The notes under the pieces were generated by a model. The model was not told the origin of the DNA and did not search any database. It saw only the letters and a list, made by a program, of their open reading frames with translations. Positions 1-64,000 of a stretch of 64,000 bases of DNA are shown here, piece by piece. Origin of the DNA: Oscillospiraceae bacterium (GTDB lineage: Bacteria > Bacillota > Clostridia > Oscillospirales > Ruminococcaceae). The stretch covers positions 8,665 to 72,664 of the forward strand of contig JBJFFR010000183.1 of NCBI GenBank assembly GCA_051891935.1, read 5' to 3'. The position numbers and the translations under genes are program-made. The first letter of the stretch is position 1, and each line of letters starts with the position of its first letter.

Positions 1-144
1 GACAAAGAAAAGGCTGCGGCATACTTTAAAGATGCAATGGCAAAATATGATGATTCGGCTGAGCCGTCTATAAAAAAATTTTACACCGAAACAAAGCAAT
101 TACTTGATGAAGCAGGAGTAGATTATTCGGAACAAAACACCTGA
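1..144 (+). CDS. 3' end of an unidentified CDS entering from the left edge
   Basis: Frame 1 is open from base 1 to TGA 142-144 (...KKFYTETKQLLDEAGVDYSEQNT*). No family recognised. A weak hairpin GAAACG/CGTTTC (152-173) and a T-run follow. Confidence 0.3.
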   Translation, partial: DKEKAAAYFKDAMAKYDDSAEPSIKKFYTETKQLLDEAGVDYSEQNT

Positions 145-269
145 TACTAAGGAAACGCTGATTAATACGTTTCTGCCGTTTTTCAAAATGTCCTCAAAGG
201 CGGAAACTCGTACATTTCTCAAAACGGACGTTCAGCTTTGCCGCAGCAATAATCAGCGGTTGCTTAATA

Positions 270-308
270 ATTACGCATTACGCATTACGCATTACGCATT
301 ACGCATTG
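270..308 (-). repeat. Heptad repeat arm: 5 x ATTACGC on + strand, (TAATGCG)n on - strand
   Basis: Five perfect tandem 7-mers at 270-304 plus a partial unit, directly after the ytaF stop (310-312, - strand). Same heptad family as 13551, 15326, 19366, 19547, 34986, 35167 and 39220. Confidence 0.85.
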
Positions 309-309
309 C

Positions 310-912
310 TCAAAGGTTTATTATTGCAAAAATTATAAGCAAAGCTCCGCATAAGCCTCGAAGATCGAGCTTTTTGTTGGACGAAGCCTTCTTCCCGAGC
401 TTATTCGCCGTTACAACGAAAACAAACCCTGTCACAAAGGACAAAAGTGCGATCGGCAGCATCGGAACTGCACCCAAGCCTGCTCCGAGCCCTGCGGCGA
501 GCGAATCGGCGGAAAGCGCAGCCGAGAGGACAAGCGCTTCCTTGCAGGAAATGTCCTTTGAACGGTCGGAATCGGCGGCTTCATCCGATAGGCACACTCT
601 GAACCGTGAGTTCTCGGGCAGCTTGCAGGAAAGCTTTTCAAACGCCTTGTGAAAGATGTTGAACAGTCCGAGAAGCGCAAGTATAACGCTCGATATCACC
701 GAACATACTCCGCTCGGGATAAAGCTTACCGCTGTGCCGCCCAGAGCTGCAGATATGGTCAGAAAAGCTGCGCCCGACGCACTTATTACGGCTGCCGATT
801 TCGGCGGAATGATTATCCCCGACGCGCCCAGTCCGAACGCTGCGCAGAAGCCGTCCGAGGTCACGGCAACGACAAGAAGCAGCAGACGAAAAATATCATT
901 AAATCCCGGCAT
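310..912 (-). CDS. ytaF: YtaF-like sporulation membrane protein (DUF204/MntP-type, two repeats)
   Basis: Polytopic membrane protein with two DUF204-like motifs (VAVTSDGF..., LSAALSADSL...). Start placed at MPGFNDIF (912); the ORF track extends to 969. Confidence 0.55.
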   Translation of the reverse strand: MPGFNDIFRLLLLVVAVTSDGFCAAFGLGASGIIIPPKSAAVISASGAAFLTISAALGGTAVSFIPSGVCSVISSVILALLGLFNIFHKAFEKLSCKLPENSRFRVCLSDEAADSDRSKDISCKEALVLSAALSADSLAAGLGAGLGAVPMLPIALLSFVTGFVFVVTANKLGKKASSNKKLDLRGLCGALLIIFAIINL

Positions 913-1093
913 GATCTGATAGCACACACTCCAAAGAAACGCTGATTGATCAGCAATTCGTAAATCCATTTACTCTATATTATGATTTAGTACATTATTT
1001 GTGATAGAATAGTTCATACTGTTACAGTATAATTTTAATAATAAGCAGGCGAGGCTTTTTCAGGGCTTGCCTGTGTTTTAAAGGGAGTAAAAA

Positions 1094-2062
1094 ATGGCAT
1101 TAAAAGACAGGGTGCTTGCCGTTCTGGAGGCAAACAAAGGCAAGACAGTTTCAGGTACAAAGATATCAAATACAGTAGGAGTTACAAGAGGTGCAGTATG
1201 GAAGGCTGTGAACGTTCTCCGAAGTGAGGGGTATTCAATTTCGGCTGTGACAAACCGTGGATATTGCCTTGAGGAATCGAATGATCTTCTCAACGAACAG
1301 GCAATGAGACCATATCTTAAAACGAAAGCTCTCGGAAGAAAGCTTGATATATATCGAGAGATAGATTCAACGAATTCATTCACAAAAGAAGCCGCTCATT
1401 ACGGTGCTGTACACGGTACGACCGTTATCGCAGAGATACAGACAGGCGGAAAGGGAAGACTTGGACGGAAGTTCCATTCGCCGCTCGGTATGGGCGTTTA
1501 TATGAGTGTTATTATCAGACCGAAGCTCTCCATAGACAGCTCTCTGCTTGTTACAAGCTGCGCGGCGGTTGCCGTTGCACAGGCTATCGAAAGGGTTGCG
1601 CCCGAAGTTGAGTGCAAGATCAAGTGGGTAAACGACATTTATATCAACGATAAAAAGGTATGCGGCATCCTTACCGAGGCTTCGGTCGATGTTGAGCAGG
1701 GCGGACTTGAATATGCGGTTATCGGAATAGGCGTAAACGTTCAGAATTCATCGTTCCCCGAAGAACTTGCAAATGTTGCAACGTCGATAAAAATGGAGAT
1801 AAACCATAACGTTTCGAGAAATCAGCTTGCCGCAGAGATGCTTAACTGTCTTGAAGAGCAGCTTGACAATATTGACAGCGGCGAGTTTATGAAGGAATAT
1901 GTCAGCCGTTCAAATGTAATCGGCAGAAGGATCGTCGTTACGCAGGGTGAGGATATGTTCACCGCAGATTGTTACGGAATAGATGAAAAGTGCAGGCTGC
2001 TTGTCCGCTGCGACGATGGCGAAGAAAAAGCCATAAGCTCCGGAACGATAAGATTTGCTTGA
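1094..2062 (+). CDS. birA: Bifunctional biotin-[acetyl-CoA-carboxylase] ligase / biotin operon repressor
   Basis: N-terminal winged HTH (ISNTVGVTRGAVWKAVNVLRSEGY) and ligase motif GGKGRLGRKFHSP (the GRGRxGRxW type). Length 322 aa. Confidence 0.9.
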   Translation: MALKDRVLAVLEANKGKTVSGTKISNTVGVTRGAVWKAVNVLRSEGYSISAVTNRGYCLEESNDLLNEQAMRPYLKTKALGRKLDIYREIDSTNSFTKEAAHYGAVHGTTVIAEIQTGGKGRLGRKFHSPLGMGVYMSVIIRPKLSIDSSLLVTSCAAVAVAQAIERVAPEVECKIKWVNDIYINDKKVCGILTEASVDVEQGGLEYAVIGIGVNVQNSSFPEELANVATSIKMEINHNVSRNQLAAEMLNCLEEQLDNIDSGEFMKEYVSRSNVIGRRIVVTQGEDMFTADCYGIDEKCRLLVRCDDGEEKAISSGTIRFA

Positions 2063-2084
2063 TTTGAAAACACAACAAACAATA

Positions 2085-2127
2085 TCGGCGTATATCATGT
2101 TTTGTCATGATATGCGTCGATTTTTTA
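2085..2127 (+). terminator. Rho-independent terminator after birA
   Basis: Stem tcggcgtatatcatg / catgatatgcgtcga (with G-U pairs) followed by TTTTTT. Confidence 0.5.
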
Positions 2128-2394
2128 TGTGTTCGAAAAAATTATCGGGGTTTGTTGTTTATTATTGAATATCTATCATTAGTAAAAATGCACTAAAAAA
2201 TTTTTCTCCGAAATTTATGTGTTATTCACAAAGCCAAAAATGCGGAAATTGAAAAAAACCATGAAAAAAGTGTTGTAGACTGCGTTTTATGGTGGTATAA
2301 TATTAATATAAGTGCCGTTATATGCGGATTTATACATAAATTAAGCGCCGATAAGTCGGCTTTATCGGATAAACTAATATTATGGAGGATAAAA

Positions 2395-3411
2395 ATGTTT
2401 ACTAAAGATATCGGTATTGACCTCGGAACTGCCAACACCCTCGTTTACATGAAGGGAAAGGGCATCATTATAAGAGAACCGTCCGTTGTTGCTGTTGACA
2501 CTCGCACGGACAGAGCTAAATATGTCGGTCAGGAGGCAAAGGACGTTATCGGACGTACTCCCGGATCGATCGTTGCTGTTCGTCCGCTCAAGGACGGCGT
2601 TATCGCTGACTTTGAAATGACAACTACAATGCTTCAGGAATTTATCAGCAAGGCTCTCAAAGGTTCTTTCTTCACAAAGGCAAGAGTTGTTATCTGTATC
2701 CCTTCCGGCATCACAGCCGTTGAACGCCGTGCTGTTAAGGAAGCTACCGAAAACTCGGGCGCAAAGCGTGTAAACATCATTGAAGAGCCTATGGCTGCTG
2801 CTATCGGCGCAGGTCTTCCCGTTTCCGAGCCGCAGGGTTCGATGATCGTTGACATCGGCGGCGGTACTTCCGAAGTTGCTGTTATCTCACTCGGCGGCAT
2901 CGTAACATCCCGTTCCGTAAGGATCGCAGGCGACGCATTCGACACAGCTATCATCAACTACATCAAGAAAAAATACAATCTCCTCATCGGTGAAAGAACT
3001 GCCGAGAATGTAAAGATCGCTATCGGTTCCGCATTCCCTATGGAGCAGGAAACCGATATGGAAATAAAGGGACGCAACCTTCTCAACGGTCTGCCCGAAA
3101 ACATCACCGTTACCTCGGCAGAGATAAGAGAAGCTCTTGCAGAACCTCTTTCTCACGTTATCGAAGCGATCAAGGTCACACTTGAAAAAACTCCTCCGGA
3201 GCTTGCTGCCGACATCATTGACCAGGGTATCACGCTTGCAGGCGGCGGTGCTCTTATCAGAGGACTTGACAAGCTTATCAACAAGGAAACGGGAATGCCC
3301 GTAAACATTGCGGATTCTCCGCTTGACTGCGTTGCTGACGGCACAGGCAAGGTACTCGAGGATCTTGACAAGCTTCACGAAGTTCTCAACGACGATTCAA
3401 AGTATTATTGA
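2395..3411 (+). CDS. mreB: Rod shape-determining actin homologue MreB
   Basis: [18 protein letters not shown]..., [11 protein letters not shown] and [12 protein letters not shown] actin-fold motifs. Length 338 aa. RBS tggagga upstream. Confidence 0.95.
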
Positions 3412-3442
3412 TAAAACGGATAGAAAAAAACACGAATAAAGG

Positions 3443-3468
3443 GGCGGATAGATCTATCCGCCTTTTTT
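3443..3468 (+). terminator. Terminator after mreB
   Basis: ggcggata-gatc-tatccgcc stem followed by TTTTTT. Confidence 0.7.
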
Positions 3469-3494
3469 CGGAATACTCTTATTTTATGGCATAA

Positions 3495-3698
3495 GGGAAC
3501 CTCTAAAAACCTCCTTCTCGGCAAATTTTCTATGACTTATATCATCTGCTGCGTTATCAAAGTAAACGCTGTATAGATTGAATAAATGAAGCGTTTACTT
3601 ACCTTGTAATACATCAAGTATTACTGCGGTTTGATGTCTTGCAGCTGATATAGGTCATATACGAAAATTTGCTCGAGTCCCGGTTTTTAGAGAACCCC
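3495..3698 (+). repeat. Structured palindromic repeat (about 210 bp, MITE-like), copy 1
   Basis: Ends GGGAACCTCTAAAAACC ... GGTTTTTAGAGAACCCC. Homologous copies lie at 36407-36618 (reverse) and 48841-49062. Long internal arms are complementary. It ends 17 nt before the mreC start. Confidence 0.85.
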
Positions 3699-3715
3699 AT
3701 AAGGGAGATGATAAT

Positions 3716-4555
3716 GTGAGGGATTTTTTCAAATCGACAAAATTTAAGATAATTGCGGCGGTCATTGCCGTTCTCATAGGCTTTATGATATACTCCCTTA
3801 CAACGGGCGGATATGCTATAATGGGAGTATCGATTTTTGATGCGATAACGGAGCCCTTTCAGAAGGCTTCGACGTCGATCTCACGCACTGTTTCGGACAC
3901 GATCGACACGCTTGCGAACGCAAAAAAATACCGTGATGAAAACGAGCAGCTTCGTGAGCGTCTTAATCAGCTTTACAATGAGATCATTGACTATGATAAA
4001 ATACAGACGGAAAATTCCGAGCTGAAACAGCTTTTACAGCTCAAAGAGGACAACGAGAGCTTTGTTTTCTCCTCGCCGTGTACGGTGATCGCAAGGACGG
4101 CGAACGACCCTTACGGCTCTTTTACGATCGACAAGGGCAGCAAGGACGGTATCTCGCCGAACGACCCCGTTATCACTTCACAGGGACTTATCGGCATTTG
4201 CTACGATGTTTCGGAGAGCACATCGAGGGTAAGGACTTTGCTTTCTCCGAAATCTGCGGTAGGAGTTACCGTTCTTCGCACAAAGGCAGCAGGTATTCTT
4301 GAAGGCGATTATGAATTCGTTCAGGATGGGCTCTGCAAAATGAGCTATATTGACAAATCGGCTGAAATAATGCTCGGCGATATCATTTTCACATCGGGAA
4401 GCGAGACCTTCCCAGCGGGGCAGCTTGTCGGAACGGTCGAAAAGATCGTTATGGAGGACAGCGGACTTTCCAAATATGCTCTTATCAAGCCTGCATCCGA
4501 TCCTTTTTCTGTCGGAACGGTATTCGTTGTGACGGAATTTGAAGGTAAAAAGTAA
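3716..4555 (+). CDS. mreC: Rod shape-determining protein MreC
   Basis: GTG start with RBS aagggag. N-terminal TM, a coiled-coil (ENEQLRERLNQLYNE...) and a C-terminal beta-domain (GLIGICYDV...RVRTLLSP). Located after mreB. Confidence 0.85.
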   Translation: MRDFFKSTKFKIIAAVIAVLIGFMIYSLTTGGYAIMGVSIFDAITEPFQKASTSISRTVSDTIDTLANAKKYRDENEQLRERLNQLYNEIIDYDKIQTENSELKQLLQLKEDNESFVFSSPCTVIARTANDPYGSFTIDKGSKDGISPNDPVITSQGLIGICYDVSESTSRVRTLLSPKSAVGVTVLRTKAAGILEGDYEFVQDGLCKMSYIDKSAEIMLGDIIFTSGSETFPAGQLVGTVEKIVMEDSGLSKYALIKPASDPFSVGTVFVVTEFEGKK

Positions 4556-4662
4556 GGGAAATCTACGGTACGGACAGCTTGTAGTCGGCGGCACGATACC
4601 GATCGGTACTGTTGGTAACGATAGATACTTCTTTGTGACACTCGGTTTAAGGAGGCTGCATT

Positions 4663-5229
4663 TTGAACATTGATATCAAAAGGCGGAAGGAAAAGATCCG
4701 TGCGATCCTTCGCTGGACAATATATTTTCTGCTGCTTTTTATCGAATATATCATTATGACAACGATGTCGTCCATCCACAGGATGCCGCTTTTTATTGTG
4801 GCGACGGCGATATGTATCGCTGTTTTCGAGGATCCGTTCAACTCTGCGATACTCGGCTGTCTTGCGGGACTGATGCTTGACGCTGCGGAGGGGACGATAG
4901 TCGGTCTGAACGGTGTTATACTTACTATGTGCTGTCTTATGACATCGCTGCTTTTTTATTTTATAATGAGGCGGCATATTGTCAACGTTCTTGCGCTGAC
5001 CGCTGCGACCGCATTTATACAGACGGGTCTTCGATATATTTTTTACTACTCTATATGGGGATATGATGACCGAGGTGTTATATATCTGCGTGAGATAGTG
5101 CCTGTTATGATCTTCACGGTCATAGCTTCGGCGGTGTTTTATCCGCTAATACGCTTCTTGTCGTCGCGGCTCGGAGTTATCAAGGAGACCTACGTTGAGG
5201 AAAAATCCGAAAATATTGTGAGAGAATAA
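4663..5229 (+). CDS. mreD: Rod shape-determining protein MreD
   Basis: TTG start 7 nt after RBS aaggagg. Polytopic 188-aa membrane protein positioned between mreC and PBP2. Confidence 0.7.
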   Translation: MNIDIKRRKEKIRAILRWTIYFLLLFIEYIIMTTMSSIHRMPLFIVATAICIAVFEDPFNSAILGCLAGLMLDAAEGTIVGLNGVILTMCCLMTSLLFYFIMRRHIVNVLALTAATAFIQTGLRYIFYYSIWGYDDRGVIYLREIVPVMIFTVIASAVFYPLIRFLSSRLGVIKETYVEEKSENIVRE

Positions 5230-5231
5230 AT

Positions 5232-7376
5232 ATGAATTTCGCTTCAATAGCAAAAAAGATCAGAACGATCATACTGATAGCCTTTGTGCTGCTTGCAATG
5301 TCGATGTGCGCTCTTGCACTGATGAAAATGCAGATCGTTGACGGTGAAAAATACCTTGAACAGGCGAAAAGCACACGAACCGTCACGCAGGACATAAGCG
5401 CACCCCGAGGAGAGATCGTTGACGCTTCGGGAAAAGCAGTTGTAAGCAACAAGGTCGGCTACAATGTAATACTTGAAAAGGCATTCCTGTCCTCCGATGT
5501 GCAGGAGATAAACAGAATAATCCTGCGCATTGCGGAGATACTTGACGAGGACGGAGTTGAGTGGAACGAATCTCTGCCGATAAGCCGCACTGCGCCGTAC
5601 AGCTTTCTTGAAATGCGTGATTCGGACATTGCAAAGCTTCGCAAAAATATATCTGTGCAGCCTTATGCGACTGCGGAGGAATGTATCGAAGCGATGCTTG
5701 CGCTTTACAAGGTCGATGATTCCTATACCGTTCGGCAGAAAAGGATCATTGTCGGTATCCGCTATGAAATGGCTATACGCAGCTTCTCGCTTGCAAACCG
5801 CTACACGCTCGCAGAGGATATTCCCATGGCAAGCGTTGTGAAGCTGAAGGAAGCGGCGTTTGAGCTTGAGGGAATGGACGTTGCCGAAGAGGCTATCCGG
5901 GTTTACGAGGAAAACAACTACGCTCCGCATCTTGTCGGAACGGTCGGTTCGATAAACGCAGAGGAATATGAAACGCTCAAAGAAAGCGGTTATATGCTCA
6001 ATGACGTCCTTGGCAAGAGCGGCGTTGAAAAGGCTATGGAAAGTCAGCTGCGAGGAACGATGGGCACTCGTGAGCTTGAGCTTTTAAACGGAATCGTTTC
6101 TTCCGACACGATAACAAAGGAAACAGTTCCCGGAAATACCGTAAAGCTTACGATAGATATGGATTATCAGCACCAAGTCCAGCAGATACTTGAAAACCAT
6201 ATTACATGGCTTCAGAATCAGACCTCAAAGGACAAAAAGGGTGAAAATGCAAATGCCGGAGCTATCGTTGTAACGGACGCAAAGACGGGAGCTCTTATAG
6301 CAGCTGCGACTTCTCCGACCTATAACATCAACGATTATCTCAACAACTATTCCGCTGTTGCAAACGGAGAGAATTCTCCGCTCATAAACCGTGCGACCTC
6401 GGGACTTTACCGCCCGGGTTCGACCTTCAAGACGGTCACGGCAACGGCAGGACTTAACGAGGGGGTAATATCCCCGAACACGTTCATCTCCTGCAACAAG
6501 GTCTACACCTACTGGGAAGACTATCAGCCTAAATGCACGGGTTATCACGGCAGGATAAATGTTGTTACTGCGATCGAGAAATCCTGCAACATCTTCTTCT
6601 ACGAAACGGGCAGGCAGCTTGGCATCGACCGTCTTGCAGGCTATGCAAAGCTTTACGGCTTCGGTCAGAACACGGGACTTGAAACGGGAGATATGGCAGG
6701 CTATTTCGCAACGCCCGAAAGCTTTCAGGAACGCCGCCTTGAATGGCAGGCAGGACTTGTTGTTCAGGCTGCTATCGGACAGTCGGAAACCTACGCAACT
6801 CCGCTGCAGCTTGCAATGCTTGCGAACACTATCGCAAATCACGGTACACGCTACAAGCCCTATGTTGTGGACAGTGTTTACACATATAATATGGAAAGGC
6901 TTGTTATCAAGACGCAGCCGACTGTTGCGGCAAACGTTCCCGATGAAACGGGCGTAACGTTTGACAATATTATAAAGGGTATGGAAAACGCCGCAAACTT
7001 TGTTCCGTATTCTTATCCTGCGGTCAAGGATTACTACACGAATTATCTTCTTTCCGAGCTTCCGCAGCAGGCGGCAATAAAAACCGGTACTCCCCAGATG
7101 ACCTCTGCGGAGGATACGGGTTCTGCGTTCATCGGCTTTTATCCCTCGGAAGATCCCGTTATTGCATTTTCGGGATTTGTTGAACACGGCGATTACTCAA
7201 AATTCATGATACGCCAGATCATTGAAGCTTATTTCAACAAGAATTACAAAGTGGCTTCCCCGAATGTTCTGACCGATGAAGAAAGAGCTGCGCTGCTTGC
7301 TGGCATCGGTGAAAATGTACCTGCAGAAACGGTTGTAACGACTTTCGATGACGGCACCGCACCCGCAGTTCAATAA
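5232..7376 (+). CDS. mrdA: Penicillin-binding protein 2 (class B transpeptidase)
   Basis: N-terminal TM, then SxxK (GSTFK), SxN (KSCN) and KTG (IKTGT) motifs. Length 714 aa. Part of the mre cluster. Confidence 0.85.
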   Translation: MNFASIAKKIRTIILIAFVLLAMSMCALALMKMQIVDGEKYLEQAKSTRTVTQDISAPRGEIVDASGKAVVSNKVGYNVILEKAFLSSDVQEINRIILRIAEILDEDGVEWNESLPISRTAPYSFLEMRDSDIAKLRKNISVQPYATAEECIEAMLALYKVDDSYTVRQKRIIVGIRYEMAIRSFSLANRYTLAEDIPMASVVKLKEAAFELEGMDVAEEAIRVYEENNYAPHLVGTVGSINAEEYETLKESGYMLNDVLGKSGVEKAMESQLRGTMGTRELELLNGIVSSDTITKETVPGNTVKLTIDMDYQHQVQQILENHITWLQNQTSKDKKGENANAGAIVVTDAKTGALIAAATSPTYNINDYLNNYSAVANGENSPLINRATSGLYRPGSTFKTVTATAGLNEGVISPNTFISCNKVYTYWEDYQPKCTGYHGRINVVTAIEKSCNIFFYETGRQLGIDRLAGYAKLYGFGQNTGLETGDMAGYFATPESFQERRLEWQAGLVVQAAIGQSETYATPLQLAMLANTIANHGTRYKPYVVDSVYTYNMERLVIKTQPTVAANVPDETGVTFDNIIKGMENAANFVPYSYPAVKDYYTNYLLSELPQQAAIKTGTPQMTSAEDTGSAFIGFYPSEDPVIAFSGFVEHGDYSKFMIRQIIEAYFNKNYKVASPNVLTDEERAALLAGIGENVPAETVVTTFDDGTAPAVQ

Positions 7377-7378
7377 AA

Positions 7379-7572
7379 TTAAGGAATCGCTGATTAAATC
7401 GCGCCTACGGCTTGGCACGCATCTTGCGCCCGAATATCGGGTTGCATATATTTCCGTCATATTGCACCAAAACTCCTTGACATACGACAGTATGCCTGCG
7501 TCGTTTTGATACAATCTGACGAAAAACCTGACTGCGCAATCTGCGCACCAGATTTAATCAGCGCTTCCTTAA
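7379..7572. repeat. 194-bp element with 22-bp terminal inverted repeats TTAAGGAA(T/G)CGCTGATTAAATC
   Basis: Left end ttaaggaatcgctgattaaatc (7379-7400); right end gatttaatcagcgcttccttaa (7551-7572). The core AAGGAAACGCTGAT recurs at 149, 938, 19510 (reverse), 36516, 48908, 54952 and 55006. Confidence 0.6.
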
Positions 7573-7574
7573 AA

Positions 7575-7610
7575 AATTGCACACTGATGTTAAATAGTGT
7601 GCAATTTTTA
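7575..7610 (+). terminator. Terminator after PBP2
   Basis: aattgcacact / agtgtgcaatt stem followed by a T-run. Confidence 0.6.
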
Positions 7611-7789
7611 TATGTGCAAAACAAACAAAAGAAGTGCAAAAATACAAGCTAACTTGACAAAAATGTGCAGATTAATAAAAAAACACTTGGAGTTTTGCTA
7701 AAAGTGTGATACAATATAAATAATTGATAGCCGTATGCGCAGAAGAATCGTGCGGCTTGTGTTTATGTCTGTTACAGGAAGGTGTTTTT

Positions 7790-8536
7790 ATGTCTAAAAT
7801 CATTGCTATAACATCCGGTAAAGGCGGTACCGGTAAATCCTCTATCTGTGCCGAGCTTGGCTTTGCTCTTGCTAAACAGGGTCACAGAACCCTTATCATA
7901 GAACTTGACTTCGGCCTTCGCTGCCTTGATATCATGCTTGGCGTAAAGGACGAGGTAAAATATGACCTCGGTTCGGTAATATCAGGCGAAGTCGATGTTT
8001 ATCAGGCCACCACTCCGGTCAAGATAGCTTCCAACCTCAGCCTTGTATGTGCGCCGGAGGATCCGTTCTCCAAGGTTGACGCTGCAACGATCAAGCGCAT
8101 CTGCGAGGAAATGAGAAAGTATTACGAATACATAATCGTTGATACCTCCGCAGGTACAAATGAAAGCGTTTTCGATGTTGTTGAGCAGTCCGATCTTATC
8201 CTCATCAACACAACTCCCGACCCGATCTGTGTTCGTGACGCTCGTGCAATGTCCGACGAGTTCTACAAGAGAGGCAACAAGAAGCAGCGCCTTATCATCA
8301 ACAAGATCGACCCCGATATATTCCAGTCGGATATCATTAAGGATCTTGACGATATCATTGATACTGTCGGCGTTCAGCTTATCGGCGTTATCCCGAACGA
8401 TGATGCTGTTGTTATTTCGACAGGAAAGGGCATTCCGCTCCCGTCGGGTTCAAACGCATTCAAGGCATTTGACGCTATTTCACGCCGTATAAAGGGCGAG
8501 GATGTTCCGCTCAGCTTCAAGATGCTGGTTCAGTAA
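7790..8536 (+). CDS. minD: MinD-like ParA-family septum-site ATPase
   Basis: Deviant Walker A SGKGGTGKSS. Start at ATG 7790 after RBS aggaaggtg; the ORF track begins at 7724. Lies after the mre cluster, as in other Firmicutes. Confidence 0.8.
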   Translation: MSKIIAITSGKGGTGKSSICAELGFALAKQGHRTLIIELDFGLRCLDIMLGVKDEVKYDLGSVISGEVDVYQATTPVKIASNLSLVCAPEDPFSKVDAATIKRICEEMRKYYEYIIVDTSAGTNESVFDVVEQSDLILINTTPDPICVRDARAMSDEFYKRGNKKQRLIINKIDPDIFQSDIIKDLDDIIDTVGVQLIGVIPNDDAVVISTGKGIPLPSGSNAFKAFDAISRRIKGEDVPLSFKMLVQ

Positions 8537-8627
8537 AGGGGATCTTTAAAGATAACGATCTGCAATATCCGTATTATAAAAATTATCACAGTCTTGGAAA
8601 TAATTTAAAGAAGGGGAGTTTCGTTCA

Positions 8628-9032
8628 ATGAATATCGCACTTATTGCACACGACTCTAAAAAAGAATTACTTGTACAATTCTGCATTGCTTACTGCGGAA
8701 TTCTTTCAAAACATAATATATGCGCAACAGGAACAACAGGCAAGATGGTTTCCCAGGCAACAGGACTCAACATAAAGAACTATCTGAGCGGTTCCCAGGG
8801 CGGCGATCAGCAGATATGCGCACGAATCTCCTGCAATGAGATCGACCTGCTTTTGTTTTTCAGAGATCCGCTTTCTCCGAAGCCGCATGAGCCTAACGAA
8901 ATGAACCTTTTAAGACTTTGTGATGTTCACAATATCCCCGTTGCGACCAATATTGCTACGGCAGAGGCACTTATCCACGCTCTTGAAAGAGGCGACCTTG
9001 ACTGGCGTCAGATCGTTAATCCAAACGCATAA
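8628..9032 (+). CDS. mgsA: Methylglyoxal synthase
   Basis: [18 protein letters not shown]...ATGTTG motifs. Length 134 aa. Confidence 0.9.
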
Positions 9033-9038
9033 AAAATT

Positions 9039-9069
9039 GCGGCAGAATGAGAATTTCTGCCGTTTTTTA
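9039..9069 (+). terminator. Terminator after mgsA
   Basis: cggcagaa / ttctgccg stem followed by TTTTTT. Confidence 0.7.
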
Positions 9070-9099
9070 TTTTGGATATGTTAATTCACAACTTTTTGC

Positions 9100-9128
9100 T
9101 TGACAATAAGGATTTTATGCGTTATACT
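9100..9128 (+). promoter_or_regulatory. Sigma-A-type promoter of the T-box/hisS transcript
   Basis: TTGACA (9100-9105), 17-bp spacer, TATACT (9123-9128). Confidence 0.55.
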
Positions 9129-9134
9129 TATCTT

Positions 9135-9377
9135 TGTAAAGGCTATGATAAAGAGAGTAGCGGACATTTTCTCTTCCAAAGAGAGGGCGGACGGTGAAAG
9201 CGCCCGAAGAGCTTGTGCGTGAAGGACACTTTTGAGCCGCTGTATGTAAAAGTCTGACTAAAATACAGCCGTTTCCTGCGTTAAAGGGAGCAAAAGTTCG
9301 GAGATTATCCGATAAAATAGGGTGGCACCACGATCTTACAAGTCGTCCCTTGTTCACAGACAGGGACGGCTTTTATT
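9135..9377 (+). promoter_or_regulatory. T-box riboswitch leader
   Basis: Stem I elements (AGAGAG, GGTGAAAG), conserved T-box sequence AAATAGGGTGGCACCACG (9315-9332) and terminator cgtccct/agggacg plus T-run (9343-9377), directly upstream of an aaRS gene. Confidence 0.85.
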
Positions 9378-9409
9378 ATTTCGCAGATGAATTGAAAAGG
9401 AGTTTTTAT

Positions 9410-10738
9410 ATGGAGCTTATCACAAAAAGACCAAAGGGAACGCAGGACGTTAAGCCGTCCGATGTCTACAAGTGGCACACGGTTGAGCAGATTGCCGCTG
9501 AAACGGCAGAATGCTACGGCTTTAAGGAGATACGTTTCCCGACTTTCGAGAACACAAAGCTTTTTAAGCGCAGCGTAGGCGATTCGACCGACGTTGTACA
9601 GAAGGAAATGTATGGAGTTACCGCAAAAAGCTCCGCTAACGGCAAGGACGATGATGACTTCACGCTCCGTCCCGAGGGCACGGCAGGAGCAGCAAGAGCT
9701 GTTCTTGAAAACGGTATGCTTTCGGACGCACTTCCGCAGAAGGTCTACTACAACATTTCCTGCTTCAGACATGAAAAGCCGCAGGCTGGCAGGCTCCGTG
9801 AATTCCACCAGTTCGGCGCAGAAATGTACGGAAGTGCTTCACCTGCAGCAGATGCGGAAATGATAGCGATGGTTGACGCTTTCCTCCGCCGCCTTGGAAT
9901 AAAGGGAGTTGCGCTCAACATCAATTCTATCGGCTGTCCGAAGTGCCGCAGCGAATATCACAAGGCACTAAAGAGCTATTTTGAAGGCAGAAAGGACGAG
10001 CTTTGCGGAACCTGTCGGGAAAGACTTGAAAAGAATCCGATGCGAATCCTCGACTGCAAGAGCCCTATCTGTCAGGACATTGCAAAGGATGCGCCGGTTA
10101 TCCTTGACTATCTCTGCGAGGACTGCAGCAGCCACTTTGAAAAGCTGAAAAAGAACCTTACGGCGATGAATATTGAATTCACCGTAAATCCGAAGATCGT
10201 AAGAGGTCTTGACTATTACACAAAGACGGTTTTTGAGTTCGTTACAACGAGCATAGGTGCGCAGGGAACAGTCTGCGGCGGCGGACGTTATGACGGACTT
10301 ATCGAGCAGCTCGGAGGAAACCCGACGCCTGCTCTCGGTTTTGCGATGGGCATCGAGCGTCTTATCATGACTATGGAAAATCAGGGCTGCGATTTTATCG
10401 AGCCGAAGAAATGCGCTCTCTACATTGCTGCAATGGATGAGGCTGCGCTTGAAAAGGCGATCGTTCTGACAAAGACTCTCCGTGATGACGGTATCTGGGC
10501 GGAATACGATCTTGCAGGACGAGGAGTTAAGGCACAGATGAAGTATGCCGACAAGCTTGGTGCAGATTTCACCATGGTACTCGGCAGCAACGAGCTTGAA
10601 AGCGGCAAAGCACAGCTCAAAAATATGGAAACTGGTGAAAAGGTCGATATTTCCCTCGGTGACAGCTTCCTTGATGATTTTTCCAACATCTCGGTTGCAA
10701 ATATGTTCAGCGGTGTGCTGGATGATATTAATCTTTGA
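9410..10738 (+). CDS. hisS: Histidine--tRNA ligase
   Basis: Start MELITKRPKGTQD at ATG 9410 (RBS aaaagga). Class II motifs (FRHEKPQAGRLREFHQ, GGGRYD) and a C-terminal anticodon-binding domain. Confidence 0.95.
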   Translation: MELITKRPKGTQDVKPSDVYKWHTVEQIAAETAECYGFKEIRFPTFENTKLFKRSVGDSTDVVQKEMYGVTAKSSANGKDDDDFTLRPEGTAGAARAVLENGMLSDALPQKVYYNISCFRHEKPQAGRLREFHQFGAEMYGSASPAADAEMIAMVDAFLRRLGIKGVALNINSIGCPKCRSEYHKALKSYFEGRKDELCGTCRERLEKNPMRILDCKSPICQDIAKDAPVILDYLCEDCSSHFEKLKKNLTAMNIEFTVNPKIVRGLDYYTKTVFEFVTTSIGAQGTVCGGGRYDGLIEQLGGNPTPALGFAMGIERLIMTMENQGCDFIEPKKCALYIAAMDEAALEKAIVLTKTLRDDGIWAEYDLAGRGVKAQMKYADKLGADFTMVLGSNELESGKAQLKNMETGEKVDISLGDSFLDDFSNISVANMFSGVLDDINL

Positions 10739-11247
10739 TCGTGGAATATCCGAGAAGAAAACCGAACAGGCTAAAAGGGTATGATTACAGCGGAAACGGA
10801 ACGTATTTTATTACAATATGCACCCGAGACCGTGAATGTATTTTATCGGATATAAATGTAGGGGACGGGTTTCCCGTCCCGATTCTCACGGATTACGGCA
10901 GAGTATCCGATAGATTTATTAATTTTATCACAGAAAAGTTTCATACTGTATTTGTTGATAAATATGTTATAATGCCAAATCATATCCATCTTCTATTGGT
11001 TGTACAAAATTCGGACATTACCGCAGGCGGGACGGGAAACCCGTCCCCTACAATTGGGAATGTCGTTGGCTGGTTGAAATATCAGATAACCAAACAAATC
11101 AATGATATCCGCGGCATAGCCGGACAAAAAATTTTTCAGCGTTCCTATCACGACCACATTATCAGAAACGAAAAAGATTTTCAGATGATATGGAAATATA
11201 TTGACGAAAACCCTTTGAAATGGGAGAGTGACTGCTTTTATGTGTGA
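10735..11247 (+). CDS. IS200-like Y1 (HUH) transposase domain protein, RayT-like (REP-associated tyrosine transposase type)
   Basis: YDYSGNGTYFITICT, HUH motif in MPNHIHLLLV and C-terminal FQRSYHDHIIRNEKDF...ENPLKW. About 170 aa and single-domain. The TTG/GTG start overlaps the hisS stop. Confidence 0.75.
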   Translation: MIVEYPRRKPNRLKGYDYSGNGTYFITICTRDRECILSDINVGDGFPVPILTDYGRVSDRFINFITEKFHTVFVDKYVIMPNHIHLLLVVQNSDITAGGTGNPSPTIGNVVGWLKYQITKQINDIRGIAGQKIFQRSYHDHIIRNEKDFQMIWKYIDENPLKWESDCFYV

Positions 11248-11734
11248 AGAGATCAATGAAGCCGAAAGGAAGCGAGAAAAGAGATTGCTGCGACAGAAAT
11301 GGTTTGCTGCGATTTTGCTTATACTGGTTTTCGCCGTTCCTGCGGTTGTTATATTTGCCGATTCCTATGCAAGCTGGCATTTCTTTACAAAAAATCGCAT
11401 CAAAGAGCTTGAACAGATATTTTCGGTGACTTTTCCCGAGGACACCGCGTTTGAGCGATACTCCCTTCAGGCAGGTTGTTGCCACACCCTTTATATCACG
11501 GGAATCGCTTCTCCGGAGGATTTCTGCCGTGACTGCATAAATGGCAACATCAAATCTATGACTGATTTCCTTGCACAAAGTGTAGATGAAATACCGATAA
11601 AATCATGGTATGACGGCAGCCGCAGAAAAGCTGATTTTATGTGCAGTTATGATATGCCGAACAGCTACTCTACGACCGATGTATATTTCTTAAAAAACGA
11701 AAACGGCAGTTATGACGTTATATTTATAAAATAA
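11240..11734 (+). CDS. Hypothetical single-pass membrane protein
   Basis: ATG 11240 overlaps the RayT-like stop (ATGTGTGA). Basic N-terminus, one TM (WFAAILLILVFAVPAVVIFA) and a Cys-containing ectodomain. No family recognised. Confidence 0.5.
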   Translation: MCEEINEAERKREKRLLRQKWFAAILLILVFAVPAVVIFADSYASWHFFTKNRIKELEQIFSVTFPEDTAFERYSLQAGCCHTLYITGIASPEDFCRDCINGNIKSMTDFLAQSVDEIPIKSWYDGSRRKADFMCSYDMPNSYSTTDVYFLKNENGSYDVIFIK

Positions 11735-11766
11735 TTATATAAAATATATTGAAAGGAAGTTTTAAT

Positions 11767-13548
11767 ATGGCAGACACAATGGCAGGTCTTCACCGCACAC
11801 ATTACTGCGGCGAGGTCCTTAAAGCAGGAGAAACGGTTACGGTCGGCGGCTACGTTGACACGGTAAGAAACAAGGGCGGTATCATTTTCATGGTCGTTCG
11901 TGACAGAACGGGTATTGTTCAGCTCACCTTCAACGAAACAACGGACAAGGAGATATTTGAAAAGGCTGCGTCCTGCCACTCCGAATATGTTGTTATGGCA
12001 AAGGGTGAAGTCCGTGAGCGTGAGAGCATAAATGACAAGATCGCAACAGGTCATTTTGAGATATTTGTTGACGACCTCCGCATCCTTGCAAAGGCACAGA
12101 CCCCTCCGTTTGAGATCGTTGACGACACAAACACAAACGAGGAGCTTCGTCTTAAATACCGTTACCTTGACCTTCGCCGCAAGAAGCTCCAGGACAACAT
12201 CATAAAGAGAAGCAAGATTGCAAAGGTCGCAAGAGATTACTTTGCGGAGAACGGCTTTATTGAGATCGAAACACCGATGATGATAAAGTCCACTCCCGAG
12301 GGCGCAAGAGATTATCTTGTTCCGTCAAGAGTTCACCCCGGCAAGTTCTATGCTCTTCCGCAGTCACCGCAGATATACAAGCAGCTGCTTATGATCGCAG
12401 GCTTTGACAGATACATTCAGCTTGCTCGCTGCTTCCGTGATGAGGATCTCCGTGCGGACAGACAGCCAGAATTCACACAGATCGACCTTGAAATGTCCTT
12501 TGTTGACACGGAAGACATTATGCAGATGGCTGAAGGCTTTGTAAAGCGTGAATTCTCCGAGGTTCTCGGCATAGACATCCCGACTCCGCTCCCAAGGCTT
12601 ACCTATACAGAAGCTATGAACCGCTACGGTTCGGACAAGCCTGACACACGTTTTGAAATGGAGATCGTTGACATCACCGATACTGTCAAGGACACCGATT
12701 TTGTTGTGTTCAAATCTGCGATCGAAGCAGGCGGTTCGGTTCGTGCTATCACGGCAAAGAACTCCGCTGCAGCGCTTACAAGAAAAGAGATCGACAAGCT
12801 TATCGAACACGCAAAGGGCATTGGAGCAAAGGGTCTTGCTTACATCCGCTGGAATGATGACGCTCCCAACTGCTCGTTCGGTAAATTCCTCAAGGAAGGC
12901 GAGCTTGACGCTATTCTCAAGGCGACAGGAGCAGAAAAGGGCGATGTAGTTCTTATTGCAGCAGACAAGAACAGCTTTGTTCTTCCGCTTCTCGGTGCGC
13001 TTCGTCTTAAAGTTGCAAAGCAGCTTGATATGATCCCCGAGGGCAAGTTCAACTTCCTCTGGATCACAGAATTCCCGTTCTTTGAATGGAACGAAGAAAC
13101 ACAGCACTGGGACGCTATGCACCACCCGTTCACAATGCCGATGGATGAATGCTTACAGTATCTTGACAGCGACCCGAGCAAGGTATTCGCAAAGGCTTAC
13201 GACCTTGTTCTCAACGGCACGGAGCTTTCGAGCGGTTCTATTCGTATCACCGACTATGAGCTTCAGCAGAAGATGTTTGAATCGCTCGGACTTACCGATG
13301 AAGAGATCGAAGCGAAGTTCGGCTTCCTTGTTGACGCATACAAGTACGGTGCAGCTCCTCACGGCGGCATGGGAATCGGTCTTGACAGACTTTCTATGAT
13401 AATGTGCGGCGCAGACAATCTCCGTGACGTACTTGCATTCCCAAAGGTACAGAACGCATCCGAGCTTATGTCCTCCTGCCCTGCAGCAGTAGATAAGGAG
13501 AGCCTTGATATTCTCGGTATCGCTGTTACGGAAAAGGAAGAGGATTGA
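11767..13548 (+). CDS. aspS: Aspartate--tRNA ligase
   Basis: Start MADTMAGLHRTHYCGE (RBS gaaaggaag). Motif 2 FRDEDLRADRQPEFTQID and motif 3 GGMGIGLDRL. About 593 aa. Confidence 0.95.
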   Translation: MADTMAGLHRTHYCGEVLKAGETVTVGGYVDTVRNKGGIIFMVVRDRTGIVQLTFNETTDKEIFEKAASCHSEYVVMAKGEVRERESINDKIATGHFEIFVDDLRILAKAQTPPFEIVDDTNTNEELRLKYRYLDLRRKKLQDNIIKRSKIAKVARDYFAENGFIEIETPMMIKSTPEGARDYLVPSRVHPGKFYALPQSPQIYKQLLMIAGFDRYIQLARCFRDEDLRADRQPEFTQIDLEMSFVDTEDIMQMAEGFVKREFSEVLGIDIPTPLPRLTYTEAMNRYGSDKPDTRFEMEIVDITDTVKDTDFVVFKSAIEAGGSVRAITAKNSAAALTRKEIDKLIEHAKGIGAKGLAYIRWNDDAPNCSFGKFLKEGELDAILKATGAEKGDVVLIAADKNSFVLPLLGALRLKVAKQLDMIPEGKFNFLWITEFPFFEWNEETQHWDAMHHPFTMPMDECLQYLDSDPSKVFAKAYDLVLNGTELSSGSIRITDYELQQKMFESLGLTDEEIEAKFGFLVDAYKYGAAPHGGMGIGLDRLSMIMCGADNLRDVLAFPKVQNASELMSSCPAAVDKESLDILGIAVTEKEED

Positions 13549-13550
13549 TC

Positions 13551-13595
13551 TAATGCGTAATGCACTGCGAAGCTGGGCATCGTAATTGCGTAATT
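13551..13595 (+). repeat. Left inverted-repeat arm of the 13551-15377 island (heptad family)
   Basis: taatgcgtaatgcactgcgaagctgggcatcgtaattgcgtaatt. Its reverse complement recurs at 15326-15377 with one extra heptad. Confidence 0.9.
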
Positions 13596-13632
13596 ATTTT
13601 CAGCCGAAAGCATTTTTTCAATATACAAAACA

Positions 13633-13670
13633 CGCCGTTCACGGTTTTATTGATCGTGAACGGCGATTTT
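13633..13670 (+). terminator. Terminator hairpin after aspS (left copy of a 43-bp direct repeat)
   Basis: cgccgttcacg / cgtgaacggcg, an 11-bp stem. The 43-nt block 13623-13665 is repeated exactly at 15258-15300. Confidence 0.7.
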
Positions 13671-13689
13671 AATAAATCGGATAAAACAA

Positions 13690-13718
13690 TTGACAAAAGC
13701 CTATGTAACTGATAAAAT
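13690..13718 (+). promoter_or_regulatory. Promoter of small-ORF transcript, copy 1
   Basis: TTGACA (13690-13695), 17-bp spacer, TAAAAT (13713-13718). Confidence 0.6.
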
Positions 13719-13782
13719 AATGGTATGGGCATACCTAAACGGTAGGCGGTCAATCTTTGCTCCCTGAAAGGGGGGCGTTGCT

Positions 13783-13869
13783 ATGGGCGTTCTTGAAGTT
13801 TTAACTCTCGGACTACTTATTTGCGCTGTAATACAGCTAATGCAAAATAGCAATAACAAAAAGAAATAA
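13783..13869 (+). CDS. 28-aa hydrophobic peptide, candidate type I toxin, copy 1
   Basis: MGVLEVLTLGLLICAVIQLMQNSNNKKK. SD run GGGGGG lies 7 nt upstream and can pair with GCTCCC (13759-13764). The ORF is below the ORF-track size cutoff and is identical in copy 2. Confidence 0.55.
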   Translation: MGVLEVLTLGLLICAVIQLMQNSNNKKK

Positions 13870-13948
13870 CCGCCCCAGCTTCGAAATGCGGCGGTTAATC
13901 TTTCGCTTAAAGTTTCGGGAGCGACCGTCTATCGGTATTGCTCTCTTT
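13858..13948 (-). ncRNA. Predicted antisense RNA (candidate antitoxin), copy 1; ends approximate
   Basis: Starts about 7 nt downstream of the - strand promoter at 13955-13983. Runs through hairpin AACCGCC/GGCGGTT (13868-13896) into a T-rich tract (ttatttctttttgtt on the - strand) that overlaps the last codons of the small ORF. Confidence 0.45.
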
Positions 13949-13954
13949 ATAGTT

Positions 13955-13983
13955 ATTATAATCGCTTTTAACTGATATGTCAA
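13955..13983 (-). promoter_or_regulatory. Convergent consensus promoter, copy 1
   Basis: On the - strand: TTGACA (13983-13978), 17-bp spacer, TATAAT (13960-13955). Confidence 0.65.
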
Positions 13984-14033
13984 GATAAAAATCCTCTTTT
14001 TCAACGGCGATTTTAATAAATCGGATAAAACAA

Positions 14034-14062
14034 TTGACAAAAGCCTATGTAACTGATAAAAT
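14034..14062 (+). promoter_or_regulatory. Promoter of small-ORF transcript, copy 2
   Basis: Same TTGACA-17-TAAAAT arrangement, 344 bp downstream of copy 1. Confidence 0.6.
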
Positions 14063-14126
14063 AATGGTATGGGCATACCTAAACGGTAGGCGGTCAATCT
14101 TTGCTCCCTGAAAGGGGGGCGTTGCT

Positions 14127-14213
14127 ATGGGCGTTCTTGAAGTTTTAACTCTCGGACTACTTATTTGCGCTGTAATACAGCTAATGCAAAATAGCAATAA
14201 CAAAAAGAAATAA
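14127..14213 (+). CDS. 28-aa hydrophobic peptide, candidate type I toxin, copy 2
   Basis: Nucleotide-identical to 13783-13869, with the same RBS and 5' UTR hairpin. Confidence 0.55.
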   Translation: MGVLEVLTLGLLICAVIQLMQNSNNKKK

Positions 14214-14289
14214 CCGCCCCAGCTTCCAACTCGGCGGTTATTCTTACACCTAAAATTTGGGAGCGACCGTCTATCGGTATGCCCTCTTT
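14202..14289 (-). ncRNA. Predicted antisense RNA (candidate antitoxin), copy 2; ends approximate
   Basis: Downstream of the - strand promoter at 14296-14324. Hairpin stem AACCGCC/GGCGGTT is conserved (14212-14239), while the loop and body have diverged from copy 1. Confidence 0.45.
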
Positions 14290-14295
14290 ATATTT

Positions 14296-14324
14296 ATTAT
14301 AATCGCTTTTAACCGATATGTCAA
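14296..14324 (-). promoter_or_regulatory. Convergent consensus promoter, copy 2
   Basis: On the - strand: TTGACA (14324-14319), 17-bp spacer, TATAAT (14301-14296). Confidence 0.65.
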
Positions 14325-14468
14325 GAGAAAAAATTTCTTTTTCATTCAATCAACCGTCAGTTGATTTTTTAGGAAGGAATTAAACTGACATTCGTTTGAC
14401 ATTTTGGGTTTTTATATGCTAAAATAAAGTCAACAAAAGCTTTTGATTTTTAAAAAAGGAATGAAAAT

Positions 14469-15251
14469 ATGAATATCAGCATAGGTGAAAATATCAAAAC
14501 TCTTCGCAAAAAAATGGATGTCGGTCAGGACGTGCTTGCGAACGCTGTCAGCGTTTCCGTTCAGGCAGTTTCAAAATGGGAAACGGGACAATCGCTGCCC
14601 GATGTTGGAATAATCCCCGATATCGCAGCGTTCTTCGGAGTGAGTATTGACAGTCTTTTCTTCGGAGAAGCCGCAGACTGTACAAAATCGGACAGGCTTT
14701 CTCTTCCCGATGATGACAAGCTCTATATTGTTCAGGTTCGTAACGGCGAAATTCTTGACAGAGAAAAATGGGACAGAAATTCACACATAAAGCTCGCCGT
14801 TGAGGATTTCAAGGGTACGCTCCACGCCGAGATATGGGGCAGTGCGGACATAAAGGGAGATGTTGGAGGAAATGTGAATGCCGGTGACGGTGTTGCCTGT
14901 CAGAATGTAGGCGGAGATGTAAATTCAGGCAGCAGTACAGCTTGTCAGAACGTCAGCGGAGATATAAATTGCGGCGACAGTGTAAACTGCGGAAATGTCG
15001 GCGGTGGAATAAATTGCGGCGACAGTATAAACTGTGGGAATGTTGGTGGAGAAATAAACGCAGGCGACAGTGTGAACTGCGGAAATGTCAGCGGTTCGGT
15101 AAGTGCAAACAACCGTATCCGCTGCGGAAATATTTTCGATTGTCAAAAGATATCCTGTGAAACGCTCTATGCCGAGGGCAGTATAGAATGTGGTTCGATC
15201 GAATGCGGCGGAGATATCCACACAGGGGAAAAAATAAATGGGGTGAACTGA
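14469..15251 (+). CDS. XRE-family HTH protein with C-terminal Gly/Asn/Cys-rich 15-residue repeats (possible beta-helix, bactofilin-like)
   Basis: N-terminal HTH_3-like (IKTLRKKMDVGQDVLANAVSVSVQAVSKWETGQSLPD). Residues 133-222 form six 15-aa repeats (GGDVNSGSSTACQNV / SGDINCGDSVNCGNV ...). Confidence 0.7.
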   Translation: MNISIGENIKTLRKKMDVGQDVLANAVSVSVQAVSKWETGQSLPDVGIIPDIAAFFGVSIDSLFFGEAADCTKSDRLSLPDDDKLYIVQVRNGEILDREKWDRNSHIKLAVEDFKGTLHAEIWGSADIKGDVGGNVNAGDGVACQNVGGDVNSGSSTACQNVSGDINCGDSVNCGNVGGGINCGDSINCGNVGGEINAGDSVNCGNVSGSVSANNRIRCGNIFDCQKISCETLYAEGSIECGSIECGGDIHTGEKINGVN

Positions 15252-15267
15252 GATTTTATACAAAACA

Positions 15268-15311
15268 CGCCGTTCACGGTTTTATTGATCGTGAACGGCG
15301 TGTTCGTTTTT
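15268..15311 (+). terminator. Terminator hairpin (right copy of the 43-bp direct repeat)
   Basis: Same cgccgttcacg / cgtgaacggcg stem, followed by tgttcgttttt. Confidence 0.7.
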
Positions 15312-15325
15312 ATTATTATCAAATC

Positions 15326-15377
15326 AATTACGCAATTACGATGCCCAGCTTCGCAGTGCATTACGAATTACGCATTA
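15326..15377 (-). repeat. Right inverted-repeat arm of the island (heptad family)
   Basis: aattacgcaattacgatgcccagcttcgcagtgcattacgaattacgcatta is the reverse complement of 13551-13595 plus one extra heptad. It contains the ppk1 stop codon. Confidence 0.9.
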
Positions 15378-17544
15378 TAAATTGTCTGTCCGCTTTTCTG
15401 TTCTTTTTGCTGCGTTTGCGCTTTACCTTAACTCGTTTTGCAGGTTTTGCTGCTGTTTGAACCGATACCTGCTGCGGCTCCTTGACTGCGGCGGCATTTT
15501 CCACGCTTTCTTCGATAAAGCTTGCCTGCGAATCAATAAGCTCTTCGCCCGTTTTCGGCTGCTTATATTTATACGAGCTGTCGGGGAGCATAACTCTTGC
15601 CTTGACGTTATCGGCAAGCATCGTATTGAAGATGTTGACGATCCTCTCACGGACGTGTTCATCGTAGATAGGTGCTGCGACTTCAACACGGCGGATAGTG
15701 TTTCTTGTCATAAAGTCGGCGGAGGATATATAGAGCTTCATATCCTTGCCCTTGCCGAACATATAGATACGGGCGTGTTCAAGGTAGCGGCCGACGATGC
15801 TCGTTACCTCGATATTATCGGTATAGCCCTCGACGCCTGCGACAAGGCAGCAGATACCTCTTATGACCATCTGAATTTTAACCCCGTTCATTGAAGCTTC
15901 TGCGAGCTTGTCGATAAGCACACGGTCGGTAACGGAGTTCAATTTCAGACCGATATAAGCTTCCTCGCCCTTTTTAGCCTTTGCGATCTCTCCGTCGATA
16001 AGCTCTATTATTTTGTTCTGGAGGCTCAAAGGTGCAACAAGAAGATGCTGCGTATCCTCAACAAGCGTTCCCATTGAGAGGGCGTTGAAAACTGCGCCTG
16101 CTTCGGCTGCGATATCCTTGTTTGCGGTCATAAGGCAGAGGTCGGTATAAAGTGCGGAGGTCTTTTCGTTGTAGTTGCCTGTACCGATCTGCGTGATGTA
16201 TTCCACGCCGTTTCCGTTCTTGCGTGTAATAAGGCAGAGCTTTGAATGTACCTTGAGGTTTTCGGGGCCGTAGATAACGTTGCAGCCTGCGTCTTCAAGC
16301 TGCTTCGACCAGCCAATGTTGTTTTCCTCGTCAAATCTTGCTCGGAGTTCAACGAGAACAAGCACGTTCTTTCCGTTTTCCGCAGCGTTCACAAGGGCTT
16401 CGACCACCTTTGAATCGGAAGCGACACGGTAGAGGGTTATCTTTATCGAAACGACATCGGGGTCAAATGCCGCTTCGTTCAGCATACGCAGGAAAGGACG
16501 GATGGATTCATACGGATAGTAGAGAAGAATGTCCTTTTTGAGCACCTGGTCAATAACGGGCAGCTCGTGGACGATCTCACGGGACCTCTGCGGAACGGCT
16601 CTGCGGAAGAAAAGCTCGGGGTCTGCGCTTTCAAGCTTGGCTCTTATCGGGAAGACGCAGGAAAGGTCGAGCGGTGATTTCTGGCGGAAGATCTTATCGG
16701 GTGTAAGCTCGAGATTGCTGCGCAGGAATGCGAGCGATTCCTCGTCAAGCTTTCGTGAAAGCTCCATTCTTACGGGAGAAAGCTTTTTTCGCTTCTGGAG
16801 AAGTGATGTCATGACTTCACGCAGGTCGACCTCGTGGTCGTAGAGCGCTTCTTCCATATTGATATCGGCATTTCTTGTAATTCTCATCAGAGATTTGCAT
16901 AATATCTTATAATTTTCAAAGACGATCGGCATATAATGAAGTATAAGCTCTTCGACAAGCATAAATCTCATCTTATTTGCGGTCGGGAGGAAGATGACAC
17001 GGGAGAATGAGCCGCTTGCCGCAATTATGCCGAGCTTCATCGACTGGGATTTTGATTCGAGATGCGCAACGGCATATATTTCCTTGTTTTTAAGGAACGG
17101 GAACGGGTGGCGCTTGTCGATTATCTGCGGAGAGATGAGCGGAAGTATCTCTTTTGTAAAATAAACACGCAGGAACTCCTCTTCCTCTTTGGAAAGAGCC
17201 TTGAAATCGACCTGCTCAACGCCGTAGCGGTCTTTAAGCTGCGACATTATATCACCGTATGCCTTGTCACGCATAAGCGCAAGCTCGGTGCAGCGCGCAA
17301 AGATAGCGGAAAGCTGCTCAGCGCAGGTCATATCCGTTTTGTTGTCACGTTCCTCATCGTCAACGAGGGTTCTGTCGTAAAGCGAGCCGACTCTTATCAT
17401 AAAGAATTCATCGAGGTTCGACTGGAAGATCGAAGCGAACAGCAGACGTTCGCCGAGAGGGACGCGTTCATCCATAGCTTCTTCAAGCACACGCTCATTG
17501 AATTTCAGCCAGGAAAGCTCTCTGTTGTCATAATAATTTTTCAT
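15361..17544 (-). CDS. ppk: Polyphosphate kinase 1
   Basis: MKNYYDNRELSWLKFNERVLEEA N-terminus and PLD-like C-terminal domains (HSKLCLI, EHARIYMF). Length 727 aa with a Lys/Arg-rich C-terminal tail. Confidence 0.95.
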   Translation of the reverse strand: MKNYYDNRELSWLKFNERVLEEAMDERVPLGERLLFASIFQSNLDEFFMIRVGSLYDRTLVDDEERDNKTDMTCAEQLSAIFARCTELALMRDKAYGDIMSQLKDRYGVEQVDFKALSKEEEEFLRVYFTKEILPLISPQIIDKRHPFPFLKNKEIYAVAHLESKSQSMKLGIIAASGSFSRVIFLPTANKMRFMLVEELILHYMPIVFENYKILCKSLMRITRNADINMEEALYDHEVDLREVMTSLLQKRKKLSPVRMELSRKLDEESLAFLRSNLELTPDKIFRQKSPLDLSCVFPIRAKLESADPELFFRRAVPQRSREIVHELPVIDQVLKKDILLYYPYESIRPFLRMLNEAAFDPDVVSIKITLYRVASDSKVVEALVNAAENGKNVLVLVELRARFDEENNIGWSKQLEDAGCNVIYGPENLKVHSKLCLITRKNGNGVEYITQIGTGNYNEKTSALYTDLCLMTANKDIAAEAGAVFNALSMGTLVEDTQHLLVAPLSLQNKIIELIDGEIAKAKKGEEAYIGLKLNSVTDRVLIDKLAEASMNGVKIQMVIRGICCLVAGVEGYTDNIEVTSIVGRYLEHARIYMFGKGKDMKLYISSADFMTRNTIRRVEVAAPIYDEHVRERIVNIFNTMLADNVKARVMLPDSSYKYKQPKTGEELIDSQASFIEESVENAAAVKEPQQVSVQTAAKPAKRVKVKRKRSKKNRKADRQFIMRNS

Positions 17545-17890
17545 GACGTTTTATCCTTTCAGATACAGGGCGTTTATCACGTTCACAAAACCCTGCATCA
17601 AATATTTCTTATACCTTAATTATATTATAGTACGGCGTTAAAGTCAAGAAAATTCTATTTTATACGATTAACAGCGGTGAAGAGCGAATGAGCGGCAGAC
17701 AGTAGCTTTAAAAAATCTGCCTTAAAATCGGAAATTTGACAAAATTTAATCTTAATCGACTATTGCATTTTTTATGTTTTTATGTTAATATAATCACAAC
17801 GGATAAAGAACCGATCCTATACGGTTCAAAAAAGCTTTTTCTTCCGTAAACACCAAATACATTTATTTAAGAGAAAGACAGGTGAGATCT

Positions 17891-18319
17891 ATGGTGATTT
17901 TCTGGATCATTGTCCTCGTTGCAGCGATACTTGCAGAAGCAGCTACGGCAGCGCTCGTTTCGATATGGTTTGCCGCAGGTGCAGTTGCAGCGCTGATCGC
18001 AGCCGCTCTCGGCGCATCGTGGATAATTCAGCTCGTGCTTTTCGTGGCATTCTCGGCGATACTGCTGATATTCACCCGTCCGCTTGTGAAGAAGCTTTTC
18101 CCGAAGAAATTCATTCCGACGAATTCCGACAGCTATGCAGGCAAGACTGCAGTCGTAGTTGAGGATATTGATTCGGAAAGAGGTCTTGGAAGAGTGAAAT
18201 TCAACGGCGTTGACTGGATCGCAGTTACCGAAGACGAAGAGCTTATCCCGAAAGACAGCGTTGTCCGCATCAAAGAAGTCAGAGGCGCAAAGCTGCTTGT
18301 CGAAAAAACCGACGCTTAA
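17891..18319 (+). CDS. NfeD-family membrane protein
   Basis: Hydrophobic N-terminal half plus a C-terminal OB-like domain (GKTAVVVEDI...GRVKFNGVDW...VRIKEVRGAKLLV). Upstream of an SPFH gene. ATG 17891 follows RBS aggtga. Confidence 0.8.
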   Translation: MVIFWIIVLVAAILAEAATAALVSIWFAAGAVAALIAAALGASWIIQLVLFVAFSAILLIFTRPLVKKLFPKKFIPTNSDSYAGKTAVVVEDIDSERGLGRVKFNGVDWIAVTEDEELIPKDSVVRIKEVRGAKLLVEKTDA

Positions 18320-18374
18320 TGCAGCTTGAACAAATCAACAAAAACAAAATCAAAAACAGAAAGAGGTAATAATT

Positions 18375-19361
18375 ATGCCGGGTTTAGCAACAGTTCTCAT
18401 TATTTTAGCTATCATCGTTATCCTTGTTCTCATAAGCGGTATCAAGTTCGTTCCGCAGGCACAGGTCTATATCGTTGAGCGTTTCGGCGCATTCAGCAAG
18501 ACGCTTGAAACAGGCCCTCACTACGTTGTTCCTATCATTGACAAGGTAGCAAAAAAGGTTTCCATCAAGGAGCAGGTCGCTGACTTCAAGCCGCAGCCGG
18601 TTATCACAAAGGATAACGTTACAATGCAGATCGATACGGTCGTATTCTTCCAGATCACAGACGCAAAGCTCTACACATACGGCGTTGAACGTCCTATGAG
18701 CGCTATCGAAAACCTCACGGCTACAACTCTCCGTAACATCATCGGTGAGATGGAGCTTGATGCAACGCTTTCTTCCCGTGACGTTATCAACACAAAGATC
18801 ACATCTCTGCTTGACGTTGCAACAGACCCCTGGGGCATCAAGGTAAACCGTGTTGAGCTCAAGAACATTCTTCCCCCGAGAGAGATCCAGGACGCAATGG
18901 AAAGACAGATGAAGGCAGAGCGTGAAAGACGTGAAAAGATACTCCAGGCCGAAGGTGAAAAGAAGTCACAGATCCTCGTTGCCGAAGGTGAAAAGGAATC
19001 CAAGATCCTCCGTGCAGAAGCTGACAAGCAGGCTGCTATCCTCAAGGCTGAAGCTGAAAAGCAGGCGCTTATCCTCCGTTCGGACGCTGTAAGACAGCAG
19101 AAGATACTTGAAGCACAGGGTGAAGCTGAATCTATCGAGCTCACGCAGAAGGCTCTCGCAGACAGCATCGTAAAGCTCAATGAAAGCAATCCGAGCGAAA
19201 GCGTTATCGCTATCAAGGGACTTGAAGCATTCGGCAAGGCTGCTGACGGCAAGGCTACAAAGATCATCATTCCTTCCGAGATACAGGGACTTGCAGGACT
19301 TGTTACCTCCGTTAAGGAGCTTGCAAGCAGCGCAGGAACAAACGATACGACACAGAAGTGA
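18375..19361 (+). CDS. SPFH/band 7 (stomatin-like) protein
   Basis: N-terminal TM, an SPFH core (VITKDNVTMQIDTVVFFQITD...) and a C-terminal coiled-coil rich in AEGEKxSxIL repeats. Confidence 0.9.
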   Translation: MPGLATVLIILAIIVILVLISGIKFVPQAQVYIVERFGAFSKTLETGPHYVVPIIDKVAKKVSIKEQVADFKPQPVITKDNVTMQIDTVVFFQITDAKLYTYGVERPMSAIENLTATTLRNIIGEMELDATLSSRDVINTKITSLLDVATDPWGIKVNRVELKNILPPREIQDAMERQMKAERERREKILQAEGEKKSQILVAEGEKESKILRAEADKQAAILKAEAEKQALILRSDAVRQQKILEAQGEAESIELTQKALADSIVKLNESNPSESVIAIKGLEAFGKAADGKATKIIIPSEIQGLAGLVTSVKELASSAGTNDTTQK

Positions 19362-19365
19362 AGTA

Positions 19366-19579
19366 TAATGCGTAATGCGTAATTCGTAATGCGTAATTAT
19401 TTGCTGCGCTGTTCATTTACGTTTTAATCTGTAGGGGACTGATGTCCTGAAAAATAAAAGTGCGGTCACGATTTGTAAGTACATTTCGTGACCGCACCTT
19501 TTTCTATGCACTTTAATCAGCGTATCTCTAACAGATAAGCGAAGCTAATTACGCATTAAGCATTACGAATTACGCATTA
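19366..19579 (+). mobile_element. 214-bp heptad-armed element (MITE-like), copy A
   Basis: Left arm TAATGCG TAATGCG TAATTCG TAATGCG TAATTA (19366-19399) and inverted right arm (19547-19579). Central hairpin gtgcggtcacga/tcgtgaccgcac (19460-19498) with flanking A- and T-runs. Homologous to 34986-35199 in reverse. Confidence 0.8.
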
Positions 19580-19590
19580 GATAAAGCGCG

Positions 19591-20184
19591 TTAGATAATC
19601 AGCGGTTGGAATTGTTTTCCGTCAAGTGCTGCAAGTATGGTATCGCCAAGCTCGTTGAAATCCGCTACGAGCGAACGTGGCTTTTTCTCGCTGTCGTCCT
19701 GACCGAGCGGCACAAAGTAGTAGCCTTTATAGTTCATCAATGCGCCGATGTTCTTTGCGCTGCCTGCAAGTCCGTCATTCGTTGCAGCGGCTATGACAAC
19801 GGGACGGGCATTGCGGATATGTGATTTTGCAGCCATTGTCACGGGTGTGTCCGTGATCGAATTCGCCAGCTTTGCTATGGTATTGCCCGTGCACGGACAA
19901 ATTGCAAGGACATCGAACATTTTCATAGGGCCTATCGGTTCGGCGTCCTCTATTGTAAGTATCAGCGGTTTTCCTGTGATCTCCGCAATCGTATTTCGGA
20001 AGCTTTCAGCCGTTCCGAAACGTGTATCGAGTGAAGCGGCATTGAACGACATTATCGCTGTAATGTCTGCGCCTGCCTCTTTCAGCCTTTTCAGCTGTTC
20101 TATCGAGCGTGAAAAGGTGCAGAAGCTTCCGCAGAGCGCATAGCCGATCTTCACACCGGCAAGACTTGTGTGTTTTTCAGACAA
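19591..20184 (-). CDS. dpaB: Dipicolinate synthase subunit B
   Basis: Flavoprotein-type N-terminus (KIGYALCGSFCTF). Length 197 aa. Overlaps dpaA. Confidence 0.85.
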   Translation of the reverse strand: MSEKHTSLAGVKIGYALCGSFCTFSRSIEQLKRLKEAGADITAIMSFNAASLDTRFGTAESFRNTIAEITGKPLILTIEDAEPIGPMKMFDVLAICPCTGNTIAKLANSITDTPVTMAAKSHIRNARPVVIAAATNDGLAGSAKNIGALMNYKGYYFVPLGQDDSEKKPRSLVADFNELGDTILAALDGKQFQPLII

Positions 20185-21058
20185 AATCTCCGCCCCTTTC
20201 CTCCAGTATGTTAAGTATCGTTTTTCCTATCGTTATCCCTGCGGTCGTCGGCGCAGCCTTGCCGGGGAGCGAAAGCAGCCAGAGAGTCCGCACACCTATT
20301 CTTGAAGCGCTTTCAAAGTCGATGCCGCCCGGCTTTGACGCAAGGTCTATCACAGGACAGTCCTTGTTTATCTTCAAAAGCAGCCTTTCGTCAAGAAGCG
20401 GCACGGGGACGGTGTTGAACACTATCGTTGCCCTTTCAAGCTCTTTATCGAGAGATGCGATATCGGCGGTTTTACAGCCGTATATCTCCGCCCAGGCACG
20501 GTCGGAATACTTCCTTGCGGCGGCTGTTATCTCGGCATTGAAGCCCTGCAGGAGCCTTATAAGAGCCTTTGCGATGCGCCCCATGCCGATGATAAGTATC
20601 TTCTGCCCCATTATCGTTCGGTCGGTTTCCTCCATAGCCGCCTGCAGAGCGCCTTCGGCTGTGGCTTCGGCATTCATGACAGCGAATTCCTCCCGTTCGG
20701 AATAATCTATAACGGTAAGGCCTCTTTTTTCAAGCCTTTCTCTCATCCCGTTCGGGAAACGTCCTCCGAAGACGATGCCGTTTTCGGCAACAGCGGCGGC
20801 GAGAGTTTCTATGGATAATTTGCTGTCCGAATAAGGGCAGTTCACGTTCTCGCCGTCCATGCTGACGGGAAGCGGAAGGACAAGCACGTCAGTCTTTTCG
20901 TTAAGGGAGATAAGGCTGCGGAAATTATGCACTCCGCTGCAGGTATTTATGCCGTTGTCAAAGCCTATCATATTTACAAAGCAGCCGTTTTCACGCAGAA
21001 ATCCCGCAAGCTTTACAAAGCGCATATCTCCGCCTGCTATAAGAAATCTTTTTTTCAT
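20177..21058 (-). CDS. dpaA: Dipicolinate synthase subunit A
   Basis: Start MKKRFLIAGGDMRF. Rossmann motif ILIIGMGRIAKAL. Adjacent to dpaB. Confidence 0.85.
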   Translation of the reverse strand: MKKRFLIAGGDMRFVKLAGFLRENGCFVNMIGFDNGINTCSGVHNFRSLISLNEKTDVLVLPLPVSMDGENVNCPYSDSKLSIETLAAAVAENGIVFGGRFPNGMRERLEKRGLTVIDYSEREEFAVMNAEATAEGALQAAMEETDRTIMGQKILIIGMGRIAKALIRLLQGFNAEITAAARKYSDRAWAEIYGCKTADIASLDKELERATIVFNTVPVPLLDERLLLKINKDCPVIDLASKPGGIDFESASRIGVRTLWLLSLPGKAAPTTAGITIGKTILNILEERGGDFV

Positions 21059-21188
21059 TTTAAGCGATCCTTTCTGTATTCCCAATAAATCAACTCTGCC
21101 TATGACCATAATATGAAATACCCCCGTCTGTTGTTACACAAACGGGGGTATTCTATATCCTGCGAAAAACGGGATAACAAGGGGGGAG

Positions 21189-23741
21189 TTATCTGCTTTC
21201 GCTGATATATGTGCTTGCACGGTTCTGGATGATGTCTGCAACTTCATCGACCGACTTCTGACCGCTGAAATATGCCTGAACTTCCTCGTCAATGATCTTG
21301 AGGAGATCGCTGTCATATTCGTAAACGGTATTTATCGACTTGATGAAGTCCATCATACGCTGATTGTCTTCATCGGTGTTCGGGGTGATAACGAACTGCT
21401 GTTCTCCGATCCAGACCTGTTCGTCATAGTATTCCTTTTCGCCCTTTTCGTTTTCCCAGTAAGGACGTTCCTTTGCCTTTTCGGCAAGCTTATCAAGGGC
21501 GGAGAGCTTTATCGGGAGTTCGCCCATATTTTCCTGTGCTTCATCGGTGAGAAGGGTTTTTATGAATTCCCATGCACCGTCGGGGTTCTTTGCCTTTGCC
21601 ATTATTGCAAGTGAAGTATTTATCTGGAACATTGAGCCGTTGCCGTTATCGGACGGAATTCCGATCATTGTTACGGGTTCGCCGAAGTAGCCTTCTTCAT
21701 CCTGCTTGAAGGTGCGGAAGCCGTAGATATATTCATCCTTGAGGATAGTTGAGCCGTCACGGTAAGCGGATTCACGCTTCATCCAATAGCTTTCATCCTG
21801 ATAGAGTGAATCGTAGTCGATCTCGGCAGGGAGTGTTTTTGCATATTCGAGTGCTTTCTTGAACGAATCGGTGTTGAAGGAGCATTCGCCTGTTTCGTAG
21901 TTTACATACTGACCGATGTTGTAGACGATCATTGAGGAAACGAAGTTTGTGCTTGTCATTTCGGTCTGCATTTCGCTGTTGGGATTAGCTTCCTTTACAG
22001 CAAGGAAATCGTCCATTGTCCAGCTTGTTTTGTCGCCGACGATGGATTTTTTTGCGGATTTTGTTACGATGCTGAACGAGGGAGCTATTCTGTAGAGCTT
22101 TCCGCCGACGCTGAACGCTTCAAGAACATTTTCAAGGTAATCGCCGCGGTTGAAGCTTTCGTCCTTTTCCATCATCGAACCGAGGTCTGCGATAAGTCCC
22201 TTTGAAACATAGCTGTTGAACGGGAGCGAGCTGTCACAGATAAGGATATCGGGTATCTTTCCGGCAACGAGGTCGTTGTTGATGCGCTTTATGCAGTCAT
22301 CGTAGTTTGACCAGTCATCGTCCATGTAGGAGGTAACTTCGATCTGGTATTTGTCGCTTGTCTTGTTAAATTGGCTGATCCTGCTCTTGATCTGGTAAGG
22401 AATGTAGGTGGTATAAACGGAGATAAGCTCCTTGTCGGGAATTTCCGAAGGGTCAAGCTTGGTGAGGACATAGATGACCATATCATCTTGGGAATAGGAA
22501 ATTCCGCCGCCCGAATAATCGTATGTATATGCTGAGTAGATGATCTTTCCGTCGGGGGAGAGGATAACGTTGCTGAGAGTAGTGGAATCGATGCCGGACT
22601 TTATCCAGTCGATAAGTGTCGTGCTCTCGTTGGTTTCGATGTCCAGACCGTAAAGTGCGGAATCGCCGTTATAAACGATATCATACTGACCGCCCGAATA
22701 GCTGCTGCCGTAAACGGAAGCGGAGATGGGGTATTCGGTATCACTGAACTTCTTTGCCGCAAAGTCAATGATCCTTGCTGTATTGTTCGATTCATAAACA
22801 TCGTCTTTGAAGGAATAGGAATTGATGAGAGCATAAACGCTTCCGTTCTTTCCGCGGACGATAGAATTTATAGACGAACCCGAATCCTGTGCTGTGTTTG
22901 CATCCAGAGCGACAGAGAACTGGAATTTGCCGTTTTTATCGGTAACAAGGATGTTGTTGTTTATAAGAACATAGCCGTTTCCGTCATTGTCCTCGGTATA
23001 GTTGCTGATATAGAAATAATCATCGGCGGAGTAATTTGCTTTAAGGTCGTCAAGCTCTGTTTTGCCTGCCGATGCAAGGCTCTTATCGAAGCGTTCAAGG
23101 TAGAAGGTTTCGCTCGATTCGCCTGTTTCGTTATTCCAGGAGCTTTTGCTTATAAGAAGCGAAAGCTTGTCGCCCGAAAAGAACATAGACTGAACGTTTG
23201 CGTATGTGTTTTCGCCGAGCTCGCTTGAATCAAAGAGAACCTTTTCGGCTGTCTTGTTTCCGTCAAAATCATAAACAGTAAGAATGGTCTGCGTTATGAA
23301 ATCATTGATAGGCTCCTCGGCAGGCATATCAACTGCAGTGTCGGTGGATTCGACTTCTGTGTCCTGATCGGCAGCAGCATCGCTGTCGGCTGATACTTCA
23401 TCTTCAACAGCGTCTGTATCAGTTGTTTCAACAGCGTCTACAGCAGTAGTTTCAACAGCCATGCCGTAGACTCTCGGTATGGCAACTGCTTCACCGCCGG
23501 AGTTTTCGCTGTTGCCCTCAACGGAGATGTTTTTGCTGCCGACAACATAGATACTGTCCGAATCGGCTGTCATTGCGCTGATATAATCAAGTCCCGAAAC
23601 GGGGATCTCCTTTGAGGAATAGAGGTTATCCTTTGAAGCTGTTTCGGGCTTGCTCGTTGTTTTTCCGCAGGCACAGAGCGAGAGCATCATTGCCGCTGCC
23701 AAGCCTGCGCAGAGTGCACGTTTAACTATTGTTTTTTTCAT
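21189..23741 (-). CDS. 850-aa lipoprotein: C-terminal ABC solute-binding (family 1-like) domain with a large N-terminal extension
   Basis: Signal peptide with a lipobox-like LCAC. Acidic low-complexity linker, then a repeat-rich N-terminal domain of about 350 aa. The C-terminal half resembles sugar-type SBPs. Last gene of the operon. Confidence 0.65.
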   Translation of the reverse strand: MKKTIVKRALCAGLAAAMMLSLCACGKTTSKPETASKDNLYSSKEIPVSGLDYISAMTADSDSIYVVGSKNISVEGNSENSGGEAVAIPRVYGMAVETTAVDAVETTDTDAVEDEVSADSDAAADQDTEVESTDTAVDMPAEEPINDFITQTILTVYDFDGNKTAEKVLFDSSELGENTYANVQSMFFSGDKLSLLISKSSWNNETGESSETFYLERFDKSLASAGKTELDDLKANYSADDYFYISNYTEDNDGNGYVLINNNILVTDKNGKFQFSVALDANTAQDSGSSINSIVRGKNGSVYALINSYSFKDDVYESNNTARIIDFAAKKFSDTEYPISASVYGSSYSGGQYDIVYNGDSALYGLDIETNESTTLIDWIKSGIDSTTLSNVILSPDGKIIYSAYTYDYSGGGISYSQDDMVIYVLTKLDPSEIPDKELISVYTTYIPYQIKSRISQFNKTSDKYQIEVTSYMDDDWSNYDDCIKRINNDLVAGKIPDILICDSSLPFNSYVSKGLIADLGSMMEKDESFNRGDYLENVLEAFSVGGKLYRIAPSFSIVTKSAKKSIVGDKTSWTMDDFLAVKEANPNSEMQTEMTSTNFVSSMIVYNIGQYVNYETGECSFNTDSFKKALEYAKTLPAEIDYDSLYQDESYWMKRESAYRDGSTILKDEYIYGFRTFKQDEEGYFGEPVTMIGIPSDNGNGSMFQINTSLAIMAKAKNPDGAWEFIKTLLTDEAQENMGELPIKLSALDKLAEKAKERPYWENEKGEKEYYDEQVWIGEQQFVITPNTDEDNQRMMDFIKSINTVYEYDSDLLKIIDEEVQAYFSGQKSVDEVADIIQNRASTYISESR

Positions 23742-23759
23742 AGATCCAAATTCCGCCTT

Positions 23760-24869
23760 TCATGTTTTTTGTCTTAAAGTTCTGTTTTTGAAGAATTGCG
23801 CTGCCGAAGAAGCTGCTTCACGGAGTTTCTCCGAAAGCTTATGTGTAATTGCCTTTCGCTTTGTAAAAAGCAGAACGGCAAAGTACAAAACTGTGATTAT
23901 CGGAGCACAGAGAAGGACTATCATTGCCGATATAAGATTTGAAGCCTTTCTCTCCGTTATCCTTGCGGCGTTTTCCCAGTAGGGGTAAACTATCGGTTTG
24001 TCGACAACAGCGCTTTTGCCGCCGTCAAACGCTGCCTTTGTCATATTAATTACGGAGAATCTACCTGTATTTACGATGAGCGTTCGGTTTTCCTCGGGGA
24101 CGTTAAGAATGTCCTTTATTACCGATTGCGCAAGACCCTTGACGGGACTTGGAAGCACTGCCTCATAGCAGGATATCTCGGGAGCGTTCTCCAAAATGAG
24201 CTTTATTCCCTCGTAGGAAATGAACATATAAGGTTTTCCGCTGACAAGATACTGCGAGGTCTTATCCTGTTCAAGCTTCACAACGCCCGAAACGGTGAAG
24301 ATCTTTCCGCCGATGCTCACAGCCATCCCTTCGACATTGCTCGAACCGAAAAGCTGCCAGGCGAGAGTGTCATCAATTACGACCCTGTCCTGCATAAGAT
24401 CATCGTCCGAATAATAGCAGCCCGAAAGCAGCTTAAAGGGGTGAAAACGGAAGAAATCTCCGCCTGTGACTATCGTATTCGCATCGACATTAGGCGCATA
24501 GCTGTCGCTCATTGTTGAAACGGTTATTTTCTGCTCGGCGCAGGAAAAGGCGTCAAAATACAGCCTTGCGCCCTCGTTTTCGGAGGTGAGAGAGTTTTCG
24601 GTCATCTTCTTGTCTATATCGACCCTCATACGGCGGATCTCGTTAAGGTCAAGACCCGAGCCGCCGCTGAAAAACACCGAGATCTGGTCATATTTTTCGC
24701 TGTCTTCACTTTTCCAGCTTTCCGCTGCGTTCTGTGACGGGAGCTTTTTCCCAAGTCCTGCGAAAGCGATGAAACATATTATGAATGCCGCGATACAGAC
24801 CGCATCAAGGGCGGCAAGAATTATATATAGGATCTTTTTTGTTGTGTTCGTTCCTGCTCCCTCCTTCAA
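23760..24869 (-). CDS. Two-TM membrane protein with MacB-like periplasmic core domain (no FtsX helices)
   Basis: N-terminal TM, then a MacB_PCD-like core (VTGGDFFRFHPFKLLSGCYY...VVIDDTLAWQLFGSSNVEGMAVSIGGKIFTVSGVV) and a single C-terminal TM. Confidence 0.5.
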   Translation of the reverse strand: MKEGAGTNTTKKILYIILAALDAVCIAAFIICFIAFAGLGKKLPSQNAAESWKSEDSEKYDQISVFFSGGSGLDLNEIRRMRVDIDKKMTENSLTSENEGARLYFDAFSCAEQKITVSTMSDSYAPNVDANTIVTGGDFFRFHPFKLLSGCYYSDDDLMQDRVVIDDTLAWQLFGSSNVEGMAVSIGGKIFTVSGVVKLEQDKTSQYLVSGKPYMFISYEGIKLILENAPEISCYEAVLPSPVKGLAQSVIKDILNVPEENRTLIVNTGRFSVINMTKAAFDGGKSAVVDKPIVYPYWENAARITERKASNLISAMIVLLCAPIITVLYFAVLLFTKRKAITHKLSEKLREAASSAAQFFKNRTLRQKT

Positions 24870-24889
24870 GAGATCATATCGTGCCGTTT

Positions 24890-26863
24890 TTATCCCTCAA
24901 CAAGGCGAACCTGATCGCCTGCATTGATAGGCTTTGTCGATGTGGAAATGATGAAGTCGCTCTGTGCAACGCCCGTTACGGCAGTGTTCACGCCGTCCGA
25001 GGCAATTACGGTGATATCGCAGCGCTTTGCAATATAGCGGTTTCCGAGAGGACTGCTCTTTGCGATAACGGTAAGAACGAACTTGCCGTTGGAGTCTTCT
25101 TTTATAGCGTTGTTCGGGATGATACATTCATACGGCTGACCCTTTCCGCCGAGGACGAGCTGGAGCGACTGACCGGGAGTAACATCGCCCGAAACGTCGA
25201 AAACGAGCTGCTTGTTCTGTGCGTTAGAGGGGTCTGCCTTTATCTGCGTGAGCTTTGCCTGCGCATCACCGCCCCAGAAATACTGTATTTCTGCCATATC
25301 GCCGATCTTGACCTTTTTAGCCTGATCAAGCGTTACGGAGAAGCTTGCGGTATATCCCTTTTCCACCATTTCGATAGAAGCTGCCGACGTACCCGATTCG
25401 AGCGTTTCGCCTGGAACGACCTTCATAGAGCTTATAATACCTGCGACGGGTGCTGTGATCTCACCGCCCTGTGCGTTGTTTTTAAGCTTTTGGATATTGC
25501 CTTCAAGACGCTTTATCTCACTCTGCATAGCTTCGATCTCAATGTTTGTTTTTCCGGCAGCGACAAGATCTTCGTTCTGCTTCTTTTCAAGATTGATCTT
25601 CATAGTTTCAAGAGAGCGTTCGTTTTCCGTTATTTTCTGTTTTGTTTCATTATCGGTTTCAATCTTTTTCTTGATCGTTTCAATTTCAGATTCAACCTTT
25701 TTCTTGTCGGCTTCGGCGGTTTCGATGTTTGATTTTATTTCGTCTATCTTGGAGACATTTGTTTCTAATTTTGCTTTTAATTTTTTCTTTTCGGAATTGA
25801 TTTTTTTGCTGACTTCCAGTTTTTTAAGATTGAGTGTGTTCTGTGCGTCGTTGTATTTATTCTCAAACTGCAGCTGATTTCTTGTAGAAACCTGGAGCTT
25901 GAGGTTTATGAGATTGTCGGTAGTTTGCTTGTTATACATTTCATAAAGCTCTGATCTTGCTCTGCCGAGGTCTATTTTTGTTAGGATAAGGCTTTCATTT
26001 ATGCTTGAAGCGTCGCCTTTGGTTTCATCAATAAGCGCCCAAAAATACTGATCTTCGAGGGAAGCGGCCTGTGCCTGGAGCTTCTGCACCTCGGCGTTTT
26101 TTTGTGCGATATCCTCGTTCGTTACCATATCGCCGAGTTCTTTTGTATATTGTTCGACCTCTTTTTCGTATTTTTCCTTTTTGCCTTTATAGTTAACAAC
26201 GGACGTATATATAGGGGAAAGCTCATTGCTGTAAACATTGTCGAGAGCATCATAATCATCCGAGCCGAGTGAGGAAAGCTGTTCGGTGATACTTGTAAGC
26301 TTGTTTTCATAATCCTTTTTCTCTTTTTCAAGTCCGCTGCATTCTTTTGTAAGCGAAAGGATCATTTCTTCAAGCTCCTTTTGCTTCTCTGCTTCTTTCG
26401 AGTAGTCATTATTGCCGCCAAGACTTGCTTTAAGACGTTCGATGTCTTCTTCAAGGTTCTTTATCTCAAGCTCTTCCAATGAATAATCTGCGCCTAAGTC
26501 AAGGAGCTTTGAACGATAGTCGTTCCGTGCTGTTTCAAGCTCTTTCTCGGCAGGTTCAAGGTCGGGGATCTCGCCGTTGAACCGCAGGAGCACCTGACCC
26601 TTTTCAACGGTATCGCCCTGCTTTACTTCAACGGAATCGATCGTCCTTGATGCGCCGTTGTATTTTACCTCATACTGCTGTGCGGCTTCAACGGTCACAG
26701 TACCTCTGATCTGCTCGGAAAGGCTTCCGCTCTGGACATATTTTGCCGAAACCTCGGGCAGAGAATAGTTCATTATCGTATTGGAGAAAAACGTCAGCAA
26801 AAGCATTATCGTAAGGAAAATTATTGCTGCCGTTTTGACCCATTCACGTTTTTTATTGTCCAT
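24890..26863 (-). CDS. HlyD-family periplasmic adaptor-like protein with very long coiled-coil
   Basis: N-terminal TM, lipoyl-like hairpin halves (VKQGDTVEKGQVLLRF ... ITAPVAGIISSMKVVPGETL), about 330 aa of heptad-rich coiled-coil and a C-terminal beta-barrel. Confidence 0.7.
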   Translation of the reverse strand: MDNKKREWVKTAAIIFLTIMLLLTFFSNTIMNYSLPEVSAKYVQSGSLSEQIRGTVTVEAAQQYEVKYNGASRTIDSVEVKQGDTVEKGQVLLRFNGEIPDLEPAEKELETARNDYRSKLLDLGADYSLEELEIKNLEEDIERLKASLGGNNDYSKEAEKQKELEEMILSLTKECSGLEKEKKDYENKLTSITEQLSSLGSDDYDALDNVYSNELSPIYTSVVNYKGKKEKYEKEVEQYTKELGDMVTNEDIAQKNAEVQKLQAQAASLEDQYFWALIDETKGDASSINESLILTKIDLGRARSELYEMYNKQTTDNLINLKLQVSTRNQLQFENKYNDAQNTLNLKKLEVSKKINSEKKKLKAKLETNVSKIDEIKSNIETAEADKKKVESEIETIKKKIETDNETKQKITENERSLETMKINLEKKQNEDLVAAGKTNIEIEAMQSEIKRLEGNIQKLKNNAQGGEITAPVAGIISSMKVVPGETLESGTSAASIEMVEKGYTASFSVTLDQAKKVKIGDMAEIQYFWGGDAQAKLTQIKADPSNAQNKQLVFDVSGDVTPGQSLQLVLGGKGQPYECIIPNNAIKEDSNGKFVLTVIAKSSPLGNRYIAKRCDITVIASDGVNTAVTGVAQSDFIISTSTKPINAGDQVRLVEG

Positions 26864-26877
26864 TATATAACCTCCTT

Positions 26878-27813
26878 TTAACCCTTTATGCCGCCCGAAT
26901 AAGCTATTCCTTCAACGAGATATTCTTCGCCGTAAAGGAACATAAGCAGCGTGGGTATCATATAGATCGTCGCAACAGCGAACGCAAGTCCTATCTCTCC
27001 CGAATTTATCCTTGAAAGGAAAACTGACAGCGGATAAAGATTTTCGTCCGAAAGGAGAATGAGCGGCTGTTCGACCATATTCCAGTAATCAATAAATACG
27101 AGGATAATTACCGAGAATATTACGCTCTTGCATAAGGGGAGCGCAATATAGCGGAAGATCTGCATCTCGCCTGCGCCGTCAAGCTTTGCGGCTTCAATGA
27201 TCGCTTCGGGGATACGCTTCATGACCTTTGTCAGCAGGAATACCGAGTAGGGTGTGAATACTGCCGGGAGGATTATAGCCCAGCGTGTGTTCAGTATGCC
27301 GAGCTTATCCGCAACAAGGTAGTTCGGTACGAGCGTAACCTGATACGGCATCATCATTACGATCACATACACGAAGAAAAGTATCTCCTTTAGTCTTCCT
27401 TTAAGTCGGGCAAAGCCGTAGGAAGCGAATGCAGCAATCGCAAGCTGGAAGATCACTATCGGGATAACAAGTATCACCGAGTTCCAGAATTTGAACAGAT
27501 AATCGGGGCTTTTGAAAAGCACCGTAAAATACTGCGAAAATGATACCATATCGGGGATGAATTTAAGATTGACCTTTTCGGAGATGAAGGTCTTTCCGCC
27601 CGATTCGGTCGTTGAGAAAACCGAGCCGTAGTTTGCGGATATCTCCGAAGAGGACATGAACGAGTTTGCTATCGTCAGCACTGTCGGCATAAGGAATATA
27701 AGTGCCGCAGCAGCAGCGAAAAGAGTCATCACCGCAAGAACTATTTTATTTTGGCAGCGGCTGAAGCTTTTCTTTTTGCGAAGAGGTTTTTGTACTGTAT
27801 TTTCAGCTGTCAT
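26878..27813 (-). CDS. Carbohydrate-type ABC transporter permease (MalG-like)
   Basis: Six predicted TMs and EAA loop EAAKLDGAGEMQIFRYIALPL. Confidence 0.85.
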   Translation of the reverse strand: MTAENTVQKPLRKKKSFSRCQNKIVLAVMTLFAAAAALIFLMPTVLTIANSFMSSSEISANYGSVFSTTESGGKTFISEKVNLKFIPDMVSFSQYFTVLFKSPDYLFKFWNSVILVIPIVIFQLAIAAFASYGFARLKGRLKEILFFVYVIVMMMPYQVTLVPNYLVADKLGILNTRWAIILPAVFTPYSVFLLTKVMKRIPEAIIEAAKLDGAGEMQIFRYIALPLCKSVIFSVIILVFIDYWNMVEQPLILLSDENLYPLSVFLSRINSGEIGLAFAVATIYMIPTLLMFLYGEEYLVEGIAYSGGIKG

Positions 27814-28790
27814 TCCGTATCCTCCCCGAACTTGTTTTCAGCATAGAACAGCAGCGCAAGGATAACTATCATAACTGCCGACATTATTATCGCAGCCGCC
27901 GAAAGCTTCTGATAATCGAGCGATCGGAACGTGTTGTTCATAAAATGCTGGAGCATATAGATCGAATCGTATGGATAATCGCCCGTGAGCAGATAAACCT
28001 CACGGAAGACCTTGAACGAGTTGATGAGCGAAAGTATCGCAACAAAAAGTATTGTCGGCGAAAGATGACGCAGCTTTATATGGAAGAACTTGTACCAGCT
28101 GCCTGCGCCTTCAAGCGTTGCGACTTCAAGCTGATCCCTTGAGATGCCGCCGAGCGCCGAAAGAAACAGTATCATATTATATCCGAGGTTTTTCCATAGA
28201 AAAAGCACTGTTACAACGATCATTGCCTTGTCGGATTTGAGCCAGTCGATCCTGTCTGCGCCGAATTTCGTGAGTATTTCGTTGAGCGTTCCGTTGTAGT
28301 GGAAAATAACCTGCCAGATGAGCACGACCGAAGCGACGGGAACCATCATCGGGCAGAGAAAGCTTGCCCTGAACTGGCTGACGAGCGGAATTTTCGCATC
28401 GAGGAGCATCGCAAGTCCAAGTCCGAGAACGACAGCGAGCGGAACGGATGTCAGCGAAAATTTAAGCGTGTTTATCGCCGCTTTTTTGAATGCGCTGTTT
28501 TTGAGCAGACTTATGTAGTTGTCAAGAAAAACAAATTCCTTATTTATAGGGTTATCGACCACCGAATAGAAAAGTATTACCATAAACGGCACTATGAAAA
28601 ATATCATAACGCCGATGAAGCTTGGTGCTATGCAGGCTATCGGGAAAGCTTTTGCTTTAAGCGGCGTTTTCGGTGGCTTTTCCTTTGCCTTTTTGGGGGG
28701 GCGGTCTTTTATTTTATCAGGCTTCTCGCCTATTTTTTTCATGGATCTTTTCATCTCCCGGTAAGATTCAAAAAATTGGCATTGGATCAA
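27810..28790 (-). CDS. Carbohydrate-type ABC transporter permease (MalF-like)
   Basis: EAA loop LEVATLEGAGSWYKFFHIKLRHL. The true start may be an internal Met (28754 or 28742). Overlaps the next permease by 4 nt. Confidence 0.8.
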   Translation of the reverse strand: MIQCQFFESYREMKRSMKKIGEKPDKIKDRPPKKAKEKPPKTPLKAKAFPIACIAPSFIGVMIFFIVPFMVILFYSVVDNPINKEFVFLDNYISLLKNSAFKKAAINTLKFSLTSVPLAVVLGLGLAMLLDAKIPLVSQFRASFLCPMMVPVASVVLIWQVIFHYNGTLNEILTKFGADRIDWLKSDKAMIVVTVLFLWKNLGYNMILFLSALGGISRDQLEVATLEGAGSWYKFFHIKLRHLSPTILFVAILSLINSFKVFREVYLLTGDYPYDSIYMLQHFMNNTFRSLDYQKLSAAAIIMSAVMIVILALLFYAENKFGEDTE

Positions 28791-28917
28791 ATATTATTCC
28801 TTATTTCGTTCCTACATTATAGCACACTTATTTATATTTTTCCACATTATACAAAAACTGTAATCTAATTTTAAACATTTCAACAAAAAGCGCTTTTTTG
28901 TTACCGTTTTGCAATAA

Positions 28918-29084
28918 TTAATACTAATAACCATTTGTTCTATGGATAAAGACGGTGGATAGAATACGACCAATCAAGGAAAACGACCGCAGGCAGGCTG
29001 CCGCCTGTCAAGGGAGTTTGACGCAGAGTGGGCGTATTATAGCCGCCGTATTTTATCCATAGGTTAAATGGTTATTAGTATAAA
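28918..29084. repeat. 167-bp imperfect palindrome in a divergent intergenic region
   Basis: Arms of about 51 nt, ttaatactaataaccatttgttctatggataaagacgg... versus ...ccgtattttatccataggttaaatggttattagtataaa, about 80 percent complementary. Confidence 0.7.
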
Positions 29085-29154
29085 TCCCTTGAAAAAATCT
29101 AAGGTTGTTTTAAGGTATGTTAATTATACTTTAATTCAAAGTAAACAGTAAAGG

Positions 29155-29841
29155 ATGATGAGAATGGAGCAGAAGTTCCGTCACGAATATAAACATTCAA
29201 TATCGCCCGTTGATGCGGCCGTGCTTCGTATGCGGCTTTCCAAGGTTATGCAGAAGGACAGCTTCTCGGTCGGCGGAAAATACGGGATAAGAAGCCTTTA
29301 TTTCGACAATCTTTTCGATAAGGCTCTGCTTGAAAAAATAAATGGCGTAAGCTGCCGTGAAAAGTTCCGAATACGGTATTACAACGGCGATACGTCCTTT
29401 ATCCGACTTGAAAAAAAGAGCAAGCTCGGAGGACTTACCTCAAAGCAGAGCGTACCGCTGACGCTTGAACAGGCTGATCTGCTTGCGCACGGAACTGCCG
29501 TTCGTGACAGCGGAAACGAGCTTATTGACGAACTTGCGTTCAAAATGGACACGCAGCTTTTAAAGCCGAAAACCATAGTCGATTATACCCGTGAGGCGTT
29601 CGTTTTTCCTCCGGGAAATGTCCGTGTAACGCTCGACTGTGACATCCGAACGGGAACGGAGCCGACCGAGCTGATTAATACGAACTGCGTGACCGTTCCG
29701 TCGTGTGAGGATATCATCCTTGAAGTAAAATGGGATGAATTTCTGCCCTCGGTAATTGCGGATATAATACAGCTCGGCAGCAGACAGACCTCGTCCTTCT
29801 CAAAATATGCAGCCTGCAGGCTTTCCTACGGTTTATATTAA
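29155..29841 (+). CDS. VTC-domain (polyphosphate polymerase-like, triphosphate tunnel fold) protein
   Basis: EQKFRHEYKH...IRSLYFDN...FRIRYY...LEVKWD pattern typical of bacterial VTC-domain proteins. Sits upstream of DUF4956 and CotH, the usual neighbours. Confidence 0.7.
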   Translation: MMRMEQKFRHEYKHSISPVDAAVLRMRLSKVMQKDSFSVGGKYGIRSLYFDNLFDKALLEKINGVSCREKFRIRYYNGDTSFIRLEKKSKLGGLTSKQSVPLTLEQADLLAHGTAVRDSGNELIDELAFKMDTQLLKPKTIVDYTREAFVFPPGNVRVTLDCDIRTGTEPTELINTNCVTVPSCEDIILEVKWDEFLPSVIADIIQLGSRQTSSFSKYAACRLSYGLY

Positions 29842-29869
29842 TACTAATCTTTTTAAAGGAGATAAAACT

Positions 29870-30541
29870 ATGACCTTCAACGATATTTTCAAATCAAGCT
29901 TTCTTGAAAACATAACAAGCGTGAGCCTTTTAGATATGGCGGTCTCGCTGATTCTTGCATTCGGACTCGGACTTTTCATTTTCTTCGTGTATAAGAAGAC
30001 CTATTCGGGAGTGATGTATTCATCGGGCTTCGGAGTAACGCTCATTGCGCTTACAATGATAACGAATCTTGTTATCCTTGCTGTTACCTCAAACGTTGTG
30101 CTTTCGCTCGGTATGGTCGGTGCACTTTCAATTGTACGTTTCCGCACGGCGATAAAAGAACCGCTCGATATTGCATTCCTCTTCTGGGCGATCGCTGCAG
30201 GCATCGTTCTTGCCGCAGGTATGATACCGCTTGCAGTCATCGGCAGCATTTTCATCGGCGTGATACTAATTATATTCGTCAACAAAAAGCAGCACATAAA
30301 CCCGTACATTGCCGTTATCAAATGCGACAGTCACGAAAGTGAAACGGCTGCTCTTGAATTCCTCAAAAAGCAGACGCAGCGCTGCACGGTGAAGAGCAAG
30401 ACCGCTGTCAACGGCTCGGTCGAGATAAATTACGAGATACGCTTAAAGGATGACAACACCGATTTCGTAAATATCCTTTCGGAGATGAACGGCGTTCAGA
30501 GTGCTGTTCTTGTAAGCTTTAACGGCGAATATATGGGTTAA
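29870..30541 (+). CDS. DUF4956-like membrane protein
   Basis: Start MTFNDIF after RBS aaaggag. Four TMs including LSIVRFRTAIKEPLDIAFLFWAIAAG, plus a soluble C-terminal domain. Confidence 0.65.
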   Translation: MTFNDIFKSSFLENITSVSLLDMAVSLILAFGLGLFIFFVYKKTYSGVMYSSGFGVTLIALTMITNLVILAVTSNVVLSLGMVGALSIVRFRTAIKEPLDIAFLFWAIAAGIVLAAGMIPLAVIGSIFIGVILIIFVNKKQHINPYIAVIKCDSHESETAALEFLKKQTQRCTVKSKTAVNGSVEINYEIRLKDDNTDFVNILSEMNGVQSAVLVSFNGEYMG

Positions 30542-30565
30542 GAATTATCCTTTGGGAGGAAAACA

Positions 30566-32557
30566 ATGTCAACAAGCAGATACTTCAACAGGATATGCGC
30601 TGTTGTTATGGTTTTATGTCTTGTCCTGACCGTGATGCTGTGTATTCCCGATAAGATCGGCATCCAAGCCGCTTCACGAACGCTTGGATATGAGGCAAAG
30701 CTGTTCGACATCTCTTATGTTCATTCCGTTGATATTGTAATGGACGATTGGGACAGCTTTATTGAAAGCTGCGAAAACGAGGAATATGCAAGCTGTTCCG
30801 CTGTCATCGACGGAGAAGCGTTCAAAAATATTGCTATTCGCGCAAAGGGAAACTCATCGTTAAGTCAGGTCGCACAATATGGCAATGACCGTTACAGCTT
30901 TAAGCTCGAATTCGACCATTACAATGACGGTGCAAGCTATTACGGACTTGACAAGCTTTGCCTTAACAACATCATTCAGGACAACACCTATATAAAAGAC
31001 TACCTTTGCTATACGATGATGAACTCTGCCGGAGTCGCCGCACCGCTTTGCAGCTTTGCATATATCACCGTAAACGGCGAGGACTGGGGACTTTACCTTG
31101 CGGTCGAAGCGATAGAGGACAGCTTTCTTGAACGCAATTACAGCGGAACAGGAAATCTCTACAAACCCGACAGCAGCTCCATGGGCGGCGGAAGAGGAAA
31201 CGGAAAGAATTTCAATCAGGACGATTTCGATTTCAGCAAAAACGAAAAATTTACTACGTCTTCAAACACGGAAAAAGGCGCATCGGATACCGAAAATGCT
31301 GACCGTCAGCCGCCGCAGAGAGGAAATTTAAACGGCTTCGGAGAAAATGGCGGAAAAGGCGGCTTCGGCGGAATGGGTTCGGACGATGTCAAGCTTGTTT
31401 ATACCGATGATGATTTTGACAGCTATGAGAACATCTTCGACAATGCAAAGACCGATATCACCAATGCCGACAAGACCCGTTTGATAAATTCGCTAAAGGT
31501 TTTAAGCTCGGACGATGCGGCTTCGGCAGTTGATGCTGATGCGGTGATAAAATACTTTGCCGTTCACAATTTCGTCTGCAACTTTGACAGCTACACAGGC
31601 TCAATGATACACAATTATTACCTTTACGAAAATGACGGTATTCTCTCAATGATACCGTGGGATTATAACCTTGCATTCGGCTCGTTTATGGGCGGCGGAG
31701 ATGGGACTTCAATGATAAACTTCCCGATAGATTCTCCCGTTTCGGGCGGCGATACCGATTCACGTCCGATGATCGCCTGGATATTCGCCGATGAAAAATA
31801 CACCGAGCTTTATCATGAAGCGCTTTCGGAATTCATTGCAGATTATTTTGAGAGCGGATATTTTGAAACGGAGATCGAACGGGTAAAAGCGCTTATCTCG
31901 CCTTATGTTGAAAAGGATCCGACAAAATTCTGTACCTATGACGAATTCACCGCAGGCATTTCGGCGCTTAAAGAATTCTGCGTTCTCCGTGCAAAAAGCG
32001 TGAGAGGGCAGCTTGACGGAACTGTTCCGTCCACATCCGAAGCGCAGTCTGCCGACAGCTCCGCACTTATTGACGGTTCTTCCGTGAACATGAGCGCAAT
32101 GGGTTCGATGTCAATGGGCGGCAGAAAAGAAAATATGCAGGGCGGTATGAACGGAAATATGCCGGGTTTTGATCTCGGAATTTCTTCCGAACAAAGCGGC
32201 TTTGGCGGCGAACCTCCCGAATTTCCGAATTTTGGCGGAGAAAGCCTCGAGCAGCCGAACAGCAATGCTCCTTCGAGCGAGCAGGCAGTATCGTCCGATG
32301 AAAGATCCACGGGCGGTGAGGATGCGCCAACTTCTCAAAGCGGTGATGAGGTATCGTCCGAACGGCCCGTGAACGGCAGCTTCGATAAAAACAGTATGTC
32401 CGAAGCTTCCCGTGACGAGAACAGCGGCATTGAACGTTCGCAGCAGTCCTCCGCCGACGGCTCTTCCGACGCAGAAAAGGTAGTTCTTCTTTGTATTTCG
32501 GCAGGCGCTCTGCTCGCTGCTCTGCTTCTTTTAAGAGTTTTCAAAGACAGGATATAA
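30566..32557 (+). CDS. cotH: CotH kinase-family protein with low-complexity tail and C-terminal TM anchor
   Basis: Signal/TM N-terminus. CotH core (IRAKGNSS...YSFKLEFD, NLYKPD, HNYYLYE...IPWDYNLAFG). Ser/Gly/Glu-rich tail ending in the hydrophobic segment VVLLCISAGALLAALLLL followed by the charged tail RVFKDRI. Confidence 0.8.
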   Translation: MSTSRYFNRICAVVMVLCLVLTVMLCIPDKIGIQAASRTLGYEAKLFDISYVHSVDIVMDDWDSFIESCENEEYASCSAVIDGEAFKNIAIRAKGNSSLSQVAQYGNDRYSFKLEFDHYNDGASYYGLDKLCLNNIIQDNTYIKDYLCYTMMNSAGVAAPLCSFAYITVNGEDWGLYLAVEAIEDSFLERNYSGTGNLYKPDSSSMGGGRGNGKNFNQDDFDFSKNEKFTTSSNTEKGASDTENADRQPPQRGNLNGFGENGGKGGFGGMGSDDVKLVYTDDDFDSYENIFDNAKTDITNADKTRLINSLKVLSSDDAASAVDADAVIKYFAVHNFVCNFDSYTGSMIHNYYLYENDGILSMIPWDYNLAFGSFMGGGDGTSMINFPIDSPVSGGDTDSRPMIAWIFADEKYTELYHEALSEFIADYFESGYFETEIERVKALISPYVEKDPTKFCTYDEFTAGISALKEFCVLRAKSVRGQLDGTVPSTSEAQSADSSALIDGSSVNMSAMGSMSMGGRKENMQGGMNGNMPGFDLGISSEQSGFGGEPPEFPNFGGESLEQPNSNAPSSEQAVSSDERSTGGEDAPTSQSGDEVSSERPVNGSFDKNSMSEASRDENSGIERSQQSSADGSSDAEKVVLLCISAGALLAALLLLRVFKDRI

Positions 32558-32630
32558 TACTAATATGAAAACGTTGTCATACCGCACAATATGTCGGCAT
32601 ATTATTATTTCATAACAGTTGAACCATACA

Positions 32631-32688
32631 AAAAAGCGTTCGTGATGAGGAATTAGCATTAAAACGGACGCTTTTTATTTTTTTGTCT
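32631..32688 (+). terminator. Terminator after cotH
   Basis: aaaaagcgttcg ... cggacgcttttt stem with a long T-run. Confidence 0.55.
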
Positions 32689-32856
32689 GCTGTCTTTACA
32701 CAAAAAAAGCTTGTCCGAATAGTGAAATTATTACAAATATCAGTTTTTTGATGCAAATATGAAAAAATTCATTGAATTTCTATTGCATTTATCTGCAATT
32801 GTGGTATAATATTTTTATGTAAATATAGAACAAAAGAATGTGGAGGTAAACTTCTT

Positions 32857-33804
32857 ATGAAAACAGTAATGGTCACCGGTGCATCGGGAATGATTGGCCT
32901 TGCTCTTACCGAAACCCTCCTCGATAAAGGTTTCAAGGTTATCGGCACAGACAGCAAGCCGAATGATTTTGTCAACTCGCCTAACTACAGCTTTGTTCAG
33001 GCGTCTATTGATGATAAAGACAATATAACAAATATTCTCAACGGCACCAGCATAGACGCTCTCGTTCATCTTGCCTGCTCCTGCGATAACGATCTTGGTC
33101 CGATAATCACTTCGGCTGAAGAAAAGCAGAGCGCAGTTGTTGACAAATACCTTTACAAGGCTGCTGTTGACGCAGGCGTCGGCGATATTATACTTTTAAG
33201 TACATATCAGGTGTATGCTCCGCAGAAAACTCGTGAGCCTATCCGTGAAACTTCCGATGAAAAGCCGACAACCGCTTACGGAAAGATGAAATACGAAAGC
33301 GAAAAGGCAGTGGCAAAGATCGTTACAAAGAGTGCGTCCTGCAAGTGCGTTATCGCCCGTGTTTCGCCTGTATATACAAAGGCCTTTACCGACAATCTCA
33401 AGGCAAAGATCTATGATCCGAAGGAAGGCTGCGCGTTCGTATACGGCTACGGCGATTACGGTTACTCCTTCTGCTGCGTATATAATCTCGTTGATTTCAT
33501 TGTCGGCGTTCTCAATATTGCTCCCGGAGTAAACTATATGGGCGTTTACAATGTATGCGATACAAAGCCTATCGCTGCAAAAGATATCCTCGATCTTCTC
33601 CGTGAACGTCACGCTATCGGCGCAGTTGTTCAGCGTAACCTCGGTTCGGAGGGTATAAAGGGTCTGTTCAATTTCGGCGGCGGCAGCGGAAAGAACGACT
33701 ACCGCTACAACGATATCAGCCTTGCCTGCAGCAATATTTCCTACGATAACACAAAGGCACAGCGTATCTCGGCATTCCGCTGGAAGCTTTCCAACACAAA
33801 GTAA
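32857..33804 (+). CDS. NAD-dependent epimerase/dehydratase (extended SDR) family protein
   Basis: MKTVMVTGASGMIGLAL Rossmann motif and YxxxK (YGKMKYESEK). Length 315 aa. Confidence 0.8.
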   Translation: MKTVMVTGASGMIGLALTETLLDKGFKVIGTDSKPNDFVNSPNYSFVQASIDDKDNITNILNGTSIDALVHLACSCDNDLGPIITSAEEKQSAVVDKYLYKAAVDAGVGDIILLSTYQVYAPQKTREPIRETSDEKPTTAYGKMKYESEKAVAKIVTKSASCKCVIARVSPVYTKAFTDNLKAKIYDPKEGCAFVYGYGDYGYSFCCVYNLVDFIVGVLNIAPGVNYMGVYNVCDTKPIAAKDILDLLRERHAIGAVVQRNLGSEGIKGLFNFGGGSGKNDYRYNDISLACSNISYDNTKAQRISAFRWKLSNTK

Positions 33805-33850
33805 AAAGATAAGGGGGCTGTTTCGGCAGTCCCTTTTTCTTTAATCCAAC

Positions 33851-33891
33851 AAAAAACAGCACCAAATTTTGCTTTTGGTGCTGAATTTTTT
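33851..33891. terminator. Bidirectional terminator
   Basis: cagcaccaaa / tttggtgctg stem flanked by an A-run and a T-run, between convergent genes. Confidence 0.65.
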
Positions 33892-34135
33892 ATCTTGGAC
33901 TATCATTTTTACCATGTCCGCAAGCAGGACAGACAACATTGTTTCCGCTGCATCTTAAGCCACAGTATTCGCAGTTCCATCTATCGTCATTTTCATCATA
34001 AAGCTTGATAATATGACCGCAGCGCGGACAGACCGAGCCGTTCATCTGACGGTCTTTGTACTTCTTGCCGCAGTAAACACAAGTTATTCCCATAAGGGAT
34101 TCTTGCACTTTTGTTCTTTTTCTGAAGAAAAGCAT
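33890..34135 (-). CDS. Double zinc-ribbon protein (four CxxC pairs)
   Basis: CVYC...CPRC and CEYC...CPAC. RBS ggtgagg overlaps the HEPN stop, and the gap to the HEPN gene is 10 nt. Confidence 0.6.
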   Translation of the reverse strand: MLFFRKRTKVQESLMGITCVYCGKKYKDRQMNGSVCPRCGHIIKLYDENDDRWNCEYCGLRCSGNNVVCPACGHGKNDSPR

Positions 34136-34145
34136 TTATGCTACC

Positions 34146-34589
34146 TCACCTTTTTGTCCGTTTGTGATAGCTGTTGTAATCAAATTTGATGCGTTCGCAT
34201 ACAACATCGACAAGCTCCTGCGTGTCGGTGAGTACGGTGTCGGCAAAATCACGGGTGATATTTGCAGGAATGTCGGCAGGATAGCGTGTTTCAATATAGA
34301 AACGGTTGAGCTGTGTGCTTTTTTCTATCCAGTCGGTGAATTCGCTGTCGAGCATAGCCGCCTGCTTGCAGAGCCATGTCAGGTTGTGACCGTCAAAAAG
34401 ACGATGCGACTTATAAAGCAGGAATGCTTTGAGCGATTTTTCCATAGCCTGCTGGCAGTGGAAAACCACCTGTTCGTATAACCTTTTGTCATCAATAAGA
34501 ACCTTTGCCGAGAGCAGATCCTGATAAGCGTGGTAAAGCCAATCGTAATAACGCTTGCTGTCGGTTTTATGACTGTTGTTTCTGCTCAT
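34146..34589 (-). CDS. HEPN-domain protein
   Basis: HEPN helices (HCQQAMEKSLKAFLLYK), an Rx4H-type motif RLFDGH and RYP near the C-terminus. Length 147 aa. Confidence 0.75.
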   Translation of the reverse strand: MSRNNSHKTDSKRYYDWLYHAYQDLLSAKVLIDDKRLYEQVVFHCQQAMEKSLKAFLLYKSHRLFDGHNLTWLCKQAAMLDSEFTDWIEKSTQLNRFYIETRYPADIPANITRDFADTVLTDTQELVDVVCERIKFDYNSYHKRTKR

Positions 34590-34893
34590 AAAGCTTTACT
34601 CCCTCATTATCTATACGCGAAGCGAATGTGCAGTCATCGTCAAGGCATTCGTTCCATTCAGTGATACAGTAAATGATAACATCGCAGGGCACGGGGCAGT
34701 CGGTCTTGATAAGAATCTCACTTTCAAGTGCGTTTTCGTTATAGGTGTCGGCAACGACAGCGCATATCTTGAATGAGGTAAGCTCCCCCGATGAATTTTG
34801 CTTGCTCGAAACGAGGAAGATCTGGAACGGATCGCAGATCTTTACGATATCGTCGGACATTTTTCTGATGATCGGATCATTGATATCTTTCAT
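34567..34893 (-). CDS. Minimal nucleotidyltransferase (MNT)-like partner with degenerate catalytic motifs
   Basis: Start MKDINDP. Its size, its position and a 23-nt overlap with the HEPN gene fit a HEPN/MNT pair. However, the GS...DxD region reads FLVSSKQNSSGELTSFKICAVV. Confidence 0.5.
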   Translation of the reverse strand: MKDINDPIIRKMSDDIVKICDPFQIFLVSSKQNSSGELTSFKICAVVADTYNENALESEILIKTDCPVPCDVIIYCITEWNECLDDDCTFASRIDNEGVKLYEQKQQS

Positions 34894-34985
34894 TTTAACA
34901 CCTTCTTTTATTATATTAATAATATTATACAACAATATTAACAATAAGTCAAGTTAATTCAAAATTAATTCTATGAAAAAGAAAC

Positions 34986-35199
34986 AAAATTAATTTAATG
35001 CTTAATTCGTAATGCGTAATGCGTAATTAGCTTCGCTTATCTGTCAGAGGTGCACTGTTTAAAGCTTATTGAAATAAAAACTAAAGGTGCTGTCACGAAA
35101 ATCAAAATCGTGACAGCACCTTTGTTTATCCCACAAATTATATCGTAAATGAACAGCGCAACAAATAATTACGCATTACGCATTACGAATTATGCATTA
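34986..35199 (-). mobile_element. 214-bp heptad-armed element, copy B (reverse orientation relative to copy A)
   Basis: Arms at 34986-35019 and 35167-35199. Central hairpin aaaggtgctgtcacga/tcgtgacagcaccttt (35083-35123). Subterminal blocks gcttcgcttatctgt and cgtaaatgaacagcgcaacaaat match copy A. Confidence 0.8.
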
Positions 35200-36375
35200 T
35201 TGCAGGCTTTCTATCGGCATAACGGGGTCAACATCGGCGTCGTAGTCTATGCCGTCTACATCAAAGCCGAAAAGCTCGGAAAAGTCGTGCTGATAGCCTG
35301 CGATATCTGCGCAGCTGTTGATATTTTCCGTGGAGATCTCATCCCAGAGCTTTGATACCTTTTCCTGGATATCGGGGAGCATTTCAAGATCGTCCATGCG
35401 GATCCTGTTCTCGTCATCGGTCGGAACGGGCTTGCCGCTGTAAAGCTTCTGTGCGAAGAGTCGCTGCATCTGCTCGATACAGCCTTCGTGGTTTCCCGAT
35501 TCCTTCATTACCTTAAAGAGGATAGAGATATAGAGCGGAACTATCGGGATAGCGGAGCTTGACTGTGTAACGAGAGCCTTGTTTACGGAAACATAAGCCT
35601 TCACGCTTGTAACGTTGTTGATCATTCCTGCTGTTGCGGCGAGGTGAGCCTTCGCCCTGCCGATAGAGCCGTCGTAATACATCGGATGTGTAAGCTCGGG
35701 TCCGATATAGGAGTAAGCGATCGTCATTGCGTCATCGGTAAGCACCTGTTCACGCTCCATCTGCTGTATCCAGTCGAACCAGTCTTCGCCGCCCATTACC
35801 TTAACGGTGTTGTCGATCTCTTCTTCTGTCGCAGGGTCAAGAGTGATATCGGAAACGGTCATATTTCGCATATCAATTGTCTTGTTGGTGTAGCTGCTCG
35901 AGGTCGTCTTGAGCACGGAGGAAACTGTTGTACCGTCTGCGAGCGTTCTTCTCGGAGCGGCAAGACTGTAGACAACGAGGTCGACTTTGCCGAGGTCTTT
36001 CTTGATAAGGGCGATAACTTCATCCTTGACAGCCTGTGAGAAAGCATCGCCGTTTATCGTCTTGGCATAAAGCCCCTCTTCGTGAGCAAAATGTTCAAAA
36101 GCGGCGGTGTTGTACCAGCCTGCGGAGCCTGTTTTGCTTTCTGTGCCGGGCTTGTCAAAGATAACGCCGATAGTTGCGGCATGGCAGGAAAATGCAGCGG
36201 AGATCCTTGAAGCAAGTCCGTAGCCCATTGACGAGCCGATAACGAGCACCTTCTTTGCGCCTTCGACGGCAGGCTGCGACTTTACATAGTCGATCTGTGC
36301 CTTTACTGCGGCTTTGCAGCCTTCGGGATGTGCGGTTGTGCATATAAATCCTCTTATTTTAGGTTTTACTATCAT
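35197..36375 (-). CDS. fabV: Trans-2-enoyl-CoA/ACP reductase (FabV/Ter family)
   Basis: MIVKPKIRGFICTTAHPEGC N-terminus. Length 392 aa. The stop TAA is the first TAA of the repeat arm. Confidence 0.9.
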   Translation of the reverse strand: MIVKPKIRGFICTTAHPEGCKAAVKAQIDYVKSQPAVEGAKKVLVIGSSMGYGLASRISAAFSCHAATIGVIFDKPGTESKTGSAGWYNTAAFEHFAHEEGLYAKTINGDAFSQAVKDEVIALIKKDLGKVDLVVYSLAAPRRTLADGTTVSSVLKTTSSSYTNKTIDMRNMTVSDITLDPATEEEIDNTVKVMGGEDWFDWIQQMEREQVLTDDAMTIAYSYIGPELTHPMYYDGSIGRAKAHLAATAGMINNVTSVKAYVSVNKALVTQSSSAIPIVPLYISILFKVMKESGNHEGCIEQMQRLFAQKLYSGKPVPTDDENRIRMDDLEMLPDIQEKVSKLWDEISTENINSCADIAGYQHDFSELFGFDVDGIDYDADVDPVMPIESLQ

Positions 36376-36406
36376 AAAAGTTCTCCTTTACGGTCAGATT
36401 ATAAAA

Positions 36407-36618
36407 GGGGTTCTCTAAAAACCGAGACTAAGCAATACTTCGTATTGCTCGCAAATTTTCGTCAGTGACTTTGCACAGCTTCAAGGCAACAAACCGCAGT
36501 AAATACTAAAGAAACGCTGATAGATCAGCTTATTCTTGATGTATTGCAAGGTTTGTTAACGCAGAAGATGGGCAAAGTCATAGAAAATTTGCCGAGAAGG
36601 AGGTTTTTAGAGGTTCCC
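36407..36618 (-). repeat. Structured palindromic repeat, copy 2
   Basis: The reverse complement aligns end to end with 3495-3698 and 48841-49062. It lies 31 nt upstream of the fabV start. Confidence 0.85.
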
Positions 36619-36846
36619 AAAATATAATTATATTGTAGCATTTTTTTACATCAAAATCAAGGCTGTTTTTGTATTTTCGTCGGATAAAGGCTTTATTTTT
36701 TGAAAAAATTGACCCGGTTCGAATTTTATTGTAATTTGTTGTGAATTTACACAAAAAACACTTGAAAATATGCTTTGAATATGGTATAATATTGTAAATT
36801 ATGTTTGAAGACGGCGAAAGCTGATATTTATAAAAGGAGACCGCTT

Positions 36847-38706
36847 ATGATTTTACAGGATTTTTATGACGGCAGAGCTTTTGATGCTTATACATATTTC
36901 GGCGCACACGTTGAAGAGGGGGGAGTAATGTTCCGCACCTATGCGCCCAACGCACGAGCTATCGAGGTGATCGGCGAGTTCAACGGGTGGTACGGTCAGT
37001 ATATGAACAAAGAGGGCACGGGCGGCGTATTTTCGCTGTTTGTTTCCAATGCGCATACAGGGCAGATGTACAAATACCGTATTCACGGCGCAGGCGGAGA
37101 AACGGTCGACAAGTGTGATCCCTTCGGCTTTGCGATGGAGCTTCGCCCGAACTCCGCTTCCTATATCACCGATCTGAAAAGCTTCAAATTCAGCGATGAA
37201 AACTGGCTTGCTTCGAGGGGCGATACCTACAACAAGCCGATAAACATCTACGAGATACATTTGGGTTCATGGAAGATGAAGCTGACCGATGCGGAGGGTA
37301 TCGGAGAGAACTTTGACAGCAGCATACCTGTAGAGAAGCGCTGGTACAACTACCGTGAGCTTGCGCCGATGCTTATCAAGTATCTTAAAGAGAATAATTA
37401 TACCCATGTTGAAGTGATGCCGCTTTCCGAGCATCCTGCCGATATATCGTGGGGATATCAGGTAACGGGCTTTTTTGCGCCGACTTCACGCTACGGCACT
37501 CCCGATGACCTTAAATATTTCATAAATGAATGTCATAATGCAGGTATCGGCGTTATAACCGATTTTGTGCCCGTTCACATGGCAACGGACTGGTATGCGC
37601 TTTCAAAGTATGACGGAACTGCGCTTTATGAATATCCGAACACGGGTGCAGGCGCAAGCGAATGGGGAACCTATAATTTCAACTACTTCCGAGGTGAGTC
37701 GAGAAGCTTTATGCAGTCTGCGGCAAACTACTGGCTTGAGGAGTTCCACTTTGACGGAATAAGAATGGACGCTATCAGCAACATTATCTACTGGCAGGGT
37801 GACGCAAACCGAGGCGTGAACAACGGCGCAGTACAGTTCATCCGCAGCATGAACAGCGGTCTGCATCATCTTCATCCGACAGCGCTGCTCATGGCGGAGG
37901 ATTCGACCAACTACCTTAAAGTTACGGCGCCCTGCGAATATGACGGGCTCGGTTTCGACTACAAGTGGGATATGGGTTGGATGAACGACACGCTCGATTT
38001 CTTCCGCACGCCGCCGTCCGAACGTCCGAAGCATTATCACAAGATAACCTTCTCGATGCAGTATTTCTACAACGAGCTTTATATCCTGCCCTTCTCGCAC
38101 GATGAAAATGTTCACGGCAAGGCTACGATCGTTCAGAAGATGTGGGGAAACTACGATAACAAGTTTCCGCAGGCAAGGGCGCTTTATGCTTATATGTACA
38201 CACATCCCGGAAAGAAGCTCAACTTTATGGGCGGAGAGTTCGGACAGTTCAGGGAATGGTCGGAGGAACGCCAGCAGGACTGGTTCATGAAGAGTTATCC
38301 GCTGCATGATTCGCTTGCACGGTTTATTTCCGATCTTTCAAGGCTTTATGCGGAAAATCCTGCGCTCCACAACGGCGAATACAACAGCGGCTGTTTCAAA
38401 TGGCTCGAAGCGGACGCCTGCGAGGACTGTGTATATGTTTACAAGCGCATGGCTGCGAACAGGGCGGTGCTTGTTGTGCTCAATCTTTCGGATAAGAAAT
38501 ATGAGAATTACACGATAGGCGTTGACGAAAAGGCTTGCTTCCGTGAGATACTTTACAGCGACAGCGACATTTACAGCGGAAGCACACCAACGGTCAAAAA
38601 GCCGTCCATAATCTCGGAGGAAAAGCCCTACAAGCAGCACAAATTCTCGTTCAAGGACGAATTTGCGCCGTTTTCGGCAAAGATCTACGAGATCGAAGAT
38701 AATTAA
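36847..38706 (+). CDS. glgB: 1,4-alpha-glucan branching enzyme
   Basis: Start MILQDFYDG after RBS aaaggag. GH13 motifs HFDGIRMDA, LLMAEDST and FSHDENVHGK. Confidence 0.9.
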   Translation: MILQDFYDGRAFDAYTYFGAHVEEGGVMFRTYAPNARAIEVIGEFNGWYGQYMNKEGTGGVFSLFVSNAHTGQMYKYRIHGAGGETVDKCDPFGFAMELRPNSASYITDLKSFKFSDENWLASRGDTYNKPINIYEIHLGSWKMKLTDAEGIGENFDSSIPVEKRWYNYRELAPMLIKYLKENNYTHVEVMPLSEHPADISWGYQVTGFFAPTSRYGTPDDLKYFINECHNAGIGVITDFVPVHMATDWYALSKYDGTALYEYPNTGAGASEWGTYNFNYFRGESRSFMQSAANYWLEEFHFDGIRMDAISNIIYWQGDANRGVNNGAVQFIRSMNSGLHHLHPTALLMAEDSTNYLKVTAPCEYDGLGFDYKWDMGWMNDTLDFFRTPPSERPKHYHKITFSMQYFYNELYILPFSHDENVHGKATIVQKMWGNYDNKFPQARALYAYMYTHPGKKLNFMGGEFGQFREWSEERQQDWFMKSYPLHDSLARFISDLSRLYAENPALHNGEYNSGCFKWLEADACEDCVYVYKRMAANRAVLVVLNLSDKKYENYTIGVDEKACFREILYSDSDIYSGSTPTVKKPSIISEEKPYKQHKFSFKDEFAPFSAKIYEIEDN

Positions 38707-38762
38707 ATTAAAATAGGGGTAAAGGTGAGATTACATTCAGTATTCCTTGCCGGTTTTATATA

Positions 38763-38865
38763 TGTGGAAAACATGGGGTACGATTTTACGCACTTTTACA
38801 CACTTTCCACCCAGTTTTCCACCGTATATAAACAGTTTTCACTATTTTCCACCGAGTTTTCCACA
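38763..38865. promoter_or_regulatory. Cluster of DnaA-box-like 9-mers
   Basis: TGTGGAAAA (38763), TTTTACACA (38794), TTTCCAC (38804), TTTTCCACC (38815, 38845) and TTTTCCACA (38857), compared with the consensus TTATCCACA / TTWTNCACA. Confidence 0.45.
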
Positions 38866-38959
38866 TAAAAGTGAGGAAAACTTTAATACTGCTTGTATAT
38901 TGACCTTAACAAACGTCAAAAATACCTTTGAAAATTCAACTTGAACGGAGCTTAAAGCT

Positions 38960-39229
38960 ATGATAAAAGGTGTAAACAGACGTATTGTTGAGATAAGCGG
39001 AATGAAGAACGATTATTTTGAAAAGGCTGTGCTTTATATCCGACCCGAAAAAAGCGCGGAACCGCTCGGCAGGCTGGAGCTTGAAGCGAGAAGCACGGTC
39101 GCAATGCTTTCGCCGAAAGAGGAAAAGCCTCCGAAGGCACATATCATAGCCGATCTTACGCTGCGTTTGCTGGCAGTGTCGCTGGGTTTGTTTTCGATAG
39201 CGTTGACGGTATATCTTTTTAATGCGTAA
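38960..39229 (+). CDS. Hypothetical small protein with C-terminal TM
   Basis: 89 aa, MIKGVNRRIVEISGMKNDYFEKAVLYIRPEK...LTLRLLAVSLGLFSIALTVYLF. The stop codon lies inside the heptad arm at 39220. Confidence 0.5.
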   Translation: MIKGVNRRIVEISGMKNDYFEKAVLYIRPEKSAEPLGRLELEARSTVAMLSPKEEKPPKAHIIADLTLRLLAVSLGLFSIALTVYLFNA

Positions 39230-39313
39230 TTCGTAATGCGTAATTATTTGTTGCGCTGTTAATTTATGATATTTTTTTCCCGAAAAGACTAATTGTTTTT
39301 TCGGGATTTTTTG
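39220..39313 (+). repeat. Half heptad element (left arm and subterminal block) plus terminator
   Basis: TAATGCG TAATTCG TAATGCG TAATTA, then atttgttgcgctgtt (as in copies A and B), then hairpin cccgaaaa/ttttcggg and a T-run. No right arm. Confidence 0.75.
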
Positions 39314-39423
39314 TTGCAATTTATGATGAAATATGCTATAATATTAAAGATAATATTATAATCGGGCAAACTATGCAATTTTACATTTATTTTTATATAT
39401 TTTACCGATATCAAGGAGAAATT

Positions 39424-40338
39424 ATGGCTTATAATAACAATAAAGGAGCGGCGCCAAATAAGCGCGGCTCGGATAACAGAGGTTTTCGGAACGACCGCAG
39501 CTCACGTTCAGGGGGCAGAAACGGCGGCTATCGTGAAAGACGTTCTTCGGAGGACGAGCAGTTCAGAGGCGAGCGTGAAGAAAGCGTCGGACGTGATGAT
39601 GACAACGGCGGTCTTATAATAGGAAGAAATCCCGTTATCGAGGCTCTGAAGTCGGGCAGGCAGATCGATACCGTTTATGTTGACAGCGACAGCGGCGGAA
39701 GCATCGGTCTTATCTGCAAAATGGCAAAGGAGAGAGATATCGTTGTCAAGCAGGTAAGTCCGCAGAAGCTTGATTCAATGTCGGATGGGAAATCTCACCA
39801 GGGCGTTATCGCTTCGGGAGCTTGTGCCGAATATTCGAGCGTTGAGGAGATACTTGAAAGGGCAAAGAGCAAGGGCACCGATCCGTTCATCATAATCTGT
39901 GATGAGATCGAGGATCCGCACAATCTCGGTGCGATAATCCGTACAGCCGAGGCTGCGGGAGCAGACGGCATCATTATCCCGAAGAGAAGGAGCGCTTCGC
40001 TCAATCAGACGGTCTACAAGACCTCGGCAGGTGCGGCAAGCTATGTTCCCGTTGCAAGGGTGTCAAATCTTGCTGCGGCGATGGATGAGCTTAAAGAAAA
40101 CGGAGTATGGATATACGGCACGGACGCTTCGGGCGAGGATTACACAAAGGTAGATACGAGCGGTCCATGCGCTATCGTTATAGGCTCGGAGGGCTTCGGA
40201 ATGGGAAGGCTCACGAGGGAAAAATGTGATTTTCTGTTAAAGCTTCCGATGTTCGGGCAGGTCAATTCGCTCAACGCTTCGGTCGCTGCAGGAATTTTTA
40301 TGTATGAAACGGTCCGCAGAAGAGGACTTAAAAAATAA
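39424..40338 (+). CDS. rlmB: 23S rRNA (guanosine-2'-O)-methyltransferase RlmB-like (SpoU/TrmH family) with Arg/Gly-rich N-terminal extension
   Basis: SpoU motifs (EDPHNLGAIIRTA, VIGSEGFGM, LNASVAAGI) preceded by about 60 aa rich in R/G/S/N. Confidence 0.85.
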   Translation: MAYNNNKGAAPNKRGSDNRGFRNDRSSRSGGRNGGYRERRSSEDEQFRGEREESVGRDDDNGGLIIGRNPVIEALKSGRQIDTVYVDSDSGGSIGLICKMAKERDIVVKQVSPQKLDSMSDGKSHQGVIASGACAEYSSVEEILERAKSKGTDPFIIICDEIEDPHNLGAIIRTAEAAGADGIIIPKRRSASLNQTVYKTSAGAASYVPVARVSNLAAAMDELKENGVWIYGTDASGEDYTKVDTSGPCAIVIGSEGFGMGRLTREKCDFLLKLPMFGQVNSLNASVAAGIFMYETVRRRGLKK

Positions 40339-40359
40339 CCGGTTTGGGGGTGAAGAATT

Positions 40360-43101
40360 TTGTCAGACAAGCTTTACTCGGTTGATGATATCATAAACGA
40401 ATACTCGGGCAAAAGCAGCACAAGCGGCGGAAAAAAGGAAAGCGTTGACGAGCTGCTTGAAAATCTTGGAAAAAGTGAACCAACCGAAAAGGTAACGATG
40501 CACAACACCGATATTTTCGGCAAGATCAGCGAAGAAATAGCCAATGATACCAAAGCATCCGAAAAAACGGAGAAAAAGGAAAAGCCGGACGGAGCTTTTG
40601 AGGAAAAATACGGAAGACTTTCCGAAAAAATGAGCGAGGTCGCAAAGCGTGAGAGCGAAACTCCCGAAAAGATCGTTAAGGGACAGGGCAGAGAACGCTC
40701 CTTCTCGGAGAAGATCGAAAGCGGTTTTGAGGAGGATAAAAAGGACGAGAGATCCGATTCGCTTGCGCAGCGTTTTCGGAACAAAAAGAAGCAGGAGGAA
40801 GAGGAAGCGGTTGAAGAAGCGCCTAAGCCTGTGCCAACCGTTCAAAGACCCGTGCGGCCCGACCCTTATGATAAATATGCCGCTATCGCAGAGGACAATG
40901 GCGAAGCGGAGAAAGCAGCGGACGGAACTTCTTCCGAAACGATCAAAAAGGGAAAGAGCCTTGATGAGATACTTGACGAATACTCAAAAGATCGTCCTTC
41001 ACAGAGAGCGAAAAAAGAATTCACGCAGCACCGCAGCATAACCGAATTCTTCACGAGAAGGATACCGACTGATGATGCAGGCGGTGAGCTTTCCGATGAG
41101 ATGCGCCGTCTTCGCAAGGAAAGAATGTCGAGGACGCAGAGTGTTTCTCCGGTTGAAAGAAAGTCAATATCGGATATCGACCTAAAGCTTGATGACAAGA
41201 TACTCCCCGACACATCACAGTTTAAGATAGATCCCGAAGCTGCAAAGCTTGATGAGCTTAAAGAGCGTCGTAACAAGAAGATAAAGGATTTCGTACTTGT
41301 CGGCGATGAAGAGGATGAGCCCGACGAGGATAACGATGAAAAGGCTATCGAGGATTATGAGGAATACGATGATGCGGCGGCTATTGTCAGCGACATCGAC
41401 CGCATAAGGGGAACGCTGATGCTGCGGCTTGTTGTCGTAGCGGTCTGTCTTGCGGTGAGCGCATATATCTCGCTTGCAAACGATCTCGGCGGACTTCCGA
41501 TGTTTGATCTGCTCAACAAGAGGACGCAGACGAACACATATCTATTTGTTAATGCGATAATCGGCATACTTGCGCTGTTTTCGGCTTATCCCGTTGTAAG
41601 CTGCGGCTTGTCAAAGCTTTTTGCGATGAAAGCGGACTGCGACAGTTTAAGTGCCGTTGCGATGGTAACGGGAATTGCGAACTGCGTTATAATGTTTGCA
41701 AACAGCAATCTCATAAAGGGCAGCATCGTTCATATCTATCTTACGACTGCGATACTTTCGCTGCTTTTCAACACGTTGGGAAAGCTGCTGATAGTGACAA
41801 GGACGAGGCGAAGTTTCGGCTTTGTTTCGGGTACAAGCGACAAATACGCTGTGCTTAAGGTCGAGGATGAAGAAACGGCGCAGAACTTCACAAGGGGAAC
41901 GCTGCGTGACTTCCCGAGCCTTGTTTCGATGAAGAAAACGGAGATGCTCCGTGACTTTTTGAAGATTTCGTATGCCCCCGACAGCACGGACAGCTTCTGC
42001 CGTGTATTTACGCCGATCGTTCTTGCGGCAGGCATTATTGTCGGAGTGCTTGCAGGCTTTGTTGCGAAGGGCGAATACGGCTCGGCAGGCGCTTATGTCG
42101 GTTTCTCGGTATTCACGGGCTGCGTTGCGATATGCTCGGCAGTTTCGCTGATGCTTGTGGTAAATCTTCCTATGGAGCGTTCTTCAAAGAAAAATGCGGA
42201 GCTCCAGGGTGCACTGCTCGGATATGATGCGGTAGAGGAGCTTGCGGACACGAACAGCGTTCTCATTGATGCGGCACAGCTTTTTCCGCAGGGAAGCGTT
42301 ACACTTTCTGCGATAAAGGTTTTTTCCGACACGAGAATTGACGAAGCGATCGTTGAGGCGGCAAGCCTTACAAATCAGTCGGGAAGCATACTCAGGAATA
42401 TGTTCTATGATATAATTGCAGGAAAAACGGAGCTTCTTAACCCGGTTGAAAGCTATATTTTCGAGGATTCAATGGGACTTTGCGGCTGGATAAACAACAA
42501 GCGTGTGCTTCTCGGCAGCCGTGAGCTTATGATAAATCACAGTATTGAGGAAGTTCCCTCTGCGGCGAAGGAGCAGGAATACACAAAGGGCGGAAAATCG
42601 GCTGTGTATCTTTCCATTTCGGGTGAGCTTTCGGCGATGTTCGTTGTTGAGATAAGCCCGTCGCTCGAGGTCAAGAGAGCACTGACGGAGCTTTCAAAGC
42701 AGGGCGTTTACACGGTGATAAAGACGGTCGATTCGCTTATTTCGATAAATATGATCTCGGAGCTTTACGGTGTTTCGTCCGAATATTTCAAGCTGCTCCC
42801 GTTCAGACTTTATGAGAAGTACGAAGAAACGGTTTCATACGAACCGAAGATAAGGGCGTCGGCGGCTTGCTCGGGAAAATTCGCTGCACTTTCGTCTATG
42901 ATATGCACTTGCAAGAATCTCCGCGGAACTATCACGACGGGCATTGCGCTCGAGGCGGTTTCAATACTTCTCGGAATAATGATATGCTTTGCAATGGTGC
43001 TGCTGAAATGCTTTGGGGAGCTTTCGGCGACTATGACCTGTGCATATAATCTTTGCTTTGCGGCGGTATTTGTTATTTTCCAGACATTTCGAAAAGTTTG
43101 A
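40360..43101 (+). CDS. P1B-type ATPase homologue with degenerate catalytic motifs and about 345-aa disordered N-terminal region
   Basis: TTG start after RBS gggggtg. The TM and P/N-domain layout resembles heavy-metal P-type ATPases, but DKTGT reads DAAQL, TGDN reads TVDS, GDGIND reads AACSGK and CPC reads ICS. Confidence 0.6.
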   Translation: MSDKLYSVDDIINEYSGKSSTSGGKKESVDELLENLGKSEPTEKVTMHNTDIFGKISEEIANDTKASEKTEKKEKPDGAFEEKYGRLSEKMSEVAKRESETPEKIVKGQGRERSFSEKIESGFEEDKKDERSDSLAQRFRNKKKQEEEEAVEEAPKPVPTVQRPVRPDPYDKYAAIAEDNGEAEKAADGTSSETIKKGKSLDEILDEYSKDRPSQRAKKEFTQHRSITEFFTRRIPTDDAGGELSDEMRRLRKERMSRTQSVSPVERKSISDIDLKLDDKILPDTSQFKIDPEAAKLDELKERRNKKIKDFVLVGDEEDEPDEDNDEKAIEDYEEYDDAAAIVSDIDRIRGTLMLRLVVVAVCLAVSAYISLANDLGGLPMFDLLNKRTQTNTYLFVNAIIGILALFSAYPVVSCGLSKLFAMKADCDSLSAVAMVTGIANCVIMFANSNLIKGSIVHIYLTTAILSLLFNTLGKLLIVTRTRRSFGFVSGTSDKYAVLKVEDEETAQNFTRGTLRDFPSLVSMKKTEMLRDFLKISYAPDSTDSFCRVFTPIVLAAGIIVGVLAGFVAKGEYGSAGAYVGFSVFTGCVAICSAVSLMLVVNLPMERSSKKNAELQGALLGYDAVEELADTNSVLIDAAQLFPQGSVTLSAIKVFSDTRIDEAIVEAASLTNQSGSILRNMFYDIIAGKTELLNPVESYIFEDSMGLCGWINNKRVLLGSRELMINHSIEEVPSAAKEQEYTKGGKSAVYLSISGELSAMFVVEISPSLEVKRALTELSKQGVYTVIKTVDSLISINMISELYGVSSEYFKLLPFRLYEKYEETVSYEPKIRASAACSGKFAALSSMICTCKNLRGTITTGIALEAVSILLGIMICFAMVLLKCFGELSATMTCAYNLCFAAVFVIFQTFRKV

Positions 43102-43190
43102 ACAAAATCATAAAAAAGTATTTACATTTTTGCCGTAATACGGTATAATATATATGGTTTCAATTTATATAACAAAAAGGGTGGTCGCAA

Positions 43191-45158
43191 ATGGTCAAGA
43201 AAAAAATTGGTTTTGATAAAAAGATACTGTTTTACACCTGTGCGCTGATGGTAGTTCTGCAGATGATAGTTACAACTATCGGTTATACGTTTTCCTGTAA
43301 TATTATCACGGACGAAGTCAATGCAAAGGTCATCGCTCAGATGAAGGTGTATTCAAATGAGTTTGACAGATGGATAAACAGCAAAGAGGACGGACTCACT
43401 TCCGTCGGACGTTCCGTTGCTGATTTTAATCTTGAAAAAGCAGAAGCGACAAAGATACTTAACGCGCGTAAAAGTGCCGACAGCTCTATAATGGAGAATT
43501 ATATTGCCTATCCAAACGATAGTGTTATTTTTGCTTCGGGTATCGACTGTCCCGAAGGACTTATCGCTACCGAGCGTGAATGGTATATAAGAGCTGTTGA
43601 AGCAAACGGAAAGATGATCTGTACCGATCCCTACATAGACGCAAATACGGGCTGTCTTGTTATTACGGTCGCAAAGGCAATTGAAGCAAACGGTTCGCTG
43701 TACTGCGTTGTCGGTGCCGATGTTACAATTGATGAACTGGTTGCAAAATGCGGTGAGATCCAAATATATGAAAAAGCATATCCGTTCCTAATTTCCAATA
43801 GCCTTGATTTTATTGTTCACGAGAATCAGGACTTCCTTCCCTATGTAGCTGATGGACAGGCTGTTTTCACAAATGTTGCCGATGTTCCGCAGTACGCAGG
43901 TCAGGATATCCAACCCGATACAATTTTCCAGACAAAGGATTACAATAATAAAAAGGTAGTTATATGTACTTCTCCTCTTTCAAACGGCTGGATGCTCGGA
44001 TACAGCATTAATTATAGAGAGTATGCACAAGCTTCTACCTTCCTTGGAACAGTAAATGCGATCATTCTTCTTCCGAGCGTTCTTATCGTACTTATTCTGG
44101 GATACATTCTTCTCAAGAGATGTCTTAAGCCTGTCAAGAGCATTTACAAGGCTATCGTCAGCATGGAAAACGGCGATCTCAGCTACGCTCCTGACTATTT
44201 CGGAAACGATGTTCTCGGACAGCTTTGCGAGGGACTTGCAAAAACCAATACCGCACTAAAGGGCTATGTTGATGATATCGCAACGAATCTCAATAAAATG
44301 GCGAACGGAAGCTTTGACATTAAGTTTGAAGCTGAATATGTCGGTGACTTCACATCAATAAAGGGTTCAATAATTGAGATCGCAGAGTCTATGCACGGCG
44401 TTATCAACGGCGTAAGCACAGCGTCGGCAGAGGTAACTATCGGCGCAGACAGCGTTTCCGAAACCGCAACGAGCCTTGCAATGGGCGCAAGCGAGCAGTC
44501 CCGAACCGTTGACGAGCTTAACGAGATCATAGAACGCTTTATGACGCTCGTTTCGGAAAGCGGCGATAACGCTGACAAGGCAAGAGATTATGCCGATCAG
44601 ACAGGCGAGTGTATCGAAAACAGCAATGTCAGCATGAAAGAGCTGCTTGATTCCATGGAACAGATCACCGAGATGTCAACACAGATCGAAAAGATCGTTA
44701 AAACCATTGATGATATCGCATTCCAGACGAATATCCTTGCTCTCAACGCTGCTGTTGAGGCTGCAAGAGCAGGTGCCGCAGGCAAGGGCTTCGCAGTTGT
44801 TGCAGACGAGGTAAGAAACCTTGCTTCCAAGTCTGCGGAGGCTGCAAAGGGAACAACTGCACTTATCCATAATTCTACCGAAGCCGTTGCAAGAGGTTCG
44901 GCTATCGCAAACGCAACCGCCGAATCGCTTGAAGCTGTTACAGTTAAGTCGAGAGATGTAAATGCTCTTGTTGAAAGAATTTCAAAGGCCTGCGATGAGC
45001 AGAGATCGGAGATAGGCGTTATTACCGACAAGCTTACAGCTATTTCGGATATCGCAAGAAAGAATGCCGCTACCGCCGAAGAATCCGCCGCATCGAGCGA
45101 GGAGCTCAGCGGTCAGGCAAGAACTCTTGACGATCTTATGGCAGGATTCAGAAATTGA
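43191..45158 (+). CDS. Methyl-accepting chemotaxis protein (Cache-type sensor, HAMP, MA domain)
   Basis: Two TMs flank an ectodomain of about 250 aa. Signalling hairpin [37 protein letters not shown]. Confidence 0.9.
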
Positions 45159-45170
45159 TCAATAATTAAT

Positions 45171-45210
45171 AACCGCCGTTCAATGCACAAACTCATTGAA
45201 CGGCGGTTTT
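45171..45210 (+). terminator. Terminator after the MCP gene
   Basis: ccgccgttcaatg / cattgaacggcgg stem followed by TTTT. Confidence 0.75.
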
Positions 45211-45221
45211 ATAGTATAAGG

Positions 45222-45265
45222 AAAACCGCCGCAATTCAAAGTGAACTGCGGCGGTTTTGGTTTTG
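45222..45265. terminator. Second, bidirectional terminator hairpin
   Basis: aaaaccgccgca / tgcggcggtttt stem. Confidence 0.65.
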
Positions 45266-45461
45266 TCGGTTGTGATTATGTTAAGACTTGATGTTGATAT
45301 GTAGTGTCGTTCATGATGTTGTAGCTTGTGTCATTCGTGTTGTTGTTCATGCTGTCCTTCTTGATGTCGAACCCGTTGTCGTATAAAATGTCATTCCCGA
45401 TGTTTTTCGTGCTGTCTTACATGATGTCGGTATGTTGTTTAATTAAACACTTGGTTGGGGA

Positions 45462-45932
45462 TTATTCTTCGGTCTTTTCGGTTTCGATAACTTCGCCTTC
45501 AAGTACCTCGGGAGCTTCTTCAGCAGTTTCGGGAGCTTCCTCTGCAGCTGCTTCCTCTTCCTGCGGCGGCTCGGGCTTAACAAGCTTTGCTCCGCAGTGA
45601 CCGCAGAATGAATTCTCAATTGGACATTCAGCGCCGCATTCTGCGCACTTAACTGCGCCCTTGAGGGAAAGAAGCTGTGCCTTCATCTCGTCGATAGCGT
45701 TGAGAGCCTCGGTAGTTTCATTGACGGTTTCTGCGATATCAGCGTCGGGAGCGTCCTTATACTTGTTATAGTAGAATTCTCCGATAGCTGAATAGTTGGA
45801 GCGGACAACGCCTTCTTTGGAAAGGATCTTGCTGTTAAGTCTTGCGCTTTCGCCTACAAGCTTTGTCTTTTCACTTACTACTTTACCTGTTTCGCTGATA
45901 GTTTTGCTGATTTTTTCAATTACATCGTTCAT
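45462..45932 (-). CDS. Zinc-ribbon protein with coiled-coil N-terminus and acidic tail
   Basis: CAECGAEC...CGHCG zinc ribbon. Glu/Ala/Pro-rich C-terminus. Confidence 0.6.
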   Translation of the reverse strand: MNDVIEKISKTISETGKVVSEKTKLVGESARLNSKILSKEGVVRSNYSAIGEFYYNKYKDAPDADIAETVNETTEALNAIDEMKAQLLSLKGAVKCAECGAECPIENSFCGHCGAKLVKPEPPQEEEAAAEEAPETAEEAPEVLEGEVIETEKTEE

Positions 45933-46061
45933 TATGTTTTCCTCCTGTCGAAAGTTTAGTGAATTTGTGTAAGAAATTCCGAACGACCCTTGAAATCGCC
46001 CCTCATTCCTTACATTTAATATTTATCTTGCTTGACATTTAATATTATACATCATATAATA

Positions 46062-47378
46062 TTAAATGTCAATAGTTTTTATAATATTTTTTATAATTTT
46101 TTTATTTTCATTGGAAAGTGTCGATTCTATGCGGAAAAGTGAACGAAATTCTTCGCCGAGATCGTCAAGTTCACACTCTGTTGAGGTAAAAAGTGTGCCA
46201 AGGCGTTCACCCTTATGAACATGATCGCCGACCTTCTTATCAAATATTATGCCTGCGGTCGGGTCGATAGAAGACTCCTTCGATTTTCTGCCTGCGCCGA
46301 GCTTGAGGGAGATCATTCCTGTTTCTTCGCAGGAGATCGAATTGACAAAGCCTTCCTTGTCCGAGAATATCTCAAGGCTCTGCGAAGCTTTTCCGAAGAG
46401 TGAGTAATCTTCGATCACATTCGGGTCGCCGCCCTGTGCGCAAATCATTCTGCGGAGTGCTTCAAGCGCTTTTCCCGAAGCAAGGGCGTCTTCCGCCATA
46501 GCAAAGCATTCTTCAAATGTGCCCTTGCCTGCAAGACGAAGCATTTCGGCAGCGAGCGTGAGTGAAACTTCTTTAAGGTCGTTCGGAGCATTTCCTTTAA
46601 GCGCTTCGATAGCTTCGATGACTTCGAGCGAATTTCCGACAGCCATTCCGAGCGGCTGATCCATATCCGTGAGGACGGCGGAGCATTTTCTTTTGGCGAG
46701 CGTTCCCACGTTTACCATTGCACGGGCAAGCTTTTCTGCGTCTTCTTCGGTCTTCATAAATGCGCCGTCACCGACCTTTACGTCGAGGACAATTCCATCT
46801 GCACCCGTTGCAAGCTTTTTGCTCATTATGGACGAGCATATAAGAGGAATGCTGTCAACGGTCGCTGTTGCGTTCCGAAGTGCGTACAGCTTTTTATCCG
46901 CAGGGACGAGCGAGCCGGTCTGACCTGCAACTGCGAAGCCTGCTTTTTTTACGCAGGAGATAAACTCATCGTAGGAGAGTGAGGTGTTGAAGCCCGGGAT
47001 AGATTCGAGCTTGTCTATCGTTCCGCCCGTATGTCCGAGGCCTCTGCCCGACATTTTGGGAACATAAATTCCGCAGCTTGCCGCTATCGGTGCGGTTATG
47101 AGGGTAGTTTTATCGCCGACTCCGCCTGTGCTGTGCTTATCGGCGCAGAATTTGTCAAGATTTGGTTTGATCATATCGCCCGAACGAGCCATTTCCATCG
47201 TGAGTTCGGTGGTTTCTTTGTCCGATAAAGAAGAAAAGCATACCGCCATAAGCAGTGCCGAAGCCTGATAATCGGGGATGCTGCCGGAAACATATCCGGC
47301 AACAAACCATTTTATCTCTTCGGCAGAAAGCTCTGCGCCATGCTTTTTCTTTTCTATCAATTCATACATCGTTATCAT
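46062..47378 (-). CDS. pdp: Pyrimidine-nucleoside (thymidine) phosphorylase
   Basis: HSTGGVGDKTTL and SGRGLGHTGGTIDKLESIPGF motifs. Length 438 aa. Confidence 0.9.
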   Translation of the reverse strand: MITMYELIEKKKHGAELSAEEIKWFVAGYVSGSIPDYQASALLMAVCFSSLSDKETTELTMEMARSGDMIKPNLDKFCADKHSTGGVGDKTTLITAPIAASCGIYVPKMSGRGLGHTGGTIDKLESIPGFNTSLSYDEFISCVKKAGFAVAGQTGSLVPADKKLYALRNATATVDSIPLICSSIMSKKLATGADGIVLDVKVGDGAFMKTEEDAEKLARAMVNVGTLAKRKCSAVLTDMDQPLGMAVGNSLEVIEAIEALKGNAPNDLKEVSLTLAAEMLRLAGKGTFEECFAMAEDALASGKALEALRRMICAQGGDPNVIEDYSLFGKASQSLEIFSDKEGFVNSISCEETGMISLKLGAGRKSKESSIDPTAGIIFDKKVGDHVHKGERLGTLFTSTECELDDLGEEFRSLFRIESTLSNENKKIIKNIIKTIDI

Positions 47379-48817
47379 AATACATCAATTCCCGTATAGT
47401 AATATTTCAAGATCTGGTCGTATGTATAGCCTGTCTTTGCAAGGTAATTTGCGCCGTTCTGGCTCATTCCGACGCCGTGCCCCCAGCCATAGGTCGTGAA
47501 GATGAAATATCCGTCCGAATAGGAAATGTCAAAGCTTGCGCTTTTAAGACTGTATGAAAGAACGTTTTCACGGAGTTTGCGTCCCGTGATGGTCATCTGT
47601 CCGTCGACATCAACGGTCGAAACGTAGTTGCCGTCAATATGTCCGGTGACGGTCAGCCAGTTTTCAGGGTTCTCGGAAAGGGTGATGCCGAGGTAGCGTT
47701 CAAGAGCGGAACGTATCTCGCTTTCGGAGAACTTTGTCTTTTTGCCATAGTTCGGGTCGCCCTCTGCGTCAAAAGGACAAGCAACGCTGACAAGGTAGGG
47801 GATGCTTCCGCCCCATACGTTCACGGAAGAAGCCGTATAGCCCGAGGAAGAAGCCATATAAACGGTCTGTGCGACCTTTCCGTTATAGTAGCAGCATTTT
47901 CCCCATACGGAGGAAACAAGGTCAACGATACGCTGCGGAGGATTGCTTTTTACAAGTACGGAAGGTGTAAGTCCGTTGACGTTGTGATACTTGACATAAG
48001 AATAAGCTGCGACAGCCTGTGCCTTTATAGCTTCATCGCTGAACGAAGAGGATATCTCGTTGTTGACTATCCTGCAGACAAGGTCGAATGCATCATCCGT
48101 ATGTACAGTGCCGCCGTATTTTGCGGTGAAGATCTCGCTGCCTGTTGAGGAAACAGGCGGAGCTTCCGTGACTACTTCGGTGGTGATAAAGGTCGGAGTC
48201 GTTTCGATCGGAGCGTCAATGGTCACGATAACATCGGCAACGGAAACTGACGGGATATCTGCAAGGCTCTCGGACGGAGCTGTCACGATTTCGTCATCAT
48301 CTTCCTCGGGAAGATCATCGTCAATGATAAGTGTATCGTCCTCGTCCTCATCCGGATAATCATCCTGCTGATCTTCCATAAGATCGTCTTCGGGGTTGTC
48401 CTCCGTGTCGATCTGGGAGAGGTTTTTCTCCTGCTTGTTATCATCGGCGAAAACCTCGTTGTGGGAAGCGGTGTTTTTGTTTTCGTTTGTTTCCTTATCA
48501 AGCTCTTCGGCATGGCCGGAGGGAAGGCTTACAGGGATCTCGCTGTCATCGTCATCGGTAAGATCCGGAGGAACTGTTGTAACTGCTTCACGCTTTGTAA
48601 CGATATCGGAATAATCCATTCCCGCATATTCCGATACTGCCGCGGAGGTAGCTTCTCCAATGTCTTCTCCCGTATCGGCGTCTGTTTCGGTCGAATAGTA
48701 GAAGTCCATTGAGATCGGTTCTTCATCGACATCTTCCACAAGGCAGAATGCAAAGGTATAAAACCCTGCGACCAGCAGCAGAGAAGCGATGCCGCTCAAA
48801 ACTGTACTTTTTTTCAT
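47375..48817 (-). CDS. SpoIID/LytB-domain protein with long acidic N-terminal linker
   Basis: Signal/TM, an Asp/Glu-rich region of about 200 aa, then a SpoIID core (AIKAQAVAAYSY..., GWGHGVGMSQNGANYLA). A 4-nt overlap with pdp. Confidence 0.8.
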   Translation of the reverse strand: MKKSTVLSGIASLLLVAGFYTFAFCLVEDVDEEPISMDFYYSTETDADTGEDIGEATSAAVSEYAGMDYSDIVTKREAVTTVPPDLTDDDDSEIPVSLPSGHAEELDKETNENKNTASHNEVFADDNKQEKNLSQIDTEDNPEDDLMEDQQDDYPDEDEDDTLIIDDDLPEEDDDEIVTAPSESLADIPSVSVADVIVTIDAPIETTPTFITTEVVTEAPPVSSTGSEIFTAKYGGTVHTDDAFDLVCRIVNNEISSSFSDEAIKAQAVAAYSYVKYHNVNGLTPSVLVKSNPPQRIVDLVSSVWGKCCYYNGKVAQTVYMASSSGYTASSVNVWGGSIPYLVSVACPFDAEGDPNYGKKTKFSESEIRSALERYLGITLSENPENWLTVTGHIDGNYVSTVDVDGQMTITGRKLRENVLSYSLKSASFDISYSDGYFIFTTYGWGHGVGMSQNGANYLAKTGYTYDQILKYYYTGIDVL

Positions 48818-48840
48818 AATGATTTCCTTTCAGTTCTTAC

Positions 48841-49062
48841 GGGAACCTCTAAAAACCTCCTTCACGGCAAATCCCCTATGAATTTTGTCATCTGCTGCGA
48901 TATCAAAGTAAACGCTGATTAGATTGAATAAATGAAGCGTTTACTTACCTTGAAATACATCAAGTATTCACTGCGGTTTGATGCCTTGCAGCTGACAAAA
49001 TTCATAACGAGGCTTTGCGAGCAATACGAAGTATTGCTTTGTCTCGGTTTTTAGAGAACCCC
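48841..49062 (+). repeat. Structured palindromic repeat, copy 3
   Basis: GGGAACCTCTAAAAACC...GGTTTTTAGAGAACCCC. Fills the gap between the sortase stop (49063) and the spoIID-like start (48817). Confidence 0.85.
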
Positions 49063-50109
49063 TTATTCTATATATGAACCGCCGTTGAATTTATAGTAAA
49101 TAGCAGGCCACTTGGGGTTCTGATTCACATAAAATCCTGTTGTATCTATATTTTCGGTGGTTTCACCGGGGCGCAGACGTCTTGCAATAACTACATGACG
49201 CGCTTCGTCCCATTCGTATGCGCAGGTAGAAAGGGTAAGATATTTATCGTTTTCATCAAAATCAATTCCTGTGATGAACTGGCTGCGTGTGGTTATTTCC
49301 TTCTTGTAATTCTCAAAGGTATAAGCGCCGCTGTCACGGAAATTGATAAAATTGATGTAATCGAACACGTTTCCGTCATCATGCTCGGGGAGAGTATTGA
49401 CAACAAAGGAAGAAATTATAACATAGGTATAGTTCTCATAGTAATTGTCGAAGTAGATGAACGGGTTTTGTAACCAGTATTTGAGATCCCATTTATAATA
49501 GTCAAGGTTTCCGAACATTGAGCCGTCACGGTTGTTATGACCATAGAGGATGATGTTACTGCTCTGCTTGTCGGAATAATCGTTTATGACGTTGGAAGGA
49601 TCTGCAAAGACGGTTCCGACCGAGCGCACCTGATCGTAGAAATTGTGATTTAGGTAATAGCTTTTGTCACGCTGAACGATCGGCTCGCCGAGGACATCGG
49701 GAATAGAGATATATCCTACATAATCGGGATTGATCGCAAGCATTTCTTCTGCGGCTTCAGAGCGGACGAGCGGAGGACGTTCCTCTTCGGGGATATCATC
49801 GGAATTCTCGGGAGGAAGCGTAACAGTTTCGTTTCCAATGCCTTGGGAGTTCCCGGCGGCGTTGTTGTAGATGACATTGAGCTTATCGTTGTTCTGCTTT
49901 GCTTCAAACTGGTGGTAGAAATAAATTATAAGCACAATTATGCAGACAACAAGAACCAGAAGTGCAAAAAGAGAGAATACTTTGCTTGCTATTTCCTGAA
50001 CCGAGTCGCCTCTGTGGGGAATAAATGCTTCAGAAAAGCTTTTTTTCTTCTTCTTTTTTTCTTGTTCATTAGAGTGTCGGGAATGATAAACTTCATCGGC
50101 AAGTGCCAT
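49063..50109 (-). CDS. Class B sortase paralog 4
   Basis: N-terminal TM. SrtB-like core with His (ILYGHNNRDGSMFGNL), Cys (LTLSTCAYE) and Arg (VVIARRL). Confidence 0.8.
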   Translation of the reverse strand: MALADEVYHSRHSNEQEKKKKKKSFSEAFIPHRGDSVQEIASKVFSLFALLVLVVCIIVLIIYFYHQFEAKQNNDKLNVIYNNAAGNSQGIGNETVTLPPENSDDIPEEERPPLVRSEAAEEMLAINPDYVGYISIPDVLGEPIVQRDKSYYLNHNFYDQVRSVGTVFADPSNVINDYSDKQSSNIILYGHNNRDGSMFGNLDYYKWDLKYWLQNPFIYFDNYYENYTYVIISSFVVNTLPEHDDGNVFDYINFINFRDSGAYTFENYKKEITTRSQFITGIDFDENDKYLTLSTCAYEWDEARHVVIARRLRPGETTENIDTTGFYVNQNPKWPAIYYKFNGGSYIE

Positions 50110-52697
50110 TATGTATAAACTCCTTTAACTGATCCTGCAGTAACGGTCGTGGTTTCCTCTTCTTCCGTTTCGGGGACGTTTGTGACAGTCGTTTCCTCCG
50201 TATCGGAGGTTTCTGCAGTAGTTTCTTTAGTTGTTGTTTTTTTCTTTTTCGTTGTTGTGGTTTCTTCCTCGGAAGTATCTTTAGTCGTTGTTTTTTTCTT
50301 TTTGGTCGTTGTGGTTTCTTCCTCGGAAGTTTCTTTAGTTGTTGTTTTTTTCTTTTTTGTCGTTGTAGTTTCTTCTTCGGAAGTTTCTTCTACAGTAGTT
50401 TCTGTTGTATTCTTCGATTTTTTCTTTGTTGTTTCCTCGGTGGTTTCCTCTGTAGTTTCGGCGGTCGTTTTCTTCTTTTTGGAAGTGGTTTCTTCGTTAT
50501 CGCCGTCTTCATCGGAAGCATCGGGAGGAACGGTCGTTTCGTCAGAATTATCGGAACTTTCCGAATCAGCATTTTCCTCATCGGAAGTATCGGTCTGTTT
50601 TTTCTTCTTCTTTTTCTTCTTGGTGGTGGTTTCGTCGTCCTCGTCGGAGTTCTCCTCATCGGGGACTGTTGTTTCTTCTTCCGTTGTTGTTATTCCGGAC
50701 ATTATAGCTGTCCAGTCAACTCCTCTTGCATAAGGGTTGAACGATGCAGAGGTGAAGTCATAGTCGGAAACGCTCTCTCCGTCGCGAAGCTTTCGTGCAA
50801 AAACTACGAAGCGTGAGTTGGAGAACTCGTTCGAGCAGGTCGAGAGGAGAAGAAGCTTATCGCCGTATTCGGCTTTGACGGGGGAAATTATCTGATTGCG
50901 CGACTGGATTTCGCCCATATACCAATCAAAGGTGGCTTCGTCATTAAGCACTTCGATATAATCTTGATAATGGAAAACTACGCCGTTGGAATCCTGCTTT
51001 TCAAGTGCGTTCGTTACGAAATAGGCATAGATAAGGTATGTGCCCGTTTCATACTCGGTTCGGAGCGTAATGGTCGGGTTTGCAGCATAAAAGTCAAGAT
51101 CCTGCTTATAGTTTCTGAGGTTGCCGAACATGGTGCCGTCTTCCTGGTTATGACCGTAGAGGACAATATTCGGGGAAACATGATCCTCACTGATGGTACA
51201 GCGGTAATCCATAAAGATCGCACCGCCCTTGTTCTGCTCGTCATAGTATGTATGAGTAAGATAGTAGGTATTTGTCGTGTCCTCGGGATCATGGACAACG
51301 GGCTGGTAGATATCGCAGCCCTCAAGCTCGATAAATCCGACTACCTTATCGCTTATACCTTTATAATAGGACATGATGTCGATGTTATGCTGCTGCTCCT
51401 CCTCTTCGGTCGGTGCAATAGTTATAACGTTTCCATCGCTGTCGATAGTTGTCTTTGCTGTTGTGGTAACAACTTCCTTTATTGCTTCAAGATCCTTTAC
51501 GGCTCTTTTCGACTGGATAAGCGTACTTGCAAGCATAACGCCTGCGCCGATAAAGATCACGACCGCAATGATGAACACAATCTTTCGTATCATCTCAAAA
51601 ACGGAGTCGCCTTTCCACGGGAAAATCTCTTTAAGGATGTTTTTCTTTTCCTTTTTTTCGGCGTCCTCTTTGGCTTCGTTCTCGGTCAGAACGATAGGTG
51701 CGGGTTCAAACGGAGGAATGTCGTTTGTATTTTCTTCTGTCGTTTCTTCGGAAGCATTGTTTTCCTCATCGGAAGGGATCTCGCTGATTTCGTCTTTCTC
51801 CTCGGACGCTTCGGGTTCATCGTCATCGAAGATCTCTTCAACGTCATCGGAGCTTTCGGTGTTTTCGCCGTATTCTTCGGGATCGCTCTCGTCCTCTTCG
51901 ATCTCTTCACTTTCAATATCGGAGATCGCATCGTTAACGGCTTCTTCAATGTCTGCGGAGCCATCGGGCAGGATGTCGTTCCAGTCGGGGATATCGGCGG
52001 AAAGAACTTCGACCGTGTCTTCCTGCTTATCTTCGGTTTCGGCGATATCGTCAAGTCCGTTTGTGAACACACTTGAAAAAGTGCTTTCAGCGGTTTCCTG
52101 TTCGCTTGTGCCGCTGAAGCTTTCCGCAGGGATAACTCCGTCAAGCACTGCTGACGGCTTCACGATCTCGGGTTCAGAGGGTTCGTTTATTTCCTCTTCG
52201 GATATATCATCAATAATATTACTGTCTGTAATATTATTTTCGGGGTTTTCATTGGTATCGGGGGATGCTTCGTCCTGTTTGATCTCATCGGTTTCGGTTG
52301 AAGCACCCTCGGGAGCTGTTTCCGTATATTCTTCTGCTGTCGATACGGTTTCAGGCTCGTCTGACTTGTCCTGTGTTTCGGCATTGTCGGAGGCTTCGGT
52401 TTTTTCGGTAACGGATGTTTCCTCATCGGCGGTGCTGCTTTCGTCCGCTTCGGTCTGCTGTTCGGCAGGTTCCAAAGCTTCGGCAGGTTCCGTGGGTTCG
52501 GAAATTTCCTCGGGGGGAGCAGGCTTTGCATGGCGAGGTACATACTCCCCGTCTGCGGAAAGCTCCTCGGAGAATTCCGCGTCAAATTCTTCTGTTATAT
52601 CATCCTGTGCGTCCTGCACTTCGGGCGGTTCGGCTTTTTTCTTGTCGAATTCCGCAATTATATCATCGACTGTGAAGCCGAATTTGTTATCTGGCAT
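50109..52697 (-). CDS. Class B sortase paralog 3 with about 360-aa acidic N-terminal and about 190-aa Thr/Glu/Lys-repeat C-terminal extensions
   Basis: Central TM plus a sortase core (IVLYGHNQEDGTMFGNL, LLLSTCSNEFSNSRFVVFARKL). Stop/start overlap (TAATG) with paralog 4. Confidence 0.75.
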   Translation of the reverse strand: MPDNKFGFTVDDIIAEFDKKKAEPPEVQDAQDDITEEFDAEFSEELSADGEYVPRHAKPAPPEEISEPTEPAEALEPAEQQTEADESSTADEETSVTEKTEASDNAETQDKSDEPETVSTAEEYTETAPEGASTETDEIKQDEASPDTNENPENNITDSNIIDDISEEEINEPSEPEIVKPSAVLDGVIPAESFSGTSEQETAESTFSSVFTNGLDDIAETEDKQEDTVEVLSADIPDWNDILPDGSADIEEAVNDAISDIESEEIEEDESDPEEYGENTESSDDVEEIFDDDEPEASEEKDEISEIPSDEENNASEETTEENTNDIPPFEPAPIVLTENEAKEDAEKKEKKNILKEIFPWKGDSVFEMIRKIVFIIAVVIFIGAGVMLASTLIQSKRAVKDLEAIKEVVTTTAKTTIDSDGNVITIAPTEEEEQQHNIDIMSYYKGISDKVVGFIELEGCDIYQPVVHDPEDTTNTYYLTHTYYDEQNKGGAIFMDYRCTISEDHVSPNIVLYGHNQEDGTMFGNLRNYKQDLDFYAANPTITLRTEYETGTYLIYAYFVTNALEKQDSNGVVFHYQDYIEVLNDEATFDWYMGEIQSRNQIISPVKAEYGDKLLLLSTCSNEFSNSRFVVFARKLRDGESVSDYDFTSASFNPYARGVDWTAIMSGITTTEEETTVPDEENSDEDDETTTKKKKKKKKQTDTSDEENADSESSDNSDETTVPPDASDEDGDNEETTSKKKKTTAETTEETTEETTKKKSKNTTETTVEETSEEETTTTKKKKTTTKETSEEETTTTKKKKTTTKDTSEEETTTTKKKKTTTKETTAETSDTEETTVTNVPETEEEETTTVTAGSVKGVYT
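50226..50387 (-). repeat. 3 x 54-bp in-frame tandem repeat (ETSEEETTTTKKKKTTTK)
   Basis: Three consecutive 18-codon units in the C-terminal tail of the 862-aa sortase. Further poly-Lys and poly-Thr runs are nearby. Confidence 0.8.
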
Positions 52698-52718
52698 GGG
52701 GAACTGTCCTTTTCGGGT

Positions 52719-53702
52719 TTATTGATTATAGATAAAATCATAATCGGGTTCTTTTGCTTCGTAGTTGATCGATGCGAGTGAAGTATCGACCTCGGGGGAT
52801 TCACCGTCACGAACACGTCTGCCGATCACAACGAATCGGGACGGTTCAAACTCATTCGAGCAGGTGGAAAGTGTGAGGAACTTATCGTTCTTATCGAAGT
52901 CAACGCCTGTGTTTATTGCGGTATGCTTGAGAACATTCTCCTTAAACATATCAAAGGTGCGCTTTTTGCCGAATTTGACATAGTTATGATAGTCAAAGAT
53001 TATGCCGTCACGGGAATGTCTTGGTTCGACTTCGATAACAAAAGCGGCTATTATCTTATATGTGTATTCCTCATAGAGGTTGGAGAACTCAAAGGTCGGG
53101 TGCTCAAGATAGAAGTCAAATCCCTTTATGCTGCCCGATGCAGGCTTTACCTTGTAGTAACTGAGTGTGCCGAACATTGTGCCGTCCTTCTGATTGTGGC
53201 CATAGAGGATGATGTTCGGAGTTTGTTTGTCGTTATAATCGTTGACGATGCAGCGGAAGTCGGCGAATACCGTACCCGGCTGCGATTTATTTCCGTCAAA
53301 GTCACGGTCAAGGTAATAGTCGTTGTTATCTGTCTGGACAACGACATTGTCGATGTATGTACCGCCGACCTTTATCCAGCCTGCGGTGTCGGGGTTGCGT
53401 TCAACGAACTGCGCCATACTGTCGAGCATTACAAGCGGAGGCGGAGCGGTCGTTACGGTCGTTTCCTCGGTGGTAACGGGCGTTGTTGCCGTGGTTTCCT
53501 GGGTTATAACGTTCGTATGTGCGTTCGCAAGCTCTTCGTTGAGCTTTTTATTGCGCTGTCCGGAAATGATGCTTGCAATGAGGATCACGATGACAACTAT
53601 GATGACTGCCAATGCGGCGAGAGTAACGATCTTGGACGCCTTCACCTTTGGCGAATCATCCTTCTGCGGTATGAATTTATCGAAAAAGCTGTTATTTGAC
53701 AT
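52719..53702 (-). CDS. Class B sortase paralog 2
   Basis: Start MSNNSFFDKFIP (ATG 53702). IILYGHNQKDGTMFGTL, LTLSTCSNEFEPSRFVVIGRRV. Confidence 0.8.
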   Translation of the reverse strand: MSNNSFFDKFIPQKDDSPKVKASKIVTLAALAVIIVVIVILIASIISGQRNKKLNEELANAHTNVITQETTATTPVTTEETTVTTAPPPLVMLDSMAQFVERNPDTAGWIKVGGTYIDNVVVQTDNNDYYLDRDFDGNKSQPGTVFADFRCIVNDYNDKQTPNIILYGHNQKDGTMFGTLSYYKVKPASGSIKGFDFYLEHPTFEFSNLYEEYTYKIIAAFVIEVEPRHSRDGIIFDYHNYVKFGKKRTFDMFKENVLKHTAINTGVDFDKNDKFLTLSTCSNEFEPSRFVVIGRRVRDGESPEVDTSLASINYEAKEPDYDFIYNQ

Positions 53703-53745
53703 TTGAGTTTTTCCTTTTGTGTAAAATTTTGTTCTGTGCGGAGCT

Positions 53746-54708
53746 CTATTTGTTATAGATAACGTTCCAGTCGGGTTCCTTTGCGCTCTTGTTGGTATAA
53801 GCCTGTGAAGTATCGACGGTCGGATCCTCGCCCTTGCGCGTTTTTCTTGCAATAACTACAAATCGGGACGGTTCAAACTCATTCGAGCAGGTCGAGAGTG
53901 TGAGGAACGAGTCGCCGTATTCAACGTCAACGCCCGTTACTATCTGTGAACGAAGCTCGACATTTTCGATGAAGCTGTTATAGCGTTCCTTTTTGTCGAA
54001 GTTGATGTAGTTGTGGTAATCGAAGATAACTCCGTCGGCAGTTTGCCAGGTTTCAACGGGAGTTACAAAGCAGGCGATGATCTTATAAACATCGGTGCTG
54101 TAATTCGAGCTGAAGGTTATTGTCGGGTGCGATTTATAGAAATCGAGGTCGTGCTTATACTTGGCGAGGTCGCCGAACATGGTCTTGTCCTTCTGGTTAT
54201 GACCGTAGAGGATAAGGTTGTCCGAGCGTTCACGGGCATTGAGCGTTGCGCGGTAGTCGAGGAAGATCGTTCCTGCCTTGTTCTTACTGCCGTCAAAGGC
54301 ACGTTTGAGGTAGTAGGAATTTCCGTCGCTGCCCTTTCGCTGAACGACGGGGAGGGCGATGTTCGTATCGTCTATCTGCACCCAGCCGACTGTATCCTCG
54401 TTTATTTCAAGGAGCTGTTTTGCACTCGGCAGAAGCTCTCCGCCGTTGTCGCCGGGGGTGATGTGCGAGATGATAAGATCTTTGAGCGAGCCGTTGAGGC
54501 GCATTGTGCTCAATGACTGGCGAAGCTCGTTGCCGAGTATCACGATGCAGCCGATAAGGATGACAAGGCAAAGCTGGGTAAAGATCTTGCTTACGACTTC
54601 TTTTGCACTGTCACCCTTCTGGATGAGCAGCCAGTGACCTCTGCGTTCCTTGCGTTTCCTTTTCTGCGCTTTCTTATAGGCTTTTTGAGCCTCACGGGAT
54701 AATGCCAT
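53746..54708 (-). CDS. Class B sortase paralog 1
   Basis: LILYGHNQKDKTMFGDL, LTLSTCSNEFEPSRFVVIARK. VGWVQIDDTNIALPVV resembles the SrtB N-terminal strand. Confidence 0.8.
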   Translation of the reverse strand: MALSREAQKAYKKAQKRKRKERRGHWLLIQKGDSAKEVVSKIFTQLCLVILIGCIVILGNELRQSLSTMRLNGSLKDLIISHITPGDNGGELLPSAKQLLEINEDTVGWVQIDDTNIALPVVQRKGSDGNSYYLKRAFDGSKNKAGTIFLDYRATLNARERSDNLILYGHNQKDKTMFGDLAKYKHDLDFYKSHPTITFSSNYSTDVYKIIACFVTPVETWQTADGVIFDYHNYINFDKKERYNSFIENVELRSQIVTGVDVEYGDSFLTLSTCSNEFEPSRFVVIARKTRKGEDPTVDTSQAYTNKSAKEPDWNVIYNK

Positions 54709-54901
54709 TTATTTATCAGTTCCTAATCTGTGTATATTTATTAGTAGTATAATTATACAGCAAAACAGTCGGAAAGTCAAGAAAATGCGCACGTTTTGTA
54801 GCATTTGCCAAATAAACCTGCTTATAAATTACATATAGGAAAGAGATTGGGGCATACAAAGGCATTTTTTAGAATATTAGGGCAAAATTATACTCTCTGT
54901 A

Positions 54902-54930
54902 TTGACAAAACGGCACATATATTGTATAAT
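54902..54930 (+). promoter_or_regulatory. Promoter upstream of nrdR
   Basis: TTGACA (54902-54907), 17-bp spacer, TG-extended TATAAT (54925-54930). Confidence 0.6.
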
Positions 54931-55061
54931 GATTACATAGTATTCCAATACAAAGGAAACGCTGATATTGCTGCGGCAATAATCAGCTTTTTCCTAATTT
55001 TATGCAAAGGAAATGCTGATCATTACGTTTCGATCATCTTTTCCCGAATGGAGGATCAGAT

Positions 55062-55517
55062 ATGCGCTGTCCGTTCTGCGGTTTTGAAGATACAAAGGTT
55101 ATTGACTCCCGTCCTGCCGACGGTCAGAAGCGCCGCCGCAGAGAATGCACGAGCTGCGGAAGAAGGTTCACGACCTATGAATCGGTCGAAGTTCCCGTTC
55201 TTCTTGTTACGAAAAAGGACAACACGGCGGAGCTTTTTAACCGGAACAAGCTCATTGCCGGAATTTCAACGGCGGTGAAGAAGCGTCCTGTTTCCGCAGG
55301 CGACATAAACCGCATCGTCGAGGAGATCGAAAGCTACTATGCGAACAAGATGGTGACGCAGGTATCGAGTACGGAGCTTGGCGACAGAGTTCTTGCGGCG
55401 CTTCGTGAGATAGACGAGGTGGCTTACGTTCGTTTTGCGTCCGTTTACAAGGATTTTGACGATGTTGACAGCTTTATTGACATAATCTCCGAGCTGCGTG
55501 ATGGGGAGAAAAAATAA
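55062..55517 (+). CDS. nrdR: Transcriptional repressor NrdR
   Basis: MRCPFCG...CTSCGRRFTTYE zinc ribbon plus an ATP-cone. Length 151 aa. Confidence 0.95.
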   Translation: MRCPFCGFEDTKVIDSRPADGQKRRRRECTSCGRRFTTYESVEVPVLLVTKKDNTAELFNRNKLIAGISTAVKKRPVSAGDINRIVEEIESYYANKMVTQVSSTELGDRVLAALREIDEVAYVRFASVYKDFDDVDSFIDIISELRDGEKK

Positions 55518-55535
55518 AAATCAAAGTTTGAATAA

Positions 55536-55572
55536 AAAACACAGTCTGTTTGATTGCAGGCTGTGTTTTTGT
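55536..55572. terminator. Bidirectional terminator between nrdR and the XRE gene
   Basis: aaaaacacagtctg / caggctgtgttttt stem. Confidence 0.6.
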
Positions 55573-55574
55573 TT

Positions 55575-55892
55575 TTATTCGTATTTTTTTATCGTGTCAA
55601 TGATATCGTTGAGTATAAGCTTGCTTTTGCCGTCAAGACGGCTTATTTTTTCGGTAAGTTTTTCGTTGGAAATGTTTTCGTCGGTGCCGATGAGAAGATA
55701 GTTCGGGGTGGTTTTGAGCGCTTGACAAAGATCCATAAGGACTTCAAGGCTCGGTGCGGAGCGTCCTGTTTCAAGGTTTGAGATATACTTGTAATTTACA
55801 TCTATTATTTCGCAGACCTGATACTGTTTGAGACCAAGCTCCTTTCGGCGTTTTGCCATTCTTCGTCCGACTTCACGATAGTCAATATTCAT
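55575..55892 (-). CDS. XRE-family HTH transcriptional regulator
   Basis: LGLKQYQVCEIIDVNYKYISNLETGRSAPSLEVLMDLCQAL. Length 105 aa. Confidence 0.85.
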   Translation of the reverse strand: MNIDYREVGRRMAKRRKELGLKQYQVCEIIDVNYKYISNLETGRSAPSLEVLMDLCQALKTTPNYLLIGTDENISNEKLTEKISRLDGKSKLILNDIIDTIKKYE

Positions 55893-56075
55893 CGTTGCTT
55901 ACTCCTTTCAAGATATATGCGCAGCTGTTAATTCTATATTATCAGCAGAAAAGATCATAAAAAACAACTTAATAAATAGAATTTCTACTTGACAAATAGA
56001 AAAAACTGTCTTATAATAAGAAAAAATGTAAAAAACTGTTTGATAGGCAGTTTTTTATCGGCAAGGTGGGATGAT

Positions 56076-56258
56076 ATGTCGGATATCGGAACAGGCGAAG
56101 CTTCAAAACGATGGGGCTACAGTCAGGAAACTGTGCGGAAGTGGTGTGCCATGGGTTTGATAAAGGGAGCAACACAGGATAAAAAGGGTTCAGCTTTGCA
56201 TATACCGCAAAATGCGGAGTGTCCAAAGAAAATCAAAGCAAACAGCAATATGCTGTAA
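56076..56258 (+). CDS. Small helix-turn-helix protein (excisionase/MerR-like HTH_17 type)
   Basis: Start MSDIGTGEASKRWGYSQETVRKWCAMGLIKGA after RBS aaggtggg. 60 aa. Confidence 0.55.
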   Translation: MSDIGTGEASKRWGYSQETVRKWCAMGLIKGATQDKKGSALHIPQNAECPKKIKANSNML

Positions 56259-56276
56259 AAATTCGGAGGCATGAAT

Positions 56277-56879
56277 ATGGAAATGAAAAAAATTTTATCA
56301 ACGGCAATAGCGGCGGTCATGTGTTTATCGTTTGCAGCTTGTTCTTCAAACACCGCGGCGAATGATGAGACAAAGAATTCAGCTTCGGCAAAATCAGCGC
56401 AGAAATCAAGCTCGGTATCTGTTTCGGCGTTTGAAAATCAGCTGAATAAAACAGGCGAATGGGAATTCGATATCGAAGAGACTAAAAAAGGGTTTGAAAT
56501 TGTCGGAAAAGAAACGCATGATGATGCGGCTGAATTCAAGGGAAAGGCAGACGATAACAAAAAGGTTTACTCAGCTGTTCTCACTTACAAAAATGTTGTG
56601 GCTGACAAGCTTGGTGATTCGGATAAGCTTGAGGATATGCTTGTTTCATTCAGCAGTGACCCATCGACAGTTCCACAAAATGAGATATGGAGCATACAGT
56701 GCTTTCTGGATTATGTGGGGATCTGTACGCTGTGTTCGGGAGATCCCGACGTTACCCTTGGCAGTATGATGGAATATATGACAAGTGGGACTAAATTTGA
56801 AGCAAACGGCTGGAAAGTAAGTGTAAAGTTAAACCGCAGTGCAGGCACTTGCACGGTCGATGCGGAATATAAGGGTTAA
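56277..56879 (+). CDS. Hypothetical lipoprotein
   Basis: MEMKKILSTAIAAVMCLSFAAC signal peptide with lipobox. ATG 56277 lies 7 nt after GGAGG. Confidence 0.6.
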   Translation: MEMKKILSTAIAAVMCLSFAACSSNTAANDETKNSASAKSAQKSSSVSVSAFENQLNKTGEWEFDIEETKKGFEIVGKETHDDAAEFKGKADDNKKVYSAVLTYKNVVADKLGDSDKLEDMLVSFSSDPSTVPQNEIWSIQCFLDYVGICTLCSGDPDVTLGSMMEYMTSGTKFEANGWKVSVKLNRSAGTCTVDAEYKG

Positions 56880-56903
56880 AACTGATCTGAGGAGAGTGTG
56901 GAT

Positions 56904-57281
56904 ATGTATTGCAAAAAATGCGGAAAAGAAAACGAGGATAACGTTCTTATATGCAAAGAGTGCGGTTGCTCGCTTGTGAATGTGCCGACAGAGAAGCCAA
57001 AAAAGATACAATCGGTATGGTCGCTGATCGGAATGGGTATCGGTGCGGCTGTAGTGATATGCGGAATTATTATGATAATTTCCCCCGATGTTTCTGGTGT
57101 ATGGATAAAAAGTTACAGCTTCGGTGCGGATTTTTACACCGAAATTTACAATGCGACGAGCAAGGTCGCAGACAGCAATATCAATGCCGCAAAGGCAATA
57201 GTGAGAGGGCTTGGCTGTGCTACGGCGTCGATAGGCGCTTTTATGGCAGTCTATTTTGGCAGAGCGGCTTTTGAAAAGTGA
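56904..57281 (+). CDS. Zinc-ribbon membrane protein
   Basis: MYCKKCGKEN...ICKECGC followed by two hydrophobic segments. Confidence 0.65.
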   Translation: MYCKKCGKENEDNVLICKECGCSLVNVPTEKPKKIQSVWSLIGMGIGAAVVICGIIMIISPDVSGVWIKSYSFGADFYTEIYNATSKVADSNINAAKAIVRGLGCATASIGAFMAVYFGRAAFEK

Positions 57282-57334
57282 GGCAGTACATTGTAAAAAA
57301 TTGTTGAATATAAAAACAAAGAGGAGAGATTTGT

Positions 57335-57817
57335 ATGTTCAGATCAAAAATGAAGAAGCTGTTCAAAAGTGTTGTGTGTGCTGTTGCGGTTGTGTTTTGC
57401 ATAGCTGCTTTGAGCGGCTGCGGTGCAAGCAAGGTTTCCGTTTCGGATGCAGTGAGTTGGGCGGAAACGGTGAACCGTACTGTTTCGTCCGAGCTGTCCC
57501 GTGCGGCGTTCGGGGGTGACGGGTTCGGAACGGTGAGTGGTACTGCGAGCCTGTCGTTCGGCAATGTTACCAACGGGAACTATTCGATAAAGTGGAGCGG
57601 CGTAAGCAGTCACCCGGATCTGGATCTGGAATATGTTCTGCTTTCCGACTTTGATGGTTATGCTTATGTTGAATTCGATCCTGTAACATATACTGTTGAG
57701 TATGCATTGTGGTCTCCCGAGCAGATCCCTGAGAAATACAAACATAAGCTAAGTCTTGCTGAGGAGGAGCAGAGTGAAAAAGACGGTACGGTCGTTGGCT
57801 GTTATCCTCAGAAGTAA
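57335..57817 (+). CDS. Hypothetical lipoprotein
   Basis: Signal peptide and lipobox (IAALSGC). RBS gaggagag. Confidence 0.6.
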   Translation: MFRSKMKKLFKSVVCAVAVVFCIAALSGCGASKVSVSDAVSWAETVNRTVSSELSRAAFGGDGFGTVSGTASLSFGNVTNGNYSIKWSGVSSHPDLDLEYVLLSDFDGYAYVEFDPVTYTVEYALWSPEQIPEKYKHKLSLAEEEQSEKDGTVVGCYPQK

Positions 57818-57847
57818 TCATTGTATATAACTATTGGGGAGAAATAG

Positions 57848-58150
57848 ATGTATTGTTCAAAATGCGGAAATGAGATCGACAGTGAGGCTTTGATATGTCC
57901 GAGATGCGGCTGTGCAACGGCTAATATGCCTTTTCGGACAAATGAAGCGGCTGCGGCAGATGAAGAGGATGCTTCGCTTTGGAAAAATGCAATCATTTTT
58001 GCGTTTGTTGTACCGATAGCAGGATTGATAATGGGCATTATAGGCTGCATTCAATACAAGAACCTGAATTACAAAAATAATTCTGTAATGGCAATAGTCA
58101 TTTCGATAATAGTAACTGCTATATGTGCAGCGATAATTGTTTTTATATAA
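57848..58150 (+). CDS. Zinc-ribbon membrane protein (paralog a)
   Basis: MYCSKCGNEIDSEALICPRCGC plus two TMs. Paralogous to 58166-58483. Confidence 0.7.
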   Translation: MYCSKCGNEIDSEALICPRCGCATANMPFRTNEAAAADEEDASLWKNAIIFAFVVPIAGLIMGIIGCIQYKNLNYKNNSVMAIVISIIVTAICAAIIVFI

Positions 58151-58165
58151 AATGGAGGAATAAAA

Positions 58166-58483
58166 ATGTTTTGTTCAAAATGCGGAAATGAAATTGATAA
58201 TGATGCTTTGATCTGTCCGAAATGCGGCTGTGCTACAATGAATATGGCTGCACAGAAAAACACGGTTTCGGCTGATACATCGGGAGAAACAAGTACACTT
58301 GCTACCTGTGCGATCGTTTTTGCGATACTGCTTCCGATCGTCGGTATAATACTCGGTATCATAGGTGCGGTAAAATACAAGACCGAAGCGTACAAAAATA
58401 AATGCATTACGGCTATTGTTTTGTCTGTTGTAGTATGGGTTGCATGCATAGTATTTGCGGCTGTAATTTCATCTATGCTTTGA
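58166..58483 (+). CDS. Zinc-ribbon membrane protein (paralog b)
   Basis: MFCSKCGNEIDNDALICPKCGC plus two TMs. Confidence 0.7.
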   Translation: MFCSKCGNEIDNDALICPKCGCATMNMAAQKNTVSADTSGETSTLATCAIVFAILLPIVGIILGIIGAVKYKTEAYKNKCITAIVLSVVVWVACIVFAAVISSML

Positions 58484-58535
58484 TTAAAGTGATTATCTAA
58501 AAGAAAACTGCTGAAAATCGGCACTATACATTTAG

Positions 58536-58575
58536 CCCGACAGGTCAATCAACGGCTTGTCGGGTATTTTTGTTT
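58536..58575 (+). terminator. Terminator after the zinc-ribbon cluster
   Basis: cccgaca / tgtcggg stem followed by tattttt. Confidence 0.55.
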
Positions 58576-58739
58576 TGAAACAATAGACACAGAACAGGCT
58601 TTCTTCGTTATTCGGGAACACTATTATGCAAAAATAAAGCTTTTATTCACGTTTTATACATTATATTCTGCATAAAATAGAAAAATATACACAAAATACT
58701 GCATAAAATAAAAAAATCAAGAAAAATATGCAAAAACGC

Positions 58740-58767
58740 TTGACAAAAACAGGATAAGGTGTATAAT
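58740..58767 (+). promoter_or_regulatory. Promoter of argG
   Basis: TTGACA (58740-58745), 16-bp spacer, TG-extended TATAAT (58762-58767). Confidence 0.55.
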
Positions 58768-58831
58768 TAGAATATCACGAAGAAATTCGTAAAAAATATT
58801 GTATTTTAATACATTTATGGAGGAAAATAAA

Positions 58832-60061
58832 ATGGCAAAAGAAATCAAAAAGGTTGTTCTGGCTTATTCGGGCGGACTTGATACTTCTATCATTATTCCG
58901 TGGTTAAAGGAAAACTACAATAACTGCGAAGTTATCGCTGTTTCGGCTGATGTAGGTCAGGGAACAGAGCTTGACGGACTTGAAGAAAAGGCTATCAAGA
59001 CAGGCGCTTCCAAGCTCTACATAGAAGACCTTACGGAAGAATTCATCACCGATTACGTTTATCCGACCGTTCAGGCAGGCGCTGTCTACGAGAACAAGTA
59101 TATGCTCGGTACTTCCTTTGCCCGTCCTATCATTGCAAAGAGAATTGCAGAGATCGCTGTCAAGGAAGGCGCTGACGCTATCTGCCACGGCTGCACAGGC
59201 AAGGGCAACGATCAGGTTCGTTTTGAGCTTGCTATAAAGGCTTTCGCTCCCGATATGGAGATCATTGCTCCATGGAGAGTATGGGATATCAAGAGCCGTG
59301 ACGAAGAGATCGACTACGCAGAGGCACACAACATTCCTCTTAAGATAAACAGAGAAACAAACTACTCCAAGGATAAGAATATATGGCATCTTTCCCACGA
59401 AGGTCTTGACCTTGAAGATCCTGCAAACGAGCCGCAGTATGAGAAGCCCGGCTTCCTTGAAATGGGCGTTTCTCCTATCCAGGCTCCCGACAAGCCGACT
59501 TATGTTACTATCCACTTTGAAAAGGGCGTTCCTACAGCTGTTGACGGCAAGACAATGAACGGCACAGAGCTTGTAACCGCTCTTAACAAGCTCGGTGGCG
59601 AGAACGGCATCGGTCTTGTTGATCTTGTTGAAAACCGTCTTGTCGGCATGAAGTCCAGAGGCGTTTATGAAACACCGGGCGGAGCTATTCTTTATCACGC
59701 TCACGAAGTCCTTGAAACTATCACACTTGACAAGGCTACACAGCGTATGAAGCAGAAGCTTGCTATCGACTTTGCAGACCTCGTTTACAACGGTCAGTGG
59801 TTCACACCTGTTCGTGAAGCTCTCTCTGCTTTCGTTACAAAGACACAGGAAACTGTTACAGGCGATGTTAAGCTCAAGCTCTACAAGGGCAATATCATCA
59901 ATGCAGGCGTTACTTCTCCTTACACTCTTTATGATGAGGAAGTTGCAACATTTGATGAAGATCACGTTTACAATCAGGCTGATGCAACAGGCTTTATCAA
60001 TCTCTTTGGTCTTCCTATCAAGGTCAAGGCTGTACTTGACGCAAAGAGAAATAACAAGTAA
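58832..60061 (+). CDS. argG: Argininosuccinate synthase
   Basis: Start [19 protein letters not shown] (RBS tggagga). Length about 409 aa. Confidence 0.95.
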
Positions 60062-60075
60062 GGCGGATATCCGAT

Positions 60076-61398
60076 ATGGGATTTAGGGGTAAAATTTCGG
60101 CGGTTCTTGCAGCTGCGGCGATAGCTTTTTCCACGGCTGCTCCTGCTTATGCAGGGTTCGTTTTCAACGGTGAAGAATGGATCTGGCAGTGGGACGTAAT
60201 TGAAGAAGCGGAAGAGATTGAAGATACGCCTGTTCAGGATGATGTTGTCGAGGATATTCCTGTCGAAGTAGAGGAAGAGGATGAGGAAGAGGATCTTGAC
60301 TGGGAATGGTCAAATAATCTGTTCCCGAGGACAGACTATAAGAAGCTCACCTATCTTGAATCCTTTGATGACGGCATCAAGGTCGGAATAAAGAGCTCCG
60401 ATGTTTCCCGATGCAAGTTTTATCTTTATGACAAGAAAAAAGGCAAGTATGTCTTTAATGATGAATGCGATCCGCAGTTTTTTGAAAACCTGCTTTTCAA
60501 CGGAAGTCTTGTTATTGACGGTCTGAAAGCCGGAACGACTTACAAGATAAAGCTTGTTTCCTACGGCAAAAACGGCAAGAAGATCCGCACGGAATACCTT
60601 ACGGCAAAGACGCTTTCCAAAGCGCCGCAGGTCGTTATCAAGAACAACGGCAAGAAAGCGACTGTTACCTGGAAAGCATTGCAGCCGAATGCTAAAGGTT
60701 ATGAGATCTATAAAAAGAAGGCTGAAAAAGATACCGGTGGTACTATTATTCATCTGACACAGCCTGTCTACAATTTAAAGAGTCTTGAAAAAGACGGATT
60801 TAAGCTTTCAACGCGAAAAACCGGCAAAACCTCGGGTAAGATCACTTTAAAATCCGGCAGCGGATGGGAGTATTCTATCCGCACATTTAAAATAGTAAAA
60901 GGAAAGCGTGTTTACAGTGGCTTTTCCGAACCGCTCAGCACAGAAAGCCTTGAAGCTTACCTCAACAGCAAGAAAGCTGTTTCTCACGAGTATTCAAGCG
61001 GTGAGGAGCTAAAGCTTGTTAAAAAATATGTTGCGCAGGTAACTACAAAGAACATGACCAATGCCGAAAAGATGAAGGCTATCTTTGATCTTTGCCATTC
61101 GCACGGCACATATCAGAATGATATTTACAAGATCGATGCGAAGCGTCCTGTATGGCAGCTTATGGTCAAGGGTGAAGGACAATGCGCTACTTGGGCATAT
61201 TCGCTCCATTCGATGCTGGAATATGCAGGCATTGACTGCCGAGTTGTAAGAGGACTGCGTTCATCGGGTCAGCAGCATTTCTGGTGTCAGGTAAAGATCA
61301 ACGGCAGCTGGTATGATCTGGATGCGCATCTCGGAACATATCTGTCGAAGTATGACGGTGATTATAGAGGATATGTTATCCAGGATTATTCAGGCTAA
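60076..61398 (+). CDS. Secreted protein with acidic linker, Ig/Fn3-like middle and C-terminal transglutaminase-like cysteine protease core
   Basis: Signal peptide. EEAEEIED...EEEDEEED linker. Cys-His-Asp pattern GQCATWAYSL ... HFWCQVKINGSWYDLD. Confidence 0.7.
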   Translation: MGFRGKISAVLAAAAIAFSTAAPAYAGFVFNGEEWIWQWDVIEEAEEIEDTPVQDDVVEDIPVEVEEEDEEEDLDWEWSNNLFPRTDYKKLTYLESFDDGIKVGIKSSDVSRCKFYLYDKKKGKYVFNDECDPQFFENLLFNGSLVIDGLKAGTTYKIKLVSYGKNGKKIRTEYLTAKTLSKAPQVVIKNNGKKATVTWKALQPNAKGYEIYKKKAEKDTGGTIIHLTQPVYNLKSLEKDGFKLSTRKTGKTSGKITLKSGSGWEYSIRTFKIVKGKRVYSGFSEPLSTESLEAYLNSKKAVSHEYSSGEELKLVKKYVAQVTTKNMTNAEKMKAIFDLCHSHGTYQNDIYKIDAKRPVWQLMVKGEGQCATWAYSLHSMLEYAGIDCRVVRGLRSSGQQHFWCQVKINGSWYDLDAHLGTYLSKYDGDYRGYVIQDYSG

Positions 61399-61403
61399 AA
61401 ATA

Positions 61404-61437
61404 AGGGCGGACAGCTATCCGCCCTTGTGTTGTTTCT
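61404..61437 (+). terminator. Terminator after the transglutaminase-like gene
   Basis: agggcgga / tccgccct stem followed by a T-rich tract. Confidence 0.6.
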
Positions 61438-61586
61438 GTAAAAGCGTATATTTTCCTAAAAAATGCGAAAAATAACGTTAAATTCGGTCAGGGACAACGC
61501 CGCATAACACCTGAAAAAACGGCAGGTTTTGTGCGGCATTGCCTCGGAATTGTTTTACATTACATATAGAATAAGGAGAAGATTTG

Positions 61587-62123
61587 ATGAAGATAAGAAA
61601 AATAATGGCTGCAGTCATTTTGATAGCCGTTTTTGCGTTTTCGGCTTGCTCGTCGGGCAAGACAGGACAGAGCGAAGAAGATGCCGAGCTTCACAGCAAG
61701 CTTGTTGGAATGTGGTTCTATCCCGAATCTGCCCAATACGATGAGGATGGAAATCTTATTGCATTTTCGGCATATCAGTTCACAGATCAGGCGTTAAGAT
61801 GCCACGATGTCACGGAAACGCAGATAATGACCTATTTAATGGACGCTTACAAAATTGAAAACGGAAGATATGTTGTTACTGCTTCGGACGGAACAGAGCA
61901 GTTTGCGATCATTAGTATAAAAGAAGTTGACGGAAAGGATCATCTTTTCTGGGATATTGAAACGAAGACAATGGAGTTTATCAGAATGACGGATGAAGAG
62001 ATAGAGGAATACTCTATACCGAATAATCCCGAGCTTGCGGATGAGGAAAAAGAATTGCTCGGCATTGACGTCGGAGAAACAGTGTCGGAAGAGATAATGA
62101 CGATACCTTCCGCTTTGGAATGA
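61587..62123 (+). CDS. Hypothetical lipoprotein
   Basis: MKIRKIMAAVILIAVFAFSAC lipobox. RBS aaggag. Confidence 0.6.
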   Translation: MKIRKIMAAVILIAVFAFSACSSGKTGQSEEDAELHSKLVGMWFYPESAQYDEDGNLIAFSAYQFTDQALRCHDVTETQIMTYLMDAYKIENGRYVVTASDGTEQFAIISIKEVDGKDHLFWDIETKTMEFIRMTDEEIEEYSIPNNPELADEEKELLGIDVGETVSEEIMTIPSALE

Positions 62124-62144
62124 TCTCATAAGGAGGATTTGAAA

Positions 62145-63521
62145 ATGAATAGTAAGATGTGGGCAGGACGTTCCTCCAAAGAGGTCGATTCAAGAGTTAA
62201 TGATTTTAACTCGTCAATAAAATTTGATTCGAGAATGTACAGACAGGACATAAAGGGTTCGATGGCTCACGCCGAAATGCTCGGCGACTGCGGCATCATT
62301 GAAAAGTCGGAGAGCGAAAGGATCATCTCGGGACTTGAAGAGATACTTGCTGATATTGACAGCGGAAAGCTGCTTTTTGACCCGAATGCAGAAGATATAC
62401 ACATGTTCGTTGAATCCGAGCTTACAAAGCGCCTTGGCGACACGGGCAAGCGCCTTCACACGGCTCGAAGCAGAAACGATCAGGTTGCGCTCGACATAAG
62501 AATGTACCTTAAAGATGAAGTGAACGAGATAATCCCGATGATCCGTGAGCTTATAGGTGTTCTCTGCGACATTGCGGAGAAGAATCTTGATACTATTATG
62601 CCCGGCTACACTCATCTTCAGCGTGCGCAGCCGATAACCTTTGCGCACCACATGATGGCTTATGCGCAGATGCTCATTCGTGACATCGGCAGATTTGAGG
62701 ATACATACAAGCGTATGGACAGAATGCCGCTCGGAAGCGGTGCGCTTGCAACGACAACTTATCCGATAAACCGAAGACAGGTTTGTGAGCTGCTCGGATT
62801 TGAGGATATCACGATGAACTCTTTGGACGGCGTTTCGGACAGAGATTTCTGCGTTGAGATGTGTTCGGCGATATCCATACTGATGATGCATCTTTCACGT
62901 TTTTCCGAGGAGATAATCCTCTGGAGCTCGTGGGAGTTCAAGTTCATTGAGCTTGACGATGCGTATGCTACGGGTTCGTCCATCATGCCGCAGAAGAAGA
63001 ACCCCGATGTTACGGAGCTTATCAGAGGCAAGACGGGCAGAGTTTACGGCGATCTCAACACGCTGCTTGTAATGCTCAAGGGCACTCCGCTTGCATATAA
63101 CAAGGATATGCAGGAGGACAAGGAAGCTATTTTCGATGCGATAGACACGGTAAAGCTTTGCCTTACAACGTTTATCCCGATGCTTTCGACAATGGAGCTT
63201 TACAAGGAGAATATGAGAAACGCTGCGGCGAGAGGCTTCATCAACGCTACCGACTGTGCGGATTATCTTGTAAAGAAGGGTCTTCCGTTCAGAGATGCTT
63301 ACAAGATCACGGGAACGCTCGTTGCTTACTGCATAAAGAATCAGACGGTGCTTGAAGAGCTTACGATCGAGGAGTTCCGTGAGCTTTCGCCCGTATTCGA
63401 TGATGATGTTTACGAGGCTATAAGGCTTGAAACCTGTGTAAACATGAGAAAGGCTGACGGAGGTCCTGCTCCCGAGGCTGTTAAGAAGCAGATAGAATTT
63501 GCAAGAAAATATACAAAATGA
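62145..63521 (+). CDS. argH: Argininosuccinate lyase
   Basis: ATG 62145 lies 8 nt after AGGAGG. Fumarate-lyase signature [12 protein letters not shown]. Confidence 0.95.
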
Positions 63522-63612
63522 TATACTGTTCTCTGTTGCAAAATAGATGATTTGGCAATAGAGCCCGTTATAAAAGGTTGGTGCTTTTGCGGCATCGGAG
63601 AGGGAGAGGTTT

Positions 63613-64000
63613 ATGGCGTATAAGGTTTTTATTGACGGTCAGGAGGGTACGACCGGTCTTCGCATAGTTGAACGATTAAAGGACAGAAGCGATATCGAGC
63701 TTATCACAATAGATGAAGATCTGCGCAAGGTCACATCGGAGAGAAAGCGCCTTATTAATGAGTCGGACTATACTTTTTTATGTTTGCCCGACGCTGCGGC
63801 GATCGAGTCGGCGGAGCTTTGCGACAATCCGCACACGAAGATACTTGACGCATCGACTGCGCACAGAACCGCTCCCGGCTGGGATTACGGACTTCCCGAG
63901 CTTTCCGCCGAGCATCGTGCAAAGATAGCGGCTTCAAAGAGAGTTGCTGTTCCCGGCTGCTATGCAAGCGGATTCAATGCACTTTGCTACCCGATGGTCA
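63613..64000 (+). CDS. argC: N-acetyl-gamma-glutamyl-phosphate reductase, 5' part (runs off the window)
   Basis: MAYKVFIDGQEGTTGLRIVERL...VAVPGCYASG (catalytic Cys region). Open to the window end, so absent from the ORF track. RBS gggagagg. Confidence 0.85.
   Translation, partial: MAYKVFIDGQEGTTGLRIVERLKDRSDIELITIDEDLRKVTSERKRLINESDYTFLCLPDAAAIESAELCDNPHTKILDASTAHRTAPGWDYGLPELSAEHRAKIAASKRVAVPGCYASGFNALCYPMV

Follow-up and report, generated by a model that had tools for sequence, protein, structure and literature searches.

A conserved pairing of a catalytically degenerate minimal nucleotidyltransferase with a PF05168 HEPN protein in gut Oscillospiraceae

Is binding alone enough for a minimal nucleotidyltransferase (MNT) to neutralise a HEPN protein or to regulate it, and do HEPN proteins of the PF05168 type, in which the canonical Rx4-6H motif is absent, act as RNases at all? 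The locus described here is a natural test of both questions. To our knowledge, the only MNT/HEPN mechanism that has been worked out requires an active nucleotidyltransferase, and we know of no PF05168-type HEPN protein paired with an MNT that has been characterised biochemically. MNT/HEPN pairs have been ranked as the most abundant predicted prokaryotic toxin-antitoxin modules (PMC7641770).

Gene order and the conserved unit

The window, that is, the whole 64,000-nucleotide stretch of Oscillospiraceae DNA that was analysed, carries three adjacent genes on the minus strand, all of which were checked as open reading frames on the sequence. In the direction of transcription, these are an MNT-like gene, hereafter pseudo-MNT (34567-34893, 108 aa, ATG after GAAGGTG), a HEPN-T gene of the PF05168, TT1696/AF0298-like kind (34146-34589, 147 aa, ATG after GAGGGAG), and a double zinc-ribbon gene (33890-34135, 81 aa, four CxxC pairs). 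The layout proposed in the initial annotation is plainly visible: the MNT-like and HEPN genes share 23 nt, and the ATG of the third gene lies 10 nt past the HEPN stop, with its ribosome-binding site on that stop (the HEPN TGA falls inside AGGTGAGGT). A predicted sigma-70-like promoter on the minus strand (TTGACT-17-TATAAT, 34952-34924, 11/12 consensus matches) is located ~30 nt 5' of the MNT-like start codon. Directly 3' of the zinc-ribbon stop is an intrinsic-terminator-like hairpin with a T-run (33883-33857, minus strand), the first downstream of the promoter. As this is the only minus-strand terminator and it follows the zinc-ribbon gene, co-transcription of all three genes is plausible in this strain.

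It is important to separate what is transcribed together from what is conserved together. The MNT-like and PF05168 HEPN genes are adjacent in 80/80 related species loci; their overlap, scorable in 68 loci, is 14-29 nt long in 62 of them. The zinc-ribbon gene, by comparison, is present in 3/80. The suggestion that its product could act as a sensor, or join the HEPN/MNT-like pair as a third subunit, has in its favour the close spacing, the position of the ribosome-binding site over the HEPN stop, and the lack of an intervening terminator, which suggest co-transcription here, as well as purifying selection where the gene is present (dN/dS 0.17-0.21). It nevertheless failed the check for co-conservation. 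Strain L001 does not have the gene although its pair is 99-100% identical, and has a plain terminator instead, one instance of a swap between zinc-ribbon cassette and plain terminator among close relatives. Downstream of the pair, the other loci have no CxxC-rich open reading frame except for one unrelated DUF3795 gene, and a search of 5.8 billion proteins recovered only two clusters of the zinc-ribbon protein, both 98% identical to the protein in the window. We have rejected the zinc ribbon as a third component on these grounds, and a three-component system is very improbable. The functional unit would be the two-gene pair, pseudo-MNT and HEPN-T, with the zinc ribbon outside it. The zinc-ribbon gene, which is single-copy in the genome and whose protein has weak or borderline Pfam zinc-ribbon matches, is probably co-transcribed with the pair in this strain and would be a strain-variable passenger at its 3' end.

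The nucleotidyltransferase-like partner

The upstream gene had been called MNT-like from the letters of the sequence, and the call has been upheld by predicted fold and by a profile link to canonical MNTs, although the PF01909 model does not match it. At E<=1, neither Pfam nor NCBIfam has a family that the protein matches (the nucleotidyltransferase models PF01909 and PF18765 included); it has no meaningful match in PADLOC, and finds no PDB sequence whether the single sequence or the family profile is used as query. Its AF2 model (pLDDT 82.7) is best matched in Foldseek by MntA (6m6u), HI0073 (1no5), and an MNT (8xeo) at probabilities of 0.96-0.99, with weak E-values (6e-3 and above) and TM scores of 0.4-0.6. 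An hhalign comparison of the family with the genome's own canonical MNT aligned the C-terminal 31 residues only (probability 22%). The profile search was carried out on 1.84 billion proteins and returned 223 representatives (50%-identity clusters) at E<=0.001. A total of 141 of these were aligned and classified: 80 are Lys-type (see below), 28 canonical (LFGS...SDIDLCV; recovered at E 1e-12 to 1e-7), and 33 intermediate, including some that keep one Asp. Taken with the conserved linkage, these results support a true, catalytically degenerate MNT paired with HEPN. A fold and an origin can hence be assigned to a family so far annotated only as "hypothetical protein", and a literature search found no paper that combines HEPN, nucleotidyltransferase, and pseudoenzyme.

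Alignment to the canonical relatives bears out the earlier statement that the catalytic residues are missing from this partner; the signature hG[GS]x9-13Dh[DE]h is absent. The G-S site reads V-S29-S30, as had been proposed, with S or T at position 29 and a variable position 30. The placement of the D-x-D site has to be amended: the F-K-I string reported for it is present, but the site maps one residue off, to S40-F41-K42 (followed by I), because a Cys after the motif that is common to both groups fixes the register at S40-x-K42. Lys42 thus sits exactly at the position of the second Asp and is invariant in 80/80 loci. The third carboxylate, on strand beta-3, has been kept as D71 of P69-x-D71, which is invariant and aligns with the canonical P[FI]D. 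No member of the Lys-type clade has the G-S turn or either metal-ligand Asp, and the divergent family members that were fetched are all Lys-type with an intact HEPN gene (14/14). A tree of 135 representatives, built with the motif columns left out (84 columns), is poorly resolved, and all that can be read from it is a strong clustering of the Lys-type label (15 changes vs 52 in shuffles).

This is not a gene in decay. A pseudogene was considered and rejected, as dN/dS is 0.05-0.07 for both the MNT-like and HEPN genes, equal to that of the neighbouring epimerase, and ~15 residues of the MNT-like protein are invariant, K31, K42, D71, W80, F90, and A91 among them in the 80 loci. In 80 of the 141 classified representatives, then, MNT chemistry has been lost, yet the constraint is as tight as on a housekeeping enzyme.

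Invariant charged residues in or near the former active site (K31, K42, E57, D71, D86, and D87) could reflect different chemistry or ligand binding instead of inertness. If so, the protein would still be an enzyme or nucleotide sensor that uses a remodelled site to modify HEPN or to bind a nucleotide signal, and the mechanism would be type VII-like. The invariance of these residues across 80 loci (D71, and Lys42 at the second Asp position, included), the intermediates with a single Asp in the wider family, and strong purifying selection are all in keeping with this. Pol-beta-type nucleotidyltransferases, however, employ a two-metal mechanism that uses the carboxylates of the metal-ligand Asp residues. 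Here the entire clade is without either Asp and without the G-S turn, nor does any Pfam nucleotidyltransferase model match even at E<=1. We consider a retained enzyme or sensor unlikely.

The HEPN protein and its candidate active site

The HEPN assignment was confirmed, with a match to PF05168 at E=1.5e-22 (80.4 bits vs a cut-off of 22), and no other PF05168 gene occurs in the genome. Sequence matches in the PDB are 1ufb, 1wol, and 1o3u. The AF2 model (pLDDT 85.4) has helices at 10-31, 35-61, (70-80), 82-97, and 113-134, and Foldseek matches it to 1ufb, 1wol, 3o10, and 2hsb with probability 1.00 and TM scores of 0.65-0.78. Comparison of the HEPN family with the genome's NTase_sub_bind protein by hhalign gave nothing usable.

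The initial annotation had argued from the string RLFDGH, read as an Rx4H motif, that the protein may be an active RNase. The string does exist; its position and conservation make the motif argument a weak one. [quoted passage not shown] As a candidate for the canonical motif it was ruled out by its position and by the poor conservation of this Arg. At the canonical site itself, the invariant R102 has no accompanying His, since I, P, and A occupy positions +5 to +7; D106 does not vary either.

An alternative should be considered here. For HEPN-T proteins of the AF0298-like kind, PMC3710099 describes a site that combines the motif Arg with a conserved His from the helix-2/helix-3 insert and an acidic helix-2 residue in the pattern Ex3[KR]. 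The protein fits this pattern with H68, which the AF2 helix map places in that insert, R102, which follows helix 3, and E50-x3-K54, all of them invariant in 79/79 HEPN sequences. The full set of invariant residues is E50-x3-K54, D66-G67-H68-N69, E100, and R102-Y-P-A-D106, with T101 in 77/79. From the sequences, an active site that employs His68 is plausible, and the retention of E50/K54, H68, and R102 suggests that the protein is probably still an RNase.

Known systems, inheritance, and mode of action

The closest comparison is with canonical MNT/HEPN-T modules (COG1708 + COG2250; PF01909 or PF18765 + PF05168), for which the HEPN-T structures are TT1696 (1ufb), ST0689 (1wol), AF0298 (2hsb), and TM0613 (1o3u). 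As in our pair, the MNT gene is located 5' with a short overlap, the HEPN proteins are of the same subfamily with near-identical FHCQQ..EK.LK, GH.L..LCK, and YIETRYPAD blocks, and the C-terminal halves of the MNTs are homologous (P-x-D, EW, SFA, G..LY). The differences are that canonical MNTs keep both G-S and D-x-D, whereas the partner here has neither and carries an invariant Lys for an Asp, and that this HEPN has extra conserved N- and C-terminal tails. The distributions also differ: canonical relatives are patchy (16/399 genomes), sometimes multicopy, and sometimes decayed, whereas the pair described here is usually single-copy and genus-coherent, and belongs to one bacterial family. It would probably descend from canonical toxin-antitoxin-type pairs of this sort.

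Type VII (HepT/MntA) systems resemble the locus in having an MNT-fold gene directly 5' of, and overlapping, the HEPN gene, and MntA and other MNT antitoxins are the best Foldseek matches of the partner. Here the likeness ends. The type VII HEPN belongs to the DUF86/NTase_sub_bind branch and has an RX4HXY motif with an AMPylated Tyr, whereas ours is a PF05168 protein in which that motif is absent; the type VII antitoxin is defined by catalytic residues that are absent from our MNT. By sequence, the pair has neither side of the Tyr AMPylation that characterises type VII. A genuine pair of the HI0073/HI0074 kind does occur elsewhere in the same genome (L083).

How the pair is inherited bears on what it might do. 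Among 301 genomes of the family, 88 contain a match, a single one in 87 of the 88, and presence is all-or-none in each of the 30 genera itemised. Please note that the genomes are MAGs and that the argument for vertical inheritance is built on sampled tallies rather than on a species tree. IMG/VR and phage records yielded no relatives, and plasmid records contain relatives of the HEPN only (<36% identity). Location on a mobile island was considered and rejected: none of the neighbouring genes belongs to a mobile element, the GC content of the pair is like that of its neighbours, and in the 10 closest loci the epimerase and CotH genes keep their synteny with it. The patchy, mobile, and often multicopy distribution typical of toxin-antitoxin modules is not seen, and neither the genome tallies nor the phage, viral, and plasmid collections lend support to a mobile defence or toxin-antitoxin lifestyle. 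The pair is apparently stably and vertically inherited in one Oscillospiraceae clade, usually once per genome, and can serve as a clean case of lineage fixation of a toxin-antitoxin-type module.

These same features, namely, usually one copy per genome, genus coherence, housekeeping-like constraint, and non-mobile surroundings, could also be expected if neither protein were catalytic, with HEPN-T acting as a nucleotide- or RNA-binding helical scaffold and the pair as a non-toxic complex domesticated for housekeeping. Such a scaffold role has been put forward for HEPN domains of the sacsin type and for those fused to NTases; the HEPN domain of sacsin is one of the top structural matches, and the Rx4-6H motif is incomplete, with no His 4-6 residues after R102. 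Set against this, E50-x3-K54, H68, and R102 do not vary in 79 sequences and fit the site proposed in PMC3710099, and the same residues are kept in the HEPN partners of canonical, toxin-antitoxin-like MNTs. On balance, we find a wholly non-catalytic pair improbable.

The explanation that we favour, and to which we would give an even chance, is that the pair derives from MNT/HEPN toxin-antitoxin modules and has become fixed in the lineage, with a dead MNT that controls HEPN by binding and a zinc ribbon that is not a component. In this explanation the pseudo-MNT is translationally coupled to the HEPN-T protein. Having lost the G-S turn together with the two Asp metal ligands, and with an invariant Lys42 at the second Asp position, it would be unable to AMPylate HEPN. 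Its C-terminal half, which is retained and common to active MNTs, may bind HEPN stoichiometrically and so mask or regulate it. Toxicity, RNase activity, and a complex of the two proteins are predictions here. Neutralisation by binding rather than by AMPylation, as proposed earlier, or regulation by binding, is still the most reasonable reading. In the type VII systems characterised so far, the toxin is AMPylated by its antitoxin (PMC7641770, PMC11586414), and binding alone may not suffice here.

A more specific version can be entertained, although only tentatively. Across a large gut Oscillospiraceae clade, the module may have been domesticated into a single-copy, vertically inherited cellular complex for RNA processing or regulation, in which the pseudoenzyme antitoxin, with Lys42 in the former metal site and paired to Asp71, would serve as the permanent regulatory subunit of an HEPN-T RNase that uses the non-canonical His68/Arg102. 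There is a parallel in the NTase-HEPN fusions (kanamycin nucleotidyltransferase and the GlnD type; "domestication" in PMC3710099), where one partner of an ancestor resembling an MNT-HEPN toxin-antitoxin pair likewise lost catalysis and a stable cellular function resulted. In those fusions it is the HEPN half that was inactivated while the NTase remained active; here the reverse applies, and the two proteins are separate.

Lastly, the heptad-armed repeat element reported next to the locus can indeed be seen in the sequence (~34986-35199, no strand assigned). Arms of (TAATGCG)n and (CGCATTA)n flank a central terminator hairpin, and the element sits between the fabV stop and the promoter of the pair, bordering the locus and lying outside the module.

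Gene order and the zinc-ribbon cassette

The locus consists of three minus-strand ORFs, whose coordinates match the initial annotation exactly: a gene for an MNT-like protein (minimal nucleotidyltransferase; 34567-34893, 108 aa, GAAGGTG 5′ of the ATG), an HEPN gene (34146-34589, 147 aa, GAGGGAG 5′ of the ATG, within the MNT-like gene), and a zinc-ribbon gene (33890-34135, 81 aa, four CxxC pairs). The first two overlap by 23 nt, and the third starts 10 nt past the HEPN stop, a TGA within AGGTGAGGT. Because one sigma-70-like promoter (TTGACT-17-TATAAT, minus strand, 34952-34924) lies 5′ of the MNT-like gene and the first minus-strand terminator (33883-33857) is found 3′ of the zinc-ribbon gene, all three are probably carried on a single transcript in the window's strain. 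Just upstream of the locus, a heptad-armed element separates the promoter from the fabV stop.

One scan of species-representative genomes yielded 80 loci in MAGs and isolates of Oscillospiraceae, Ruminococcus, and Huintestinicola, all relatives being MAGs or draft genomes. The HEPN gene is directly 3′ of the MNT-like gene in every one of them, with an overlap of 14-29 nt in 62 of the 68 scorable loci. The zinc-ribbon gene occurs in three only (L002, L005, and L006) and is absent from L001, a locus with a pair at 99% and 100% identity to the window's. This lack of co-conservation refutes the three-gene system first proposed; the zinc-ribbon gene is a cassette polymorphism among close relatives. 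Its dN/dS of 0.17-0.21 marks it as a real gene. It is single copy in the window's genome, evolves faster than the pair (64% vs. 91% identity), and its protein has only two clusters among 5.8 billion proteins, both 98% identical to the window's. A three-component model that includes the zinc ribbon would agree with the predicted shared transcript; given 3 loci in 80, we consider it very improbable.

The spacer between the HEPN and epimerase genes has two alleles in close relatives (window 33805-34145; L001:4749-4805; L004:4752-4800). One is 57 nt long and, in L001 and L004, is filled by a plain terminator hairpin; the other comprises the zinc-ribbon gene and its own terminator. The allele present does not track the order of the loci by flanking-gene identity, a pattern suggestive of recombination or of recurrent gain and loss. 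An additional insert of ~180 nt in L005 (~5005-5190), 3′ of the zinc-ribbon terminator, has inverted ends (TAATACTAATCTCTGATC ... GATCAGAGATTAGTA) and resembles a small palindromic mobile element. Its terminal 10-mer, TAATACTAAT, is also a 10-mer of a 167-bp palindrome at window 28918-29084.

Loss of the catalytic signature in the MNT-like protein

The 108-aa protein has no match in Pfam, NCBIfam, or PDB sequences, and its 67 database clusters have no Pfam domain, the few that are source-named being “hypothetical protein.” Its AF2 model (pLDDT 82.7) best matches the PDB structures of MntA (6m6u), HI0073 (1no5), and an MNT antitoxin (8xeo), with probabilities of 0.96-0.99, yet weak E-values and TM of 0.4-0.6. 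On sequence grounds, homology to MNTs is settled by an exhaustive HMM search with the MNT-like family (223 matches at E ≤0.001 in 1.84 billion representative proteins), the alignment of which runs unbroken from the 108-aa protein to canonical MNTs reading LFGS...SDIDLCV.

Motif states were classified for 141 representatives: 80 have no G-S and carry Lys at the second Asp position of D-x-D (Lys-type), 28 are canonical, and 33 are intermediate. In the window's protein G-S aligns to S29-S30 and D-x-D to S40-F41-K42, a register fixed by a conserved Cys that follows the motif. The initial annotation was correct in reading S-S for G-S and the catalytic signature as lost, but its F-K-I is one residue off. 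The third carboxylate, D71, is retained, and together with K42, K31, W80, F90, and A91 it is invariant across the 80 loci. Also retained is the C-terminal half (P-x-D, EW, SFA, G..LY), which is common to active MNTs and to which the canonical MNT of the window's own genome aligns.

As Pol-beta-type transferases use two-metal chemistry, this pseudo-MNT would be unable to AMPylate, and may bind the HEPN protein stoichiometrically instead. The invariant K31, K42, and D71 would also fit a partner that keeps a re-modelled enzymatic or nucleotide-sensing site; with G-S and D-x-D both gone, we think this unlikely. A literature search found no paper on catalytically dead MNT partners.

The HEPN protein and its relation to type VII systems

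The HEPN protein matches PF05168 (Pfam, E=1.5e-22), and no other gene in the window's genome belongs to that family. Among solved structures, its relatives by sequence are TT1696, ST0689, and TM0613, whereas its AF2 model (pLDDT 85.4) aligns with TT1696, ST0689, the sacsin HEPN domain, and AF0298. These matches place it in the HEPN-T branch, not in the DUF86/HepT branch with which type VII studies are concerned.

The Rx4-6H motif of HEPN proteins is located at the end of helix 3; in HEPN-T proteins such as AF0298 the motif His is often absent and a conserved His is found in the helix-2/helix-3 insert, where, with the motif Arg and an acidic residue of helix 2, it could make an alternative site (PMC3710099). 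In our AF2 model residues 82-97 form helix 3, R102 (in ETRYPAD) falls in the loop after it, H68 (in DGHN) sits in the insert, and E50-x3-K54 is in helix 2; no His was found 4-6 residues past R102. The string RLFDGH, previously taken for the Rx4H motif, is thus the alternative-His region, and its Arg is missing in 13 of 79 close homologues, in roughly half of the distant Lys-type pairs, and in every examined HEPN partner of canonical MNTs. R102, H68, and E50-x3-K54 are invariant in 79 sequences. Activity plausibly rests on H68, R102, and E50 rather than on the Rx4H string, and the protein would probably be an RNase using this alternative site.

The close HEPN subgroup also has an N-terminal extension and a conserved C-terminal tail (C131, K135-F136-D137-x-x-S140-Y141-H142-K143; residues 131-147, window 34146-34190). 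Neither occurs in the HEPN proteins paired with canonical MNTs or in those of distant Lys-type pairs.

Among known systems, the COG1708/COG2250 MNT/HEPN-T pairs come closest; to our knowledge they are biochemically uncharacterised. The locus would work like type VII HepT/MntA but is not a member: we looked for the two features that define type VII, the enzymatic antitoxin signature and the RX4HXY acceptor motif, and the antitoxin catalytic residues and RX4HXY are both absent.

Distribution, constraint, and canonical relatives

Both genes of the pair are strongly constrained, with dN/dS of 0.05-0.07, equal to that of the adjacent epimerase. A match is found in 88 of 301 genomes of the window's family (exactly one match in 87 of these), presence is all-or-none in each of 30 itemised genera, and the divergent family members fetched, 14 in number, are without exception Lys-type with an intact HEPN gene. 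The distribution is non-mobile: no mobile-element genes were found near the pair, its GC content is unremarkable, and searches of IMG/VR viral contigs and phage records turned up no relatives. In plasmid records there are HEPN relatives only, at <36% identity, beside annotated nucleotidyltransferases on Bacillus megaplasmids. We give about an even chance to the pair being a regulatory complex of toxin-antitoxin ancestry that is fixed in its lineage. A fully non-catalytic housekeeping scaffold would share this constraint and distribution; considering the invariant HEPN residues, we judge it improbable.

Flanking genes are conserved among the closest 10 loci only; in more distant ones accD-accA is frequently found upstream, or an amidohydrolase gene immediately 3′ of the pair. 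The accD-accA genes (PF01039/PF03255) are upstream in ~20 loci (L011-L034; e.g., L023:2798-3613, L019:1862-2755), and fabV takes that place in the window (35197-36375) and L001. The presence of these fatty-acid synthesis genes may be a trace of an ancestral location next to the fab cluster. In 16 loci of the Huintestinicola group (L059-L079; e.g., L074:4749-5585) a 272-279-aa Amidohydro_2 gene (PF04909, E=1.6e-37) begins on the same strand at a median distance of ~2-3 nt past the HEPN stop, and may be a lineage-specific operon partner.

Canonical relatives have a patchy distribution (16 of the 399 genomes in the class) and are sometimes multicopy; one genome has a Lys-type pair and two canonical pairs. 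The Lys-type label is strongly clustered on a tree built without the motif columns, whose resolution is too low to demonstrate one origin for the label. An intact HEPN ORF was not seen in at least 4 of 10 canonical loci: L091 and L092 have one shortened to 85-89 aa, and no HEPN ORF ≥80 aa was listed in L089 and L093. Mobile toxin-antitoxin modules typically decay in this way, unlike the Lys-type pairs, which are intact; L092 adjoins a recombinase-like gene. The window's own genome also has a canonical overlapping pair (L083:1426-2128, contig C50), with a 107-aa MNT (LFGSRAR...SDIDLAV; PF18765, E=1.9e-16) and a 138-aa HEPN protein of the NTase_sub_bind/HI0074 type (RNILAHTY; PF08780, E=1.7e-26). 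This type VII-like module thereby coexists with the degenerate one.

Follow-up and report, generated by a model that had tools for sequence, protein, structure and literature searches.

A run of four open reading frames was found on the minus strand of the analysed window, a 64-kb stretch of DNA from a MAG (G000; 2.87 Mb, 85% complete) belonging to a genus of the Oscillospiraceae. Based on the ORF listing and profile searches, each frame encodes a membrane anchor at the N-terminus followed by the core of a class B sortase. The four genes, named S1 to S4 here, and the features around them are as follows.

55062–55517, plus strand: nrdR, transcribed divergently; borders the block on the left, a position conserved in the genus
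54752–54780, minus strand: promoter-like site of the sigma-70 type upstream of S1 (TTGACT-17-TATAAT, 11/12 versus the consensus; consensus match only)
53746–54708, minus strand: S1, 320 aa; K/R-rich cytoplasmic N-terminus, LIQKGDS juxtamembrane motif, one TM helix, class B sortase domain
52719–53702, minus strand: S2, 327 aa (ATG start); IPQKDDS motif, TM helix at 25–48, sortase domain
50109–52697, minus strand: S3, 862 aa; FPWKGDS motif, TM helix at 373–394, sortase domain
49063–50109, minus strand: S4, 348 aa; IPHRGDS motif, TM helix at 44–65, sortase domain
48818–49062, unstranded: dispersed hairpin-like repeat of 245 bp, inserted between S4 and the SpoIID-like gene
47375–48817, minus strand: gene for a SpoIID/LytB-domain protein, 480 aa; N-terminal TM helix, acidic linker, divergent SpoIID-like domain
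46062–47378, minus strand: pyrimidine-nucleoside phosphorylase gene (pdp), last gene of the conserved block
45981–46001, minus strand: terminator-like hairpin 3′ of pdp (consensus match only)

The preliminary description had recognized four consecutive same-strand SrtB-like genes with an N-terminal TM segment, and the coordinates as well as the Pfam and TIGR03064 matches agree with it. Its frames stood as called, but the start of S2 did not: the listed ORF (52719–53852) opens with a TTG at 53852 and overlaps S1, and the likeliest start is the ATG at 53702 with the ribosome-binding site AAGGAAA, S2 of the relatives being 328 aa long. The shared juxtamembrane motif, given before as IP.KGDS..E...K[IV], is real but looser than this pattern, as can be seen from the four versions listed above. 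S3 carries an acidic, low-complexity cytoplasmic region of about 355 aa with a net charge of −106 and a T/E/K-rich extracellular tail of about 210 aa, and its orthologues in relatives are 639–894 aa long. The sortase domain of S2 has an 8-residue insertion after the YYK segment, and S1 ends in a conserved C-terminal extension of 30 aa.

The intergenic gaps S1/S2, S2/S3 and S3/S4 are 43, 21 and −1 bp, the start of S4 overlapping the stop of S3 (ATAATG), and the start of pdp overlaps the stop of the SpoIID-like gene by 4 bp. A purine-rich ribosome-binding site precedes every array gene. In relatives, S4 and the SpoIID-like gene are separated by about 20 bp, whereas the 245-bp repeat lies between them here. 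Judging from the sequence, S1–S4, the SpoIID-like gene and pdp seem to form a single operon under a promoter of the vegetative type.

All four array products exceed the gathering score of Pfam Sortase PF04203 (32.7–45 bits versus 26.6), and the NCBIfam class B sortase family TIGR03064 was the best family for each of them (E 2e-32 to 2e-48). The equivalog cut-off of TIGR03064 (153.75 bits) is passed by S1 with 164.5 bits but missed by S2 (132 bits), S3 (112.3 bits) and S4 (121.4 bits), for which it is still the best-scoring family (E 2e-38 to 2e-32). Since the sortase HMM had no match in any of the 14 control genomes, the matches of S1–S4 are not due to chance. The identity of S2–S4 to S1 is 37–49%. 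As the preliminary description had claimed, the catalytic triads are intact: His (LYGHN), Cys (LSTC) and Arg (RFVV/RHVV) are invariant in the four-way alignment (H170, C274 and R282 in S1; H169, C281 and R289 in S2; H516, C621 and R629 in S3; H191, C296 and R304 in S4), and in alignment the array Arg falls on the catalytic Arg of SrtB from B. anthracis. The pattern L[ST]LSTC proposed for the Cys region is approximate; the Cys is kept in all copies, but S3 reads LLLSTC.

The PDB sequence matches were SrtB of B. anthracis, S. aureus, L. monocytogenes, C. difficile and C. perfringens (E 1e-29 to 1e-14). The AlphaFold model of S1 (mean pLDDT 84) has a domain in addition to a long TM helix and a helix on the cytoplasmic side. 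In a Foldseek comparison of this model with the PDB, the best 19 matches were all class B sortases (TMt 0.77–0.90), with TMt 0.90 and rmsd 2.2 for 2oqw and TMt 0.87 for 4lfd, a complex of S. aureus SrtB with its substrate, while class A and C sortases gave TMt of 0.56 or less. S1, the one paralogue that was modelled, has the SrtB-type fold, in which a β-barrel is supplemented by N-terminal helices and by a helix within the β6/β7 loop. A common fold (TMt 0.79–0.90, 27–33% identity) is shared with SrtB of B. anthracis (1rz2, 2oqw), S. aureus (1ng5, 4lfd) and C. difficile (5gyj, 4ux7), as are the His-Cys-Arg triad and the N-terminal membrane anchor; the candidate signals described below would add an NPxTG-like signal with an important P2′ residue. 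Unlike these enzymes, the array comprises four tandem paralogues which are the only sortases of the organism and are encoded away from the candidate substrates. It also differs from them in the cytoplasmic extension with an FPxKGDS-type juxtamembrane motif, the conserved 30-aa C-terminal extension, about 570 aa of low-complexity sequence in S3, the operon with a SpoIID-like enzyme and the lack of Asn-Pro in most candidate signals.

G000 has four PF04203 matches, all of them in the array, which therefore holds its only detectable sortases, and again only the four array copies were found in the congener G013 (99% complete). Sortase matches occur in 17 of the 18 other genomes of the genus (four matches in 16 genomes and five in one). 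All 12 genus genomes fetched share the order nrdR<>S1-S2-S3-S4-SpoIID-like-pdp. A phylogeny of the paralogues had been proposed in the preliminary description; in the tree that was built, each array position forms its own orthologue clade (SH-aLRT 99–100), and the copies of the genus all group together (86–98), apart from the sortases of other genera, to which they are joined through open forks with long branches. Given the separate clades of the positions within a single genus group, tandem duplication in the stem lineage of the genus is the most likely origin of the four sortases, which then diverged.

Pairwise dN/dS among eight genomes, in which dS was partly saturated, was 0.07–0.14 per paralogue, indicating purifying selection, and 0.10 for the SpoIID-like gene in the same comparison. 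Internal stops were absent from the sortase copies examined. The HMM matches, the S1 model and the dN/dS values support the view that S1–S4 are genuine SrtB-type sortases and not pseudogenes. The preliminary description had allowed for two other outcomes, namely that HMM or structure comparison would show these proteins not to be sortases, or that the paralogues would be pseudogenised, and neither was found. Differences fixed between the paralogues include positions 276 and 278 in the β7–β8 loop, just after the catalytic Cys, and positions 217–218 near β6. In B. anthracis SrtB, the β7–β8 loop affects activity (PMC11987632). The fixed differences are compatible with specificities that may be split among the paralogues.

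The SpoIID-like protein passes TIGR02669 for the SpoIID/LytB domain (130.7 versus 83.3 bits) but, with 164.1 bits, stays under the cut-off of the SpoIID equivalog TIGR02870 (234.75 bits). SpoIID is the lytic transglycosylase of engulfment, and a copy that looks like this canonical protein is encoded on another contig, C22. The sortase-linked paralogue is 29% identical to the C22 copy, has two deletions relative to it and reaches 34 bits with PF08486, against 73 bits for the C22 copy. It shares its domain with the SpoIID proteins of B. subtilis, B. anthracis and C. difficile (4rwr, 5i1t, 5txu; E 1e-25 to 1e-31) and retains the residue at the position of the catalytic Glu in the alignment with SpoIID from C. 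difficile (NNEISSSF versus AGEMSSEF). It differs from the known SpoIID proteins in the long acidic linker and in being co-encoded or fused with sortases, outside a sporulation locus.

It should be noted that the organism looks like a spore former, as its genome contains the canonical SpoIID, SpoIVA fragments and a SleC-like protein. The preliminary description had linked the array to sporulation through the spoIID-like gene, and class D SrtC of B. anthracis does anchor proteins in sporulation. According to such a reading, the array and the SpoIID-like enzyme would be expressed in sporulation and would anchor proteins to the forespore or cortex wall. The SpoIID-type domain of the neighbour and the spore-former look agree with it. 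However, the neighbour is a diverged paralogue of the canonical SpoIID encoded on C22, the promoter-like site upstream of S1 is close to the sigma-70 consensus, pdp closes the operon, the array holds the only sortases, and the candidate cargo consists of ordinary secreted proteins with signal peptides. The divergence of the paralogue and the type of the promoter make the link to sporulation weak, and the earlier suggestion was not upheld. We consider a sporulation device unlikely; from the sequence features, a dedicated role in sporulation is less likely than a general wall function.

A divergent SpoIID-like gene also lies directly downstream of a sortase gene in four other genera (G019, G021, G022 and G038), and in G023 (L045) the two are fused in a 956-aa frame with Pfam Sortase at 366–537 and SpoIID from 720. 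In other genera, the long sortases are fusion proteins that join CinA domains and a TM helix to SrtB: MoCF, KH and CinA domains are fused to the sortase in L046 and L053, the CinA domain in L049 and L052, and only the CinA_KH part in L051. In G019, G021 and G032, cinA is located directly upstream of the sortase gene. Among the sortases of other genera that were inspected for it, a related juxtamembrane motif recurs as FPWKGD (L046, L047), IPKKGDS (L048) and, in a looser form, FPQKSDS (L051). The CinA domain (PF02464) was found in 0 of the 19 genomes of this genus versus 21 of the 22 other genera.

The locus resembles a CinA-sortase-SpoIID gene module of gut Clostridia in that a motif-bearing sortase of this type lies directly upstream of a divergent SpoIID-like gene, but it lacks CinA and has four sortases, all catalytically intact, as opposed to one to three. 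Judged by its gene content, it is a CinA-less form of this module with four sortases. In the literature searched (sortase with SpoIID, CinA, NPXTG/Ruminococcus or Oscillospiraceae), no description of such an arrangement was found, and the sole co-mention of SpoIID and a sortase was a discounted LPXTG candidate of C. acetobutylicum.

The absence of a sorting signal from the 64-kb window, noted in the preliminary description, was confirmed by a regex scan and by a genus-specific signal HMM, both of which gave matches in this genome only on contigs C50 and C149. It had also been suggested that the substrates are encoded elsewhere and could be sought by a proteome scan for C-terminal signals. All ORFs of the genome were scanned, irrespective of motif, for a C-terminal hydrophobic helix followed by a basic tail, and a candidate TGN family was recovered on the same two contigs, which supports this suggestion. 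It comprises 6–7 secreted proteins whose C-terminus has NPxTGN or TxTGN, followed by a hydrophobic helix and KKRK. Five tandem candidate-substrate genes and a mini-ORF occupy positions 4324–8883 of C50, and one candidate of 549 aa is encoded on C149. Each full-length candidate starts with a signal peptide and continues with a variable domain, a linker that is acidic or rich in Thr, and a C-terminal tail with a tripartite signal. The tails are of two types, ...NPGTGN-[SA]PIALAVIPVALAAAAVVA-KK.. and ...T[ST]xTGN-xxAAxIxxVMAVAGxAAxAA-KKRK.

This candidate cluster is conserved in the genus. It is present in all 11 further genus genomes with the region fetched, where it contains a small acidic NPxTGN protein and three to five TxTGN proteins of 210–290 aa. 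The mini-ORF (about 42–46 aa; M..LTES..TGN, a 30-aa helix and KKKK) was seen in those genomes whose fetched stretch extended to the cluster end. A signal HMM built from the genus detected 4–9 copies in 17 of 18 genus genomes; outside the genus, it matched twice in G019, of the sister genus, and had no match in 21 further genera. Based on this distribution, the TGN signal type and the four-sortase expansion share their phyletic range. Two genomes depart from the pattern, G015 with the array and no signal match and G007 with signals and no array; both are MAGs of 90–92% completeness, and the mismatch may be an assembly loss.

Several other proteins were discarded in the course of the search. An LPXTG-anchor match on C77 was a false positive, as it falls on a TM helix in the interior of a large multi-pass membrane protein. 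Proteins with a TM helix and a basic tail on C153, C163 and C141 and at 30566–32557 of the window were rejected as substrates, as they have no TGN/PxTG core. Anchoring of a cellulosome or amylosome was rejected as a reading, since the genome has no dockerin or cohesin matches.

Only two of about seven G000 candidates keep the NP, and T-G-N alone is invariant. Most of the signals in this genome lack the Pro of canonical sortase motifs (e.g., TSTGTGN), and to our knowledge a Pro-less sorting signal of this kind has no precedent. The G000 tails score 16–19 bits with NCBIfam NF033846 (Rumino_NPXTG), under its cut-off of 23.5 bits, and 16–18 bits with the LPXTG-anchor model against a threshold of 15.9. 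The NF033846 cut-off was passed by proteins of G023 and G040 (NPETG[AD]) and by one of G003. NPXTG-anchored proteins of this family, from Ruminococcus-type Clostridia, likewise have a C-terminal NPxTG, a hydrophobic helix and a basic tail, but the G000 tails are sub-cut-off, are mostly without NP and have TGN as their invariant core. Class B sortases recognise NPQTN, NPKTG and (S/P)PxTG (PMC11987632; PMC4155245), and SrtB of B. anthracis recognises NPKTG and needs the P2′ residue (PMC11987632). By analogy, the invariant Asn of TGN at P2′ would fit this need.

The candidate substrates and the sortases are unlinked in the G000 genome. In two other genera, a single srtB adjoins a substrate gene, whose product ends in SPKTGD in G024 and in VPKTGD in G035. 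Class B sortases assemble the type II pili of S. pyogenes and S. pneumoniae, and it could be supposed that some of the array enzymes polymerise the 210–290-aa TGN proteins and another anchors the resulting fibre to the wall. Several sortases together with a cluster of 4–6 small paralogous candidate substrates with graded signal types would suit such an assembly, and the pilus-type class B sortases 3psq and 4y4q are among the structural matches of S1. Nevertheless, the sortases are not linked to the substrate cluster, and no pilin-motif or isopeptide domain was detected. Moreover, the candidate at C50:7437–8201 was modelled by AlphaFold as a β-sandwich (mean pLDDT 63, core 80–93) with no significant match to a PDB fold, pilins included. 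Fibre assembly thus appears quite unlikely. It is very unlikely that the sortase and the SpoIID-like enzyme act on the wall itself, on stem peptides or on each other as a scaffold or in cross-linking, with the TGN proteins being plain membrane anchors: the adjacency of the two genes in four other genera and the single-polypeptide fusion in G023 would agree with this, but the four copies keep the full triad under purifying selection, and plain membrane anchoring would hardly account for tripartite signals in which TGN is invariant.

Based on the above results, we suggest, with a probability of roughly 0.65, that the array supplies the working sortases of the organism, which have been expanded, are functionally tied to a SpoIID-like wall-cutting enzyme and have probably become specialised in (NP)xTGN signals that other parts of the genome encode. 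S1–S4 would be four active membrane-anchored class B sortases, each with a cytoplasmic N-terminus, one TM helix and the catalytic domain outside the membrane. As they are the only sortases of the organism, we infer that they carry out all of its cell-wall sorting. The C-terminal NPxTGN/TxTGN signals would be cleaved, presumably between T and G, and the cleaved protein would be transferred to peptidoglycan precursors. The proposed cargo includes the conserved cluster of small secreted β-sandwich proteins, the protein of about 550 aa and possibly the 44-aa mini-protein, all from other contigs. With less confidence, it can be assumed that the four paralogues have split the signal classes between them, one sortase per class being only plausible, and that the co-encoded SpoIID-like enzyme, by cutting glycan strands, remodels the wall locally for anchoring.

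A more far-reaching version of this proposal is tentative, and we regard it as possible rather than probable. Here, the pair of sortase and SpoIID-like enzyme, with CinA elsewhere, would be an undescribed wall-insertion machine that couples the cutting of glycan strands to covalent protein anchoring. The genus would have lost CinA and multiplied the enzyme to four specialised sortases doing all sorting, which would have co-evolved with the proline-less T-G-N signal. The cargo of this machine would include the conserved 44-aa mini-protein, whose sole exported part would be a 10-residue peptide.

Knowledge of sortase biology rests on few pathogens, in which SrtB is a single enzyme with a narrow purpose and is encoded beside its substrate. 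Class B-type sortases seem to be the only ones used by an abundant group of uncultured gut Clostridia, and there the enzyme has expanded to four copies, which are fixed in one operon together with an enzyme that cuts peptidoglycan. The recurring link between the sortase and the SpoIID-like protein, which is a fusion in one genus, suggests that anchoring and wall opening may be physically coupled; no description of such coupling was found in the literature searched. The candidate T-G-N signal, which is often without Asn-Pro, would escape standard LPxTG/NPxTG searches. If the division of labour is true, four enzymes and three signal classes would form a natural system for the evolution of sortase specificity, and the array enzymes could supply orthogonal ligation enzymes.

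None of the 19 genomes of the genus (G000–G018, where G000 is the MAG carrying the window) yielded a CinA domain (PF02464), but 21 of the 22 other genera of the order (G019–G040) did. In these other genera, the domain often adjoins a sortase or is fused to it. Single ORFs in which CinA domains are followed by a TM helix and a class B sortase were found at five loci of these genera. Big_2 domains, Big_9 domains or tails of low complexity are additional parts of some of the CinA/sortase ORFs.

CinA/sortase ORFs in other genera (locus, genome and contig, CinA-related part)
L046, G022:C17, full MoCF, KH and CinA set
L053, G027:C1, full MoCF, KH and CinA set
L052, G036:C7, CinA domain
L049, G038:C99, CinA domain
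L051, G023:C1, KH part only

S3, the third of the four tandem sortase genes (window 50109–52697), encodes long stretches of low-complexity sequence. Its product includes a cytoplasmic acidic stretch of ~355 aa with a net charge of −106 and a T/E/K-rich extracellular tail of ~210 aa. The S3 orthologues vary from 639 to 894 aa in length, and the sortase core is conserved despite this change.

The following element fills the space that separates S4 from the SpoIID-like gene:
48818–49062 of the window, hairpin-like element, 245 bp

Dozens of copies of this dispersed repeat are scattered over the contigs of the MAG. In 12 relatives the corresponding site lacks it and the two genes lie ~20 bp apart, so the element was recently inserted into the operon.

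In G000, SpoIVA turns up as two pieces on separate contigs (C115:11017–11460 and C120:10150–10701), probably as a result of a fragmented assembly and not of a broken gene. A third, weak SpoIID-family match (C116, 32158–32400) lies inside a 470-aa frame starting from about 32140. The protein has apparent repeated peptidoglycan-binding segments and, judging by its sequence, resembles SleC-type cortex-lytic germination enzymes.

The substrate cluster, encoding candidate sortase cargo, ends with a conserved mini-ORF of 42–46 aa in all 10 genomes checked:
G000 contig C50:4324–4509, minus strand, mini-ORF, with counterparts L055–L062 and L068 in relatives

Its layout is M(T)VLTESALTGN, a 30-aa helix and KKKK, and 40 codons of it give a dN/dS of ~0.18. 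G022 has a mini-ORF of similar layout (LEISPSTGD, helix, RKKK) after its sortase/SpoIID-like pair (L046, about 7790–7915). The mini-ORF product may serve as a sortase substrate the size of a peptide, or it may have a regulatory function.
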